A stretch of 64,000 nt of DNA from an uncultured Gemmatimonadales bacterium (GTDB lineage Bacteria > Gemmatimonadota > Gemmatimonadetes > Gemmatimonadales > GWC2-71-9). The stretch spans positions 192,001 to 256,000 of the forward strand of contig CAVUAK010000002.1 of assembly GCA_963739455.1 (NCBI GenBank), in the 5' to 3' direction. Each line of letters starts with the position of its first letter. The stretch's first letter is position 1. A program made the translations under genes and the position numbers. The notes beneath the pieces were generated by a model. It ran no database searches, had not been told where the DNA came from, and saw only the letters and a list, made by a program, of their open reading frames with translations. Shown piece by piece: positions 1 to 64,000 of this stretch.

Positions 1-1289
1 CGCGCTGATGGCACGCACCGCCATCTCGACGTTGTCGGGATGCACGACGTCGGTGACGTCCTCGGCGGTGCCACCGGTGGAGAGATTCGCCGTCGTCCGC
101 AGGTAGACGACCTGGCCCGCCTCAGGGATGGAATCGCGGTTGAAGCCATGCTCCTCGAGCAGGCGCTCGGCCTGGTAGTCGAAGTCGATCCGGGTGAGCA
201 CCTTCTCGTGCCCGATGCCGCGGCGCGGATCGCGGTTCACTTCGTCCACCAGTTGCGCGATCGTGTGCGCGCCGTCGCCCACCACATGGCCCGGCATCCG
301 CTTCGAGACGGCGATGAGCTGGCCGTTCACCACCAGCATGCGATGGTCGTGGCCCACGATGAACTTCTCGACGATGACGCTGCGGCTGATCGCCTGCGCC
401 ACGTGGAAGGCGGCGATGACCTGCTCGGCATCGGCGAGGTTGATGGACACCCCGCGCCCATGGTTGCCATTGTACGGCTTCACCACCACCGGATACCCGA
501 TGCGGGATGCCGCCGACACCGCATCGGTCTCGCGCTGGACCAGGCGCTGCTGCGGCACCGGCAGGCCCAGGTTGCCGAGGATCTTGTTGGTCTCCTCCTT
601 GTCGGAGGCGAGCTCGACCGCGATGTTGGACGTGCGGCTGGTGACGGTGGCCTGGATTCGCTGCTGGAACCGGCCGTGACCGAACTGGATCAGGCTCTGG
701 TCGTTGAGCCGGATCCACGGGATGCCCCGCTCCTCGGCCGCGCGCACCAGCGACATCGTGCTGGGTCCCGAGGTTCCGGCGCTGGGCGAAACGAATGAAG
801 CTGTCGCGCTCCTCCGCGAAGTTGAACGGCTCGTCGGCGTTGTCCACGTGCATGTCGGCCGCGAGCTCCGGCGGCAGCAGGCTCCGGAGCAGGCGCATGG
901 CGAAGGCCGCCGCCTCGAGCCCCACCGTCTGCTGTTCGTACTCGAATACCACGTGGTAGAGCCCGGGCAGGTCCGCGCCGCGCGTCTTGCCGAACGACAC
1001 CTGGTGCCCGGCGATCGCCTGCAGCTCGATGGCCACGTGCTCGAGGATGTGGCCCATCCAGGTCCCCTCATCCTCCGTGCAGGCGCCGCACGAAGCCGCC
1101 GGGCTCGCCATAGGAGCAGCCGTGCTCGCGGAGCCCGGGCAGCAAGGTGAGCAGCCCCTCGATGAACGGCGCGCCAAGGCGGCTCGAGGGCCACTCCTCG
1201 AGCTTGCCGAGATCGACTTCGAGACGGATGACCGGGAAGAGCGCGTACACGCTCGGTCCCACATAGACCGAGCGATCCAGGATACGCAT
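1..1289 (-). CDS. cphA: Cyanophycin synthetase, N-terminal part (runs off window; frameshifts near ~1075 and ~770)
   Basis: Joined frames read MRILDRSVYVGPS..HGCSYGEPGGF / EGTWMGHILEHVAIELQ / GPSTMSLVRAAEERGIPW..KPYNGNHGRGVS..ANLSTGG (ATP-grasp); directly downstream of cphB. Confidence 0.92.
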
Positions 1290-1307
1290 GGGTGAGGCCC
1301 CTCGGCG

Positions 1308-2150
1308 TCAGCCCCGGCCGGTGGCAGCCGGCGGGGCGTGCGCCTTTCGTCGGTGGAGATCGTAGCCGGCACCACGTACGAGCACGTGGAGCCGTACCCC
1401 GATCAGGCAGATCGGATCGCCCTTCTCCGCCTGGTCCATGGAGGAGTACTCCACGTCGGCAGGGTCGATGATGGTGATGGCATTGCTGCCCACCACCTCC
1501 AGCGTGTCATCCGGCCCGATGAACGCCGCCGTGTCCTCGTCCAGCCCAAGCCCGATGCCGAACGGATTGTACGCGAGCGCGGTCAGCAGCCGGCCCAGCC
1601 GGTCGCGCTGACGGAAATGTTGGTCTATAACGACGCGGTTGGTAAGACCCAGGCCCGGGGAGAGGGTCACGTCGCCCGAATGGGGGGTGGACCCCTCCTC
1701 CCCGCTGGCGATCATGTGCTCCGACAGGAAGGCCGCACCGGCCGAGGTACCGGCCACATGCACCCCCGCCGCGTTGAGCCGCCGGAGCGCGCGTGCCACC
1801 GAGGTGCCGCCCAGCGTGGTGGCCAGCCTGAGCTGGTTGCCACCGGTGAGGAACACGCCCCGCGCATTCTCGAGCGTGGCCAGCTTGTCGCCGTCCTCGC
1901 AGTCGGCCCGGGTCTCGAAGTCGAGGATGTCCACTCGCTTCGCACCGAGCTCCCGGAAGAGCGCCTCGTAGCGCTCACCGGTGTCGGCGAGGCTCGAGGC
2001 CGTGGGGATGACGACGATGCGCGCATCGCGCCCGCCGCAGAGCCGCACGAACCGCTTCAGGATGAGGGGGCTGCCGATCTTCGATTCGGCGCCGCCAACC
2101 GGGATGATGAAACCACGCACGTCGCCCTCCAATGACTTTGCCGGGCTCAC
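1308..2150 (-). CDS. cphB: Cyanophycinase (peptidase S51)
   Basis: IIPVGGAE, TGGNQ, GTSAG nucleophile, DQHF, GLDEDT motifs; adjacent to cphA. Confidence 0.93.
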   Translation of the reverse strand: MSPAKSLEGDVRGFIIPVGGAESKIGSPLILKRFVRLCGGRDARIVVIPTASSLADTGERYEALFRELGAKRVDILDFETRADCEDGDKLATLENARGVFLTGGNQLRLATTLGGTSVARALRRLNAAGVHVAGTSAGAAFLSEHMIASGEEGSTPHSGDVTLSPGLGLTNRVVIDQHFRQRDRLGRLLTALAYNPFGIGLGLDEDTAAFIGPDDTLEVVGSNAITIIDPADVEYSSMDQAEKGDPICLIGVRLHVLVRGAGYDLHRRKAHAPPAATGRG

Positions 2151-3317
2151 GAATCCTCTTTCTCAAAGGGTCCCTGAATGCGGGGCCGCCCATCGAACCG
2201 ATGCCAGCGCCCGCGCGCCATCACGTGCCGTACCGCATTGTCGGCCTGCAGTACCACGAGGTCGGCGTCAGCACCGACCTCGAGCCTGCCCTTCCCGGGG
2301 AGCCGCAGGAGCTCCGCCACGTTGCTCGTGAACGGCGGCAGCACCTGCTCCAGCGGACGCCCGCGCGCGAGCAGCGCACTGAGCGTGACTCATGAGCGCA
2401 CCAGGCGCGCCCACGTCCATTCCCGACACCCGACCATCGCTGTCGAACCGCGGCAGGCACCCACCACCATCCGAGCTCACCGTCACCCGCTCGGCGGGCA
2501 GGCCGGCATCCCAGTAGCGCTCCAGCGCATCCTCGGCCGCCCAGGCATCCTCACCATCCTCCACCGGGAATGCCGTGATGTCGATGGTCGGGCCGCGCTC
2601 CACCAGCGCCATGGCCTCGGCGAAGAGCGCCTTCCTGCGATTGACGTGCGTCGGGTTGAACACCCGCGCCGGCAACTCGCTCGTGTCGAGCGCCTGGCGC
2701 ACCAGCTCGAGACCGCGCGTGCCGTCGCCCACATGCAGGTGCACGATGCCGGCCTTGCCGCTCATGAGCCCGCCCACGTGCGCCTCGGAAGCGAGGCGCA
2801 GCAGGTCGTCCAGGGTGGGCTGGCTCGATCGATGATCGCTGATCGCCACCTCGCCAACCCCGATGATCTCATCGATGAGCGCGATGTCGCCACGCACGGT
2901 GCCGCTGAGCGTCGTCGGCGGCAGGTGGTAGCCGCCGGTGTGGCACCAGGCGGACAACCCGAGCTGCCTGAGGCCACGCGCCACGGTGACCAGTTCCGCT
3001 GTGGTGCGCACCGCATCGTCGGTGCCGAGCACCCCGATCGCGGTGGTGATACCACCTGCGGTAAGCGCGGTGACCTTGAGCGGTGGCACCCGGGTATGCG
3101 GACCCGCCTCGCCGCCGCCGCCCGTGAGGTGCACATGCCCGTCGATGAGGCCGGGGATGACGCGCAGTCCGCCGAGATCCATCTCGGCCACACCGAGCGC
3201 CGCCGGAAGATCCGGGAGCCGGGAAGCCATGGCGACGATCGTTCCGCCGGCAATGAGCAGGTCCTGGCGGCCGAGCCGCTCAGGAGCGTACAGCTCCGCC
3301 TGACGGAGGACGATCAT
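2147..3317 (-). CDS. iadA: Isoaspartyl dipeptidase / beta-aspartyl peptidase (frameshift near ~2385)
   Basis: PGLIDGHVHLTGGGGEAG, GEVAISDHRSSQP, HLHVG, PTHVNR, SSDGGG; C-terminus in ORF 2147..2344 (GRLEVGADADLVV); stop overlaps cphB start. Confidence 0.92.
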
Positions 3318-3388
3318 CGATGACAGCGGCTGCTCCGGGAAGGTTTATTCAATTTACCCAAGCGACCCCGCGTCGTGTAGCTTGGAGC

Positions 3389-4552
3389 ATGCCACTCCGG
3401 TACCGGGGCCTCGCCGGCCCCCTTCTCTTGTCCGTCACGGCCTTCTCCCTGGTGGCAGCCGGCCCGGCCGCGGCCCAGATACGGATGTCCGGACCCGCAA
3501 CCGTCGCCCTGATGACGGGCAGCGACGACGTCCGCTACGCTGTCTATGAGGTGGAACTCACCAACTACCGCGGGATGCCGATCCTGCTCACGCGCGTGAG
3601 CTTCCACTTCGATTCATCCGCTGCCGAGATCGTTGGGTATCCGGATACGTCACTTTCGCCGTTGCTGCAGCGGCCGGGGCAGCCGACTACCCCGGAACCG
3701 AGACTGCTTGCGCCCGGCGCCCTTACCGTCCTCTACGCCTGGGTGCCATTGCCACCGGGGAGCTTGGCGGACCGGACGATCTGGACCCGGGTGGGCGCCG
3801 AGCCGCGCGCGCCTGATGGCTCCGCCGCCGTGAAATTCACCACGATTGCGGTGTGGGGCGCACCGGTCCGCATTCTCGCCACGAGCCCTCGCGTGCTCGC
3901 CGCGCCCCTGACGGGCGGGCCCTGGCTGGCGGCCAATGGACCCAGTTCCGCGTCGGCGCACCGCCGGGCGCGCTTCGTCTTCGACAGTGAGCCATGGGAT
4001 GCCCAGCGATTCGCCATCGATTGGGTGAAGGTGAACACTGCCGGCAAGACCTTCGAGGGCGACTCCACGAAGAACGCGAACTATCTGGCATACGGCGCAC
4101 CGCTTCTTGCCGTGTCCAATGGCGTCGTGCTCGGCTTCGTCGATACACTTCCAGAGAACGTGCCGAACAGTGACAAGATCGCAATTGCAGTCACACGGGA
4201 GACGGTGGCCGGGAATCGGCTCTTGCTCAAGGTGGGCGACAGCGCGGTCGTGCTGTACGCTCACCTCCAGCCGCACAGCGTGAAGGTGAAGGAAGGGCAG
4301 AAGGTGAAGAAGGGTGACGTCCTCGCGCTCCTCGGCAACTCGGGCAACTCCTCCGAGCCGCACCTGCACATTCACCTCGCCACCGGCAGCAACATTCACG
4401 ACGTGCTCACCGGGGATGGCCTGCCCTACGCCATGCCCTCCGCGTCGATCATTGGCCAGTGCGCCGCGTTCGGCGCCGAGTGCACCCCGACCGCCCCACG
4501 ACCAGAGGGCAAGACCATGCCGCTCGAAAACGTGCTCGTCGAGTTCCCGTGA
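3389..4552 (+). CDS. Secreted M23-family metallopeptidase
   Basis: Signal peptide (..AGPAAA|Q), RFAIDW, YAHLQPHSVKVKEGQKV, GNSGNSSEPHLHIH. Confidence 0.85.
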   Translation: MPLRYRGLAGPLLLSVTAFSLVAAGPAAAQIRMSGPATVALMTGSDDVRYAVYEVELTNYRGMPILLTRVSFHFDSSAAEIVGYPDTSLSPLLQRPGQPTTPEPRLLAPGALTVLYAWVPLPPGSLADRTIWTRVGAEPRAPDGSAAVKFTTIAVWGAPVRILATSPRVLAAPLTGGPWLAANGPSSASAHRRARFVFDSEPWDAQRFAIDWVKVNTAGKTFEGDSTKNANYLAYGAPLLAVSNGVVLGFVDTLPENVPNSDKIAIAVTRETVAGNRLLLKVGDSAVVLYAHLQPHSVKVKEGQKVKKGDVLALLGNSGNSSEPHLHIHLATGSNIHDVLTGDGLPYAMPSASIIGQCAAFGAECTPTAPRPEGKTMPLENVLVEFP

Positions 4553-4971
4553 GCCACGCCGCCAGGCTGGTCCGCCCCCTGATCGCCGTCTCACTCGCCC
4601 TCGTGATGGGCTGCCAGGGTCTCACCGGCGATTCAGCCGAGCGAGTCGCGTTCGGATTGCGCGAGGGAGCGAGCCGCCTGGGCCAGTCGCGAAGTGCCAC
4701 CGATTCCATGCCGGTCCGCATTCCAGCCCGCACATGGCCGAATGGGTGCCCGGGTGCGTATCGAGTTCAGCTGTTTGCGGATTCGGCCAAGGCGAGCGGG
4801 ATCGTCGTTTCGTGCCTGCCGAAGGGGCGCCAGTACACGACCGCCTACGCGAAGCGGTTTGTGAGGACGCCAGTGACGCTCGAGGTGGAGCGGCAGTCGG
4901 GGCAGCCGGTGGACATCATCCTGCGGAAACAGGGGAAGGACATCGAGGTCATCGGGTTCGACGAACCCTGA
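4549..4971 (+). CDS. Hypothetical lipoprotein
   Basis: GTGA overlap with M23 stop; lipobox LVMG-C; two further Cys. Confidence 0.6.
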   Translation: MSHAARLVRPLIAVSLALVMGCQGLTGDSAERVAFGLREGASRLGQSRSATDSMPVRIPARTWPNGCPGAYRVQLFADSAKASGIVVSCLPKGRQYTTAYAKRFVRTPVTLEVERQSGQPVDIILRKQGKDIEVIGFDEP

Positions 4972-4986
4972 GCCCTGCTACGGCAA

Positions 4987-7248
4987 CTACGCACCCGGAA
5001 TTCCCATCGCCTTGAGCAGCGCGAGATATCGCGGGTCGCTGCGCAGCGGATCCCAGAGCGGGTCCACCTTCATGTAGACGATCCACCCTCGTCGCTCGAC
5101 GCGGCTCCGCTCGGCAAATGCAAGCGCCTCATCCCACAGTCCCAGCGTTAGCGCCAGCTTGGCGTGATCGGTCGGCGACACATAGCGCGTCGCACTGAGT
5201 TCCGTGAACCGCGTCCGGATCGCCTCGGCCGCTGTCCTCCTGCCCTGCAGCACAAGGGAACGGGCGAGCACCGCGAGGAGCGCCGTATCGTCCGGTGCAA
5301 CCGTGAGGCCCTCGCGCAGCGTCGCTTCTGCGTCAACCGGACGCCCCGCCTGGTTGTACACCATCGCCAGCACGAGGATGGACTCGAGCGCCGTGGGGTT
5401 CAGGGCGAGCGCGCGCCGCATGTGCTCGATGGCCTGTTGCGAATCTCGCGCATAGAAGTGGAGCCAGCCGAGGCCCCGGCGCACCGACACCGATGCCGGA
5501 TCGAGCTCGACGGCTCGCTCCCCTGCGCGCAGCGCCTCCCCGGTGCGCCCCTGGGACGCCAGCAGCCACGCATACCACTGGTGCGCCGAGGCGTAGTTGG
5601 GGTTGGCCTTGATGGCACGCCGGAACTCCCGCTCCGCACCGGCCCAGTCCCAGTCGTGAATGAACGTGACCCACGCGAGCGAGGTGTGGGCCTCCGCCAG
5701 GCTGTCGTCGAGCGCTATGGCGCGGCGGGCAAGCTCCTTCGCGCGCTCGAATCCCTCCACGACAGGGCCGTTCCTGTAGTCCACACCGATCGCGTAGGCG
5801 TCCGCGAGCCCGCTCCACGCGAGGGCATAGTCGGCATCCTCCGCGATGGCCTGTTCAAAGAACATGATCGCCTGCTTCATGCCCTCGGCGCTGCGCTGGT
5901 TCCAGGCAAAGCGCCCGCGCAGGTACAGGTTGTACGCCCGTGCATTCTCGGTGTAGCGCCTTGGTACCGGCTCGCCCAGGTCACCGAGCAGCCGCGAGCG
6001 CAGCGTCCGCACGATGGTCGCCGTGATCGCGTCCTGGATCGCGAAAATGTCCTCGTCGTCGCGGTCGAATCGCTCCGACCAGATCAGGCGCCCGTCAGCC
6101 GCGTCACTGAGCTGAGCGGTGACGCGGATGCGATTCCCGGCCTTGCGGACCGTGCCCTCCAGCACGGTACCAACGCCCAGTAGCGCGCCGAGGCTGCGCA
6201 CGTCTTCCTTGCGTCCCTTGAGCGCGAAGGCCGACGTGCGCGATGCCACGCGCAACCCATCCACGTTCGCGAGTGCACTGATGAGCTCGTCCGTCATCCC
6301 GTCGCTCAGGTACTCGTTTTCGGCGTCGCTGGTGGCGTTGACGAACGGCAGGACCGCAATGGCTCGCCGGCGGGTGGACGCACCCTGGCTGGCCTCCACT
6401 TCTCCCGAGCGGGCCGCCAATGCGACGGCCCAGTCGGCGGCGCTCTCGTAGCGCTCACCCGGTTCCTTCGCCATCGCCCGCAGCAGGGCCACGTCCACCG
6501 GCCATGGCACATCCGGGCGGACGACCCGCACCGAGGGCGGAGGTTCCACCACGTGACGCAGCATCACCTGTCGTGCCGTGCCGCTGAACGGCGCGTGCCC
6601 GGCGAGCATCTCGAACAGCACGCAGGCAACAGCGTACTGGTCGGTGCGGCCATCGAGTTCCCGTTCACCTGCAGCCTGTTCCGGGCTCATGTACGCCGGC
6701 GTGCCGACCGCGAGACCCGGCGCCGTCGTGTTGTCATCGGTGCTGCAGGCCTCCCGCAGCGCCATGGCCACGCCAAAATCGGCTACGAGTGCGCCGCCCT
6801 CGTGCAGCAGGATGTTTTCCGGCTTGATGTCGCGATGTACGTAGCCCTGGCGATGGGCGTAGTCGAGTGCGCTGGCGACCATGCCGGCAATGCGCAACGC
6901 GTCGGCAATCGGGAGGCGTCCCTCACGGGACATCCGGTCGCGGAGGGACTCGCCCTCGATGAGCGGCATGACATAGTAGAGAAGGCCGCCTGCCTCCCCG
7001 GAGTCATGCACCGGGACGATCTGTGGATGGGTAAGCCGGGCGGCAATGCGGATCTCGCGCTCGAAGCGGCTCGCTTCCATCCGGCGGGCCTGGGCGCCGG
7101 AGAACACCTTGATCGCAACCATGCGGTCGAGTCGCAGGTCGCGCGCGAGGTAGACGATCGCCATGCCGCCCTGGCCCAGCTCGCGCTCGACCTCGTAGCG
7201 ACCGGCGAGGGCTTCATTGAGCTCAGCGACAAGCGGCGCGGATGTCAT
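4987..7248 (-). CDS. Hanks-type Ser/Thr protein kinase with TolB-like and TPR domains
   Basis: GQGGMAIVY, VAIK, HRDIKPEN, DFG, GTPAYMSPE; then IAVLPFVN..EYLSDGMTDELI and TPR repeats. Confidence 0.93.
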   Translation of the reverse strand: MTSAPLVAELNEALAGRYEVERELGQGGMAIVYLARDLRLDRMVAIKVFSGAQARRMEASRFEREIRIAARLTHPQIVPVHDSGEAGGLLYYVMPLIEGESLRDRMSREGRLPIADALRIAGMVASALDYAHRQGYVHRDIKPENILLHEGGALVADFGVAMALREACSTDDNTTAPGLAVGTPAYMSPEQAAGERELDGRTDQYAVACVLFEMLAGHAPFSGTARQVMLRHVVEPPPSVRVVRPDVPWPVDVALLRAMAKEPGERYESAADWAVALAARSGEVEASQGASTRRRAIAVLPFVNATSDAENEYLSDGMTDELISALANVDGLRVASRTSAFALKGRKEDVRSLGALLGVGTVLEGTVRKAGNRIRVTAQLSDAADGRLIWSERFDRDDEDIFAIQDAITATIVRTLRSRLLGDLGEPVPRRYTENARAYNLYLRGRFAWNQRSAEGMKQAIMFFEQAIAEDADYALAWSGLADAYAIGVDYRNGPVVEGFERAKELARRAIALDDSLAEAHTSLAWVTFIHDWDWAGAEREFRRAIKANPNYASAHQWYAWLLASQGRTGEALRAGERAVELDPASVSVRRGLGWLHFYARDSQQAIEHMRRALALNPTALESILVLAMVYNQAGRPVDAEATLREGLTVAPDDTALLAVLARSLVLQGRRTAAEAIRTRFTELSATRYVSPTDHAKLALTLGLWDEALAFAERSRVERRGWIVYMKVDPLWDPLRSDPRYLALLKAMGIPGA

Positions 7249-7281
7249 GGCCGGAAAATACCTGCCGAGGCAGGAACGTGG

Positions 7282-10050
7282 TTACCCCGTGGCCCCGAAC
7301 CCCGCGGCAATCGTGCTGATCGACAGCAGTAGCGCCGAGAGCACTTCCTTCCGCTCGGCCTCGTCGGTGGCACCCCGGAACTGCCGGATGAATTGCACCT
7401 GCTGACGGCTCACCTGGTTGAGCACCGGGAGCCGCCGGCCCAGCCGCCGCAGGAACCGGGGGAACTGCTCCGCCGGCGTTGCTGCTCCGGTGACCCGCAG
7501 CACCATCTCGCGTGTCCGCTCATACTCATCGACGATGAGCCCGAAGATCGCCTCCCGCGGTTCCGCGTCAGGCACCAGCGACGCAAACTCGCGCGCGATG
7601 TCCAGGTCCACATAGGTCAGCGTCTTCTCCACCTCATCCATGATCAGGCGGAACAGGCGCGAGTCGCGGTACATCCGGCCGATGAGCGCCTCGCCCCGCG
7701 CACCGCGCACCTCGAGGAAGGTCGCGAGCCCGCTGCCGACGCCGAACCACCCCGGCACGAAATGCCGGTTCTGTGACCATGCGAAGACCCAGGGAATGGC
7801 GCGGAGGTCGGAGAGTGATCGGGCACCGAAGCGGCGCGCGGGGCGCGAACCGAGATTGAGCAGCGCAAGCTCGTCGAGCGGGCTCGCCGCCTGGTAGTAG
7901 GTGAACAGGTGCGGGTGCTCGACGAATCGGCGGTACGCTGCCTGGGCAGCGCCGGACAGGGCCTCCAGCGCCTCGTCGAATTCCCCGACCGGCGCCAGCG
8001 CCTCCTCGCGCTCCGACTTGAGCGTGTGCACCATGACGCTCGATGCCAGCAGCTCGCACTGGTACTGCGCCGTGCCGCGGTTGGCGTACTTGTAGGACAC
8101 CACCTCGCCCTGCTCGGTGATGCGCATCCGCCCCTGCACCGATCCCGCCGGCTGTGCGGCGATCGCGCGCCCCAGCGGCGCACCGCCGCGACTCACCGAG
8201 CCGCCGCGACCGTGGAAGAACACCAGCGGCACGCCCGACTCCACTCCCACACGCGTGAGCTTCCGCTGGGCCTTGCTGAGTTCCCAGTTGGAGGTGAGGA
8301 ACCCGCCGTCCTTGTTCGAGTCGGAATAGCCGATCATCACTTCCTGCACCCCGCCCTGTCCCCGCACGCTGCGCTTCACCACCGGGATTGCCAGCAGCTC
8401 CCGCATGATGCCGGGGGCCCGCTGCAGGTCATCGATCGTCTCGAAGAGCGGAACAATCGGCAGTGAACAGCGCTCCACTGCCGCCTGGTCGGCGAAGAGG
8501 CCGCCTTCCTTGGCGAGCAGGAACGCCCCGAGCACGTCACTCACCGACCGCGTCATGCTGAGCACGAAGGAGCCGAACGCCTCGCGATCCACCTCGTCGC
8601 GCTGCTCCGCCACCAGGCGGAACATGCCCAGCGTCTCCTGCTCATCGGCGGGCAGTATCACCGGCGCTTCGTCCGGCCGGCGGGGACGGGCCAGTTCCGC
8701 CAGCAGCCAGTCGCGCCATTCGTCGCTCGTCACGTCGGGCGGATCGCCGGCGGCCGGCTGGCGCACGCGCCACAGGGCATGCAGCGCTGCCGTGAGCTTG
8801 GTGGAGTTCTCCCGCAGGTCGAGTCGCGTGGTGCTGAAGCGGAACGCCTCCACCTCGCGCCGGAGCGGTGTCACCACCCGGTGCTCCAGGCCGCCGCCCA
8901 TCGCCTCCGCAAGCGCCTGCTCGAGCAGCCGCAGGTCGGCCAGCAGCAGGTCGGCGCTGGGATAGCCATCCTCGCCCGCAATTCTCCCCTGCTCTGCCGC
9001 GTGCAGCGTTGCATCAAGCCGGAGCGTCATGCATGCGAGGAACTGCCGGAACACCTCGCCGGGGTTCCGGTTCGTGATCCCGTCTCCGTCCCCACTCTGC
9101 GCCAGCGCGCGGTCGAGCGCCAAGCGGAACGCCGGCGCCACCTGCACCGCGCGATCCGAGATACTCAATCGCCTCACCAGCTCCGTGAGCCGCTGCCGGT
9201 ATCGGCGCAGGGACGCGACCCGGTTCTCGTTGAGGGTGTTTCGGGTGACTTCGTTGGTGACGAACGGGTTGCCGTCGCGGTCTCCACCCACCCACGATCC
9301 GAACTGGAAGAACGGTGAGACATTGAAGGTGACGCCAGGATAGAACTGCGCGAGCGCCAGCTCCAGGCGCTCCAGGGTCTCGGGCACCGCGTCAAACAGC
9401 GTTTCCTGGAAGAAGTGCAGGCCCCAGTACACCTCCTGGGGCACGGTCGGCTTCTCCAGCCGCAGCTCGCCCGTCATCCAGAGCAGGTCGATCTCGTCCC
9501 GCAGCTGGTCCTCGAGCGCCCGGCGCTCGCGTGGCGTCCAGCGCGGCGACTCGAGGTCCACCAGCCGACGATAGATGCGGCGGTGCTTTTCCAGCACCGT
9601 CACACGCTTCGCCTCGGTGGGATGGGCCGTGATCACGGGACGTATGCGCAGGCGCTCCAGCAGGGCCTCGATCGCGGACGCCGGCGTGTCGGTCGCCACC
9701 GCCTCGGCGAACACGCCGGCAAAGGTGCCCTTCACGCCCTCCAGGCCGCGCGCCACTTCGACCTGCCGGCGGCGACGCATCGCTGCATTCTGCTCTGCAA
9801 TGCTGAGGAGCTGAAACCAGATGCCCTGCGCCTGGAGTGCCCGCACACACCGATCGATGGGAAGGTCCAGGCCGGACGCGTCGCCGCGCACGACCGGTTC
9901 GATGTCCGGGGCCCGGACGCGAATGACGTCGACCAGCAATGTGTAGAGGAGTTCCGCGACCTCGGTGGCATACGCCGCCGCGCTCGCGGCCACCGGGTCG
10001 GCCGATGTGGGGAGGTCCGCCGACGCGAACGGGTGCAGCAGGTCGGACAT
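7282..10050 (-). CDS. ppc: Phosphoenolpyruvate carboxylase
   Basis: VITAHPTE, GSWVGGDRDGNP, QEVMIGYSDSNKDGG, FHGRGGSVSRGG, TEQGE, LRAIPWVF. Confidence 0.96.
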   Translation of the reverse strand: MSDLLHPFASADLPTSADPVAASAAAYATEVAELLYTLLVDVIRVRAPDIEPVVRGDASGLDLPIDRCVRALQAQGIWFQLLSIAEQNAAMRRRRQVEVARGLEGVKGTFAGVFAEAVATDTPASAIEALLERLRIRPVITAHPTEAKRVTVLEKHRRIYRRLVDLESPRWTPRERRALEDQLRDEIDLLWMTGELRLEKPTVPQEVYWGLHFFQETLFDAVPETLERLELALAQFYPGVTFNVSPFFQFGSWVGGDRDGNPFVTNEVTRNTLNENRVASLRRYRQRLTELVRRLSISDRAVQVAPAFRLALDRALAQSGDGDGITNRNPGEVFRQFLACMTLRLDATLHAAEQGRIAGEDGYPSADLLLADLRLLEQALAEAMGGGLEHRVVTPLRREVEAFRFSTTRLDLRENSTKLTAALHALWRVRQPAAGDPPDVTSDEWRDWLLAELARPRRPDEAPVILPADEQETLGMFRLVAEQRDEVDREAFGSFVLSMTRSVSDVLGAFLLAKEGGLFADQAAVERCSLPIVPLFETIDDLQRAPGIMRELLAIPVVKRSVRGQGGVQEVMIGYSDSNKDGGFLTSNWELSKAQRKLTRVGVESGVPLVFFHGRGGSVSRGGAPLGRAIAAQPAGSVQGRMRITEQGEVVSYKYANRGTAQYQCELLASSVMVHTLKSEREEALAPVGEFDEALEALSGAAQAAYRRFVEHPHLFTYYQAASPLDELALLNLGSRPARRFGARSLSDLRAIPWVFAWSQNRHFVPGWFGVGSGLATFLEVRGARGEALIGRMYRDSRLFRLIMDEVEKTLTYVDLDIAREFASLVPDAEPREAIFGLIVDEYERTREMVLRVTGAATPAEQFPRFLRRLGRRLPVLNQVSRQQVQFIRQFRGATDEAERKEVLSALLLSISTIAAGFGATG

Positions 10051-11022
10051 CTAGACCACGCGGTCGCGGAGCGGCTTGCCGGAAAAGAAGAGGCGAAGGT
10101 TTTCGAGCGCTCGCATGCCCATGGCGGCACGGGTTTCCCGTGTGGCGCTCCCCAGGTGCGGGAGGAGGACCACGTTCTCCATGGTGAGCAGCGCCGGCGT
10201 CACCACCGGCTCGCGCTCGAACACGTCGAGACCTGCGCCGGCGATCTGCCCCGACTGGAGCGCAGCAACCAGGGCGGCCTCATCCACCACGTCACCGCGA
10301 GCGGTGTTGATGAGGAATGCCGACTTCCGCATGCGGCCAAACCGTTCGGCATTCATGAGGTGCCGCGTCTCCGGCGTGGCGGGACAGTGCAGCGACACGA
10401 AATCGCTGCGCTCCAGGACCTCCTCGAGCGACCCGAGTCCTTCGGCGCCGAGTGCAGCCGCTTCCTGCGGTGATGGCGGGAACGGGTCGTGGAACAGCAC
10501 CTTCATGCCGAAGCCGTGGTGTGCCCGTCGCGCCACGGCGCGCGCGATACGGCCCATGCCGATGAGGCCAAGGGTCTTTCCGCTGACCTGCGTACCGATC
10601 ATGTGCGTCGGGCGCCAGCCCGTCCACTGTCCTGCCCGCAGGTGCCGCTCGCCCTCGCCTGTGCGGCGCGCCACGGTGAGCAGCAGGATCATCGCAATGT
10701 CGGCGGTGGCATCGGTGAGCACGTCGGGGGTGTTCGACACCGAGAGCCCGCGCGCCTTTGCGGCGTTCACGTCGATATGGTTGAACCCTACCCCGAAGTT
10801 GGCCAGGAGCCGTGCCCGCAGGGGCTCCGTCGCCAGCACATCGGCGGTGAACTTGTCGGTCACCGTCGGCAGGATCGCGTCCGCCGAGCGGAGTGCCTCC
10901 TGCAGCTGGTCCGGCGTCAGCGGCTTGTCGTCCGGGTTGAGTCGCGCGTCGAAATCCTTCTGCAACTCCGCTTCCACCTCGGCCGGCAGCTTGCGCGTCA
11001 CCACCACAACGGGGCGGCTCAC
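10051..11022 (-). CDS. D-glycerate dehydrogenase / hydroxypyruvate reductase (D-2-hydroxyacid dehydrogenase)
   Basis: NFGVGFNHID, NTPDVLT, GLIGMGRIA, INTARG, LDVFERE, PHLGSAT; context implies the Hpr role. Confidence 0.88.
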   Translation of the reverse strand: MSRPVVVVTRKLPAEVEAELQKDFDARLNPDDKPLTPDQLQEALRSADAILPTVTDKFTADVLATEPLRARLLANFGVGFNHIDVNAAKARGLSVSNTPDVLTDATADIAMILLLTVARRTGEGERHLRAGQWTGWRPTHMIGTQVSGKTLGLIGMGRIARAVARRAHHGFGMKVLFHDPFPPSPQEAAALGAEGLGSLEEVLERSDFVSLHCPATPETRHLMNAERFGRMRKSAFLINTARGDVVDEAALVAALQSGQIAGAGLDVFEREPVVTPALLTMENVVLLPHLGSATRETRAAMGMRALENLRLFFSGKPLRDRVV

Positions 11023-11930
11023 ACCTTCACCGTTGTCTTGCTGCTGCGCGACGCGAGCGCCTTTGCTACCGTGGTGCCCAGCTCCGCCGGGCTCGGCGCG
11101 ACCGTCAGGCCCAGCGAGCGCATGATCTCCGCCTTCTCGGCCGCCGTATCGCCGAATGCCGAGATGATGGCGCCCGCGTGGCCCATGCGCCGGCCCTTCG
11201 GCGCGGTGAGACCTGCCACATAGCCGACCACGGGCTTCTTCATGTTCTCCTTGACGAACTGCGCGGCCTCGGCTTCCTGTGGCCCGCCAATCTCGCCGAT
11301 CATCATGACGGCGTCGGTCTCAGGATCCTCCTCGAACAGCTTGAGGACGTCGAGGAACGAGCTGCCGTTGATCGGGTCGCCACCGATGCCAACACTGGTC
11401 GTGATGCCGATGCCCAGGGCCTTCATCTGGGACGCCGCCTCATAGCCCAGTGTGCCCGAGCGCGATACGACACCCACGTTGCCCTGCATGTAGATGTGGC
11501 CCGGCATGATCCCCATCATCGCCTTGCCCGGCGAGATGACGCCCGCGCAGTTGGGACCGACGAGCATGGTCCGCTTCTCCTTGGGGAAGCGCAGCATGTA
11601 GCGCTTCACCATCATCATGTCCTGCGCCGGGATGCCATCGGTGATGGCCACGACGAACTTGATGCCCGCCGCCGCGGCTTCCATGATGCTGTCGGCGCAG
11701 AATGCCGCCGGCACGAACACGAGGCTCGCCGTGGCGCCCGCCTGCTGCACCGCTTCCTTCACGGTGTTGAAGACCGGCCGGTCGAGGTGCTTCGCGCCGC
11801 CCTTGCCGGGCGTGACGCCGCCCACGACGTTCGTGCCGTAGGCGATCATCTCCTTCGCGTGGAAGGTCGCCTTGTCGCCCGTGAAGCCCTGGACGATGAC
11901 GCGCGTGGTTCCGTCGATCAGGATGCTCAT
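11019..11930 (-). CDS. mtkB: Malate-CoA ligase (malate thiokinase) alpha subunit, SucD-like
   Basis: VQGFTGDKATFHAKEMIAYGTNVVGGVTPGKGG, GPNCAG, MGHAGAI phospho-His; beside mtkA and mcl. Confidence 0.85.
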   Translation of the reverse strand: MSILIDGTTRVIVQGFTGDKATFHAKEMIAYGTNVVGGVTPGKGGAKHLDRPVFNTVKEAVQQAGATASLVFVPAAFCADSIMEAAAAGIKFVVAITDGIPAQDMMMVKRYMLRFPKEKRTMLVGPNCAGVISPGKAMMGIMPGHIYMQGNVGVVSRSGTLGYEAASQMKALGIGITTSVGIGGDPINGSSFLDVLKLFEEDPETDAVMMIGEIGGPQEAEAAQFVKENMKKPVVGYVAGLTAPKGRRMGHAGAIISAFGDTAAEKAEIMRSLGLTVAPSPAELGTTVAKALASRSSKTTVKV

Positions 11931-11933
11931 GGG

Positions 11934-13131
11934 TCAGGCCCTCCCCGCCGCAGTAGACCGCCCCTTCGCGTCATTCATTGCCTTCACCACTCGCTCCGCC
12001 GCATCCGCCAGGGAGTCGGCGGTGATGATCGGGAAGCCCGCTGTCCTTGAGGATCTTCTGCCCCTCGACGACGTTGGTGCCGGCCAGGCGCACCACCAGC
12101 GGGATCTTCATCTGGGTCTCGCGCGCGGCCTGCACCACGCCCTGCGCCACCCAGTCGCAGCGATTGATGCCGGCGAAGATGTTGACCAGCATCGCCTCGA
12201 TCTTGGGATCGGCCAGCACCAGCCGGAACGCCGCGGCAACGCGCTCCGGGCTCGCGCCACCACCCACGTCGAGGAAGTTGGCCGGCTCGCCACCGGCGTG
12301 CTTGATCATGTCCATGGTCGCCATGGCCAGGCCGGCACCATTGATGATGCAGCCGATGTTGCCGTCGAGCGCCACGTAGTTGAGGCCGTGTTCCCCCGCC
12401 TGCGCCTCGCGCGGATCCTCTTCGGCGTAGTCGCGCAGCTCGGAGACATTGGGCCGGCGGAAGAGGGCGTTGTCGTCGAACGTCATCTTCGCGTCGAGCG
12501 CCAGCAGCGACCCGTCCTTCGTCACCACCAGCGGGTTGATCTCCACCATCGTCGCGTCGAGGTCCCGGAACGCCCGGTAGGCGCCGAGCAGCGTGGTGAC
12601 GGCACGGCTCACCTGCGCCGGCCCGAGGCCCAGCCCGAAGGCGATCTCCCGCGCCTGGAACGCCGTCATGCCGATCGCCGGCTCGACCACTTCGCGCAGG
12701 ATCGCGTTGGGCGTGTTCTTGGCGATCTCCTCGATCTCCATGCCGCCCTGTGGCGCCGCGACCACCATGATGCGCTCGCTCTTCCGGTCGAGCACCAGGC
12801 CGACGTACAGCTCGCGCTCGATCGGCACCGCCTGCTCGATATAGAGGCGGTGCACCACGCGTCCCTCGGGGCCCGTCTGGTGCGTGATCAGCCGCTTCCC
12901 CAGCAGCGCCTTGGCGCCCTGCCGCACCTCGTCCTCGGTGCTGCAGATCTTCACGCCGCCCGCCTTGCCGCGCGCGCCGGAATGGATCTGCGCCTTCACG
13001 GCCCAGCGCGTACCGCCGATTTCCGAGGCCCGGTACACCGCCTGCTCGGGACTGTAGGCCACGCCCCCGCGGGGAATGACGACGCCGAAACCGGCGAGAA
13101 GTTCCTTGGCCTGATATTCGTGGATGTCCAC
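11934..13131 (-). CDS. mtkA: Malate-CoA ligase beta subunit, SucC-like (frameshift near ~12035)
   Basis: [62 protein letters not shown] (Mtk-like rather than SucC FGGIVRCD). Confidence 0.85.
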
Positions 13132-13143
13132 AGAGGTCTCCGT

Positions 13144-14097
13144 TTACTTGGTCTTCGTGCGGGCGGCGACCTTCTCGCCGATCTCAACGATCACCTGCGC
13201 CTGCCGTGCACTCGCCGCGTCGATCATGCGGCCGTCGAGTTGTGCCGCACCCTTGCCCTCCTTGGCCGCCTCGATCGAGCGCCGCCAGGATGCGATGCGC
13301 CCGGTCCACCTCCGCCGGCGGCGGGGAGAACACCTCGTTCGCCAGCGCCACCTGCGACGGATGGATGGCCCACTTCCCCTCGATGCCGAGCGCCGCATCG
13401 CGCTTCGCGGCGAGGACGTAGCCGTCGGGGTCCTTGATGTCGCCGAACGGGTCCGTCGATGGCGCGCAGTCCGTAGGCGCGACAGGCCACGGTCATGCGG
13501 GAGAGGGCGAAGTGCCACTGGTCACCGGGATAGTCGGGATTGAGGCCGCCGATGTTCACGGTGCGCGCGCGGACACTGGCCGCATAGTCGGCCACGCCGA
13601 AATGCATCGCCTCGAGGCGCTTGCTCGACTGCGCAATGGCCTCGACGTTCGCCATGCCGAGCGAGGTCTCGATCAGGACTTCCAGGCCGATGCGATGGGA
13701 AATGCCCTTGGCGATCTCGATCTGCGTCAGCAGCGCATCGGTGAGGTAGACATCCGCGGCGACGCCCACCTTCGGGAATCAGCACCAGGTCCAGCCGGTG
13801 CCCGGCCTGCTCGATGACGTCCACGACGTCGCGATAGAAGTAGTGGGTGTCGATGCCGTTGACCCGCACCATGATCGTCTTGCCCGCCGCCCGCCAGTCG
13901 TGCTCCAGGAGCGACGCAATCACGTTCAGCCGCGCCTGCTCCTTGTCCGCGGGAGCCACGGCGTCCTCGAGATCGAGGAACACCGTGTCCGCGTCACTCT
14001 CCAGCGCCTTGCCGAACATTTGCGGCTGGGAGCCCGGGACCGCCAGTGTGCTGCGCTGCAGGCGGGTCTGGGCTGGCTCGAACCGCGTGAAGCTCAC
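13144..14097 (-). CDS. mcl: Malyl-CoA lyase (CitE/HpcH family; ~3 frameshifts)
   Basis: RLQRSTLAVPGSQP, FLDLEDAVAP, VRVNGIDTH..RDVVDV, LIETSLG, MHFGVADYAAS, DQWHFA, AAQLDGRMID across ORFs 13522..14097, 13224..13769 and 13144..13518. Confidence 0.88.
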
Positions 14098-15335
14098 GCG
14101 ACCCCCGCCGGCTGCCGTGCCGGCGCCGCCGACTCGGCGGGCCCGGCCACCTTCTTCGCCGGGAGCGGCTTCGACGTCTCCAGCCAGTACTTCTGGGCGG
14201 CGGCGACTCCACTCCCCAGGTCCACCTTGATGCCCACATCGGACATCGCCATCTCGGCGCCACCGATTCCGGCAAGCAGCGTGATCTCGTTCAGGTCGCC
14301 CAGGTGACCGATGCGATACAGCTTGCCGGCCACCTTGTTGAGCCCGGCGCCGAGCGCAAAATTGTACCGGCGGTACGCAACGTCGATCACGTCACCACCG
14401 TTGAACCCGCTCGGCACCATGATGGCGCTCACGGTGTCGGAGTGCCACTTCGGCGCCTTCGCGCACAAGGTGAGGCCCCAGGCCTTCACCGCGCGACGAC
14501 ATCCTTCCGCCAGCCGGTTGTGCCGCGCAAAGACGTTCTCCAGCCCCTCCTCGAACAGCATGTTCAGCGCCTCGCGCAAGCCGTACAGCATCGGGATCGA
14601 CGGCGTGTACGGGAAGTAACCGGTCGCGTTTGCCTTGAGCATGTCCTCATAGCTCCAGTAGCAACGCGGGAGCTTCGCCGTCTTGCCCAGGTCGATGGCA
14701 CGCGGGCTGGCGCACACGATGCCCGCCCCGGCCGGAAGCATGAAACCCTTCTGCGAGCCGGTGACGCAGATGTCGACCTTCCATTCATCCATGCGGAAGT
14801 CGAGGCTCGCGAGCCCCGAGACGCTGTCCACGAACAGGAGCGCCGGGTGCTTCGCGGCATCCATCGCCTTGCGCACCGCGCCGATGTCGCTGGTGACACC
14901 CGTGGCGGTCTCGTTGTGCACCACGCACACCGCCTTGTACTCGTGCTTCGTGTCCTTGCTCAGCAGTTCGTGGATCGTCTCGGGCGGCGCGCCCTCGCCC
15001 CACTCGACGTCCACCGCCGTCACGTCGAGCCCCAGCCGCTGCATCATGTCGATCCAGAGGTGGCTGAACTGCCCGTAGCGGAACGAGAGCACCTTGTCGC
15101 CCGGCGACAGCGTGTTCACCAGCGCCGACTCCCAGCCGCCGGTGCCGGTGCCCGGGAAGACGATGGCCTGGCCCGTTTCCGTCTTGAAGACCTTCTTGAG
15201 GTCGCTGAGGATCGGGCCGGCGAGCGCCGGGAACGACGATGAGCGGTGATCCTCCATCGGCACGTGCATCGCCCGGAGGATCCTGTCGGGGGAATTCGTT
15301 GGCCCCGGCACGAAGAGAAGATTGCGACCCGACAT
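14094..15335 (-). CDS. sgaA: Serine-glyoxylate aminotransferase (class V PLP)
   Basis: GRNLLFVPGPTN, EDHRS, GTGTGGWE, VHNETATGV, TGSQKGFMLP, GYFPYTP, RIGHLG; GAGG RBS. Confidence 0.92.
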   Translation of the reverse strand: MSGRNLLFVPGPTNSPDRILRAMHVPMEDHRSSSFPALAGPILSDLKKVFKTETGQAIVFPGTGTGGWESALVNTLSPGDKVLSFRYGQFSHLWIDMMQRLGLDVTAVDVEWGEGAPPETIHELLSKDTKHEYKAVCVVHNETATGVTSDIGAVRKAMDAAKHPALLFVDSVSGLASLDFRMDEWKVDICVTGSQKGFMLPAGAGIVCASPRAIDLGKTAKLPRCYWSYEDMLKANATGYFPYTPSIPMLYGLREALNMLFEEGLENVFARHNRLAEGCRRAVKAWGLTLCAKAPKWHSDTVSAIMVPSGFNGGDVIDVAYRRYNFALGAGLNKVAGKLYRIGHLGDLNEITLLAGIGGAEMAMSDVGIKVDLGSGVAAAQKYWLETSKPLPAKKVAGPAESAAPARQPAGVA

Positions 15336-15467
15336 TGCCAAACCTCACGCGAAGTAGGAAACCTGCTCCGCGGCCTCACCGGGCCCCGGCTCACCCCGAG
15401 CAGCGCGACTGTCCGCTACTGGTATATTCAACCGCTCAGCGACTCAACACCAGCCTGCAAGAACTTC

Positions 15468-16802
15468 ATGATCGAGAACTTACCCGCCGGCACGCCGGAC
15501 CGCGCGTTGCTGGAGGACCTGTACCATGCCGCCGTGGCGGCCGTCGATCCCGGCCCCGCCGTGGCCGCGGCACTCGAGTCGGGCGGGCACCTGCTCGCCG
15601 CTCGTGGCCACGGGCTCTGGATCCTCGCGCTCGGCAAGGCCGCGATGCCAATGGCCGAGGCGGCAGTGCGCGCGACGCAGCGTGCCGGCCTCGAGATCAG
15701 CGGTGGCCTGGTGGTCGCCCCCGCCGGCGCACCGGCCCCCCATCCTGCCATGCCGCTCGTCGTGGGCGATCACCCCGAGCCAGAGCAAGGCTCGCTCGCC
15801 GCGGCGGCGGCGCTTGGTCAGGTCGCCTCTCGCGTCCGCCCCGGCGACCATGTCTGGGTGCTGCTCTCGGGCGGCACAACGAGCCTCATCGGCGCGCCCG
15901 TCGAGGGCATTACCCCGGGCGACCTTCGCGAGTTGTACCGACTCCTGCTCGGGTCAGGCCTCGACATCAGCGCCATGAACCGGGTCCGGAAGCGCTTCAC
16001 CCGCTGGGGAGGCGGAAAGCTCGCCGCGGCACTCGGTCGGGCCACGGTCCGCCAGTTCATCGTCTCCGATGTCATCGGCGACGACCTGCCATCCATCGGC
16101 TCGGGGCCGTGCGTCCCCGATCCCGCGACTGCCACCGAGGTGCGCCAGGCCCTCGAACACGCCGGCACTCTGGCAACGCCTGCCCGATTCGCTCCGCCAG
16201 CTCGTCACCGACACCGAACATGGCACACGACCGGAAACACCGAAGCCGGATCACCCGGCGTTCGCCTCGGTGGTTACGGAAATTGTGTCGAGTAATCGGC
16301 TGGCGCTGGAAGCGGCGGCCGGGCGTGCGGCAGTGTTGGGCCTCGTCCCCGAGATCGCGCCCGAACCCCTGGCCGGGGAGGCGAACCTGATCGGAACGAG
16401 TGTAGCCGCGACTTTGAGAAATTATTCACAAGCGCACGGAACGCAAGGGACCGCAAGGCGTTGCGTGATTCTTGGGGGTGAGACCACAGTGACGCTGGGG
16501 ACGGGTCACGGATTGGGCGGACGGAGCCAGGAACTGGCCCTGGCGGCGGCGAGGGCACTGGCGGGAACAACGGGGAATTTCGCTGCTCGCGGCCGGCACC
16601 GACGGGCGGGATGGGCCGACCGACGCGGCAGGCGCCATGGTCGACGGGTCCACCTGGTCGAGCGATGACGGCGGCGGGACGAGACCCGGCCGCCGATCTG
16701 GCCCGTCACGATGCCTACCCTGCCCTGAAGGCCGCGGGCGCGCTCTTCCAGCCCGGGCTTACTGGAACGAACGTGATGGACGTCGTGATCGGGCTGGCGT
16801 GA
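15468..16802 (+). CDS. Glycerate 2-kinase (TtuD/MOFRL family; frameshifts ~16175, ~16575, ~16660)
   Basis: ALGKAA, GDHPEP, LSGGTTSL, SDVIGDD..IGSGP, GGETTV, GGRSQE, GTDGRDG, TGTNVMD. Confidence 0.9.
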
Positions 16803-16805
16803 CGC

Positions 16806-17689
16806 TCAGCCACCGATCGGACCCTGCTTGACGCTCGGCGCACCCCACCGCTCAGCTGTCGCCGCGGCCTCCCAGGCCCCGGCCCGACGCGGGTCCTCCA
16901 GCGCGGCCGGACATCCGAGAATCCATTCTTGATGCTGCACCGCCAGCGCGTCGTGCAGACCGCGCCAGCCCGGCCTGCTGTCGCGGGTCGAGCGGCGGGC
17001 CGAACATGGTGCGTGCCCGGAAATGCCGGAAACTGCCGCATCGCCGGCACCACCAGGGCGCCAGTCTGTTCGGCCAGCCTGGCCGTTCCGGAGGCAAGCC
17101 ACACCGGCCTGCCGAGGAACGTCGTCTCCGCTGATCCTGGCCAGTCAAACGCCATCACGACGACGGCTCCGCTGGCGAGCAACTCGGTGACGACCGGAAA
17201 ACATCCCATCTGCTGGAATCAGGGGTACACCGGCCCGGGTGAACATCGATCGCCACTGGTGCCATCGCGAGACCCTGCGGCTGGTCCGGCCGGCGGACTG
17301 GGCGAGCCACATGCCGGCGACCTGGTGCACGTTGGCCGCGTGTTCCGCGACCGTGACGGCCACGCCGGGGAACGGCCCGAGATGACAGTAGCTCACGAGC
17401 ACGCCGCGCCCCGCCGCGGAAGCGGCCCGCAGGTGGCTCGACACCATCCACCGGTGTGCCCTGCACCATCGAGGGCCGCCGGATGAACTTCTCCCGGGCG
17501 TACTCGTGCGCGAGATGTGAACGCGCCAGCGCATCGCGGGCTGGTCCGTCGCCGACGATCGCCTCGATGGCGCGCCTGCTTCGCTCGCGCGCCACTGGCT
17601 CGAGCCATCGCAGGCGTCCGCGAACGGACGCGAGAGGCGATTGCCATCCGGTCCAGCAGGTCATGGTACCTGGCAGCGACAGTGCCCAC
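16806..17689 (-). CDS. Lysophospholipid / lipid A acyltransferase-like protein (LpxL/HtrB-like; several frameshifts)
   Basis: Joined frames: GRGVLVSYCHLGPF, VVMAFDWPG..FLGRPVWLASGTARLAEQTGALVVP; GGAGG upstream of GTG 17689. Confidence 0.6.
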
Positions 17690-17759
17690 CGCACTTCCCT
17701 TCCTCCGCGAAGGTGGTCCAACGCGGTAAGTTTCCCCCGACCGTCAACCCCGGATTCCA

Positions 17760-19447
17760 ATGACTGCGCTTATCGAATGCGTTCCCAACTTCAGCGAGGG
17801 ACGCGACCCCGAAATCATCCGGCAGATCACCGCGGCCATCGAATCGGTCGAGGGCGCGACCCTGCTTCACGTCGACGCGGGCAAGGCCACCAACCGTACC
17901 GTGGTCACGCTCGCCGGCCCGCCCGAGGCGGTCGTCGAGGCGGCCTTTCGCGGGATCGCGAAGGCCACCGAGTTGATCGACATGCGACACCACTCCGGCG
18001 AGCACCCGCGCATGGGCGCGACCGATGTCTGCCCCCTGGTGCCGATCAGCGGCATCTCGATGGAGGAGACGGCCGCGTTCGCGCGCCAGCTCGCCGGGCG
18101 TGTCGGCACCGAGCTCGGCGTCCCGGTCTACCTCTATGAAGCCGCCCAGTCCAACCCGGCGAAGAAGAACCTCGCCACCATCCGCGCCGGCGAGTACGAG
18201 GGACTGGCTGCGAAGCAGGCCGACCCGGCATGGAAGCCCGACTTCGGCCCGACCGCCTTCAACGCGAAGAGCGGCGCCACCGTCATCGGTGCGCGCGACT
18301 TCCTCGTCGCCTACAACGTCAACCTCAACACCACCTCCACCCGGCGCGCCAACGCCATCGCGTTCGACGTGCGCGAGGCGGGGCGTCCTGCGCGCGATGG
18401 CGACCCGCTCACCGGCAAGGCAGCTGACCGACGCTGCGGGACGACCCGTGATGGTGCCGGGCACGCTCAAGGCGGTGAAGGCGATCGGATGGTATATCGC
18501 CGAGTACGGCCTGGCCCAGGTGTCGATGAACCTCACCGACGTCGCCGTCACGCCACTGCACGTGGCGTTCGATGAAGTCTGCCGCGCGGCGGAAGCAAGA
18601 GGCGTGCGAGTGACCGGGTCGGAGCTGGTGGGCCTTGTTCCGCTCCAGACGATGCTCGACGCCGGTCGCCACTTCCTCCGGAAGCAGCAGCGCTCGCTCG
18701 GCGTCTCGGACCAGGAACTGGTCCGGACGGCCATCCGCTCCCTGGGCCTCGATGAACTGGCGACGTTCAACCCCGACGAGCGGATCATCGAGTACCGGTT
18801 GCGCGACCGTTCGGGCGGCCGGCTGGTCAGGATGACGGTGCAGGCCTTCGCCGACGAGACCGCCGCCGAGTCGGCGGCACCGGGTGGCGGCTCAGTGGCC
18901 GCCTTGCTGGGCACGCTGGGCGCCGCCCTCGGCACCATGGTGGCCAACCTGTCGGCACACAAGCGCGGCTGGGACGAACGCTGGGAGGAATTTTCACAGT
19001 GGGCTGAGCGCGGCCAGCGGCTCAAGGACGAGCTGCTCCGGCTGGTCGACGAGGACACCATCGCCTTTGAACGGGTCATGACGGCACTGTCGATGCCCAA
19101 GGCCACACCTGGGGAGAAGGCGACTCGCGCCGCCGCGCTTGCCGCGGCCAATCTCGGCGCGCTCGAGGTGCCATGGCAGGTGATGCGCACGTCGTTCGAG
19201 GCCTTCGACCTCCTGGCCGCGATGGCCGAACGGGGCAACCCCGCGTCGGCGTCCGACGCGGGTGTCGGCGCCATCTGCGCCCGCGCGGCGGTCCGCGGGG
19301 CCTGGCTCAACGTCCGCACCAATGCGGGTGGCGTGAAGGACAAGGTGAAGCTCGAGGAGATCCTGGCGGCAGGCGCTCAGCCTCGAACGAGCGGCGGCCG
19401 AGCGCGAAGCCGCGATCCTGACGATCGTTGAATCGAAGTTCGCCTAG
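17760..19447 (+). CDS. ftcd: Bifunctional glutamate formimidoyltransferase / formimino-THF cyclodeaminase (frameshifts ~18420, ~19380)
   Basis: IECVPNFSEGRD, HSGEHPRMGATDV, AQVSMNL, GSELVGLVP; cyclodeaminase domain APGGGSVAA..GNPASASD..NVRTN. Confidence 0.93.
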
Positions 19448-19496
19448 GCTCGCGGCGGGCGACATTACAGACAACCCATGCAACCGGAAACAGTCG

Positions 19497-19976
19497 ATGA
19501 ACCTCAGCGTGCTCAAGTCGATCGCCATCTGTCTCTGCACCGCCAGCACTGCGCCGCTCGCCGCCCAGTCGGCGCCGGCCTTCATCAACCCGCCCGGTCT
19601 TGCATCACCCGGTGGCTACACCCACCTGGTCGACGTTCCGGCCGGCATGCGGCTTGTCATCATCTCCGGCCAGGTGGCACTCGACAGCGCGGGAAGGGTT
19701 GTCGGGGGAGACAACATGACTGCCCAGGCGACGCAGGTGTTCGAGAACCTCAAGGTGGCCCTCGCCGCGGTTGGTGCCACCTTCAACGACGTGATCAAGC
19801 TCAATACCTACCTCACCAGCATGGCGAAGTCGCAGGCGTTCCGTGAGGTGCGCGACCACTACGTCAACCCGAAGGCGCCGCCCGCCAGCACCACCATCGA
19901 GGTGCGCCGTCTCTTCCGCGACGAGTTTCTCGTCGAGGTGGAAGCCATCGTCGCGGTGCCGGTGAAGTCACCCTGA
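19497..19976 (+). CDS. RidA/YjgF family protein with N-terminal signal-like peptide
   Basis: GGYTH, ISGQVA, QVFENL, FREVR, PPASTTIEV..LVEVEAIV. Confidence 0.85.
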   Translation: MNLSVLKSIAICLCTASTAPLAAQSAPAFINPPGLASPGGYTHLVDVPAGMRLVIISGQVALDSAGRVVGGDNMTAQATQVFENLKVALAAVGATFNDVIKLNTYLTSMAKSQAFREVRDHYVNPKAPPASTTIEVRRLFRDEFLVEVEAIVAVPVKSP

Positions 19977-19998
19977 TGCTGCCAGCGCGGAGGCGCCG

Positions 19999-20436
19999 AT
20001 GCTGATCCTCGTCTGTGTTGCCTTCGTCATCGGCATGATGCTGCCCCTCCAGGCGGGGATCAATGCCCAGTTGCGCGGCGGCCTCGGGCATCCGCTGCTG
20101 CCGGCAATCGCCTCGTTCGCCGTCGGGACCGTGGGGCTCCTGCTGGTGGCGGTCGTCGCCCGCATTCGCCTGCCGACCGGGCCCATCTCGGCGATTCCCT
20201 GGTGGCACTGGACCGGCGGCCTGCTCGGCGCCGTCTACATCACGGCCGCAGTGATCCTTGCGCCGCGCCTTGGAGCGGCTGCACTGATGGCAGCCGTCGT
20301 GGCGGGGCAGATGGTGACATCGCTTGTGCTCGATACGCGGGGCTTGGTTGGATTCGCCCAGCAGCCACTCACTGCAGCCCGTTTGTGCGGCGGCGTACTG
20401 GTCATTGCCGGGGTGCTGCTCATCAGCCGACGGTAG
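19999..20436 (+). CDS. DMT-superfamily small transporter (YdcZ-like)
   Basis: LPLQAGINAQL, PWWHWTGGLLGA, GQMVTSLVLD; five hydrophobic helices. Confidence 0.85.
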   Translation: MLILVCVAFVIGMMLPLQAGINAQLRGGLGHPLLPAIASFAVGTVGLLLVAVVARIRLPTGPISAIPWWHWTGGLLGAVYITAAVILAPRLGAAALMAAVVAGQMVTSLVLDTRGLVGFAQQPLTAARLCGGVLVIAGVLLISRR

Positions 20437-20445
20437 GAAATTGCG

Positions 20446-20847
20446 CTACGGGTGGACCTCGTTCGGTCCCCTGAAGTCTGGGCCAAGGATGACCGTCACG
20501 TCCACGTGCCGGGTCGAATCCCGCACCGTCTTCACCTTCCCCGAGCCAAGCGCCTTGCGCACCCGCTCGCCTGCCTCCGGGTCACCCCGACGAACCAGGA
20601 CCATTGTCGACTCCGCGGCCGGCGCCGTGGCCAGGTAGACCACGTCCAGGCCGGCCTTCCGCAGTTCGCGCGCGCCGACGCGCGCCAGTCCTGAGGTCTC
20701 GGTTCCATTCAGGACTTCAACCAGCACCCGATCCGTGCTTGGCGGCACGGCGAACGCGTGGCCCTCGACCAGTTCGGGCCGATGCTCGAGATAGTAGATC
20801 ACCGCGCCGAGGCCAACGGCCAGCACGAGCGCTGCGATGACCTTCAG
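20446..20847 (-). CDS. LytR C-terminal domain protein (start uncertain)
   Basis: N-terminal TM; VEVLNGTETSGLA..LRKAGLDVV; DVTVILGPDF. Confidence 0.8.
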   Translation of the reverse strand: MKVIAALVLAVGLGAVIYYLEHRPELVEGHAFAVPPSTDRVLVEVLNGTETSGLARVGARELRKAGLDVVYLATAPAAESTMVLVRRGDPEAGERVRKALGSGKVKTVRDSTRHVDVTVILGPDFRGPNEVHP

Positions 20848-21428
20848 GACGCGGGACGTGATGCGACGAGGCTGTTCCAGAAGCGTACGGTAGGCTCGGG
20901 GAGGGTCCAGCCGGACCTGATGGAGTGCGCGATGCGGGCGCGCGCGACCTCGCGAATGACACCGCTCATGTCAGTGGGCAGGCGGGCAGCGAGTTCGGCC
21001 CGTTCGTCTCGCAGGAACTCGCGGCCCGGCTCGAGATAGTCGGCGCAGTAGAGCACTCGCCCCACCATGTCCCACTCGGCCAAACCCAGCGAGTGATACC
21101 GGACGGCGTCGAGCACCCCGCGATCAATCTCTCCCTCGGCCTTGGCCCGTGCCGCACTCGCCGGTCCGTGCTTCAATTCCACGGGGCCAGGAGTGGACGA
21201 GGCCCACTGGTCGAGATCAGCCTGCGATGCGTCGCGCATGGCGTCGTGCAGCCAGGTGGCCCGCAGCCAGCGGTTACGCTCGCTGTCGTGAATGAGCATG
21301 GCGTCAGCCCACTCCGAGACGAGCTCGGCGACGCGGATGGTGTGATCGAGTCGCTCGGGTGACATCGCGGCCCACATAGGAATGGTGGGCCGGAGTGAAG
21401 GCGGCGTCGGGCGTGCGGGGCGGGACAC
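20844..21428 (-). CDS. HD-domain hydrolase, YqeK-like
   Basis: RLDHTIRVA, WLHDA, HGPASA, AVRYHSLG, LYCADYLEPGR. Confidence 0.82.
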   Translation of the reverse strand: MSRPARPTPPSLRPTIPMWAAMSPERLDHTIRVAELVSEWADAMLIHDSERNRWLRATWLHDAMRDASQADLDQWASSTPGPVELKHGPASAARAKAEGEIDRGVLDAVRYHSLGLAEWDMVGRVLYCADYLEPGREFLRDERAELAARLPTDMSGVIREVARARIAHSIRSGWTLPEPTVRFWNSLVASRPAS

Positions 21429-21439
21429 CGGTGCCGGGG

Positions 21440-21811
21440 TCAGCCCTGGGCGCGGAGCGGCGGACGGACGATGCGGTTCTTGGCGTCGACGAACACCACG
21501 CGCGGATTGTGACGCTCCGCTTCCTTCGCGTCGAACACGGCGTACGAGATGAGGATGACCAGGTCGCCGGGCATGCCGAGTCGCGCGGCGGCCCCGTTGA
21601 GCTGGATGACGCCCGAGCCGCGGGGCCCGGGGATGACGTACGTCGAGAAGCGCGAGCCGTTGTTCACGTTCACGACCTGGATTTCCTCGTAGGTTACCAG
21701 GTCGGCGGCGTCGAGCAGGTCCTCGTCCACCGTCAGCGACCCCTCATAGTGCAGGTCTGCCGACGTGATCGTGGCCCGGTGAATCTTCGACTTCATGAGA
21801 TGCCGCTGCAT
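21440..21811 (-). CDS. panD: Aspartate 1-decarboxylase
   Basis: [34 protein letters not shown]. Confidence 0.97.
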
Positions 21812-21812
21812 A

Positions 21813-22664
21813 TCAGAGCCCCTTGCTCAGGATCACGTTGTCGATCAGCCGTGTGGACCCGACCCGGGCGGCGATGAGGACGACGGTGTCATCATCCGCA
21901 GTTGCCACTGGCTCCAGCGTCCGGGGATCCGCCACCGCAATATACTCGACCCTGATCCCCGGATGGACGGCCAGCCCACCCTGCATGACGCGTTCCAGCG
22001 CCGCCGCGCCATGCTCGCCGCTCGCGAATGCCATGGCCGCCGCCCCAAGCGCGCGGCTCAGTCCAAGTGCCTGATCGCGGTCGGCCGCTGAGAGAAATGC
22101 GTTCCGGCTGCTGAGCGCCAGCCCATCGGGCTCCCGGACGGTGGGCATCACCTCGATGGCCAGCGGAAAATCCAGGTCGCGCACCATCTGGCGGATGAGC
22201 GTTGCCTGCTGGAAATCCTTCTGGCCGAACCAGGCCCGCTCCGGCTCCACCAGGTGCAGGAGCTTGGCGACGATGGTCAGCACGCCGGCGAAGTGTCCCG
22301 GGCGGAACTCGCCCTCCCAGCGCGCGGCAGCCTTTCCCGGCACGACGCGGATCTCGGCGCCCGCGGGGTACATCGCCTCGACACTCGGTACGAACAGCGC
22401 ATCGACGCCACGCGCCACCGCCAGCGCCCGGTCGCCCGCCAGGTCCCGCGGATAGCGACTCAGGTCCTCATTCGGGCCGAACTGCGTCGGGTTGACGAAG
22501 ATGCTCATGACCACGGCGTCACTGCCTGCGCGCGCCGCATCCACCAGCGCGAGGTGCCCCTCGTGCAGCGCGCCCATGGTGGGAACGAGGCCAATGCGCC
22601 GGCCGGACGCGCGGGCCTTCGCGACCCACGCCTTGAGCTCGGCAATGGTGGTGAGTTCGATCAT
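21813..22664 (-). CDS. panC: Pantoate-beta-alanine ligase
   Basis: [50 protein letters not shown]. Confidence 0.97.
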
Positions 22665-22686
22665 GCGATGGATGGATTCCTGCAGG

Positions 22687-23499
22687 TCACTCGAAGCTGT
22701 GTTCCCTGCCGGGGTACTTTCGCTGCCGCACCTCCGCGCCGAATCCCTCGACTGCTGTCCTGACCGCACTCGAGAGGTCGGCGTACTTTCGCAGGAAGCG
22801 CGGGTTGAAGCGATCGTCGAGGCCGAGCAGGTCGTAGAGGACCAGCACCTGGCCATCACAGCCTGCCCCGGCACCGATGCCAATCGTCGGGATGCCCACC
22901 GCCTTCGTTACGCGCTTCGCCAGCGCCGCCGGCACCAGCTCGAGCACCAGCATGCTCGCGCCCGCCTCCTCCAGCGCCTTCGCATCGAGCACCAGCTTCT
23001 CGGCGGCACGCGCCTCACGCCCCTGCACCTTGTAGCCACCGGACACCTGCACCGACTGTGGCAGCAGGCCGAGATGCCCCACCACCGGGATGCCCCGGTC
23101 GACCAGCGCGCGCACGGTCGGCGCCATCGCTTCCCCGCCCTCGAGCTTCACCGCATTCGCGCCGGTCTCGGCGAGCACGCGCCCGGCATTCCGGATGGCG
23201 TCCTCGATGCTCACCTGGTAGGTGAGGAATGGAAGGTCGACGACTATCGGCATCGTGGGCGCCCCGCGCCGCACGGCCGCGGCGTGATAGAGCATCTGGG
23301 GCAGCGTGGCACTGAGCGTCGTCGCATGTCCTGCCACGACCGTGTTCAGTGAGTCGCCCACCAGCAGGACATCCACGCCCGCGACGTCCAGCAACCGCGC
23401 GAACGTGGCATCGGCGCACGTGACCATCACGATCGGCCGGCCCGCCGCCTTGAGGGCGACCAGGTCGGGGATGCTGCGTGGACGGGCTTCAGCGCTCAT
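22687..23499 (-). CDS. panB: 3-methyl-2-oxobutanoate hydroxymethyltransferase
   Basis: LLVGDSL, DLPFLTY, VKLEGG, GHLGLLPQS, IGIGAG..DGQVLV. Confidence 0.97.
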   Translation of the reverse strand: MSAEARPRSIPDLVALKAAGRPIVMVTCADATFARLLDVAGVDVLLVGDSLNTVVAGHATTLSATLPQMLYHAAAVRRGAPTMPIVVDLPFLTYQVSIEDAIRNAGRVLAETGANAVKLEGGEAMAPTVRALVDRGIPVVGHLGLLPQSVQVSGGYKVQGREARAAEKLVLDAKALEEAGASMLVLELVPAALAKRVTKAVGIPTIGIGAGAGCDGQVLVLYDLLGLDDRFNPRFLRKYADLSSAVRTAVEGFGAEVRQRKYPGREHSFE

Positions 23500-23914
23500 G
23501 GCTCTCCAGCTCCGCAATTTCTCGCCGCCAGAACTCGCGCAGGGCGAGCCCGGGATGCGGCAGGACGAGGTCGGGCTCCGCCAGCGACAGGTCATCGTAG
23601 CGGACGATATCGATGTCGAGCGTGCGCGAGCCCCAATGCGCGAGGCGCACCCTGCCGTTGGCTTCCTCGATGGCCTGGCCCGCGTGCATGAGGTCGCGCG
23701 GCGGCATCGTGCTCTCCAGCAGCAGCATCTGGTTCAGGTACGCGGGCTGGTCCATCTCACCGAGCGGCTCCGTCTCCTCGACCGACGAGGCACGAAGTAC
23801 CCGTGTCCCCGGCAGCGCTCCCAGCGCGGCACGCGCCGCGGCAAGATAGCCCTCCCGGTCGCCGAGGTTGCTGCCGAGTGCGATGAAGACGCGCGACGGC
23901 CGCGTCGCGCTCAA
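23489..23914 (-). CDS. folK: 2-amino-4-hydroxy-6-hydroxymethyldihydropteridine pyrophosphokinase
   Basis: [30 protein letters not shown]. Confidence 0.93.
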
Positions 23915-25992
23915 TGGTCGACGGCGAAGTGGCGCGCGATGCGCTGCAGCTCGGTCGCCACCTCACCCAGTTCACGGATCGCGCCCTCGAGGTCGGCCTG
24001 CCCACGCGCCGCGCTCGTCGCCTGCTCCGTGAGCGCGTTGGACTCTTCCCTGGCCCGCCGGGCCACCATGGCGACGCGCTCGATCTGGCTCGACAGCGTG
24101 TCCACCTGGCGCCGCTGCTGCGTCGCGGTTTCCGCGATGCGACTGGCGTGCTCGCCTGCCTCACTGGTGGCGCGGCTGATGGCATCGAGGGCAGTCGCGG
24201 CGTCGGTGCTGAGCTCCTCGACGCCGCCCACGATTTCCTGTCCCCGGCGCATCTGGGTGGTGACGCTTTCAACCTGGGCGCCGATCTCGCTGACGAGGGT
24301 ACCGGCTTCCCTGGCCGCGTGCAGGCTCTGCGCCGCGAGGTTCCGCACTTCTTCGGCCACGATGGCGAAGCCACGCCCCTCACGACCGGCGCGGGCCGCC
24401 TCGATGGCGGCGTTGAGCGCAATGAGATTCGTGGCGTCGGCAATTTCACGGATGGTGCCGATGAAGCCGGTGATGCGACGCGTCACCTCGCCCAGGGCCG
24501 CCACCTGGTGCGAGCTGTCGGCCACGAATTCCTTGAGGTTGACCAGCCGCGAAATGGCGTCGCCAATGACGATGCGCTTCTGCATCGCCACCTCGGCCGC
24601 GTCCCGGCTCGTCTTGGCCGCCGCCGCTCCCTGGTCCGTCATCGCCTGCGAATCGCGGGCGAGGGCCGCGGTGGCGTCGAGGCCACCGCGCACGAACGCG
24701 TCCTGCTCCGCCACCGTACGCTGGATGGCCCCAGACGCCTGGGTCAGCGCCGCGGCCGATGTGCGCAGCGACTCGGTAGCCCGCGCGAGAGCCGCGACCT
24801 GCTGGCTGATCTGCTCGACCGTGCTCACCAGCGGGCGTCGCAACTCGGCGATGTGGATCGCTGTCGCCACCTGCGCTGCGATCGTGCTCACCGCCGAGAG
24901 GTCCTTGGGGCCGTAGGCATTTCGCTTGAAGTGATCGATCTCGAAGGTGCCGAGGAGGTCGTCGCCGAAGCGCACGGGATAGATGAGGATGCTCTGGACA
25001 TCGGGATCCGCGGCGCTGATGCGCGGATCACGCCCGGCATCACGGATCATGACGGGCCGCGCGGTGGCGACCACCTCGCGGCGGAACGTCGCCAGCTCGG
25101 GAATCAGTCGCTCCCGGTTCGGGCGGCCAATCCTTCCCCGGTAGGCCAGCGTCACCTCGGCCCCGTTCCAGCGACACACCCGATAGTCGCCCCAGTCCAG
25201 CAGCCGGTAGGCCAGGCGCTCGATCTGCTCGAACGAACCGTGCAGGCCGGCGTTCCCCGTGATCGCCGACTCCATGAGGTGGATCTTGTTCAGGTCCTCG
25301 GCGGCAATCGCCTCCTCGAGGATGCGCTTCGTGAGCATGCCGATGGCCGTGAGTACACCCGCCACCGCCACCCATCCAGCCGGGGAGAGCGACTGCAGTG
25401 CCGCGATGACCACCACGCAGGCCCCGAGCGTGAGCAGCATCGACACCACTTCCCAGCGCAGGATGAGCAGCTGCTCCACCTGCTCCAGCTTGTCGCGCAC
25501 CAGCAGCGTGAAGTAGAACAGCGCCCGCGATGCGAGGAAGTACATCGCAACCAGGCTGAAGCCCGCAGGGAGGAAGTCGAGCGAGAGGCCCGGGCTGCCA
25601 CTCGCCTGCATCACCGCGGCGTAGACGCCGAAGGCGCAGGTGAAGGCGATGATCTCGCGGCCCGCATTGATGAATGCCACGCGCTGGGACTTGCGGAGCC
25701 AGATCGTGTCGGCGCCGATGACCCCCACGAGGATGGCCAGTACCACCGACGACGGCCCGACGGCCAGCGCACCCACCAGTACCGGTACCGCCACCTGCGT
25801 GAGGTAGGAGTACTTGCTGAGACGAACCGGGTACGCGCGCAGGAACGTGACCGAGGCAATCAGCGCCAGGCTCGAGATCGGCGCATTGATGAAGCGCTGG
25901 TCGGTCAGCAGGACCGCGGCGGCGAGCGCAATCCCGCCGATGGCGAGAAAGCGGGCATACAGGTCGATGACGCGATTGAGGCTCTGGCTCAT
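23911..25992 (-). CDS. Methyl-accepting chemotaxis protein with multi-TM N-terminus and GAF domain
   Basis: About 8 TM helices; GAF ([23 protein letters not shown]); signalling hairpin [37 protein letters not shown]. Confidence 0.92.
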
Positions 25993-26783
25993 GCCGCCGC
26001 CTCCGTCCGATCCACGGCACCCCGCAGGCTCGACAGCAGCTCGCGGACGCCGGCCACACCGTCTGCCGCGAGGCGATCGACCAGCGCACTCCCGACGACA
26101 ACACCATCGGCGAGCCGCCCCACCCTCGCGGCCTGCTCCGCCGTCGAGATGCCGAAGCCGACCGCGATCGGGAGCGGAGACGCCGCGCGCACCCGGGCAA
26201 TCGACGCTTCGAGGTCGGAGGCAAGCGTCGCGCTTGCGCCGGTAACCCCGAGGCGGGAGACGAGGTACAGGAAGCCCTGCGCCCCCGCCACGGACCGCGT
26301 GAGCCGGTCCGGCCGCGTCGTGGGAGCGACAAGCCGAATCAGGTCGAGCGAACTCCGCTGCACCTGCTGCTCGATGCCCGGGTCACTTCCCGAGGGGAGG
26401 TCGGTGAGGAGCAGGCCCGCGATGCCCAGGCTTGCCGCGTCGCGGAGAAACCGCTCGATGCCGTACCGCATGATCGGGTTGAGGTAGCTGAAGATCACCA
26501 CCGGCCGCGACAGGCGGGCCTGTTGCACGAGCTCGAGCGTGCGCGGCAGTGTCATGCCCTGCTCCAGCGCGGCAAACGTGCTCCGCTGGATGGTGGGCCC
26601 ATCGGCCAGCGGATCGCTGAAGGGCACACCCACCTCAATGATGTCGGCGAGGGCGTCGGCGACCTGCAACGCCTCGCGGCTCACCTCGTAGTTCGGGAAC
26701 CCGGCTGTCAGGTAGGTGACGAGTCCGGGGCGGCGAGCCGCCCGCAGCCGGGCCCACGCGGCCGCGATCGGGGCGTCAGACAA
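25989..26783 (-). CDS. trpA: Tryptophan synthase alpha chain
   Basis: [48 protein letters not shown]. Confidence 0.97.
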
Positions 26784-28246
26784 AGTAGTTGCCGACGGTC
26801 AGGCCGTAGCGTGTCGGGTTGGTCACCTTCACGATCGACCGCACGAAGTGCCCCGGCCCATCCTGGTCCGCCAGGTTGACGAGCGTGCCCGGCGCCGGCA
26901 CCGCGCCACCATTCACGTCGATCGCGATCCGCACCAGCGGACGGTTGAGCAGCGTGGCGTCGGGATTCGGCGCGTACACGATGGCCACTTCGAGGGTATC
27001 GAGGATGACGCACGTCCCGACCGGGATAGATGCCGATGAGGTTGATCAGCGCCTTCACCAGGATCAGGTCGTAGCCGCGCTTCGGGTTCTCCCACATTTC
27101 GCGGAGCACCTGGTCGGGCTCGATCGGGATCGTCTGGTAACTCCGACGCGTGGTGGCGGCATCGAACCCGTCGGCCACCGCCACAATGCGCGAATAGAAC
27201 CCGAGCTGGCGCGGACGGATCGGCTTCGGATAGCCGGTGAGGTCCGTCTTCATGTGGTGCTCGTGGGCCACGAGGATCGCCCGGTACGGGATCTCATCGT
27301 ACCCCCGCAACCCGAACAGCGTGAGGCCCCCGAGCCAGGGATGCGCCTGCATCGCCTTCCACTCGGTGTCATCAAGGCTGGTGGTCTTGTTGAGGATCTC
27401 GTGCGACACGCGCGCCTTGCCCAAGTCGTGCATGAGCGCCGTCATGCCAAGGTCGTAGAGCTGCAGGCGGCTCAGGCTGAGCTTCTTCCCCAGCGCCACC
27501 GAGAAGATGCACACGTTCACCGAGTGGGTGAACGTGTACTCGTCGTAGTCGCGGATGGTGGTGAGGCCCACGATCGAGGTCTCGTTGTTCAGCACCTGGT
27601 CCACGATCATCTGCACGGCGCGCTTCACCTTCTTGGCCCCGCTCGCCCGGCCCATCCGGATACTGGTGATCACCTCGCGCGTCACCGCCACGCCCTGGGC
27701 ATAGGTGCGCTTCGCGACTTCCTTCTGCCGCTCCTGGTCCTCGAGGTTCTCCTCGCTCGGCTGGGCCAGCTCGATCTCGAGGTGGGTCACCCCTGCCCCC
27801 TCGAGCCGGCTGCGCACCTCCTCGTACACGCCCTCGATGCCCGCGCGTGGCTGCAGGCTGAGGAGCACGCTCAGGAAGGCCTGCCATTCCCGCCGCTCGA
27901 CGCCGGGATGTACCCGGACGACACCGATCTCGTAGGCCCGGAACTGCGCGAGGATCTGGCTGAACGACGCGTAGTTGTCGAGTTCGAGGCGGAGGCGTGT
28001 CTGGTTGATGAAGATGAAGTCGCCCGCCAGGCGGATCTCGACCTCGGTCTCGGTGCGCAGGATGGTGACGGCAGTTCCCTGCAGGTCGTCGAGCGCCTTC
28101 TGCACCGTGGCATTCTCGACGGGATAGAGCTTGAGGCTCCGGAGTGCCGCGTACAGGTCGAGCAGCAGCCCGCGCCCGGCGGTGCGCAGTGCGCCGTCCT
28201 GCGACGGCGGTTCGCCCTGGCGCTGACCCGGCATGCCGGTGCTCAT
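26776..28246 (-). CDS. HD-GYP domain phosphodiesterase (frameshift ~27023)
   Basis: [38 protein letters not shown], then [14 protein letters not shown] 28246 overlaps HEAT gene stop. Confidence 0.88.
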
Positions 28247-29929
28247 GCCGCCGGCTGGCCCCGAAGCGCACGGCTCACCGCCTGGCGCACGACGAGGTCC
28301 TTGTCGTCGACCACCTTCTGCAGCACTGCGCGGGCCTCCGGCGTGCGGATGCGGCCGAGCGCCACCGCCGCACAGGCGCGCGTCTCCGGTCCCGCCTTGT
28401 AGCCGAGGAGGCCGCGCGTGAGCAGCATGCTCTGAAGCGTCGGAGATGGCGGTGGGCCCGGCGATGGCGCCGTAGGCCTCGAAGAACGCCATCTTCTCGG
28501 TCAGGTCGAGGTCCTTGCGTTCCGACTTGCCGAGAATGACGGGTTCGATGCGCTTCAGGGCATTGCGGATGCCGCGGGCGCCCATCGCGCGCACCGCCGC
28601 CAGGCGCACCGAGCGGTCGTCGTCGTCGATCGCGAGTTCCATGGCGGTCAGCGCACCGGGAGACGCCACCTCGGCCAGCGCCAGGACCGAGGCGAGGCGT
28701 ACCACCGGATCCGGCGAGCGCACCGTCTCGCCCAGGCCCGGCACGGCGCCCTGCAGCTTCAGTCGCCCGCACATCTCGACGACTTCCTTCACCGCAGTGC
28801 CAGTGGGATCGCGCAGCAGCTTCAGCACCTCGGCCGGGGAGCTCGCCGCGATGCGATCGGCCGCCTGCTCCAGCAGCTCGCGCACATGCGCATTGTTGAG
28901 CGTCGGCAGCCAGGTGACGATGGCCCCGAGCGCCGATGGGTGAAGTTCGCGCAACACCTCGGTGACATCCTCGTCGCCGGCCAGCGCGGCTGCGCCGTCG
29001 AGCGACACCATCAGCTGGCGCACGATCTCGGGCTCGCTCAGCTTCGCCTCGAAGGCGAGCAGCCGGTCGCGCAGCTCGGTGGAAAGGTGCGGAGCCTTCT
29101 GTACGAGGGAGCGTACGTCGCGCATGACCGACGCGACGGCGCGGAACTCGCCGGCATTGAGGAGGTTGGGCAGCAGCGTCTCGAGGACACCGATGATCTC
29201 GTCCCGGATCGCCCGGTCCGATTCCATCTCGAAGATGTCGTAGAGGGCGGCGAGGGCGCTGGCACGCGCGTCGCGCGCGTACTCCTGGCGAAGCTGCTCC
29301 GCCACGGCGGCGATCTCGTTCTCGTCCAGGAAGTAGAGCGTGCTGTCGAATTCCTCGAGGTCGACGATCCCGCCCGGCTTGGGCGGCGCCTCCTCGCGCA
29401 CCTGCTGCTGCACCTGCGCCGCCGACGTGGCGGTGTTGCCCCCCATCGCGCCCATCGCCTCGGGCACGACCTCGTCCCCGAAGCCCTCGACGAATCGGTA
29501 CGCGATGTGGTTGAACTCCTGTTCCCACAGCAGCGTCAGCAGGTCATCGCTCGCATCCTGCTGCATGAACCGCGCACGATTGACCACCTCGAGGAACCGG
29601 ATGATCTCCTCTTCCTCGACACCCTTCCGCAGGGTCAGCACCCGCATGCCGTCCTTGTACAGCGTCCAGGCGAGGCTCTCGGTCTTGGTGAGCTGGTGGT
29701 ACACCACCTGCTCCTCCCAGATGAAGTCGGTCTCGGCCACCTGCAGCACGAGGTCGTCGAGCACGGGCCAGATCGGGGCGAAGCCCGCGCGCACGTTCTG
29801 GCTGGCGCGCTGGTACATCGGGTTGTTGGGGAGGTACATCTGGAAGGCGCGGAGCGCCTTCACCAGGCTCTGGATGAGCTCGGAGACCTGTGAGGTCGGC
29901 AGGATCATCTCGTTCGGGCCGGCGGTCAC
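28243..29929 (-). CDS. HEAT/PBS-lyase repeat protein (frameshift ~28440)
   Basis: Repeats [52 protein letters not shown] 29929 overlaps trpB stop. Confidence 0.82.
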
Positions 29930-31129
29930 GCCTTCTCCCCGAGGATGGACGCGACGTGCGCGACGTCCTTGTCCCCGCGTCCGCTGAGACAGACGAGCAC
30001 CGAGGCGTCCGGCGCCCGCATCACCGCGCTGGCGAAGCAGCCACGCGAATGCGTGGGCCGTTTCCAGCGCGGGAATGATCCCCTCGAGCCGGCAGACCGC
30101 CTGGAACGCCGCCAGTGCCTCGGCATCGTTCGCGGTTTCGTAGCGCACGCGCCCGCTGTCGTGCAGCCAGCTGTGCTCTGGTCCCACGCCGGGATAGTCT
30201 AGTCCGGCCGACACCGAGTGCGCGGGCGACACCTGACCGTCGGCGTCCTGCAGCAGGTAGCTCAGGCTTCCGTGCAGGACGCCCGGGCGGCCGGCGGTGA
30301 GCGTGGCACTGTGGCGGTGCCCTTCCAGTCCCTCGCCGGCCGCCTCCACGCCAATCAGTTCGACTTCCGGGTCATCGAGGAATGCCGCGAAGACGCCGAT
30401 GGCATTCGAGCCACCGCCGACGCAGGCCACCACACTGCGAGGCAGCGCGCCGGTGCGTGACAGCATCTGTGCCCGCGCCTCCCGGCCGATGACCGACTGG
30501 AAATCACGCACCATGCGCGGGTACGGATCCGGTCCGACCACGGAACCGATGATGTAGTGCGTGGTGGGAACATTGGTGACCCAGTCGCGCAGCGCCTCGT
30601 TGGTGGCATCCTTGAGCGTGCGAGTGCCCGACTCGACCGGCACCACGGTGGCCCCAAGGAGCTGCATGCGATAGACATTGAGCGCCTGCCTTGAGACATC
30701 TTCCGCGCCCATGTACACGACGCACTCGAGACCGAACCGCGCGCAGACGGTGGCCGTTGCCACCCCGTGCTGGCCAGCGCCCGTCTCGGCGATGATGCGG
30801 CGCTTGCCCATGCGAAGCGCGAGCAGCGCCTGCCCGATCGTGTTGTTGATCTTGTGCGCGCCCGTGTGGTTGAGGTCCTCACGCTTGAGCCACACCGGCA
30901 CGCCGACCTGCTGTGAAAGCCGCGGCGCTGGCGTCAGGGACGACGGACGACCCGCGATGTCGGCGAGGTATCCCTCAAACTCGGCCCAGAACGACGCATC
31001 CTGCCGCGCGACGTCATACAGCTCCGCCAGGTCGTCCAGTGCAGCCACCAGCGTCTCGGGCACGTATCGACCACCATAGGGGCCGAAACGTCCCACGATG
31101 CCGCTGTCTGGCGTCACGCTAACCGTCAC
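29926..31129 (-). CDS. trpB: Tryptophan synthase beta chain (frameshift ~30030)
   Basis: [57 protein letters not shown]-terminus LSGRGDKD in ORF 29926..30126. Confidence 0.96.
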
Positions 31130-31769
31130 GGGCTACCTCCAGAAACCGGGCCAGCCGGGTGGCATCCTTGAGACCGGGTGCTGATTCCACCCCTGAACTT
31201 ACATCAACGATGTCGGGAGAAACGAGGGCAATCGCGCGCGCAAGCGTGTCGGGCCGGAGCCCGCCCGCCAATGCCATCCGCGCCCGCCCGATCCGGGCGC
31301 GCGCCGCCTGGGCCAGCGACAGGTCCAGCGCCACGCCAGTGCCGCCAACCGCACCCGGCACTCGCGGCTCGATCATCACTACGTCGGCACCATCTGCCTG
31401 CTCCAGGAGCCGATCGACATCATCAGGGCCATCGATGTGCTGCACCGCCCAGGCTGGCAGCTTTTCCCGCCGAAGCCGCATGCGCGCGGCCGCGTCATAG
31501 GCACCATGCAACTGAACCGCGCTGAGCCCGGCGGCATCGCGGAGCCGGAGAATCTCGTCGACGGCGTGCGAGACGAAGACGCCGACCACCGGCACGCCTC
31601 CACCGGCAGCCACGATGTCCCGGGCCATCGCGGGGCCCACTTGCCTGGTGCTCTCGGCGAAGACGACGCCGAGATACGCGGCACCCAGCCTGGCGGCGAG
31701 CGCGGCGTCGCCAGGACGGGTGAGACCGCAGATCTTGGCGTCAACGGCCACGACGCGCGACTCCGGCAA
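31119..31769 (-). CDS. trpF: Phosphoribosylanthranilate isomerase
   Basis: KICGLTR, VGVFV, VQLHG, GGTG, LAGGL, DVSSGVE. Confidence 0.95.
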
Positions 31770-32531
31770 ATTGGCGCGCCAGTCCGGCGGGATCGTCCGT
31801 GGCGCTCAACGCCGTGCCGATCAATGCCGCATCGGCCCCGGCCGCGGCCGCCTGGGAGACATCTTCCACGGTAGACATGCCACTCTCGGCGACGGCGACA
31901 ATGCCCTGCGGCACCAGGGCAAAGAGTTGCCACGCAGCGCGGACGTCAATGCGGAAGGTATCGAGGTCGCGGCTGTTGACGCCGACGATCTCGGCCCCCG
32001 CGTCGAGCGCCACGGCGATCTCGCTCGCATTGTGCGCCTCCACGAGGGCCGCGAGTTCCGCATCCGCCGCGAACCGGCGCAGGGATTCGAGGCGCGACGG
32101 CGTCAGCGCCCGGACGATGAGCAACACCGCGGATGCACCAGCGGCGCGAGCCTCGAGCACCTGCTCCTCCGAGAGGATGAAGTCCTTCCGAAGCACGGGC
32201 ACGCGCACCTGCGCAGCCACGGCGCGAAGGTCCGCCAGTGAACCACCGAAGTGGGGACCATCGGTCAGCACGGATATGGCGGCCGCGCCGCCGTCACCGT
32301 ACTGCACTGCCCTCGACGCCGGGTCGAGATCCTCGCGGATGCTGCCCGCCGACGGTGAGCGCCGCTTCACTTCGGCGATCAGCGACACCGCCGGCACCCT
32401 CGCAGCGCCCGCCGGAACGACGGCCCGGCCGGTGTGTCCGCAGCCTGCCGCTCAAGCTCGCGCCGCCGCGCTTTCAGGGCGGGCAGCGTGAGCTCAGTCG
32501 TGGCGAGGATCTGTCCCAGGGAAACGGGCAT
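31741..32531 (-). CDS. trpC: Indole-3-glycerol phosphate synthase (frameshift ~32395)
   Basis: MPVSLGQIL.. then IAEVKRRSPS, ISVLTD, LRKDFI, LVEAH, GVNSRDL, AESG. Confidence 0.93.
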
Positions 32532-32538
32532 CTTGCCC

Positions 32539-32579
32539 TTCGGCAGGTATTCGGGTAATGTAATTCGGCCTCTGTTCGG
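32539..32579. promoter_or_regulatory. Two tandem TTCGG-N6-TTCGG direct repeats, candidate LexA (SOS) boxes in the divergent trpC/lexA promoter
   Basis: TTCGG at 32539, 32550, 32564 and 32575 (spacings 11/14/11), 25 bp upstream of the lexA ATG. Confidence 0.6.
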
Positions 32580-32604
32580 TCAGCCAATACCCGGAGCGTA
32601 TCGC

Positions 32605-33213
32605 ATGACCCTCACCAAGCGCCAGAACGAGATCCTCGCCTACCTGCGGGCGCATATCGCCGAACATGGCTATGCGCCCAGCTTCGAGGAAATCGCCGAG
32701 CAATTCACCTTCGCGTCACTCGCGACGGTGCACGAGCATCTCACCAACCTGGAGCGGAAGGGCTACATCCGCCGCCAGTACAATGAGAGCCGCTCCATCG
32801 AGGTGCTGCCGCCGCGTGGCACCGCGAAGGCCACGGAGATTCCGCTGCTCGGCAAGGTGGCGGCCGGCCTCCCCATCGAGTCGCTCATGCACGACGAGAC
32901 CATCGCCGTGCCCGACGAGATCCTGCCTCGCCGTGGTCCCAACTACGCGCTCAAGGTCGCGGGCAACTCGATGATCGACGAGCATATCATCGATGGCGAC
33001 TACGTGGTCGTGCACGGTCGCGAGGCCGCCGAGAACGGCGAAATGGTCATCGCCCTGGTGAACGGCTCCGAGGCCACCGTGAAGAAGTTCTATCGCGAAA
33101 CCGGTGGGTGGATTCGCCTGCAGCCGGCCAACACCACCATGACGCCGATGCGATATCAGGAGCGCGACGTGCTGATCCAGGGCGTCGTGGTCGGGATCAT
33201 TCGCAAGTATTGA
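32605..33213 (+). CDS. lexA: SOS repressor LexA
   Basis: LTKRQ..GYAPSFEEIA wHTH, VAA|G cleavage site, GNSM catalytic Ser, ATVKKF catalytic Lys. Confidence 0.97.
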   Translation: MTLTKRQNEILAYLRAHIAEHGYAPSFEEIAEQFTFASLATVHEHLTNLERKGYIRRQYNESRSIEVLPPRGTAKATEIPLLGKVAAGLPIESLMHDETIAVPDEILPRRGPNYALKVAGNSMIDEHIIDGDYVVVHGREAAENGEMVIALVNGSEATVKKFYRETGGWIRLQPANTTMTPMRYQERDVLIQGVVVGIIRKY

Positions 33214-33217
33214 CTGC

Positions 33218-33304
33218 GGGAACAGGGAACCGGGAACAGGGAACGGGCGCTCCTGTTTCGCTGTTCGCGGTTCGCTGTTCACGCAGTTTCAGTTCCCTGT
33301 TCCC
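33218..33304. repeat. Heptamer tandem repeats in inverted arrangement between convergent lexA and trpD; probable hairpin/terminator
   Basis: GGGAACAGGGAAC at 33218 and 33232; exact reverse complement GTTCCCTGTTCCC at 33292; GTTCGCT/GTTCGCG/GTTCACG 7-mers in between. Confidence 0.7.
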
Positions 33305-34338
33305 GTTGTCGTCGCTGCACGCAGCTTTTGTAGCGCGTCCATCCCCTTCCCCGCATCCAGCGCCGCAGTGGCGCGCGCCAGCGACTCCTCGAAGGACCAC
33401 CCGCGACCCGACACGTAGAGTGCCGCCGCCGCATTGAGGCGCAGGGCATCACGGGCTGCGCCGCGCTCGCTCCCATTCAGGACCGCCTCGATCTGCGCCG
33501 CATTCTCTTCCGGTTCTCCCCCGGCCAGGTCGCGCACGCGACCCTCCGCGATACCGAGCTTCCCGGGTTCGATGGTCCACTCAGTCACGCGGCCGTCACG
33601 AATCTCCCAGGCCAGGCTGGGTCCGAGCGGGGAAATCTCGTCCATCCCCTCTGCCCCGTGCACCACGAGTGCGTGCCGTGCCCCGAGTGACACCAGCGCC
33701 TCTGCCAGTAACGGCGCCCGGTCACGATCGGACACGCCCAGCACCTGTCGCGTGACACCTGCCGGATTCGCCAGTGGCCCGAGCAGGTTCATGATGGTGG
33801 CAACGCCGAGTTCCCGTCTTACCGCCGCTGCGTGGCGCATGGCCGGATGAAAGGTTGGCGCAAAGAGAAACACGATTCCCGCCGCCTCGAGCACGCGCGG
33901 TACGTCTGAAGGCGGCGTAGGGACCGTGACTCCGAGTGCCTCGAGCACGTCGGCGGAACCTGAACGACTGGTGAAGCTTCGGTTCCCGTGCTTCGCGACC
34001 GGCACGCCGGCGCCCGCGACAATGAACGCGGCCCCTGTCGAGATATTGAAGGTCCCGGCCCGACCGCCGCCGGTACCGCAGGTGTCGACCATGTCATCAG
34101 CGCCCTCCAGGGCCAGCGCGGACATCGCGCGTCTCAGGGCCCGGGCGGCGCCGGCGACTTCTTCGGCGGACTCTCCCTTGTTCCGGAGCCCCATCAGCAG
34201 GGCGGCGATCTGGGGCGGAGTCGCGTTGCCCTGCATCACGACGTCGAATGCTGCGCCGGCCTCCGCGCCGGTCAACGACCGGCCCGCCGCGAGGCGGTCC
34301 AGCGCGTAACTAATCGGGCTTGATGTGGTGTCGGGCAC
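33289..34338 (-). CDS. trpD: Anthranilate phosphoribosyltransferase
   Basis: DTCGTGG..FNIST, KHGNRS..SGSADVLEALG, FHPAM, NLLGPLANP, GMDEIS. Confidence 0.97.
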   Translation of the reverse strand: MPDTTSSPISYALDRLAAGRSLTGAEAGAAFDVVMQGNATPPQIAALLMGLRNKGESAEEVAGAARALRRAMSALALEGADDMVDTCGTGGGRAGTFNISTGAAFIVAGAGVPVAKHGNRSFTSRSGSADVLEALGVTVPTPPSDVPRVLEAAGIVFLFAPTFHPAMRHAAAVRRELGVATIMNLLGPLANPAGVTRQVLGVSDRDRAPLLAEALVSLGARHALVVHGAEGMDEISPLGPSLAWEIRDGRVTEWTIEPGKLGIAEGRVRDLAGGEPEENAAQIEAVLNGSERGAARDALRLNAAAALYVSGRGWSFEESLARATAALDAGKGMDALQKLRAATTTGTGN

Positions 34339-34370
34339 GGGCGACCGGGGTGGCGGAAGAAGGCCGGGAA

Positions 34371-34410
34371 AGCGTAGGGGGTCGCGCGGGCTTTTGTCAA
34401 TCAAGACAAA
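34371..34410 (-). promoter_or_regulatory. Sigma70-like promoter for trpD overlapped by a palindrome
   Basis: Minus strand TTGACA (34400-34395)-N18-TACGCT (34376-34371); palindrome TTTGTC-N6-GACAAA at 34393-34410. Confidence 0.5.
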
Positions 34411-34460
34411 GAGTTGCGACGCTTGTTTAGGGGGGCGGTGGCGGCTAGATTCTGGCGGTC

Positions 34461-35261
34461 ATGAGTCGGTCCTTCCTCGCGCTGATCCACTTCGACGGCA
34501 CCGAGTTCCTCGGGTGGCAGCGACAGGCAACGGGCCGGACTGTGCAGGGCGAAGTTGAACGGGTCCTGGCGCGCCTCGCGGACCGTCACGTCGCTGCCCA
34601 TGGGGCAGGACGCACTGACGCGGGCGTTCATGCGCTGGGTCTGGCGGTCAGCTTCGCAATGCCTGAATCATGGACGCCCGACGCGCTCCGCCGGGCCCTC
34701 AATGCCCTCCTCCCCCGCGACATATGGGTCGCCGCGCTCTCCGAGATGCGCGCTGGCTTCCACGCGCGCAAGCACGCGGAGAGCCGCCGGTACCGCTACG
34801 ACATCGGTTGCGACCAGGCCTCAAGCAGTCCATTCCGCCGCAAGTTCGAGTGGGCGCTTGGTCGTGCCCTCGATCGCTCGCTGCTCGAGCAATCCGCCGC
34901 CGCTGTTGCCGGCGAGCATGACTTCCGGGCTTTCTCGGCGCGCACCGAACCCAAGCCGCACTACGATTGCCGCATCCGTGAGGCGCGCTGGGAACAGCGA
35001 CCGCACGACCATGGCTGGTCATTCCACGTCGAGGCTGACCGGTTCCTGCAGCACATGGTGCGCATGCTGGTCGGCACCATGACCGACATCGCGCTCGGGC
35101 GGCGGCCGATCGACGACATGTCCCGCCTGCTCGCCCGCACCGACAACAGCGAGACCAGCCCGCCTGCCCCGCCGCAGGGGCTCTATTTCGTGCGCGCTGC
35201 ATATCCCGAGGCGCTCTTCAATCTCGAAGGGCCTGTGGCGGGGGCGGTGGCATCGGCATGA
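34461..35261 (+). CDS. truA: tRNA pseudouridine(38-40) synthase
   Basis: FDGTEFLGWQRQ, GAGRTDAGVHA, FHAR, GEHDFRAF, FLQHMVR. Confidence 0.96.
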   Translation: MSRSFLALIHFDGTEFLGWQRQATGRTVQGEVERVLARLADRHVAAHGAGRTDAGVHALGLAVSFAMPESWTPDALRRALNALLPRDIWVAALSEMRAGFHARKHAESRRYRYDIGCDQASSSPFRRKFEWALGRALDRSLLEQSAAAVAGEHDFRAFSARTEPKPHYDCRIREARWEQRPHDHGWSFHVEADRFLQHMVRMLVGTMTDIALGRRPIDDMSRLLARTDNSETSPPAPPQGLYFVRAAYPEALFNLEGPVAGAVASA

Positions 35262-36634
35262 CCCGCACCCGACTCGCGCTCATCGCGCTTGCGCTCGCGA
35301 CCTGGGGACGGGCCGAGGCGCAGGCGAAGCCGCCGGCGCAACAGCCGATCGACCAGTCGCGCCGCACCGCCATCGTCACCTCAGCGGCGAGAGTGTCCCC
35401 GTCCGTCGTGTCGGTGGGCGTGGTCGGGCGCCGGCGAGTGCAGCAGTCGCCCTTCGACATGTTCTTCGCCCCGGAGGGGAATGAGCAGCAGGTGCAGAGC
35501 TTCGGCACCGGGTTCGTCGTGCGCTCCGACGGCGTGATCATCACGAACCAGCACGTGGTCGAGGGCGCCGACCAGATCACGGTGACGCTGTCCGATGGCA
35601 CCGATGTGGTGGCAACACTGGTTGGCGAGGACGCCACCACCGACATCGCGGTACTGAAGGTGCCGCGCACGGGCCTGCCGGTGCCGCCGCTTGGCAACAG
35701 CGAAGACCTGATGATCGGTGAATGGCTGGTGGCCCTCGGCAACCCCTATCGGTTCCTGCTCAGCAACGTCGAGCCCACCGTCACGGCCGGCGTCGTGAGC
35801 GCGGTGGGCCGGAACATCCTCCCGACGGGAGAGCAGCCGGGCCTGTACCTCGACATGATCCAGACCGACGCGGCAATCAACCCTGGCAACTCCGGTGGTC
35901 CGCTTGCCAACGCGCTGGGCCAGGTGGTCGGCGTCAACGCATCGATCTTCTCGAGCAGTGGCGGCTCGATCGGTCTCGGCTTTGCCATCCCGATCGAGCG
36001 CGCAATGCGGGTCACCGAGGAAATCCTGCGCCGGGGCGAGATGCACCGCGCATGGACGGGCATCGAGGTGGCCGGCGCGCGGCAGATGCAGCTCACCCGC
36101 TCGCCCGACGGGCTCCGCATCGAGGCGGTCGCGACTGGCAGCCCGGCGGCCATTGCCGGACTCAAGACGGGTGACATCCTGGTACTGGCGAATGGACAGA
36201 GGATGCGCACGTGGCTCGACTGGGAGGCGGTCAAGCTCGACGTCGCGGTGGGTGACACCGTCCTGGTCGAGGTGAAGAGCGCCGGCGGGCCGGCGGTGCG
36301 CCGTCGGATCCGCACCGGCGAGCTGCCGAGCGTCACCGCCGAGAAGGTGCCGGCGCTGCAGGACATCCAGCTGGTTACCGTGACGCCGGCGATCCGCGCT
36401 GAGCGTCACATTGCCGCCGAGCAGGGCGCGCTCATCTTCAGCATCTCCCCCGATGCGGCGCGTCTCACCGGCCTTCAGGGTGGCGACGTGATCCTGGCGA
36501 TCAACAACGCGCGCGTCGAGGATGCGACCGGTGTCGGGGCCAGCATTGAACGCTTGCGCCCCGCGCGCGGCTTTCGCGTCTTCTTCGAGCGCGATCGTCG
36601 CATACGCTTCACCGACCTCTCATTCTCCTCATGA
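35258..36634 (+). CDS. HtrA/DegP-family serine protease with two PDZ domains
   Basis: Signal peptide; GTGF, ITNQHV, DIAVLK, IQTDAAINPGNSGGP; PDZ motifs GLKTGD and GLQGGD. Confidence 0.93.
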   Translation: MTRTRLALIALALATWGRAEAQAKPPAQQPIDQSRRTAIVTSAARVSPSVVSVGVVGRRRVQQSPFDMFFAPEGNEQQVQSFGTGFVVRSDGVIITNQHVVEGADQITVTLSDGTDVVATLVGEDATTDIAVLKVPRTGLPVPPLGNSEDLMIGEWLVALGNPYRFLLSNVEPTVTAGVVSAVGRNILPTGEQPGLYLDMIQTDAAINPGNSGGPLANALGQVVGVNASIFSSSGGSIGLGFAIPIERAMRVTEEILRRGEMHRAWTGIEVAGARQMQLTRSPDGLRIEAVATGSPAAIAGLKTGDILVLANGQRMRTWLDWEAVKLDVAVGDTVLVEVKSAGGPAVRRRIRTGELPSVTAEKVPALQDIQLVTVTPAIRAERHIAAEQGALIFSISPDAARLTGLQGGDVILAINNARVEDATGVGASIERLRPARGFRVFFERDRRIRFTDLSFSS

Positions 36635-38070
36635 CAGACGACCGCTACCGCTCGCCGCTCGGCACTCGCTATGCCTCCGCCGCCATGCAGGCGCTCTGGG
36701 GCGATCGTCACCGTGTGTCGCTCTGGCGCCGGCTCTGGCTGGCCCTGGCAGAGTCGGAGCGGGAACTCGGCCTCGCCATTCCCGGGGAGGCGATCGCGGA
36801 CATGCGAGCGCATCTCGACGATGCCGACCTCGAGGTCGCGGCGAAGTACGAGCGCCGGTTCCGTCACGACGTAATGGCACACGTCCACGCGTTCGGTGAC
36901 CAGGCGGTGACGGCGCGCCCGTTCATCCATCTTGGCGCCACGAGCGCATTCGTCACCGACAACGCGGACCTGGTTGTCATGCGCGAGGGTCTTCGCCTCG
37001 TGCTCGGCCGCCTCGTCGCGCTGCTCGGCGCACTGGACACCTTTGCCATCCGCTACGCCACCGTTCCCTGCCTTGCCTACACGCACTTCCAGCCGGCCCA
37101 GCTCACGACGGTGGGCAAGCGGGCGACATTGTGGATGCAGGACCTCGCGCTCGACGTGGAGGAGACTTGCCATCGCCTCGAGACGCTGCGCTTCCACGGC
37201 TGCAAGGGGACCACGGGTACCCAGGCCTCGTTCCTGGAGCTCTTCAAGGGCGACCACGAGAAGGTGCGCGAGCTCGATCGCCGCATCGCGGCCAGGATGG
37301 GCTTTGACGAGACCTTCGCCGTCTCCGGGCAGACGTACCCGCGCAAGATCGACTCGCAGGTCCTCGATGTACTGAGCGGCGTCGCGCAGTCGTCCGCCAA
37401 GATGGGATCGGACCTGCGGCTCCTGCAGCATGAGGGCGAGCTGCTCGAGCCGTTCGAGTCGGAGCAGATCGGCTCCAGTGCCATGGCGTACAAGCGGAAC
37501 CCGATGCGTGCCGAGCGGATCTGCAGCCTTGCGCGGTTCGTCATCTCGCTCCAGGCCAATGGCGCCCACACCGCTGCCAATCAATGGCTCGAGCGCACGC
37601 TCGACGACAGCGCCAACCGCCGGCTCACGCTCCCCGAGGCGTTCCTCGCCACCGATGCGATACTCGTGCTGGCGACCAACGTGGCGGCCGGGCTCGAGGT
37701 GCGGGAGGCTGTGGTACGGAAACACGTCGACGAACAGATGCCGTTCATGGCGACCGAACGCTGGCTCATGCTGGGCGTGGGCCAGGGCGGCGACCGGCAG
37801 GAACTGCACGAGGTCATTCGCAAGCACAGCCTCGCCGTGGCGGATGCGGTGAGCGCCGGCGCACCGAACGACCTGCTCGACCGGCTCGGCAAGGACAAGG
37901 CGTTCTCCAAAGTGCCGTCTGCCTCACTGCAGGCCGAACTCGAGCCGCACCGCTACACCGGTCGCTCGATCCAGCAGGTGCAGGAGTTCACGCGCGACTA
38001 CCTCCCGCCGCTGCTTGCACGGGCACGCGCGCTGGCAGCCGAAGCGGGCAATGCGGAGGTGCGGGTATGA
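36631..38070 (+). CDS. purB: Adenylosuccinate lyase
   Basis: [40 protein letters not shown]. Confidence 0.96.
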
Positions 38071-38990
38071 CCGCGGCACTCCACGCCTCCTCCCTGCCCC
38101 TGCCGCTGGTGCGGCGCGGCAAGGTGCGGGAGGTGTACGATGCCGGCCCCGACGCGCTGCTCCTGGTGGCGAGCGACCGCGTCAGTGCCTTCGATGTCGT
38201 CATGAACGAGGCGGTGCCCTTCAAGGGTGCCGTGCTCACCCAGATGTCCGCCTTCTGGTTCGGTCACCTGGAGAAGGCGGCCCCCTCGCACTTCATCACC
38301 GCGTGCAGGGACGAGATCATCGAGCGCCTTCCGGCCCTGGCATCATCCCGCGACCAGCTCGCCGGGCGGGCCATGCTGGTGCGCCGTACTGAACCGGTGC
38401 CCTTCGAGTGCGTCGTGCGTGGCTATCTCAGTGGTTCGGCCTGGCAGGAGTACCGCACGGGCGGCACGCTCGCCGGCGAGCCACTCCCCACGGGACTGCT
38501 GGAGAGTGCGCGGCTCGACCCGGCGCTCTTCTCGCCTGCCACCAAGGCGGAGTCGGGGCACGACGTCAACGTGACCTATGCCGCCGTGGCAGATGCGCTG
38601 GGCGCCGATGTTGCACTACGCCTCCGCACACTGAGCTTCGCCGTCTACACTGCTGGTCGCGACTATGCCGCCGGCCGGGGGATCATCATCGCCGACACCA
38701 AGTTCGAGTTCGGCCATGCACCCGATGGCAGCCTGCTGCTCATCGACGAGGTGCTGACGCCCGATTCCTCCCGCTTCTGGCCGGCCGATCGATACGCGCC
38801 CGGTGGCACGCAGCCGAGCTTCGACAAGCAGCCGCTGCGCGACTACCTCGCGACGCTCAAGCAGGCCGGCAAGTGGAATGGCGAGGCGCCTCCACCTCCG
38901 CTCCCCGCCGAGGTCATCGCCGCCACCAGCGCGCGCTATCTCGAGGCGTACCGGCTCCTCACCGGCCGCGAACTGGGCGCCGAGGCATGA
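38067..38990 (+). CDS. purC: SAICAR synthase
   Basis: [46 protein letters not shown]. Confidence 0.96.
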
Positions 38991-39613
38991 TCAAGGTCGC
39001 GCCTGAGGGGAAGCCGTTCATCATTGGCGCCTTCGTCATTTTCGGCCTGCTGCTCGTCTTCACCCACTGGTGGGCACTGCTCTGGCTGCCCATCGCCATC
39101 TGGGTGGTGGCGTTCTTCCGCGATCCCCCACGGGACGGCGAGCGCGGTCCTGACCTGGCCATCGCGCCGGCCGACGGGCTCGTCGTCGATGTGCGCGAAA
39201 TCGACGAACCGTCATTCATTGGTGGCAAGGCGCTGCGGGTCTGCATCTTCATGAACGTCTTCGATTGCCACGTCAACAGGTATCCCCTGGGCGGTAGCGT
39301 GGCATATCGTCACTACAACCCGGGCAAGTTCCTGAACGCCGCCGACGAGAAGTCGAGCCTCGAGAATGAGCAGTCGTCCGTGGGGCTCGACACAGCCCAT
39401 GGACGCATCCTGGTGCGCCAGATCGCGGGGCTCATCGCCCGGCGCATCATCACCGATCATCCGGTCGGTACCGTGGCGCAGCAGGGCGAGCGGCTGGGCC
39501 TGATCCGGTTTGGTTCTCGCGTCGACCTATTCCTGCCGACCGACGCGCGCGTGCTGGTCCAGCGCGGCATGCGCACGAAGTGCGGCCTCACCGTGGTGGC
39601 ACGATGGAACTGA
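38987..39613 (+). CDS. psd: Phosphatidylserine decarboxylase proenzyme
   Basis: [37 protein letters not shown]. Confidence 0.93.
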
Positions 39614-40452
39614 GACCCAAGGGCGGCGGCCTGCAGCGGCCGATGCGGCAAGTAGTGGTGGTGATGCCGAGCGCGTTCACTCTCGGCAACCTGTTCTTCG
39701 GGTTCTGGGCGATCATCTCGGCCTACAACGGGAACTTCCGCTGGGCCGGCTGGTTCATCGTGTTCGCCGGCATCCTGGATGTGCTCGACGGGCGCATCGC
39801 CCGGCTGGCCAAGACCAGCAGCCGGTTCGGCGAGGAACTCGACTCGCTCATCGACCTCGTCTCGTTCGGCGTGGCACCGGCGCTCATCATGTACTTCCTC
39901 GAGTTCAATGCCGCGGGGAAGTTCGCGTGGGTGCTCTGCTGGATTTACGTGGTGGCGGCGGCAATCCGGCTCGCCCGCTTCAACGTGGCATCAGCCGGCA
40001 AGCCCGGTGCCTGGTTCACGGGCATCCCGTCGCCCGCTGCCGGCATGACCCTGGCCTGCTACTACCCGTTCACCCAGACGCCGTGGTATCGAGCCTCGCT
40101 TGCGTACCTCGACCTGCAGCACCAGGGGCTCGTGCTCCTGATGCTGGTGCTCGGTGTGCTGATGGTCAGCAACGTGAAGTACCCGAAGATGCCGGGGTTC
40201 AGCTTCCGGACTGGTCGCCAGACCGCCGTCACGCTCCTCGTGCTGGGCTGCATGGTTGCGGCCCTCATCAAGCCCGACGCCGTGCTGTTCCCGCTCGGGC
40301 TCGCGTATGCACTGTTTGGCGTGGTCCGCGGGGCGCTGCTCGGCCTCATGGAGCGCCATGAACCTGAAGTGACCGCCACCGGCGATGACGGCGGCGGTGA
40401 GATCACCTCCCTCAGTCGCGAGCGCCGGGAGCGCCGCAAGGAGATGGAATGA
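39604..40452 (+). CDS. pssA: CDP-diacylglycerol-serine O-phosphatidyltransferase
   Basis: DVLDGRIAR..FGEELDSLIDLVSFGVAP, RLARFN. Confidence 0.93.
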   Translation: MELRPKGGGLQRPMRQVVVVMPSAFTLGNLFFGFWAIISAYNGNFRWAGWFIVFAGILDVLDGRIARLAKTSSRFGEELDSLIDLVSFGVAPALIMYFLEFNAAGKFAWVLCWIYVVAAAIRLARFNVASAGKPGAWFTGIPSPAAGMTLACYYPFTQTPWYRASLAYLDLQHQGLVLLMLVLGVLMVSNVKYPKMPGFSFRTGRQTAVTLLVLGCMVAALIKPDAVLFPLGLAYALFGVVRGALLGLMERHEPEVTATGDDGGGEITSLSRERRERRKEME

Positions 40453-40700
40453 CGTACCGGGTCCACGTCCGCGTCATGCCGCGTGCCGGCTTGCTCGATC
40501 CACAGGGTCAGGCGGTCGAGCATGCCCTGAACGCCCTGGGCTTCGCCGAGACGCGCACGGTGCACGTCGGGCGCGCCGTGGAGATCGAGGTCGAGGCCGG
40601 GTCGCGCGACGAGGCCGAGGCACGGGCTCGATTGATGTGCGACCGGTTGCTGGCCAATCCGGTCACCGAGGATTACCAGGTTGAGGTGGAGGCCGACTGA
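40449..40700 (+). CDS. purS: FGAM synthase subunit PurS
   Basis: LDPQGQAV, LLANPVTEDY. Confidence 0.95.
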   Translation: MTYRVHVRVMPRAGLLDPQGQAVEHALNALGFAETRTVHVGRAVEIEVEAGSRDEAEARARLMCDRLLANPVTEDYQVEVEAD

Positions 40701-41401
40701 TGGTGCGCGTCGCCGTAGTCCGGTTTCCCGGCAGCAACTGCGATGAGGATGCTCGCCGCGGGGCAGAACAGAGCGGTGCTGACGCTTACTTCGTCTGGCA
40801 TCGTGACACCTCGCTGCAGGCCGCGGACGTCGTCGTCCTGCCTGGCGGGTTCTCCTACGGCGACTACCTGCGCTCCGGCGCCATCGCCCGCTTCAGCCCG
40901 ATCATGCAGGCGGTCCAGGCACACGCCGCCGCCGGTGGTGCCGTCGTGGGCATCTGCAATGGCTTCCAGATCCTCTGCGAAGCCCACTTGCTGCCCGGCG
41001 CATTGATGCGCAACGGCGGCCTGACCTTCGTGTCGAAGCCGGTGGATTGCATGGTGGAGCGCACCGATACCGTCCTCACCTGGGCCTTCGACCGGAAGAC
41101 GCCGGTGCGGATTCCGGTGGCACATGGCGAGGGGCGCTTCGTCGCCGATGCCGAGACGCTCGCTCGCCTCGAAGGCGAGGGCCAGGTGGTGCTGCGCTAC
41201 CAGAAGCAGGCCCCCGCGGTCGAGGGCAATCCCAACGGTTCAAGCAATGACATAGCCGGCATCTGTAACGCGGCGGGAACCATCGTCGGCATCATGCCAC
41301 ATCCCGAGCGGGTTGTTGATCCCCGCCTTGGCTCGGCAGACGGGTTGCTGTTCATGCGCTCGCTCGCCGGCGTCCGCGCCCTCTCCGGAGCTGCCCGATG
41401 A
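40700..41401 (+). CDS. purQ: FGAM synthase subunit PurQ
   Basis: [31 protein letters not shown]. Confidence 0.96.
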
Positions 41402-41745
41402 CACGTATCCCAGGATTGCTGGCAACGATGCTGCTGGTGGGTGCCGCCACGACGGCTCACGCCCAGACCCCGGTTCGCCCCGGCATGACGGCGGCGGAAG
41501 TGACCGCCGCATGGGGCGCCCCGACGTCGACCCGCACGCGCGGCAACTACACCTACCTGAACTATCCGTCGTCGTGCATGCCGTCATGCGGCACGCAGGA
41601 CGTCGTGATCCTCCAGGACGGCAAGGTGGTGGACGCGATCGCGCGCTCGAGCAACCATCCCTACGAAGGCCCTTCAAGCCTCACCGGCAAGGCGCCTGGG
41701 TTCACCGACTCCGCCGGCGTCACGACGCCCGCAGCCAAGCCATGA
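41398..41745 (+). CDS. Small secreted protein, SmpA/BamE-like fold
   Basis: Signal peptide [19 protein letters not shown] motif; CxxxC; overlaps both purQ and purL by ATGA. Confidence 0.65.
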
Positions 41746-44081
41746 CGACTGCCGATATCATCGATCCTGTCCTCCTCGCTGCGGCGGCCTTTCCTGGCGA
41801 GCGCCTCGTCACGCCCGAGGTGGTGCGAGAGCACAACCTCAACCAGTTCGAGTACGACAAGATCCTCGGACTGCTGGGCCGCGCACCGACGCTGACGGAG
41901 CTCGGTGTCTTCTCGGCGCTCTGGTCCGAGCACTGCTCGTACAAGCACTCGAAGCCGATCCTCAAGAAGTTCCCGACGACCGGGCCGGCGGTGGTCCAGG
42001 GTCCCGGCGAGAATGCCGGCGTGCTGCGGCTCAAGGATGGCTGGGCCGTGGCCTTCAAGATCGAGTCGCACAACCACCCATCGGCGGTGGAGCCGTACCA
42101 GGGCGCGGCGACCGGCGTCGGCGGGATCCTGCGCGACGTCTTCACCATGGGCGCCCGGCCGGTCGCGATGCTCAACAGCCTGCGGTTCGGCTCCCTCGAC
42201 ACCGCGCGCAATCGCTATCTCTTCGCCGGCGTCGTGCAGCGGTGTTGGCGACTACGGCAACTGCGTCGGCATCCCGACGCTGGGCGGCGAGGTCAACTTC
42301 GCCGACGGGATACAGCGGGCAATCCGCTGGTCAACGCGATGTGCGTCGGCCTCCTGCGCGAGGACGAGCTGATCACGCGCGCGGGCGCACGGCGTCGGCA
42401 ACGTGCTGCTCGCGGTCGGAGCGCGCACCGGCCGCGACGGCATTCACGGCGCCAGCTTCGCCTCCGAGGAACTGTCCGAGAAGAGCGAGGCGCGCCGTCC
42501 GCAGGTGCAGGTGGGCGACCCCTTCACGCGAGAAGCTGCTGCTCGAGGCCAGCCTGGAGCTGATCCACGGCGGCTACATCGTCGCCATCCAGGACATGGG
42601 TGCCGCGGGCCTCACCAGTTCGTCCGCCGAGATGGCGGCGCGCGGCGGTGTCGGCGTCGCAGATCGACACCGCCCTGGTGCCGATGCGCGAAGCCGGGCA
42701 TGACGCCGTACGAGATCCTGCTCTCCGAGTCGCAGGAGCGGATGCTGGTCGTGGCCGAGCCGGGCCGCGTCGCCGAGGTGCAGGCGGTCTGCGCCAAGTG
42801 GGAACTCGGTGCCACGCCGATCGGCCACGTCACCGACGACGGTGTCTTCCGGGTGACGCACGCCGGGCTCACCGTCGTCGCGATTCCCGGCCAGCGCCTC
42901 GTTGACGATGCCCGGTCTACTATCCCGAGGCCCGCGAGGCCGAGGCCGCCATCGCCCGCCGCGCCGCGGCGCCACCGCGCGCGAGCCGGCGCCAGCATCG
43001 AGGGCGACCTGCAGCGCACTGCTCGACACGCCGACCATCGCGAGCAAGCGCTGGGTGTACGAGCAGTACGACTCGACGGTCCAGGCATCCACGGCGCTCG
43101 GCCCGGGCAGCGATGCCGGCGTCGCGCAGGTGCCCGGCACCAGACTTCGGCATCGCCGTCACGGTCGACTGCAACGGCCGGCTACGTGGCTCTCGACCCC
43201 TACGAGGGCGGCAAGGCGACGGTGGCCGAGGCAGCGCGCAACATCGCCTGCACCGGCGCGCGTCCCACTGGGCATCACGGACTGCCTCAACTTCGGCAAC
43301 CCGGAGAAGCCCGAGGTGTTCTTCCAGTTTCGCGAGGCGTGCCGCGGCATCGCCGATGCCTGCCTCGCGTTCGGCACGCCGGTCACCGGCGGCAACGTCT
43401 CGTTCTACAATGAGAACCCGACCGGCGCCATCGACCCGACGCCGACCGTCGGCATGGTGGGCCTGCTCGAGTCGACTCGACTGCCGCGTGAGCAGCTTCT
43501 TCCGCAACAGGGCGACGCCATCCTCCTCCTCGGCGACACCGACGGGCGCGCTGGGCGGCTCCGCACTCTGGGCCGAGCTCGACGGCTTCGTCGGCGGCGC
43601 CCCGGCCCCGGTGGATCTCGCGGCCGAGCGTGAAGCTGCAGCATTTCCTGGTCGACGGCGGCCCGCGAGCAGCTCCTCCGCTCGGCCCACGACTGCAGCG
43701 AGGGCGGCCTCGCCGTGGCGCTGGCCGAGTGCGCCATCGGCGGCCCGTATGCGCCTGCCGCGATCGGCGCGCACGATCGACCTCACGGCCTACGCGGGCG
43801 CGCTCGATCCGCAGCGCGCTGCTGTTCGGCGAGGACCACGGGCGCGTCGTGGTCACCTGTTCCCGCACCCAGGTCGACCGGGTGGTCGCGCTGGCCGCGG
43901 AGCACGGCGTTCCCGCGACAGCGGTCGGAGACGTCGGCGAACGGCGACGGCCCTCTCGTGATCGCAGGCGGGCAGCGGCAGCTGGCAATGGCCGGTGGAC
44001 GAGCTCCGCCGCATCTACTTCGACGCGATCCCGCGGCGACTGGCAGCAGGTCGCGCACGGATGCGGCGTTGGAGGCGCTGA
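41742..44081 (+). CDS. purL: FGAM synthase subunit PurL (many frameshifts after ~42240; end approximate)
   Basis: [72 protein letters not shown] in shifting frames. Confidence 0.92.
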
Positions 44082-44084
44082 CCG

Positions 44085-45492
44085 ATGTGCGGCATCTTCG
44101 GCGTCTCGGAGGTTCCCGAGGCGGCGCGGCTCACCTACCTCGGCCTGTACGCGCTGCAGCACCGCGGCCAGGAGAGCGCCGGCATCGTCGCCGTCGATCG
44201 CGAGGGCCAGGCCACGGGTCCACCGCGGCATGGGGCTCGTGTCGCGAGAACTTCGCCGAGACCGGTCATGACGCGCCTCGCCGGCGACGTCGCGGTCGGC
44301 CACACCCGCTACTCCACCGCCGGCAGCATCGGTCCTCGCCAATGCCCAGCCGCTGCTTCGCGAACTACGCGCGCGGCCCGCTGTCGCGTCGCGCACAACG
44401 GCAACCTGACCAACGCCGCCGAGCTGCGCCGCGAGCTGGTGGACCAGGGCGCGATCTTCACGTCCTCGACCGACACCGAGTGCCTGGTCCACCTCATCGC
44501 CCGCTCCGAGCGCGCCGACCGATGGAAGGCCAGATCCGCGAGGCCCTCGAGCCGGGCCGAGGGCGCCTACAGCCCTGGTGATCGGTGCGGGCGGGACGCT
44601 CTTCGCCGCGTGGATCCGCACGGCTTCCGCCCGCTCGTGCTCGGCCGCCTCGGCGACGGCGTCGTCGTCGCCTCCGAGACCTGCGCCCTCGACCTGATCG
44701 GCGCCACGATCATCCGCGAGCTGCAGCCGGGCGAGTTCGTCCGGATCGTGGACGGCGCAGGTCGACGAACGCTGCGCGCCCCTGCCCCGGCGCCGGTCAG
44801 CCGCTGCGTCTTCGAGCTGGTGTACTTCGCCCGGCCCGACAGCACCGATCTTCGGCGAGCTCGGTCGACGCGGTGCGCCGCGAGCTCGGCCGCCAGCTCG
44901 CCGTCGAGCACCCGGCGCCCGGGGCCGACGTCGTGTTCGCGTCCCCGACAGCGCCAACGCGATGGCGCTCGGCTTCACCGAGGTATCCGGCATCAAGCTC
45001 GAGTACGGGCTGATCCGCAATCACTACGTCGGCCGCACCTTCATCAATCCGACGCAGGCGCTGCGCGTGGCCAAGGTCAAGATCAAGTTCAACCCGGTGC
45101 GCGAGGTCATCGAGGGCCGGTCGGTGGTCATGGTCGACGACACCCTCGTGCGCGGCACCACCAGCAAGGGACTGGTGCAGATGATCCGCGCGGCCGGCGC
45201 CCGCGAGGTGCACCTCCGGCTCGGCTCGCCGCCGATCACCGGGCCCGTGCCACTACGGCATCGACACGCCGACCCGCGAGGAGCTGATCGCCGCCACCCA
45301 CTCGGTCGGAGGAGATCCGCGACTACCTCGGCGTGGATTCGCTCGGCTACCTCTCGCTCGATGGCATGCTGGATGCAGCAGGGCGCAGCACCGGCTTCTG
45401 CCATGCCTGCTTCTCCGGCCAGTACCCGACGCCCGATCACGGACGAACTGGTGCAGCTTCGCCACGCCGCCCCGCTCGCCGCCGACGCTCGT

Positions 45493-45496
<4 letters not shown>
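44085..45496 (+). CDS. purF: Amidophosphoribosyltransferase (many frameshifts)
   Basis: [59 protein letters not shown]. Confidence 0.93.
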
Positions 45497-48193
<2,697 letters not shown>

Positions 48194-48199
48194 TGCGGG

Positions 48200-48565
48200 C
48201 TAGTTGCCGAGAAGCAGCAGCGCGAACAACGACAGGACAGTGATACCGGCGGCCACCAGCATCACCCTGGTGGCCCCTGGCTTTTCGGGGTTGGGCGCCT
48301 TCCACGGCAACGCGGCTCACCTGGGAAAGCGGGAGGGCAACGCGCCCAGCTCTCGCTCCTTCCGAATATCGAGTCGTTCCTGACCTGGGGCGAGGTCACC
48401 ACCAGACGTCTGCCATCGTTGAGCGTGAGCCGCACTTCACCCGGCAGGCTTCCCAGGCTGTCGGGGGACGCAGGGAGCACGCGCCACTGCTTGGCCGGCG
48501 CAGCCGCTGACACCAGCAAGTGTCACCGCAAGCACGATCAAGTGACGGCTATTCAAGGCAGTCAC
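48200..48565 (-). CDS. Lipoprotein, array paralog A (frameshifted)
   Basis: LAGVSG-C..QW, EVRLTLNDGRRLVVTSPQVRNDSIFG, ALPLSQVSRVAV, C-terminal TM VMLVAAGITVLSLFALLLLGN. Confidence 0.6.
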
Positions 48566-48949
48566 CGTGGCAGGTATCGGCAAAGGCCAGCGACACGACA
48601 CCCAACCCGAGCAGCACACCCAGGAAGGCATTCACGGTTGTATCTGCCCCGCGGACCGCGAGGCGGCTGACGTCATCGAGGGCGACCGCGCGCCGCGTCA
48701 ACCCGGAACCCTCGGTCCACTCCGTGCTTCCCAGCCGACGATCGAGTCGGCCACCACCGCAGGATCCCGCAGGTACAGGTAGCTGCCGTCAGTACGCTTG
48801 ACCTGCACTTCCGTGGGACCGCGCTGCCGAATCAGCTCGGCAGGCGCGACCTGCTCTGCGCGCCAGCCTGTAGTGCAGCCGTGAAGCGCCAGGAGGAGCG
48901 GGACCAGGTATCGGCGGCGGCATGCCGCACATCGGCCTGGGCGCATCAT
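48562..48949 (-). CDS. Lipoprotein, array paralog B (frameshift ~48700)
   Basis: LLALHG-C-TTGW, EVQVKRTDGSYLYLRDPAVVADSIVG, AVALDDVSRLAVRGADT, C-terminal TM. Confidence 0.68.
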
Positions 48950-49074
48950 CCCTCACTCAGTTCTGCGAAGAAGGCAGCGAACCCCATGAACACCAGGAAC
49001 AGGGCGAGAAGAGGCCGGGATGCGCGAGCAACCCGTCCAGGTTTCGCGGAAGACTTCTGCTCCAGCCAATTCAT
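48946..49074 (-). pseudogene. 42-aa mini-ORF, probable collapsed array paralog
   Basis: MNWLEQKSSAKPGRVARASRPLLALFLVFMGFAAFFAELSEG*; ATGA overlap with paralog B. Confidence 0.4.
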
Positions 49075-49075
49075 C

Positions 49076-49219
49076 TCAGTCCCCCGAGGGAAGTCCGCCC
49101 GTCGAAACGGTCAACAGGATGAGGCATGTGACGACGATCCCCGCGCCGACCGCCGCGCTCGCCATCGTATCGGGAGAACGCCACGCCAGCACGCCGCGGC
49201 GACCTGGAGGGTGGCTCAT
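49076..49219 (-). pseudogene. 47-aa mini-ORF, probable internally deleted array paralog
   Basis: MSHPPGRRGVLAWRSPDTMASAAVGAGIVVTCLILL..; LAWRSPDT resembles LAVRGADT of paralog B; GAGGAG upstream. Confidence 0.45.
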
Positions 49220-49235
49220 GGCGCGAGCATACTCC

Positions 49236-49592
49236 TCATTGGCCCTCGGCCAGGACGATCCAGGAGATCAGGAACACGCCGAGCGCCACACCAACGAACG
49301 TCGTACCCGCCATCAGCTGGCTGTGCGACCCTCCCGGGACTGCCATCCGGCGCACGTCCTCGAGCGGGATAGCCTGAGGTCCGTCCCTGGTTGAGCCAAA
49401 CAGGGTGTCGCCAGCAATCCGGGGATCGAGAATGACCAGCCGGCTTCCGTCGGGCTGCGTGATGCGTACCTGCTTCGGCTCGCTGGAAAGCGCCGCTGGT
49501 GCGACGGCCACCTGGCGCCAGGCCGCGCAGCCGCTGGACAGGGTCACCGCCAGCAAGAGCACACCAGTGCGCGGTCGGCGGGTCAGTCGCAT
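49236..49592 (-). CDS. Lipoprotein, array paralog D
   Basis: TLSSG-C-AAW, QVRITQPDGSRLVILDPRIAGDTLFG, AIPLEDVRRMAV, C-terminal TM. Confidence 0.72.
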   Translation of the reverse strand: MRLTRRPRTGVLLLAVTLSSGCAAWRQVAVAPAALSSEPKQVRITQPDGSRLVILDPRIAGDTLFGSTRDGPQAIPLEDVRRMAVPGGSHSQLMAGTTFVGVALGVFLISWIVLAEGQ

Positions 49593-50020
49593 GAGGTAGA
49601 GCACACGATGATGTAGACGGCGACCACTGACGCGATGAAGGCGGCGAATCCGGTTGCGGCGCCAAGGATGACATTCGGCGCCACATTGTTGCCGCGGATC
49701 GCCAGCTGCTTCACCTCGGCGAGGGGGAACGCCCGGCGAACGGGATCTGTTGCGCCAGGCGAGGTTGTGGTGACCTGCCATCCCACAAGGCTGTCACCCT
49801 CGATCGCCGGATCACGCACGACCAGCCTTCCCCCGCCTGCGAATCGCACCTGCACCTCGGTCTCACCGGTAGACTGAAGAAGCTGCGCCGGGGCTACGTC
49901 CTGTGGCTTCCAGTTCGTAAAGCAGCCCGCAATGGCCATCAGGCCGAGGAGGGCGGCGCGGCGCCACAGGCGGGACGCAGGGCGCTCGATGCAGGAGGGT
50001 CGGGAACGTTGTGTAGTCAC
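49583..50020 (-). CDS. Lipoprotein, array paralog E
   Basis: MAIAG-C-FTNW, EVQVRFAGGGRLVVRDPAIEGDSLVG, AFPLAEVKQLAI, C-terminal TM. Confidence 0.72.
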   Translation of the reverse strand: MTTQRSRPSCIERPASRLWRRAALLGLMAIAGCFTNWKPQDVAPAQLLQSTGETEVQVRFAGGGRLVVRDPAIEGDSLVGWQVTTTSPGATDPVRRAFPLAEVKQLAIRGNNVAPNVILGAATGFAAFIASVVAVYIIVCSTSCD

Positions 50021-50953
50021 AGGAACAAGATGCGGCGAGGGCGTCCCCTGCCCGTGACCTGCCTAGGGAGTCGCGCGGCTGACTGAGCGGGTGGCCTGCC
50101 CATCAGCGCCTCGACAACCCGATCGGGGCGCTCTTCGGCGAGGTGATGCCCGGCGCCCGGCACCGTATCGATCGTCAGCGCCGCCAGGCCGGCGGAGAGC
50201 ATGCGCACTTCGTCCTTGGGTGGTCCCGCGCTGTGCTTCGCGCCACCAAGCAGCAGCAGCACCGGCACCTTCACCTCGGCCACGCGGTCGGCGATGTCAT
50301 CCGGCTCCTTTGCGCGCGCGATGGCCCGATAGGCGTCGATGGTTGCGCTCAGGTCGTTAGCCGCGCCGCGGGTGTACTCATTCACGACGTCGTCGGTGAC
50401 CCACGATGGATCCCCTGATGCCGAGATCATTCCCTTGCGGATGAGACCGCGAACGAGCCCATATGCCGAACAGCTGCAGGCCGGCCGAGTTCTCCATGGC
50501 GCGGCGGAAGCCCGGACCCGCGGCACGCTCCGCACCACCACCCTCGAGCAGCACCAGCCGTGTCACCACATCGGGCCGCGCCGCAGCCAGCCGCACTGCC
50601 ACCGCGCCGTTCGTTCCCTGCGCGCCCACAATGGCCGACCTGATACCGCAACTGTCGAGTACCGCGGCAATCCGCCGTGCCTGCGCACTCAGGGAGTAGT
50701 CGGCCCTCTTCGGCCGCGAGGAGGTGCCGATTGCCAGCGGCTCCACGACCACGACGCGGTACCCGCCTCCGACGAGGGCCAGCGCCACGTGGCGGAAGGT
50801 GTAGACCGAACCGAGGAAGTCGACGATCAGGACCACGACCGGCGCGGATGGCGCGCCCCAGACTTCAACCGTCAGTGTCTCAGCCGGTGCGGCAGCGATG
50901 CGCCGTTGCTCCGGCGCCGCCGCCAAGGCGAGCAGCAGCATGAGCGTGTTCAC
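50017..50953 (-). CDS. Alpha/beta-hydrolase-fold protein with signal-like N-terminus (frameshift ~50460)
   Basis: GYRVVVVEPLAIGTSSRP..DYSL, RPDVVTRLVL, VPVLLLLG, GAGHHLAEERP; GAGGAGG RBS. Confidence 0.78.
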
Positions 50954-51589
50954 GCCTGCCTCCTCTGGCGGCGAGCCGCCACGACTCCTATGGAGAGCGA
51001 TACGCAGAGCAGCACCGACCAGCACGCCGATCCCCGGGCGCCACATGGTGCCGGCGGCGGCGAACAGCAGGAAGTTGGGAAACCGTCCGAGCCCCATGGC
51101 GAGCAGGTAGCGCGGCACGGAATAGCCCGCCGCCGGCGCGACGAACCGCAGCGCCCAGTCGGGCAGTGGCGTCAGCGCAAACACGAACGTGGTGAGGAAT
51201 GGCGCGCGGCTGAACCAGCGGATCGCGCGCTGTACCATGCCGTGCTGTACCGCGCGGCGGCCGCGCGCATCGCTGCAGAGCGCCCGGAAGACGTGATAGT
51301 CGACGTACTCCACCACCAGGTCCGCGAGTGTCCCGATGGCCGCGATCTCCACGGGCGGGTAGAGCCCGCCGAAGTGCGCCAGGATCGGCTCATACGCCGC
51401 CGGCATGAACATGGCCAACGGTCCGTGGGTCCAGAGGGTGGCGAGCACGAAGACGAGCAGCGGCGCGGTGGCCGGCGCCAGGATCACCAGCGGAATGCCA
51501 AGCGCCGCCATGACACCGGTGCCCCGGAGGATCCCGTCCCAGCGGCGGTCGCCGTAGGGACGCACGAGGAGGCTGGTCGCGGCGGTCAT
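50950..51589 (-). CDS. DedA/VTT (SNARE-associated) membrane protein (frameshift ~51015)
   Basis: Hydrophobic; PAAYEP, FALTPLPDW..YSVPRYLLAMGLGRFP. Confidence 0.7.
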
Positions 51590-52591
51590 GCGCACGGCAC
51601 CAGCTGCCCCACCATCGGCACGGCACTCGGTTGTCACGCCACTGGTGGTGTATGCCTGGCGGATCAGTGTCAGCGCATGCTCGGCCCGAGCCAGGGTCAT
51701 GACGGGTTCACCGCCCCGCGTCAGGACGCGGACGAAGTCGCCGAGCATGGCGCGGTAGCCACCGATGTCGCGAATGGAGGGCACGACGAGGCGCGTGCGC
51801 CGGCCGCGGATCAGCGCGAAGACGCCGTTCGACTCGAAGGTGATGCTGCCGCGCGTGCCGGTCACCTTGGACAGGCGGAGGCCATGCAGGAGCGACGGCG
51901 ACTCCCATGAGTGGAGCAGCACGCCGACGCCGCCCTGCTCGTACTGGGCCACCACCGCCATGCTCCGCTCGTCACCGCGCTGGTCTCCGGGCCAGTAACC
52001 CTGCACGCTCTCGACGGTCAGCCCGAGGTTTGCCAGCAGGTCGATCCAGTGGACGCCGCCCTCGAAGAGCGCCCCACCGCCGGAGAGCTCGGTGTCATCG
52101 CGCCAGTCGCTCGCCCGCCGATGCTTCAGGGCGTTCAGCACCACAAACCGGATGTCACCGAGTTCGCCGCTGCCGATGACGTCCTGCAGCACGCCCGCCA
52201 GCGGCTTGTAGGCGTAGTTCTCGGCGACGAGCACTGAGCGGCGCGCGGCGGCCGCGGCCCTGGCGACCGTCTGGCAATCGGACGGGGAGAGGAAGGCCGG
52301 CTTCTCGACGATGACATGCTTGCCGGCCGCCAGCGCGCGCAGGGTCAGGGACAGGTGATGGAGCGGCGGCGTGGCCACCAGGACCGCGTCGATGTGCGGC
52401 GCGGCGAGCGCATCGTCATAGCAGGCGAACCAGCCACTCGCCTGCGTCTCCCGCGCGAAGTCCTCGGCCCGCGCCGGAAAGCGGCTCGCACCGAAACGCC
52501 GTACGCCCGGGGCGATCGACCCCAGCATGCGGCTATGCTGTTTCGCGATGCGGCCACAACCCAGCATCGCGATACTGAGCGAGGCGTTCAT
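51586..52591 (-). CDS. Gfo/Idh/MocA family NAD(P)-dependent oxidoreductase
   Basis: LGCGRIA, VATPPLHH, GKHVIVEKP, SGGGALFEGGVHWID. Confidence 0.88.
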
Positions 52592-54156
52592 GGGGCGTCT
52601 CCTGGCGGATGGTGAGGTGCGACGTGCCTGCGGCCAGCAGTGAGGCACAGCGCAGGGCATTTGCGGCGATGGTGAGGCTGGGATTGACGCCACCGACGTC
52701 GGCAGCGCGCTGCCATCCATGACGTGCAGGTTCTCGAGGCCCCGGTAGCGGCCGGCAGGCGTCCAGCGGTGCCGTCGCAGGGTCGATCGCCCATGCGGAC
52801 GGTGCCCAGGGCATGCGAGAAGGTGCTGATGGTGCGGGAGAAGCAGGTAACGGCCCCCGCCTCGCGCAGGACGCGTCGCGCGCAACGCGCGAGGGCGTCG
52901 CCCGCGTCGCGGTCGCGCCTGGTGTACTCGTGGTGCACGGTCAGGCGCGGCAGGCCGAACCGGTCTCGCTCCGACCAGTCGATCGTCACCCCGTTGCGCA
53001 GCTGGGGCTCATCTTCGGCGATGCCGAGCAGTGCTGCCGAACGGGAGAGCACCTGCCCCGCCGCGGGCACCAGCCAGCGCGGAAGGTGCTGCGCCACCAC
53101 CGAGAGCGGCGGTACGGCCATCTGCTGCAGCACACCGAGCTTGCCGGGGCCAGTCCACTCGTGGCCGAAGTAGAAGTCCGTGATCGCCACCTGCTTCACG
53201 AACCGGTGCCCGCGGTCGGGGGGCGCCGGGAACACGCCGAAGACGATCCTGTTGTAGTGCCGCGTGAGGTAGTGCCCGACCGCACTCTGCGCCGGGCTTC
53301 GCTCGTCGAGCCCCGACGCGAGCAGGAGGTGCGGCGTCGCCAGCGCCCCCGCCGCGAGGATGACGTGCCTCGCCCGCAAGCGCCGGAACTGCCGGCTCGC
53401 GTGATCCACCACTTCCACGGCGCCGATCCGGCCATTCCACTCGACCAGCCGGGTGACGACGGTGTTGTGCCGCAGCACCAGCCCTTCCCTCAGCAGCGGT
53501 GTGATGAGCCGGGTCGCCACGTCGTTCTTGGCCTGCACGGCGCAGGCGAACCCATCGCACGCGTTGCAGGAGACGCAGCGGCCCCGCGAATCGATGGCCA
53601 CCGGTACCCGGCTCGGATGCAGCCCGAGGCGCCGGGACGCCTCCGCCAGCCGGAGCGACAGCGGGGCAAGAGGCGACGGGGCCGCCACGAACGGCGCACT
53701 GCGCCGCGGCTCGACGGGATCATCACCCGAGATCCCGGCCACGCCGAGGAGTGCTTCGGCGCTGGTGTAGTAGGGCTCCATGTCGGCATACGCGACCGGC
53801 CAGCGGGCGCCCGCGGCGGCATGAACCGATGGGTCGGGCACGAAGTCGGCCTCGCGGTAGCGCAGCGACGCACCGCCATAGAACACCGATGGGCCACCCA
53901 CACAGAACATCCCGCCCGCCAGGCTCCGGCGCCGACCCTCTTCGACGTGGTAGCTCGACTCGGTGGAGTAGAACGGCGACACCATGCCGGCGCGGCTTGG
54001 CCTCCAGCTGGCTGGCCCGCGAGGTACCCAGTCGCCGCGCTCGAGCATGAGCACTCGCCAGCCGGCCTTCACCAGGACATGCGCTGCCATGGCGCCGCCG
54101 AAGCCACTGCCGACGATGATGGCATCCCATTCACGGGCGTCCGGCGCGTCGATCAT
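52588..54156 (-). CDS. GMC family FAD oxidoreductase (frameshifts ~52780-52690)
   Basis: IIVGSGFGG, LERG, CVGGPSVFYGG, CxxCxxC, LAAGALATPHLLLASG, HALGTVRMG, DGS..VNPSLTIAANALR. Confidence 0.9.
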   Translation of the reverse strand: MIDAPDAREWDAIIVGSGFGGAMAAHVLVKAGWRVLMLERGDWVPRGPASWRPSRAGMVSPFYSTESSYHVEEGRRRSLAGGMFCVGGPSVFYGGASLRYREADFVPDPSVHAAAGARWPVAYADMEPYYTSAEALLGVAGISGDDPVEPRRSAPFVAAPSPLAPLSLRLAEASRRLGLHPSRVPVAIDSRGRCVSCNACDGFACAVQAKNDVATRLITPLLREGLVLRHNTVVTRLVEWNGRIGAVEVVDHASRQFRRLRARHVILAAGALATPHLLLASGLDERSPAQSAVGHYLTRHYNRIVFGVFPAPPDRGHRFVKQVAITDFYFGHEWTGPGKLGVLQQMAVPPLSVVAQHLPRWLVPAAGQVLSRSAALLGIAEDEPQLRNGVTIDWSERDRFGLPRLTVHHEYTRRDRDAGDALARCARRVLREAGAVTCFSRTISTFSHALGTVRMGDRPCDGTAGRLPAATGASRTCTSWMAARCRRRWRQSQPHHRRKCPALCLTAGRRHVAPHHPPGDAP

Positions 54157-55010
54157 GGCGCCCACCCGGTGACCGCGGGCCGCACCGCAACACATCCATC
54201 GCAACCGGCGGCGCGCGACGCGTACACCGCCGTGCCCAGGCCCATGGCCAGGGCGCCCGTGATCGCGGCGTAGAGCGGCACGAGCCGGTAGCGATGAAGC
54301 AGCATCTGCGGGAAGTGGATTGGCTTGCCGGCGAACTTGCCGCCGGGTTCATTGGGGCGGCTGAACTTCTTCCACGTCTCGAGCGAGGCGATGGTGAGCC
54401 CGGTCGCCGCCAGCATGACGATGCCAGGGTCGGGCGTGAGCTGCGACAGGAGCAGCGCATAGCCGAACGCGACGCCGGGACTGCGAAAGAACTTGAAGGT
54501 CTCGAATCCCTCGATCGGCGCATCCTTCCACGCGCCGCCGAACGCGCTGATCCAGCCCCCCGCGCTGCCGAGCAGCGCCACCAGCACCCAGCTGTCCGAC
54601 ACCGCGTACCCGAGCCAGCGAACGCCCGCGAGAACGCCGAAGCCACCGGAGAAGTAGATCACGCCGAGGATGGCGCGGGCGACCGCACTGCGCACCGGCT
54701 TGCCGCGCACGGCGAGCTGCATCGGGATCGTGTACTTGGACTGGTCCTCAGCGCGGAAGAACGTCTTCCAGGTCTCGATGATGAATCGCTCGACGGTGTA
54801 GGCTGCCCCGAAGAGGAGTACTGCCCCGCCCGGCCCGGCGGGCCACGGCAGCAAGGCGCAAAGCACAAGGGCTGCTGCGAGCCCGATTGCCGGGCTGCGG
54901 ACGAACCGGCTCCAGTGGAAGCCCTCGTGCGGCGCGTCCTTGAACACGCCCCAGGTGGCCGCATGCAGGCCTGCGGCAAGCCCGACGGCAGCGGCAATCG
55001 TGAAAGTCAT
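54153..55010 (-). CDS. Uncharacterised integral membrane protein with internal duplication
   Basis: Two repeats KDAP(H/I)EGF..F(V/F)RSP..ETWK(T/K)F; about 8 hydrophobic segments; GGAGG RBS. Confidence 0.75.
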   Translation of the reverse strand: MTFTIAAAVGLAAGLHAATWGVFKDAPHEGFHWSRFVRSPAIGLAAALVLCALLPWPAGPGGAVLLFGAAYTVERFIIETWKTFFRAEDQSKYTIPMQLAVRGKPVRSAVARAILGVIYFSGGFGVLAGVRWLGYAVSDSWVLVALLGSAGGWISAFGGAWKDAPIEGFETFKFFRSPGVAFGYALLLSQLTPDPGIVMLAATGLTIASLETWKKFSRPNEPGGKFAGKPIHFPQMLLHRYRLVPLYAAITGALAMGLGTAVYASRAAGCDGCVAVRPAVTGWAP

Positions 55011-55080
55011 GGTGCCTCCATTCCGGGTGTGTGCGCACCGATCGCCAGGAGCACGCGACGCCGATAGGTGCCTTCGAGGG

Positions 55081-55097
55081 GTCAAGGTCGCGTCAAG
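55081..55097. promoter_or_regulatory. GTCAAG-N5-GTCAAG direct repeat, candidate SARP operator
   Basis: GTCAAG at 55081 and 55092 (11-bp period) in the divergent intergenic region; reads TTGAC twice on the minus strand. Confidence 0.4.
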
Positions 55098-55236
55098 ACG
55101 GGCTGCACCCGTTTGCCATGTGGCTGTGCGGCGGGTACGTTCGGACTATGCACAGCACCCGTCCCCTGCTTGTGGGCCGCGCCGTGACTCGCTCCAGGTG
55201 GAGCAGGTCACGGCGCTGTTTGCAGGAGGCTCCTGC

Positions 55237-57909
55237 GTGCTGCAGCTGAGGCTGCTCGGGTCCCTGGATTTCCAGGATCGGTCGGGCACCGAGATTCGCG
55301 CCGTACTGCAGCAGCCCAAGCGTCTTGCCCTCCTCGCCTACCTCGCACTCACCCCCGCTGCCGGCTTCCGCCGGCGTGACTCCCTGCTTGGCCTGTTCTG
55401 GCCCGACCTGGATGCCGAGCACGCCCGTGGCGCGCTCCGTCGCTCCCTCTACTTCCTTCGCCGTGCCTGCGGGGATGACGTGATCGTGTCGCGCGGCGAG
55501 GACGACATCGGCATCCGGGCGGAGGCCCTCTGGTGTGACGTGCCTGCATTCGAGCAGGCGCTTGCCGCGGGAGGGCACACCGAGGCGCTCGCGTTGTACC
55601 GGGGGGAATTGCTGGACGGGTTCTACGTCGCCGGTGCGCCGGCGATGGAGCAGTGGCTGGATGGCGAACGCGTCCGGCTCCGCGCCGGGGCGGCGCGGGC
55701 GGCATGGAGCGCGTGCGATGCGGCCGGGCCGACCGCCGTGGGCGCGATGTGGGCACGGCGCGCCGTCGACCTCGCGCCTCTCGAGGACCGCGGCGTGCGC
55801 CGGCTGCTCACGGTCCTCGAAAAGACCGGCAACGCCGCGGGCGCCATCCAGGCGTTCGAGGAGTTCACTGCGCGCCTGCTCCGCGACCTCGACCTCGAGC
55901 CCTCCGTGGAGACGGCGGCGCTGGCAAGCGCGATCCGCAAGCGGACATCACAGCCGGCAGGCGCGACGCCGGGGCCGGCCACCATTGCATCGCCCGGCGT
56001 CGGGGCCGTGCCAGGCGCGCCACCCGCCGCCGCGCCGCTGCCTGGCAACGTGCTCGCGGTCTGTGCATTCGTTGTGCGCGGCGCCCACGATCTCGACTAT
56101 CTGCGCGAGGGCATGATCGACCTGCTGAGCAACGCACTCGACGGCGCGGGTGACCTGCGCACGGTCGATCCTCGTGCGGTGCTGGCAGCCCCGCTGGCGG
56201 ATGCCGACGCCTCAGATGGTGGCGATACCGACACGCTCGCGCGGGCAGTCGGCGCGGGGCTCCTGATAACCGGTACCGTCATCCGGGCCGGCGGGCATAT
56301 CCGCATCAGCGCGGTGCTGCGTCGCACAGGACAGGGAACCATTGGGCGGGTGGACGCCGAGGCGGTTGGCGAGGACGGCCTGTTCGCCGCCGTGGATGAA
56401 CTCGCTCGCGGACTCGTGACGCTCCTGAGCCAGGCACCGGGCACGCACTCCGCGCAGCTCGCCGCGCGCACCAGTGCCTCGTGGCCCGCCCTCAAGGCGT
56501 TCCTGCAGGGGGAGCACGACTTCCGGCTCGGCCGTCACCCCCGCGCAATGGCGGCGTTCGAGCGCGCGGTCGAACTGGACGGGTCCTTCGCCCTGGCGCA
56601 CTATCGTCTTGCAGGCACCCGCGCCGCGGCGGCGCTCCTCGTGCCGGCGCGTCACGCCTGTCGCACCGCCGGTGTGCTGGGCAGCACGCTCGCGACCGGC
56701 GCGCGCAGGATGATCGAGGCGCAGGACGCGTGGCTCCACGGCAGGCTCGCGCTTGCGGAGCAACGCTATGCCGCAGTCGTGGCCGAGCACCCGGAGAATG
56801 TCGAGGCCTGGTACCTGCTCGGCGACGTCCTCTTCCACGGCAATCCCTGTCGCGGGCGGAGCCCGGTCGAGGCGCGGCCGGCGCTGCAGCGCGCGCTGAC
56901 GCTCGATGGCTCGCATGTGGGAGCACTGGGCAAGCTGGCGCGCATTGCCGCCATGGAAGGAGAAGACGCGACTCTCGACCTGTACGTCGACCGGGTCAAC
57001 GAGCTCACCCCGGCCAGCGAGCAAGCCCTGTCGCTGCGGGCCATGCGCGCCTTCCGTCGCGGCGACATCGCGGAGTTGCTCCGCGTCGCTGGAGACTTCC
57101 GCTCCACGCGCATGTTCGCCGTGGGCGTCGTTCTCGCCGACGCCGCACTTTTCTCCGGTCGCCTCGAGTCGGTGGAGTCGATCGCGCGAGAGGTGATTCC
57201 ACGCGTACCTTCCGCCGAGCTGAGGGCCCTGGGACATCTCTTCCTCGCGGAGGCGGCGCTGGCACAGGATCGACCTGCCGACGCGCTGAAGGACTATGAG
57301 GTCGCGGGAGAACTGGATCCGGCGTGGTCACTCACCGTGCGTGGGCTGCGGGCAGCGACCGGCGCCCTTCCCGCCACGCCGAGCCAGCTTGACCTGCTGC
57401 AGGAGGAGCTGGAGCGCTGGAACGCCAGCGCCGAGCTGGCTCGCGTCAGCCTGCCGCTGGTGCTGCATGATGGCCTCTACGGCCACATCCGGGCCCACGT
57501 CGCCGGCCTGGTGGCGGCCCGACGAGGCGACCTCACGGCCACCGCGCGCTGGAGCGAGGAGCTGGCCGAACTCGCGGTGCCGGACGGCGCGGAAGTCCTG
57601 ACTGAGAACATGCTCCGCACGCTGCAGGCAACGATGCGCAGCGGACAGGACGATCCTGCGGGCGGGTTGCATGCACTCGAGGGAGCCCACACCGAGGTCT
57701 GGTTCCAGTATGCCATGGCGTCGCCGGTGTTCGCCGGCGTGGAAGGCCGGCTGCTCCGCGCGGAGTTCCTCTACCAGCTCGGGCGCGGCCGTGAGGCGGT
57801 CGGCTGGCTGGAGACCATCGGCTGGCACTCGGTGTGGGAATTGAGCCATCGCGCGCGGGCGGCGCGCCGCGCCCGGGAGATCTGTGCTTCAATGGAGGCG
57901 ACAGCGTAG
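55237..57909 (+). CDS. SARP/AfsR-type transcriptional regulator (wHTH + BTAD + TolB-like + TPR)
   Basis: LRLLGSLD..QPKRLALLAYLA..RRDSLLGLFWP, LWCDV, LYRGELLDGF..WLDGER, LDLEPSVET, then TPRs. Confidence 0.9.
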   Translation: MLQLRLLGSLDFQDRSGTEIRAVLQQPKRLALLAYLALTPAAGFRRRDSLLGLFWPDLDAEHARGALRRSLYFLRRACGDDVIVSRGEDDIGIRAEALWCDVPAFEQALAAGGHTEALALYRGELLDGFYVAGAPAMEQWLDGERVRLRAGAARAAWSACDAAGPTAVGAMWARRAVDLAPLEDRGVRRLLTVLEKTGNAAGAIQAFEEFTARLLRDLDLEPSVETAALASAIRKRTSQPAGATPGPATIASPGVGAVPGAPPAAAPLPGNVLAVCAFVVRGAHDLDYLREGMIDLLSNALDGAGDLRTVDPRAVLAAPLADADASDGGDTDTLARAVGAGLLITGTVIRAGGHIRISAVLRRTGQGTIGRVDAEAVGEDGLFAAVDELARGLVTLLSQAPGTHSAQLAARTSASWPALKAFLQGEHDFRLGRHPRAMAAFERAVELDGSFALAHYRLAGTRAAAALLVPARHACRTAGVLGSTLATGARRMIEAQDAWLHGRLALAEQRYAAVVAEHPENVEAWYLLGDVLFHGNPCRGRSPVEARPALQRALTLDGSHVGALGKLARIAAMEGEDATLDLYVDRVNELTPASEQALSLRAMRAFRRGDIAELLRVAGDFRSTRMFAVGVVLADAALFSGRLESVESIAREVIPRVPSAELRALGHLFLAEAALAQDRPADALKDYEVAGELDPAWSLTVRGLRAATGALPATPSQLDLLQEELERWNASAELARVSLPLVLHDGLYGHIRAHVAGLVAARRGDLTATARWSEELAELAVPDGAEVLTENMLRTLQATMRSGQDDPAGGLHALEGAHTEVWFQYAMASPVFAGVEGRLLRAEFLYQLGRGREAVGWLETIGWHSVWELSHRARAARRAREICASMEATA

Positions 57910-58424
57910 TGTCCGACGCCAGCGAGGAATTGCGGTCGCGGCAGGCGCCGCTCAAGGAACGTTATCGTGATGACGCCGGGGCTGCGGTCATCCTCCTCAA
58001 GGCGACAGCGTCACTCGACGCCGCAGGCGTGGCCTGCCGCGTCGACACCGGTCGCGCCCTGGTCGAGGCGGGGTTGCATCCGGCTACCGGAGGCTCGGGG
58101 CTCCAGGCCTGTTCGGGTGACATGCTGCTCGAGGCCCTCGCCGCCTGTGCCGGCGTCACCATGCGCGCGGTGGCGACGTCCCTGGAAATTCCGGTGCGCG
58201 GCGGCCATATCGAGGTGGAGGGCGACCTGGACGTGAGGGGAACGCTGGGCGTGAGCAAGGAGGCGCCGGTGGGATTTCGCGCCATCCGCATCCGCTTCCT
58301 GCTCGATACAGACGCCGGCCCCGAGCAGCTGGCGACATTGCTCAAGCTGACCGAGCGCTACTGCGTGGTACTGCAGACCCTGCGGACGCCACCGGTCCTC
58401 ACCGCGACGATGGCCGGCGCCTGA
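57909..58424 (+). CDS. OsmC/Ohr family protein
   Basis: GLHPATGG..CSGDMLLEALAAC, EGDLDVRGTLG, ERYCVV; start overlaps SARP stop. Confidence 0.9.
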   Translation: MSDASEELRSRQAPLKERYRDDAGAAVILLKATASLDAAGVACRVDTGRALVEAGLHPATGGSGLQACSGDMLLEALAACAGVTMRAVATSLEIPVRGGHIEVEGDLDVRGTLGVSKEAPVGFRAIRIRFLLDTDAGPEQLATLLKLTERYCVVLQTLRTPPVLTATMAGA

Positions 58425-58425
58425 C

Positions 58426-59211
58426 CTATCGCACGTCGAGGTCGATGAGCACCCCGAGGGCGAGCCCGAGCTGGGGATCGAGTCCGCCTCGCCCACCCTG
58501 GCGGAGGTCGAACATCACCCTGCCCTGCACCAGGTCGCGCCGCTCCAGCATGCCGAGGGGCGCCCCGCCCGGGGAGATGAGCGCGAAGTTCGAGCGCAAC
58601 GCAGGAACCGCCCAGCCGAGCAGCCGCGCCAAGATGGCCCGTGGGATCGAATCCTCCCGCGCCTTCACCACCGCCGCGCCATCGGCCCCGTAGAGCACCC
58701 ACTGTGTGCGCAAGAGCGAGCTGAGGTAGTTTCGCCGGATGGTGCCAAGCAACCGACCCTTCGCCCCGGTCACGCTGCACGACACCTCGAAGGCACGCGA
58801 CCGGGCCGCCTGCTTCACTTCCAGTACCTTCTCGGCGGGGCGCTCCCGACGGCCGAACGTCGCGAGGCGGCTTCCCACCAGTGCCGGATACACCGCGACG
58901 GCGGCGAGGAAGCCCAGGACGGCACCCACCACCACTGCCGACCACTTGATCACCGTGCCACCCATGCTGTCACCGAAGGAGCTGATGAAGCCCAGGATGA
59001 TCAGCCCCGTGGCGACGCTCGCGAGGAACGCCACGACGCCTCGACCGGCTGCCCCCCTCTTCACCAGCAGGAGCATATGCCCGTCGGATGAACTGACCGC
59101 GTATTGCTGGCCCGCGGGCAGCTTCAATGGCGCGAGCATGTACAGGTCGCGCTCGAACACTGTATCGGTGGCTGGCGCCGTGTCCGGCGCGGTCTCAACC
59201 TTGGCTGGCAT
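58426..59211 (-). CDS. Hypothetical membrane protein, scramblase/LURP-one-like C-terminus (start could be 59262)
   Basis: Two TM helices then repeated beta motifs ([27 protein letters not shown]) and terminal [13 protein letters not shown] helix. Confidence 0.55.
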
Positions 59212-59285
59212 TGCGTGCTCCCGTCGCCTCCCCTTATTTCTCCGCGCTCGACTGTTCGTCACCCGCTGGTGTCGCTGAGGACCTC

Positions 59286-59780
59286 ATGCCGCAACCGCTC
59301 GTCGGCATTGTCATGGGCAGTGATTCCGACTGGGAAACGATGCAGGCGGCGGCCCGCCAGCTCACCCAGCTCGACATTCCGTTTGAATCACGCGTCGTGT
59401 CTGCGCACCGCACGCCCGACCTGCTGTTCGACTATGCGGCCGGCGCGGCCGCGCGCGGGCTCAAGTGCATCATTGCCGGGGCCGGGGGCGCGGCGCACCT
59501 GCCAGGCATGCTCGCGAGCAAGACGGCGCTCCCCATCCTCGGCGTCCCCGTGAGTTCCCGTCAGCTCAAGGGCATCGACTCCCTGCTCTCGATTGTCCAG
59601 ATGCCCGCCGGAATTCCCGTCGCCACCTTCGCCATAGGCGAGGCGGGTGCCACCAACGCCGCGCTCTATGCCGCCGCGATCCTCGCCCTCAGCGACGCGG
59701 CGCTCGCGAAGCGGCTCACCGCCCTGCGTGACGCACAGACCCAGCGGGTGCTCGGTCTCTCGCTGCCGGATCCCAGTTGA
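59286..59780 (+). CDS. purE: N5-CAIR mutase
   Basis: [31 protein letters not shown]. Confidence 0.97.
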
Positions 59781-60907
59781 TCCTGCCGGGTGCCACGCTC
59801 GGCGTGCTTGGCGGCGGGCAGCTCGGGCGCATGTTTGCGCTCAGGGCGCGCGTCATGGGCTATCGCGTCGTGGTGCTGGAGCCCGATCCGCGCAGTCCCG
59901 CCGGCCAGGTTGCCGACCACCAGATAGTTGCTGCATACGACGACGCGTCCGCGCTCGATCAGCTCGCCGATCAATGTGCCGCCGTGACCACCGAATTCGA
60001 GAATGTCCCTGCTCCCGTGCTCGAGCGTCTCGCCGCTCGCCTGCCCGTAAGCCCGTCGCCGGCGTCTGTCGCCATTGCCCAGGACCGAACGGCAGAGAAG
60101 GGCTTCCTTGCGAGCGCGGGATTTCGCGCGGCGCCCTTTGCGCGGGTCCCGCGAGAGGCGGACCTCACCGAGGCCCTGAAAGCAATCGGCGTGCCCGCGC
60201 TGCTCAAGACGAGCCGGCTGGGGTATGACGGGAAGGGTCAGGCCCTGATTGGCGCCCCAGGGGACGCGCTGGAGGCATTCCAGCGGCTTGGGGGCGTAGC
60301 CTGCGTCCTGGAACGGAAACTCGACCTGGAGCGTGAGGTATCCGTGGTGCTGGCCCGTGGGCGGGACGGGAGCGTGGCCGCCTTTCCTCCCGCGGAGAAC
60401 GTGCACCGTCACGGCATTCTGCATACGTCGACGGTGCCGGCTCGCGTGCCGCAGGCGCTCGCTGCCGAGGCGATGGCGCTCGCCACCGACGTCGCGACCG
60501 CATTGCAGTATGTTGGCGTGCTGGCGGTGGAGATATTCGTGGCCGATGGCGGCACGCTGTATGTCAACGAGCTTGCGCCGCGACCCCACAACAGTGGGCA
60601 CTACACCATCGATGCCTGCACCGTCGACCAGTTCGAGCAGCAGGTGCGTACCATGACCGGCCTGCCGCTCGGCAAGCCTGAATTGCTCAGTGCCTGCTGC
60701 ATGGTGAACGTGCTCGGCGACTCATGGGCGCATGGGACACCACGGTGGGACCGCGCGCTGGCGTTGCCGGGAGTGAAGCTTCATCTCTATGGGAAGGCAG
60801 AGCCGCGCGCCGGAAGGAAGATGGGTCACCTGACGTGTCTTGCAGCGACGCCCGATGAGGCCCTGCTGCTTGCTACCACTGCTCATGCCGTGATATCCGC
60901 GGCCTGA
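59777..60907 (+). CDS. purK: N5-CAIR synthase
   Basis: [38 protein letters not shown]. Confidence 0.97.
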
Positions 60908-60937
60908 GCCCCCACGAAGATCCTGGAGGGAACAACC

Positions 60938-61507
60938 ATGCTGTTGATCGCCACGCTGGTTTCACTGCTCGGCCCGGCGCCGGTTCCTGTCGCCGCCGTG
61001 GGCGGGTGTATCACGATGAACACGGAGAAGCTGCCGCTCAACAAGCGGGTCAGCCCCCTCGACTCGATCTCGTTCAAGGTAGAGAAGAGCAACGTCAAGC
61101 TCTGCTACGGCCGGCCGTCGCTGAAGGGCCGCACGATGATCGGCGGAGAGGCTGTTCCGTACGGAAAGATCTGGCGTACCGGGTCGAACGAGCCGACCAT
61201 GATCCACACCGATGGCCCGCTCGAGATCGCCGGCGTGAAGGTACCGGCTGGCACCTACTCGCTCTACACGGTGCCCGGCGAGAAGGAGTGGGAAGTGATC
61301 GTCAACAAGTCGATCACCCAGTGGGGACACGAGAGCACCTACACCCCCGAGGTGCAGGCCCAGGAAGTCGGCCGCGGCAAGGTGAAGTCGGAGACGCTCA
61401 AGGCGCCGGTGGAAAAGCTGACCTTTACCGCCGACCCGAATGCCGAAAAGACCAAGGAGCTCGTCCTCACCTGGCAGACCACCCGCGTCGCGATTCCGCT
61501 GAAGTGA
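60938..61507 (+). CDS. Secreted DUF2911-family protein
   Basis: RVSP, YGRPSLKGR, VPYGKIWRTGSNEPT, PAGTYSLYTVP. Confidence 0.85.
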   Translation: MLLIATLVSLLGPAPVPVAAVGGCITMNTEKLPLNKRVSPLDSISFKVEKSNVKLCYGRPSLKGRTMIGGEAVPYGKIWRTGSNEPTMIHTDGPLEIAGVKVPAGTYSLYTVPGEKEWEVIVNKSITQWGHESTYTPEVQAQEVGRGKVKSETLKAPVEKLTFTADPNAEKTKELVLTWQTTRVAIPLK

Positions 61508-61521
61508 GCTGAAGATCGAGA

Positions 61522-61544
61522 GGGGCGGCAGTTCCTGCCGCCCC
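61522..61544. terminator. GC-rich hairpin between convergent genes
   Basis: GGGGCGGCAG-TTC-CTGCCGCCCC perfect 10-bp stem; no U-tract. Confidence 0.65.
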
Positions 61545-61551
61545 AGCCGGA

Positions 61552-62802
61552 CTACCGGCTACCCGCCGCGATTCGCTCCACACCCGCCAGCACCCGCTCC
61601 ACTTCGCTTGCCGTCGAGTAGATCGAGAGTCCGACGCGAAGCAGCCCCTCTCGTGCAAACCCCAGCCGCTGCACCACCGTCGTCGCATAGAAGTCGCCGC
61701 TCGACGCGAAGACTCCCTCGGTCGCCAAGGCTACCGCCGCGTCATGCGCGGTCACCCCGGCGATGCTCATCGAGACGGTCCCGGTGCGGGGACGCGATGG
61801 TGCCGGGCCGTAACGCGTAACACCCTTGATCGCGCCAAGCCCCTCCCAGAGCCGGGCGAACAGCGCCAGCTCGCGCTCGTGCTGGGTGGCATAGAGACGG
61901 GCCAGCCGCTGCCGACGGCTACCCCCCTCCGCCAGCGAGGCGAGCCATTCTACGGCAGCACCCGCCCCCGCAATGCCCTCATGGTTCAGCGTTCCCGTTT
62001 CCAGCCGCTCCGGCACGGACTCGGGCGCCGGCTCGAGCTTGGGAAGGTCCAGTGACTTCATCCGGTCGCGCCGGCCGTAGAGGACGCCGACGTGTGGCCC
62101 ATAGAACTTGTAAGTCGAGCAGGCGAGGAAATCGCAGCCGAGCGCTCGCACGTCCACCAGCCGGTGGGGGGCGAAGTGGACCGCGTCCACGAAGACCAGG
62201 GCCCCCACCCCCCGTGCGATCTCCCTCGCCTTGGCGACGTCCGTGATGGTGCCCAAGGCGTTCGAGGCGGCCCCGATGGCCAGGAGCCGGGTCTTGGGGC
62301 CGATGGCTCGCCCGAGGGCCTCCCAGTCCAATTCACCGGTCTCCGGCCGGAATCGAACCACGTTCAGGGTCACCCCGCGTTCCCGGGCCACCGCCTGCCA
62401 GGGGCCAACGTTGGCGTGGTGGTCCAGCTCCGTGATCACGACTTCATCGCCGGGACCCCAGCGCCGACCCAGGGCCCTCGCCAGATGGAATGTCAGGGTG
62501 GTCATGTTGGCCCCGAACGCCACCTCGTCCGGATCGGCGTTGAGGAAGTCGGCCATGGCTCCGCGGGCCCCGGCGATGATCCCGTCGGTCTCCTCGCTGG
62601 TGGGGTAGGCCCAGTGGGTGTTCGCGTTGTGATGCGCCAGATAGTCGGCCACCGCGTCAATGACGCGCTGGGGCACCTGTGTGCCGCCTGGCCCGTCAAA
62701 GTAGGCCACCGGCTGGCCAGCATGTCGGCGGCTTAGCGCCGGGAATGATTGCCGAATAGCCTCGACCGATTGCACCTGATCCGCGAGCAGATCCACCGTC
62801 AT
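61552..62802 (-). CDS. Cysteine desulfurase-like class V PLP protein lacking the loop Cys
   Basis: YFDGPGGTQVP, LDHHAN, VDAVH, STYKFYGPH, ETGT; SGDFYA where SufS has GHHCA. Confidence 0.88.
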   Translation of the reverse strand: MTVDLLADQVQSVEAIRQSFPALSRRHAGQPVAYFDGPGGTQVPQRVIDAVADYLAHHNANTHWAYPTSEETDGIIAGARGAMADFLNADPDEVAFGANMTTLTFHLARALGRRWGPGDEVVITELDHHANVGPWQAVARERGVTLNVVRFRPETGELDWEALGRAIGPKTRLLAIGAASNALGTITDVAKAREIARGVGALVFVDAVHFAPHRLVDVRALGCDFLACSTYKFYGPHVGVLYGRRDRMKSLDLPKLEPAPESVPERLETGTLNHEGIAGAGAAVEWLASLAEGGSRRQRLARLYATQHERELALFARLWEGLGAIKGVTRYGPAPSRPRTGTVSMSIAGVTAHDAAVALATEGVFASSGDFYATTVVQRLGFAREGLLRVGLSIYSTASEVERVLAGVERIAAGSR

Positions 62803-63001
62803 GAACACTCCGAGAAATTACACGAGGTTTGCGTGCTTAAACTGCTGTCAATAAGATATTTACACGTTGCTTGAGAACGAGACGGCATGGTGCTTTCGGG
62901 TCGGGACATGCCCCAATATGCATGTGAGAATAGCCTGAGAAACCACTTGAGGTCCCGTCCCTCCCCTGCGCGAGCTGAAGATGCCGCCGCATGTGGAAAA
63001 G

Positions 63002-63037
63002 CAAAAGAGGGCCAACCCAAAGGCTGGCCCTCTTTTG
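63002..63037. terminator. Intrinsic terminator downstream of tmRNA (bidirectional form)
   Basis: CAAAAGAGGGCCA..TGGCCCTCTTTTG inverted repeat. Confidence 0.85.
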
Positions 63038-63043
63038 TCCGAG

Positions 63044-63405
63044 TGGAGGCGCAGGGAATCGAACCCTGGTCCGAGACAGGCTCCAAAACAGCGTCTACGT
63101 GCGTAGGCCAGCCTTTTCGCCGTCGCGTTCAGCTGGTGACTGACCAGCCCTCTGAACGTCTATTCCCGAGAGATCTCGCCGACTCCGTCGGGACCCCGGA
63201 GCCAGCCAGCCCGGATTTTCGATTCGACACCGACGCCCCGGACGGGCTTCGTTGCCGAAGGTGCGTGAAGCGAGCGTTAGCTCAGCTTACGCAGCCAGCG
63301 CCAGATCAGAATTGGCGTTTGAATCGTTCCAAGTGGTTTAGCCAGGATCCTGGACCTGGGCACGCTGCCATTCCTTCATCTGACCCGTCGAAGCCGATCG
63401 CCCCC
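63044..63405 (-). ncRNA. ssrA: tmRNA; tag peptide (A)ANSDLALAA* at 63316-63287
   Basis: 5' GGGGGCGATCGGCTTCGAC; 3' GGTTCGATTCCCTGCGCCTCCA with T-loop and G3.U acceptor pair; tag ORF ends in LAA; CCA not encoded. Confidence 0.96.
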
Positions 63406-63478
63406 GGGTTGCCACAAATATAGCCTATCTTGGGTCCAGCGGTCCGTCCCGTCCCCACCCCCCTTCGGAGACTCCAAG

Positions 63479-63841
63479 ATGAAGCGACTCGGCGGCATCC
63501 TCACCACTCTGGCCCTCGCGGCCACCCTCACTGCAACAGGCCACGCCCAGACGGCCGCGGCACCACCGACGCCGCAGCAGCAGGCCGAGGCCCTCACCCA
63601 GAAAATGACTGCCCAGCTCAAGCTGACGCCGGCGCAAGTCCCCCAGGTGAGCCAGATCAACACCTCGGCGCTGACGACCATTTCCGAGATCAAGGCCAAG
63701 GGGGGCAGGAAGCTGAAGGAGGACAAGAGCCTCAAGAGCGCCATGGACGACTGGGATACGGGGCTCAAGGGCGTCCTGACTGGCGAGCAGTACAGCGGAT
63801 GGCAGCAGATGCAGCAGGCGATGAAGGACCAGAAGCAGTAG
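63479..63841 (+). CDS. Secreted helical protein (LTxxQ/Spy-like)
   Basis: Signal peptide GHA|Q; LKLTPAQ and VLTGEQY motifs; GGAG RBS. Confidence 0.75.
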   Translation: MKRLGGILTTLALAATLTATGHAQTAAAPPTPQQQAEALTQKMTAQLKLTPAQVPQVSQINTSALTTISEIKAKGGRKLKEDKSLKSAMDDWDTGLKGVLTGEQYSGWQQMQQAMKDQKQ

Positions 63842-63851
63842 GCCTGACGAC

Positions 63852-64000
63852 CTACCTGGAGCGAAACCTCGACGCCGCCGACCTGAAGGCGGTGTCGAGC
63901 GGCCGGAGCACGAAGGGCAGCACCGCCATGCCCACGATGATGAACGCCTCGTGACGGTGGGCTTCCCGGCCCCCCAATTGCGCCAGCATCGCCCCGAGTG
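63852..64000 (-). CDS. 3' end of a probable membrane protein (starts outside window)
   Basis: Open minus frame ..LGAMLAQLGGREAHRHEAFIIVGMAVLPFVLRPLD..RSR* ending at TAG 63852. Confidence 0.4.
   Translation of the reverse strand, partial: LGAMLAQLGGREAHRHEAFIIVGMAVLPFVLRPLDTAFRSAASRFRSR

Follow-up and report, generated by a model that had tools for sequence, protein, structure and literature searches.

A gene cluster in the genome of an uncultured Gemmatimonadales bacterium probably encodes a serine cycle that assimilates methanol carbon, with glyoxylate predicted to come from a divergent isocitrate lyase (ICL) and not from the ethylmalonyl-CoA pathway. A serine pathway in this phylum has been published: the portions of Butterfield et al. 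2016 (PMC5103831) available to us describe a canonical malate-intermediated serine pathway in Gemmatimonadetes, with malate-CoA ligase, malyl-CoA lyase and isocitrate lyase among the columns of Fig. S4, and the cluster as such is no surprise. What is probably new is the lack of ccr in 52 genomes together with a cycle predicted to be closed by a divergent, putative ICL type.

The gene cluster and its enzymes

The cluster occupies positions 7282-16802 of the window (the whole 64-kb stretch of DNA that was analysed). Six genes are arranged on the minus strand in the order sga-mcl-mtkA-mtkB-hpr-ppc, next to a divergent glycerate 2-kinase gene (gck) on the plus strand; coordinates and order reported in the initial annotation were confirmed. 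sga (serine-glyoxylate aminotransferase, 14094..15335, minus strand, 413 aa from ATG, PF00266) is followed by mcl (malyl-CoA lyase, 13144..14097, minus), which shares 4 bases with the end of sga and is split into four frame pieces, and by mtkA (malate-CoA ligase beta subunit, 11934..13131, minus, start at 13131), whose assembled open reading frame ends at 11971. mtkB (malate-CoA ligase alpha subunit, 11019..11930, minus) shares a 4-base overlap with hpr (hydroxypyruvate/glyoxylate reductase of the Aminobacter/Methylomonas type, 10051..11022, minus, PF02826/PF00389), which is abutted by ppc (PEP carboxylase, 7282..10050, minus, 922 aa, PF00311 with 784 bits). gck (MOFRL-type glycerate 2-kinase, 15468..16802, plus; DUF4147 and MOFRL domains, PF13660 and PF05161) diverges from sga. 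In the synteny check across Gemmatimonadota that had been proposed with the annotation, the order of the five-gene core was conserved in 20/20 related genomes, so the arrangement is not due to chance; gck was found at the same position in 15 of these 20. The dedicated serine-cycle enzymes stay clustered across two families.

No regulator gene was found within the cluster. A promoter and terminator scan yielded 0 promoters and 3 terminators, not above shuffled sequences, and the upstream regions of 27 gemmatimonad sequences shared no motif (best 8-mer in 6/27). An FTCD gene 1 kb from gck was considered as fch and not counted, since it adjoins the cluster in 0/20 relatives.

MtkA scored 675.8 bits on model NF010647 (cut-off 604) versus 527.7 bits on the SucC model. 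A separate sucCD is located at C2:79704-81707, and one is likewise present in 3/3 MtkA carriers checked; identity is 47% between MtkA and the SucC of this genome and 49% between MtkB and its SucD. In phylogenetic trees, fixed beforehand as the check on which the annotation could fail, MtkAB grouped with malate thiokinases, away from SucCD. As judged from models and trees, MtkAB is a true malate thiokinase distinct from SucCD of the TCA cycle. MtkB is 69% identical to the Aminobacter and 76% to the Methylobacterium protein. Identity to Aminobacter Mcl is 51-76% across the Mcl pieces, and for an intact orthologue (genome G213) malyl-CoA lyase 5ugr was the best PDB match (E 3e-119), above CitE-like proteins; the intact Gck orthologue of the same genome matched glycerate kinase 2b8n (E 7e-60). 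Hpr is 63% identical to the Aminobacter cluster gene product and 31% to Methylobacterium HprA, and in the PDB it matches glyoxylate reductases and the D-glycerate dehydrogenase 1gdh. Ppc, 61% identical to Methylobacterium Ppc, gave a single tblastn match in the genome and is the only copy found; it contains the Ppc motifs TAHPTE and GYSDSNKDGG. By sequence and phylogeny, Sga, Hpr, glycerate 2-kinase and Ppc are the enzymes predicted for a serine cycle.

The enzymes differ in their affiliation. Mcl and Hpr fell with the type I (Aminobacter/Methylomonas) kind in trees, whereas MtkAB and Ppc appear to sit with the Methylobacterium type: in a concatenated MtkA+MtkB+Ppc tree, gemmatimonads were sister to the Methylobacterium-type group (SH-aLRT 100 for the joint branch). 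Sga falls in a clade shared with that type. A nesting of Methylobacterium-type genes inside the gemmatimonads, suggested by fast trees built from MtkB or Ppc alone, was not borne out by the concatenated tree, which yields sister clades, and no donor is proposed.

The remaining pathway and a putative, divergent isocitrate lyase

Genes for methanol oxidation (XoxF with XoxJ, a cytochrome c, PqqBCE), for the H4MPT pathway (Fae, Mtd, Mch, Fhc) and for an NAD-formate dehydrogenase were found in the genome. FtfL, FolD, GlyA, Eno and Mdh are all encoded (glyA at C1:2180878; eno, split, at C1:2187622; mdh at C2:107379-108056), as are citrate synthase (gltA), aconitase (acnA), isocitrate dehydrogenase with AceK, Sdh and a fumarase-like protein; pufLM and motifs of gcvP and gcvT are also present. 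Of the genes that the initial annotation had listed for a genome search, xoxF, pqq, ftfL, folD, glyA and a separate sucCD were thus detected. Genes for a predicted entry into methylene-THF (ftfL, folD) and for a candidate means of regenerating glyoxylate (ICL, citrate synthase, aconitase, aceK), the lack of which would have told against the annotation, are both represented. Enzyme identities and remaining pathway genes together support its reading as serine-cycle-type C1 assimilation, with assimilation itself predicted.

In the proposed cycle, methanol would be oxidized to formaldehyde and formate, and formate would enter methylene-THF via FtfL and FolD. Because mtdA-fch is missing at the cluster and the only Mtd belongs to the H4MPT island, the reductive C1-THF step would rest on FolD. 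GlyA would convert glycine to serine. From there Sga would yield hydroxypyruvate, Hpr glycerate and Gck 2-phosphoglycerate, the source of PEP, and Ppc would fix CO2. MtkAB would activate malate, and Mcl would split the product into acetyl-CoA and glyoxylate. Acetyl-CoA would then be converted via isocitrate to a second glyoxylate and succinate in the predicted ICL step, while AceK would hold back isocitrate dehydrogenase. Such an ICL-closed cycle would not require malate synthase, which is often missing.

Since the assembly is 83.7% complete, absences from it are provisional. In this 83.7% complete genome, malate synthase and RuBisCO were not found, and neither Hps nor gmaS, the methylamine marker searched for, was detected over cut-off. 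The Calvin cycle, RuMP and N-methylglutamate entry were rejected on these grounds. The C1 source, given in the annotation as methanol, methylamines, formate or methyl groups, could be narrowed to methanol/formaldehyde, given xoxF, the H4MPT island and the lack of a gmaS match over cut-off. The ethylmalonyl-CoA pathway was rejected as well: ccr over cut-off was found neither here nor in any of 52 relatives (best ccr-like match 163-173 bits, cut-off 378.55).

Judging from gene content, glyoxylate is most likely regenerated via isocitrate lyase, and in 35 of 51 MtkA-carrying genomes this is a divergent enzyme with an RTCGH motif and 28-31% identity to E. coli AceA. In the search proposed for ccr/ecm or aceA, ccr stayed below cut-off, and the aceA candidate is this divergent form, which itself scores below curated AceA cut-offs (186 vs 562 and 176.5 vs 275.9 bits). 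The protein has about 380 aa with an insertion after the CGH of the catalytic loop. RTCGH, found in 119/120 homologues, replaces KKCGH, and further changes are D187N, T290F and H356R (E. coli numbering). In alignment to E. coli AceA, SGW, D108, D157/E159, H184/E186, C195-G-H, R232, W287/E289, N317/S319/S321 and F349/T351 are kept; these comprise the catalytic Cys/His, the metal ligands and the glyoxylate site, as well as the W/F/T positions by which ICL differs from methylisocitrate lyase. A fold search returned an ICL-like fold (TM about 0.8). Compared with AceA of E. coli, Brucella (3e5b/3oq8) and Chloroflexus (6lrp), the enzyme is thus alike in fold and active-site positions, but unlike in overall identity, motif, substitutions, insertion and score.

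Its nearest kin are 50 malate-synthase fusions with 56-62% identity. The gene does not lie by the cluster and is fixed beside hflX/rarA in 9/9 loci; an intact copy is located at C7:656774-657913 of genome G213. aceK accompanies it in 36/37 genomes, versus 2/161 genomes without any ICL; the 37 carriers are probably a single lineage, so this co-occurrence may represent a single event.

Distribution and related systems

Among 251 Gemmatimonadota genomes surveyed (51 MtkA carriers, 200 others), mch was present in 48/51 carriers versus 8/200 others and an XoxF orthologue in 45/51 versus 6/200; two carriers showed neither. An ICL homologue occurred in 47/51 carriers, with four lacking it, versus 43/200 others. 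Malate synthase was retained in 33/51 carriers, and ICL without malate synthase was seen in 15 of the 47 ICL-bearing carriers versus 1 of 43 ICL-bearing non-carriers. ftfL was rejected as a methylotrophy marker, being nearly as common in non-carriers (45/50) as in carriers (48/50). Genes for methanol oxidation and assimilation hence travel together in about a fifth of the genomes sampled. Soils commonly harbour Gemmatimonadota, and soil proteomes are rich in their XoxF (PMC5103831, PMC6784897); the distribution bears on whether methanol serves the phylum as fuel alone or as a carbon source too. For the present genome no habitat is claimed, because its DNA share in sequencing runs is ≤0.12; no RNA run was listed among them.

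The methylotrophy genes described for Gemmatimonadetes in PMC5103831 agree with the present set in XoxF beside H4MPT genes, PQQ synthesis and the THF-to-serine route. The text of that paper available to us gives a 'glycerate kinase' where a MOFRL glycerate 2-kinase is found here, treats ICL for Rokubacteria, and contains no operon description, enzyme phylogeny or Gemmatimonadetes route of glyoxylate regeneration. Neither the RTCGH enzyme nor the gemmatimonad operon was found described in open-access literature; subscription papers and other supplements may bear on this novelty.

The initial annotation called the gene order rearranged. It does differ from that of Methylorubrum, but it is not new: it fits the published type I (SecR) order sga-mcl-mtkAB(-hpr)(-ppc) (PMC13199381), and Mesorhizobium kowhaii, Aminobacter and MAGs of Gammaproteobacteria have it too. 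Type I clusters are also alike in Mcl and Hpr type and in FolD plus FtfL for THF-bound C1. They are unlike in that gck instead of secR adjoins sga in gemmatimonads, in the coupling to XoxF/H4MPT instead of methylamine oxidation, and in Sga, MtkAB and Ppc, which here belong to another clade. The CCYACCCG box was found in 0/27 gemmatimonad upstream stretches of 170 bases (M. kowhaii control positive, three other controls negative). Type V clusters (Methylobacterium/Methylorubrum, Methylocystis, Methyloversatilis; sga-hpr-mtdA-fch-mtkAB-ppc-mcl) do not match in order, but their MtkA, MtkB and Ppc are the sister group and their Sga shares the clade; the gemmatimonad cluster differs from them in that it lacks mtdA-fch, its Hpr (31% identity) and Mcl are of different types, and ccr and the ethylmalonyl-CoA pathway are lacking.

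The serine cycle of Methyloversatilis universalis operates with a glyoxylate shunt and provides a precedent for an ICL-closed cycle; the available part of that report (PMC5023235) lists icl transcripts of 12,175 and 8,390 versus 354 and 270 for malate synthase on C1 substrates. A non-proteobacterial, ICL-dependent serine cycle was predicted from genomes of Binatota order UBA9968 (PMC8262859). Both share the glyoxylate shunt as regeneration route with the gemmatimonads, whose ICL is, however, a separate RTCGH subfamily (in the carriers counted above), unlinked to aceB and often without malate synthase. The serine-cycle MAG in the part of PMC8782848 at hand is from Chloroflexi and not relevant here.

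Alternative readings

The cluster might be decaying, or its aminotransferase might be BhcA of the beta-hydroxyaspartate cycle; we regard either as extremely improbable. Comparison with two same-genus genomes shows seven one-base insertions, not mentioned in the initial annotation, that disrupt mcl (about 13270, 13447, 13773), mtkA (about 12030, shifting the last ~30 codons; the downstream stop was located) and gck (about 16166, 16571, 16663). These look like long-read errors. The extra base is absent from relatives' short-read contigs at the four sites compared, and housekeeping genes of the same assembly (infB, lon, hflX, rarA, sucC, eno) are broken likewise, so mcl, mtkA and gck were not taken as pseudogenes. 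Sga scored 599 bits on the BhcA model, below its 650 cut-off, and fell in a 99%-supported clade with Sga of Methylobacterium, Methylocystis, Methylocapsa and Methyloversatilis, with the sole BhcA included outside. A complete bhcABCD set was not found in the genome: BhcD had no match, and BhcB/BhcC-like matches of 28-41% lie elsewhere, unlinked. It also seems quite unlikely that the RTCGH protein is another C-C lyase of the superfamily, with glycine replenished via reverse glycine cleavage or amino-acid uptake. Its low identity to AceA, altered loop and insertion and the gcvP and gcvT motifs would fit this, but genomes with the divergent enzyme gave no match to an additional, canonical ICL, aceK co-occurs with it, ICLs came out ahead of methylisocitrate lyases whether searched by sequence or by fold, and RTCGH is shared by 50/50 malate-synthase fusions.

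Other alternatives concern what the enzymes are used for. Methylococcaceae assimilate mainly by RuMP, and Methylomonas and other members carry close mcl/hpr/mtkAB sets. In one such reading, methanol might be burnt for energy, with light in addition in this genus, during growth on multi-carbon substrates, while the cluster scavenges some C1 units or glyoxylate into acetyl-CoA and C3/C4 pools without methanol-only growth. Those sets, FolD in place of MtdA/Fch, pufLM, and the lack of a regulator gene in the cluster and of a SecR box upstream in the 27 sequences are compatible with this. We still consider it unlikely, given that neither RuBisCO nor Hps was found as an alternative in the 83.7% complete genome, that the dedicated enzymes remain clustered in two families and that ICL is retained where malate synthase is lost. 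Still less probable is a C2 module in which ICL, condensing Mcl and reverse-running MtkAB replace malate synthase on acetate or fatty acids, and Sga, Hpr and Gck handle glyoxylate or glycolate. Mcl is reversible according to the accessible part of PMC3832036, and most ICL-bearing carriers without malate synthase still have aceK, but the tie to mch and XoxF and the malate synthase of the other carriers would be left unexplained; the enzymes could still have this as an additional role.

Beyond the serine cycle with ICL-derived glyoxylate favoured here, a broader reading is tentative, with a chance somewhat short of even: a large Gemmatimonadales clade may truly grow on methanol, its cycle closed by an RTCGH ICL subfamily shared only with Elusimicrobiota malate-synthase fusions and retained while malate synthase was lost repeatedly. 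The operon would then be an evolutionary bridge, with ancestral type I order and enzymes sister to the Methylobacterium type, paired in this genus with photosynthetic reaction centres. If active, the RTCGH enzyme would add an ICL subfamily that scores under the cut-offs of standard models, and glyoxylate-shunt capacity in these genomes is therefore probably under-called.

Serine-cycle cluster and its enzymes

The initial annotation had placed six minus-strand genes (sga-mcl-mtkA-mtkB-hpr-ppc) and a divergent glycerate 2-kinase gene (gck) at window positions 7282-16802, and this position was borne out. The six genes overlapped by 4 bases or were separated by 0-12 bases, and gck lay 132 bases from sga. 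GC was flat throughout the window (0.64-0.72), and at third codon positions the cluster genes (0.85-0.92) were close to two neighbours (0.83 and 0.86), so nothing here points to a recent island. Relative to two genomes of the same genus (G200 and G213), mcl, mtkA and gck contained seven single extra bases. At four sites compared, the extra base was missing from short-read contigs of public runs, and infB, lon, hflX, rarA and sucC of the same assembly were split in like manner; the frame breaks were therefore read as long-read errors. Overall, 11 of 32 query frames were split across frames; this count is approximate and includes duplicates and one paralogue case.

MtkA scored 675.8 bits on the malate-CoA ligase model (cut-off 604). 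A separate sucCD pair with 47-49% identity to MtkAB was encoded at 79704-81707 of contig C2, and both pairs were present in 3/3 MtkA-bearing genomes (carriers) checked. A tree of 109 rows placed long branches with full support between SucC and every MtkA row, so that the two checks proposed initially, phylogeny and an own sucCD copy, both set MtkAB apart from SucCD. The closest named MtkA relatives were MAGs of Gemmatimonadales, Gemmatimonadaceae and Gemmatimonadota (81-89%); kin of the source genome lay among these in the tree, which points to Gemmatimonadales. For Mcl, the best match among solved structures was 5ugr. Sga reached 599 of 650 bits on the model of BhcA, the beta-hydroxyaspartate-cycle aminotransferase. 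It fell in a clade (support 99) with Sga of Methylobacterium, Methylocystis, Methylocapsa and Methyloversatilis, with the single BhcA in the tree outside, and BhcD had no match in the source genome. Compared with loci L178-L197, Sga (14094-15335) of the window's genus grouped with genera g7/g24 and its MtkA and MtkB with genus g4, a conflict that possibly reflects gene replacement inside the operon.

Minus-strand genes at 1-3317 resemble those for cyanophycin synthetase, cyanophycinase and isoaspartyl dipeptidase; the latter two adjoin ppc in G213 and G200 also. A bifunctional formiminotransferase-cyclodeaminase gene (17760-19431, plus strand) was located 1 kb from gck. Its C-terminal domain, 40% identical to Methylobacterium Fch, had no other Fch-like counterpart in the genome, and the gene stood beside the cluster in 0/20 relatives examined.

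Distribution and gene order

The survey comprised 251 genomes of the phylum, including the source genome. At an MtkA threshold of E 1e-150, 52 genomes matched. G011 (505 bits over full length) was taken as SucC and left out; G127 and G241, truncated by contig ends, were retained though below the cut-off, and G155 was counted among the 200 negatives throughout. The 51 carriers span 14 genera in two families, the window's with 46 and another with 5, and kin are not independent in the counts. The cluster's genes, families, conservation and co-occurrence are direct observations: mch was present in 48/51 carriers vs 8/200 others, and a XoxF orthologue in 45/51 vs 6/200. XoxF orthologues were set at at least 63% identity, above a gap to 59%, and misses are possible because five candidates only were scored per genome. 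A ccr over cut-off was found in 0/52 genomes (50 carriers plus G184 and G189). Two carriers, G043 (4 contigs, 97% complete) and G137, had neither mch nor a XoxF orthologue, and their cluster may be fed from another C1 source.

In the synteny check proposed for Gemmatimonadota, sga-mcl-mtkA-mtkB-hpr was kept in 20/20 carrier loci examined, ppc next in 18 and divergent gck in 15. Mesorhizobium kowhaii and four Gammaproteobacteria MAGs share the order including ppc, and it recurs minus ppc on Aminobacter aminovorans pAA01 (gene set in the consulted part of PMC8235418). The arrangement sga-mcl-mtkA-mtkB-hpr(-ppc) is named type I/II in the portion consulted of PMC13199381. Further holders of MtkA with sga and/or mcl-mtkB outside the proteobacteria were, as binned, MAGs labelled Candidatus Cybelea, Verrucomicrobiia, Acidimicrobiales and Pseudonocardiaceae (L057, L064, L079, L091).

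The gemmatimonad enzymes are a mosaic. In a concatenated MtkA+MtkB+Ppc tree (35 rows, quick IQ-TREE, LG+G4), gemmatimonads (92) were sister to Methylobacterium/Methylocystis/Methyloversatilis/Methylibium (100) on a joint branch of 100, whereas Mcl and Hpr of the window were of Aminobacter/Methylomonas type (FastTree); sampling for the trees drew on the 80 top MtkA relatives and a selection of genomes and is therefore biased.

Methylotrophy genes elsewhere in the genome

The source genome measured 3.6 Mb (83.7% complete). Of the genes that the initial annotation had listed for a genome search, xoxF, pqq, ftfL, folD and glyA were all found and ccr was not. XoxF (C1:1137807) carried a WDYDG motif, which we take to hold the lanthanide-type Asp, and adjoined XoxJ, a cytochrome c and an H4MPT island with RFAP synthase, mch, fhcABD, mtd and fae. 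Elsewhere were pqqBCE, NAD-formate dehydrogenase, ftfL, folD, glyA, eno and mdh, and on the TCA side gltA, acnA, icd, sdhAB and a fumarase-type motif. In this 83.7% complete genome, searches for ccr, malate synthase, RuBisCO, Hps and GmaS found none of them. Methanol-derived flux, with FolD in the reductive direction, is inferred.

The serine-cycle finding is correct and largely known already. In the parts consulted, PMC5103831 describes Gemmatimonadetes with XoxF, H4MPT and a canonical serine pathway, PMC10875860 a serine pathway in most XoxF-bearing MAGs, gemmatimonads being among those studied, PMC6784897 confirms abundant XoxF, and PMC8262859 gives another non-proteobacterial case.

Four further PQQ dehydrogenases were encoded at C3:119747-121549 and C1:1404728, 913146 and 1571009; the first was over the methanol/ethanol cut-off and its metal-binding motif reads WDFDS. 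Photosynthetic reaction centre genes pufLM (C3:219224-220882; L233, L234) were shared with 4/50 other carriers (G200, G213, G076, G161). An aminoglycoside 6'-N-acetyltransferase-like gene (L101:19035-19502, about C1:2504035-2504502) scored 136.6 bits, slightly short of the 140 bits set for its family.

Probable glyoxylate regeneration by a divergent, putative isocitrate lyase

New here are a probable glyoxylate regeneration route and its unusual candidate isocitrate lyase (ICL). The sole ICL-family gene found in the source genome (C2:400562-401752) encodes a protein that shares 28-31% identity with E. coli AceA and falls short of both curated cut-offs. In the alignment, the positions that we take to serve glyoxylate binding, metal binding and catalysis were retained, and the loop read HLENQ-x-RTCGH. 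Its AlphaFold model (pLDDT 88) best matched isocitrate lyase folds (TM about 0.8). Orthologues (>70% identity) occurred in 37/251 genomes, 35 of these carriers, and the gene stood beside hflX/rarA, not aceB, in 9/9 loci read. Canonical-type ICL was present in 12 further carriers (7 aligned, all KKCGH), and no ICL was seen in 4/51.

Three indirect lines suggest that the RTCGH protein is a working ICL. aceK, which adjoins icd in the source genome (C1:2576131-2577837), was found in 36/37 RTCGH genomes, 11/53 with other ICLs and 2/161 without ICL; just 49/251 genomes had it, 40 of them carriers. No canonical copy was matched alongside the RTCGH enzyme in its 37 genomes. Among 1.84 billion representatives, the proteins closest to it were 880-920 aa in length, and 50/50 proteins of this kind (P0122, P0272-P0320; mostly 875-922 aa) were malate synthase fused to an ICL domain (56-62% identity) with an invariant ERTCGH loop; all five rows giving an organism named Elusimicrobia. 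No description of the RTCGH enzyme was found in the open-access literature.

ICL without malate synthase was observed in 15/47 carriers vs 1/43 non-carriers. Four genomes with canonical ICL belong to this set, as do the 97-99% complete G200 and G213, so the absence spans more than one lineage. The pattern is expected if Sga, not malate synthase, consumes glyoxylate, and it also agrees with Mcl/Mtk replacing malate synthase on acetate. The part consulted of PMC5023235 provides a precedent for an ICL-type serine cycle.
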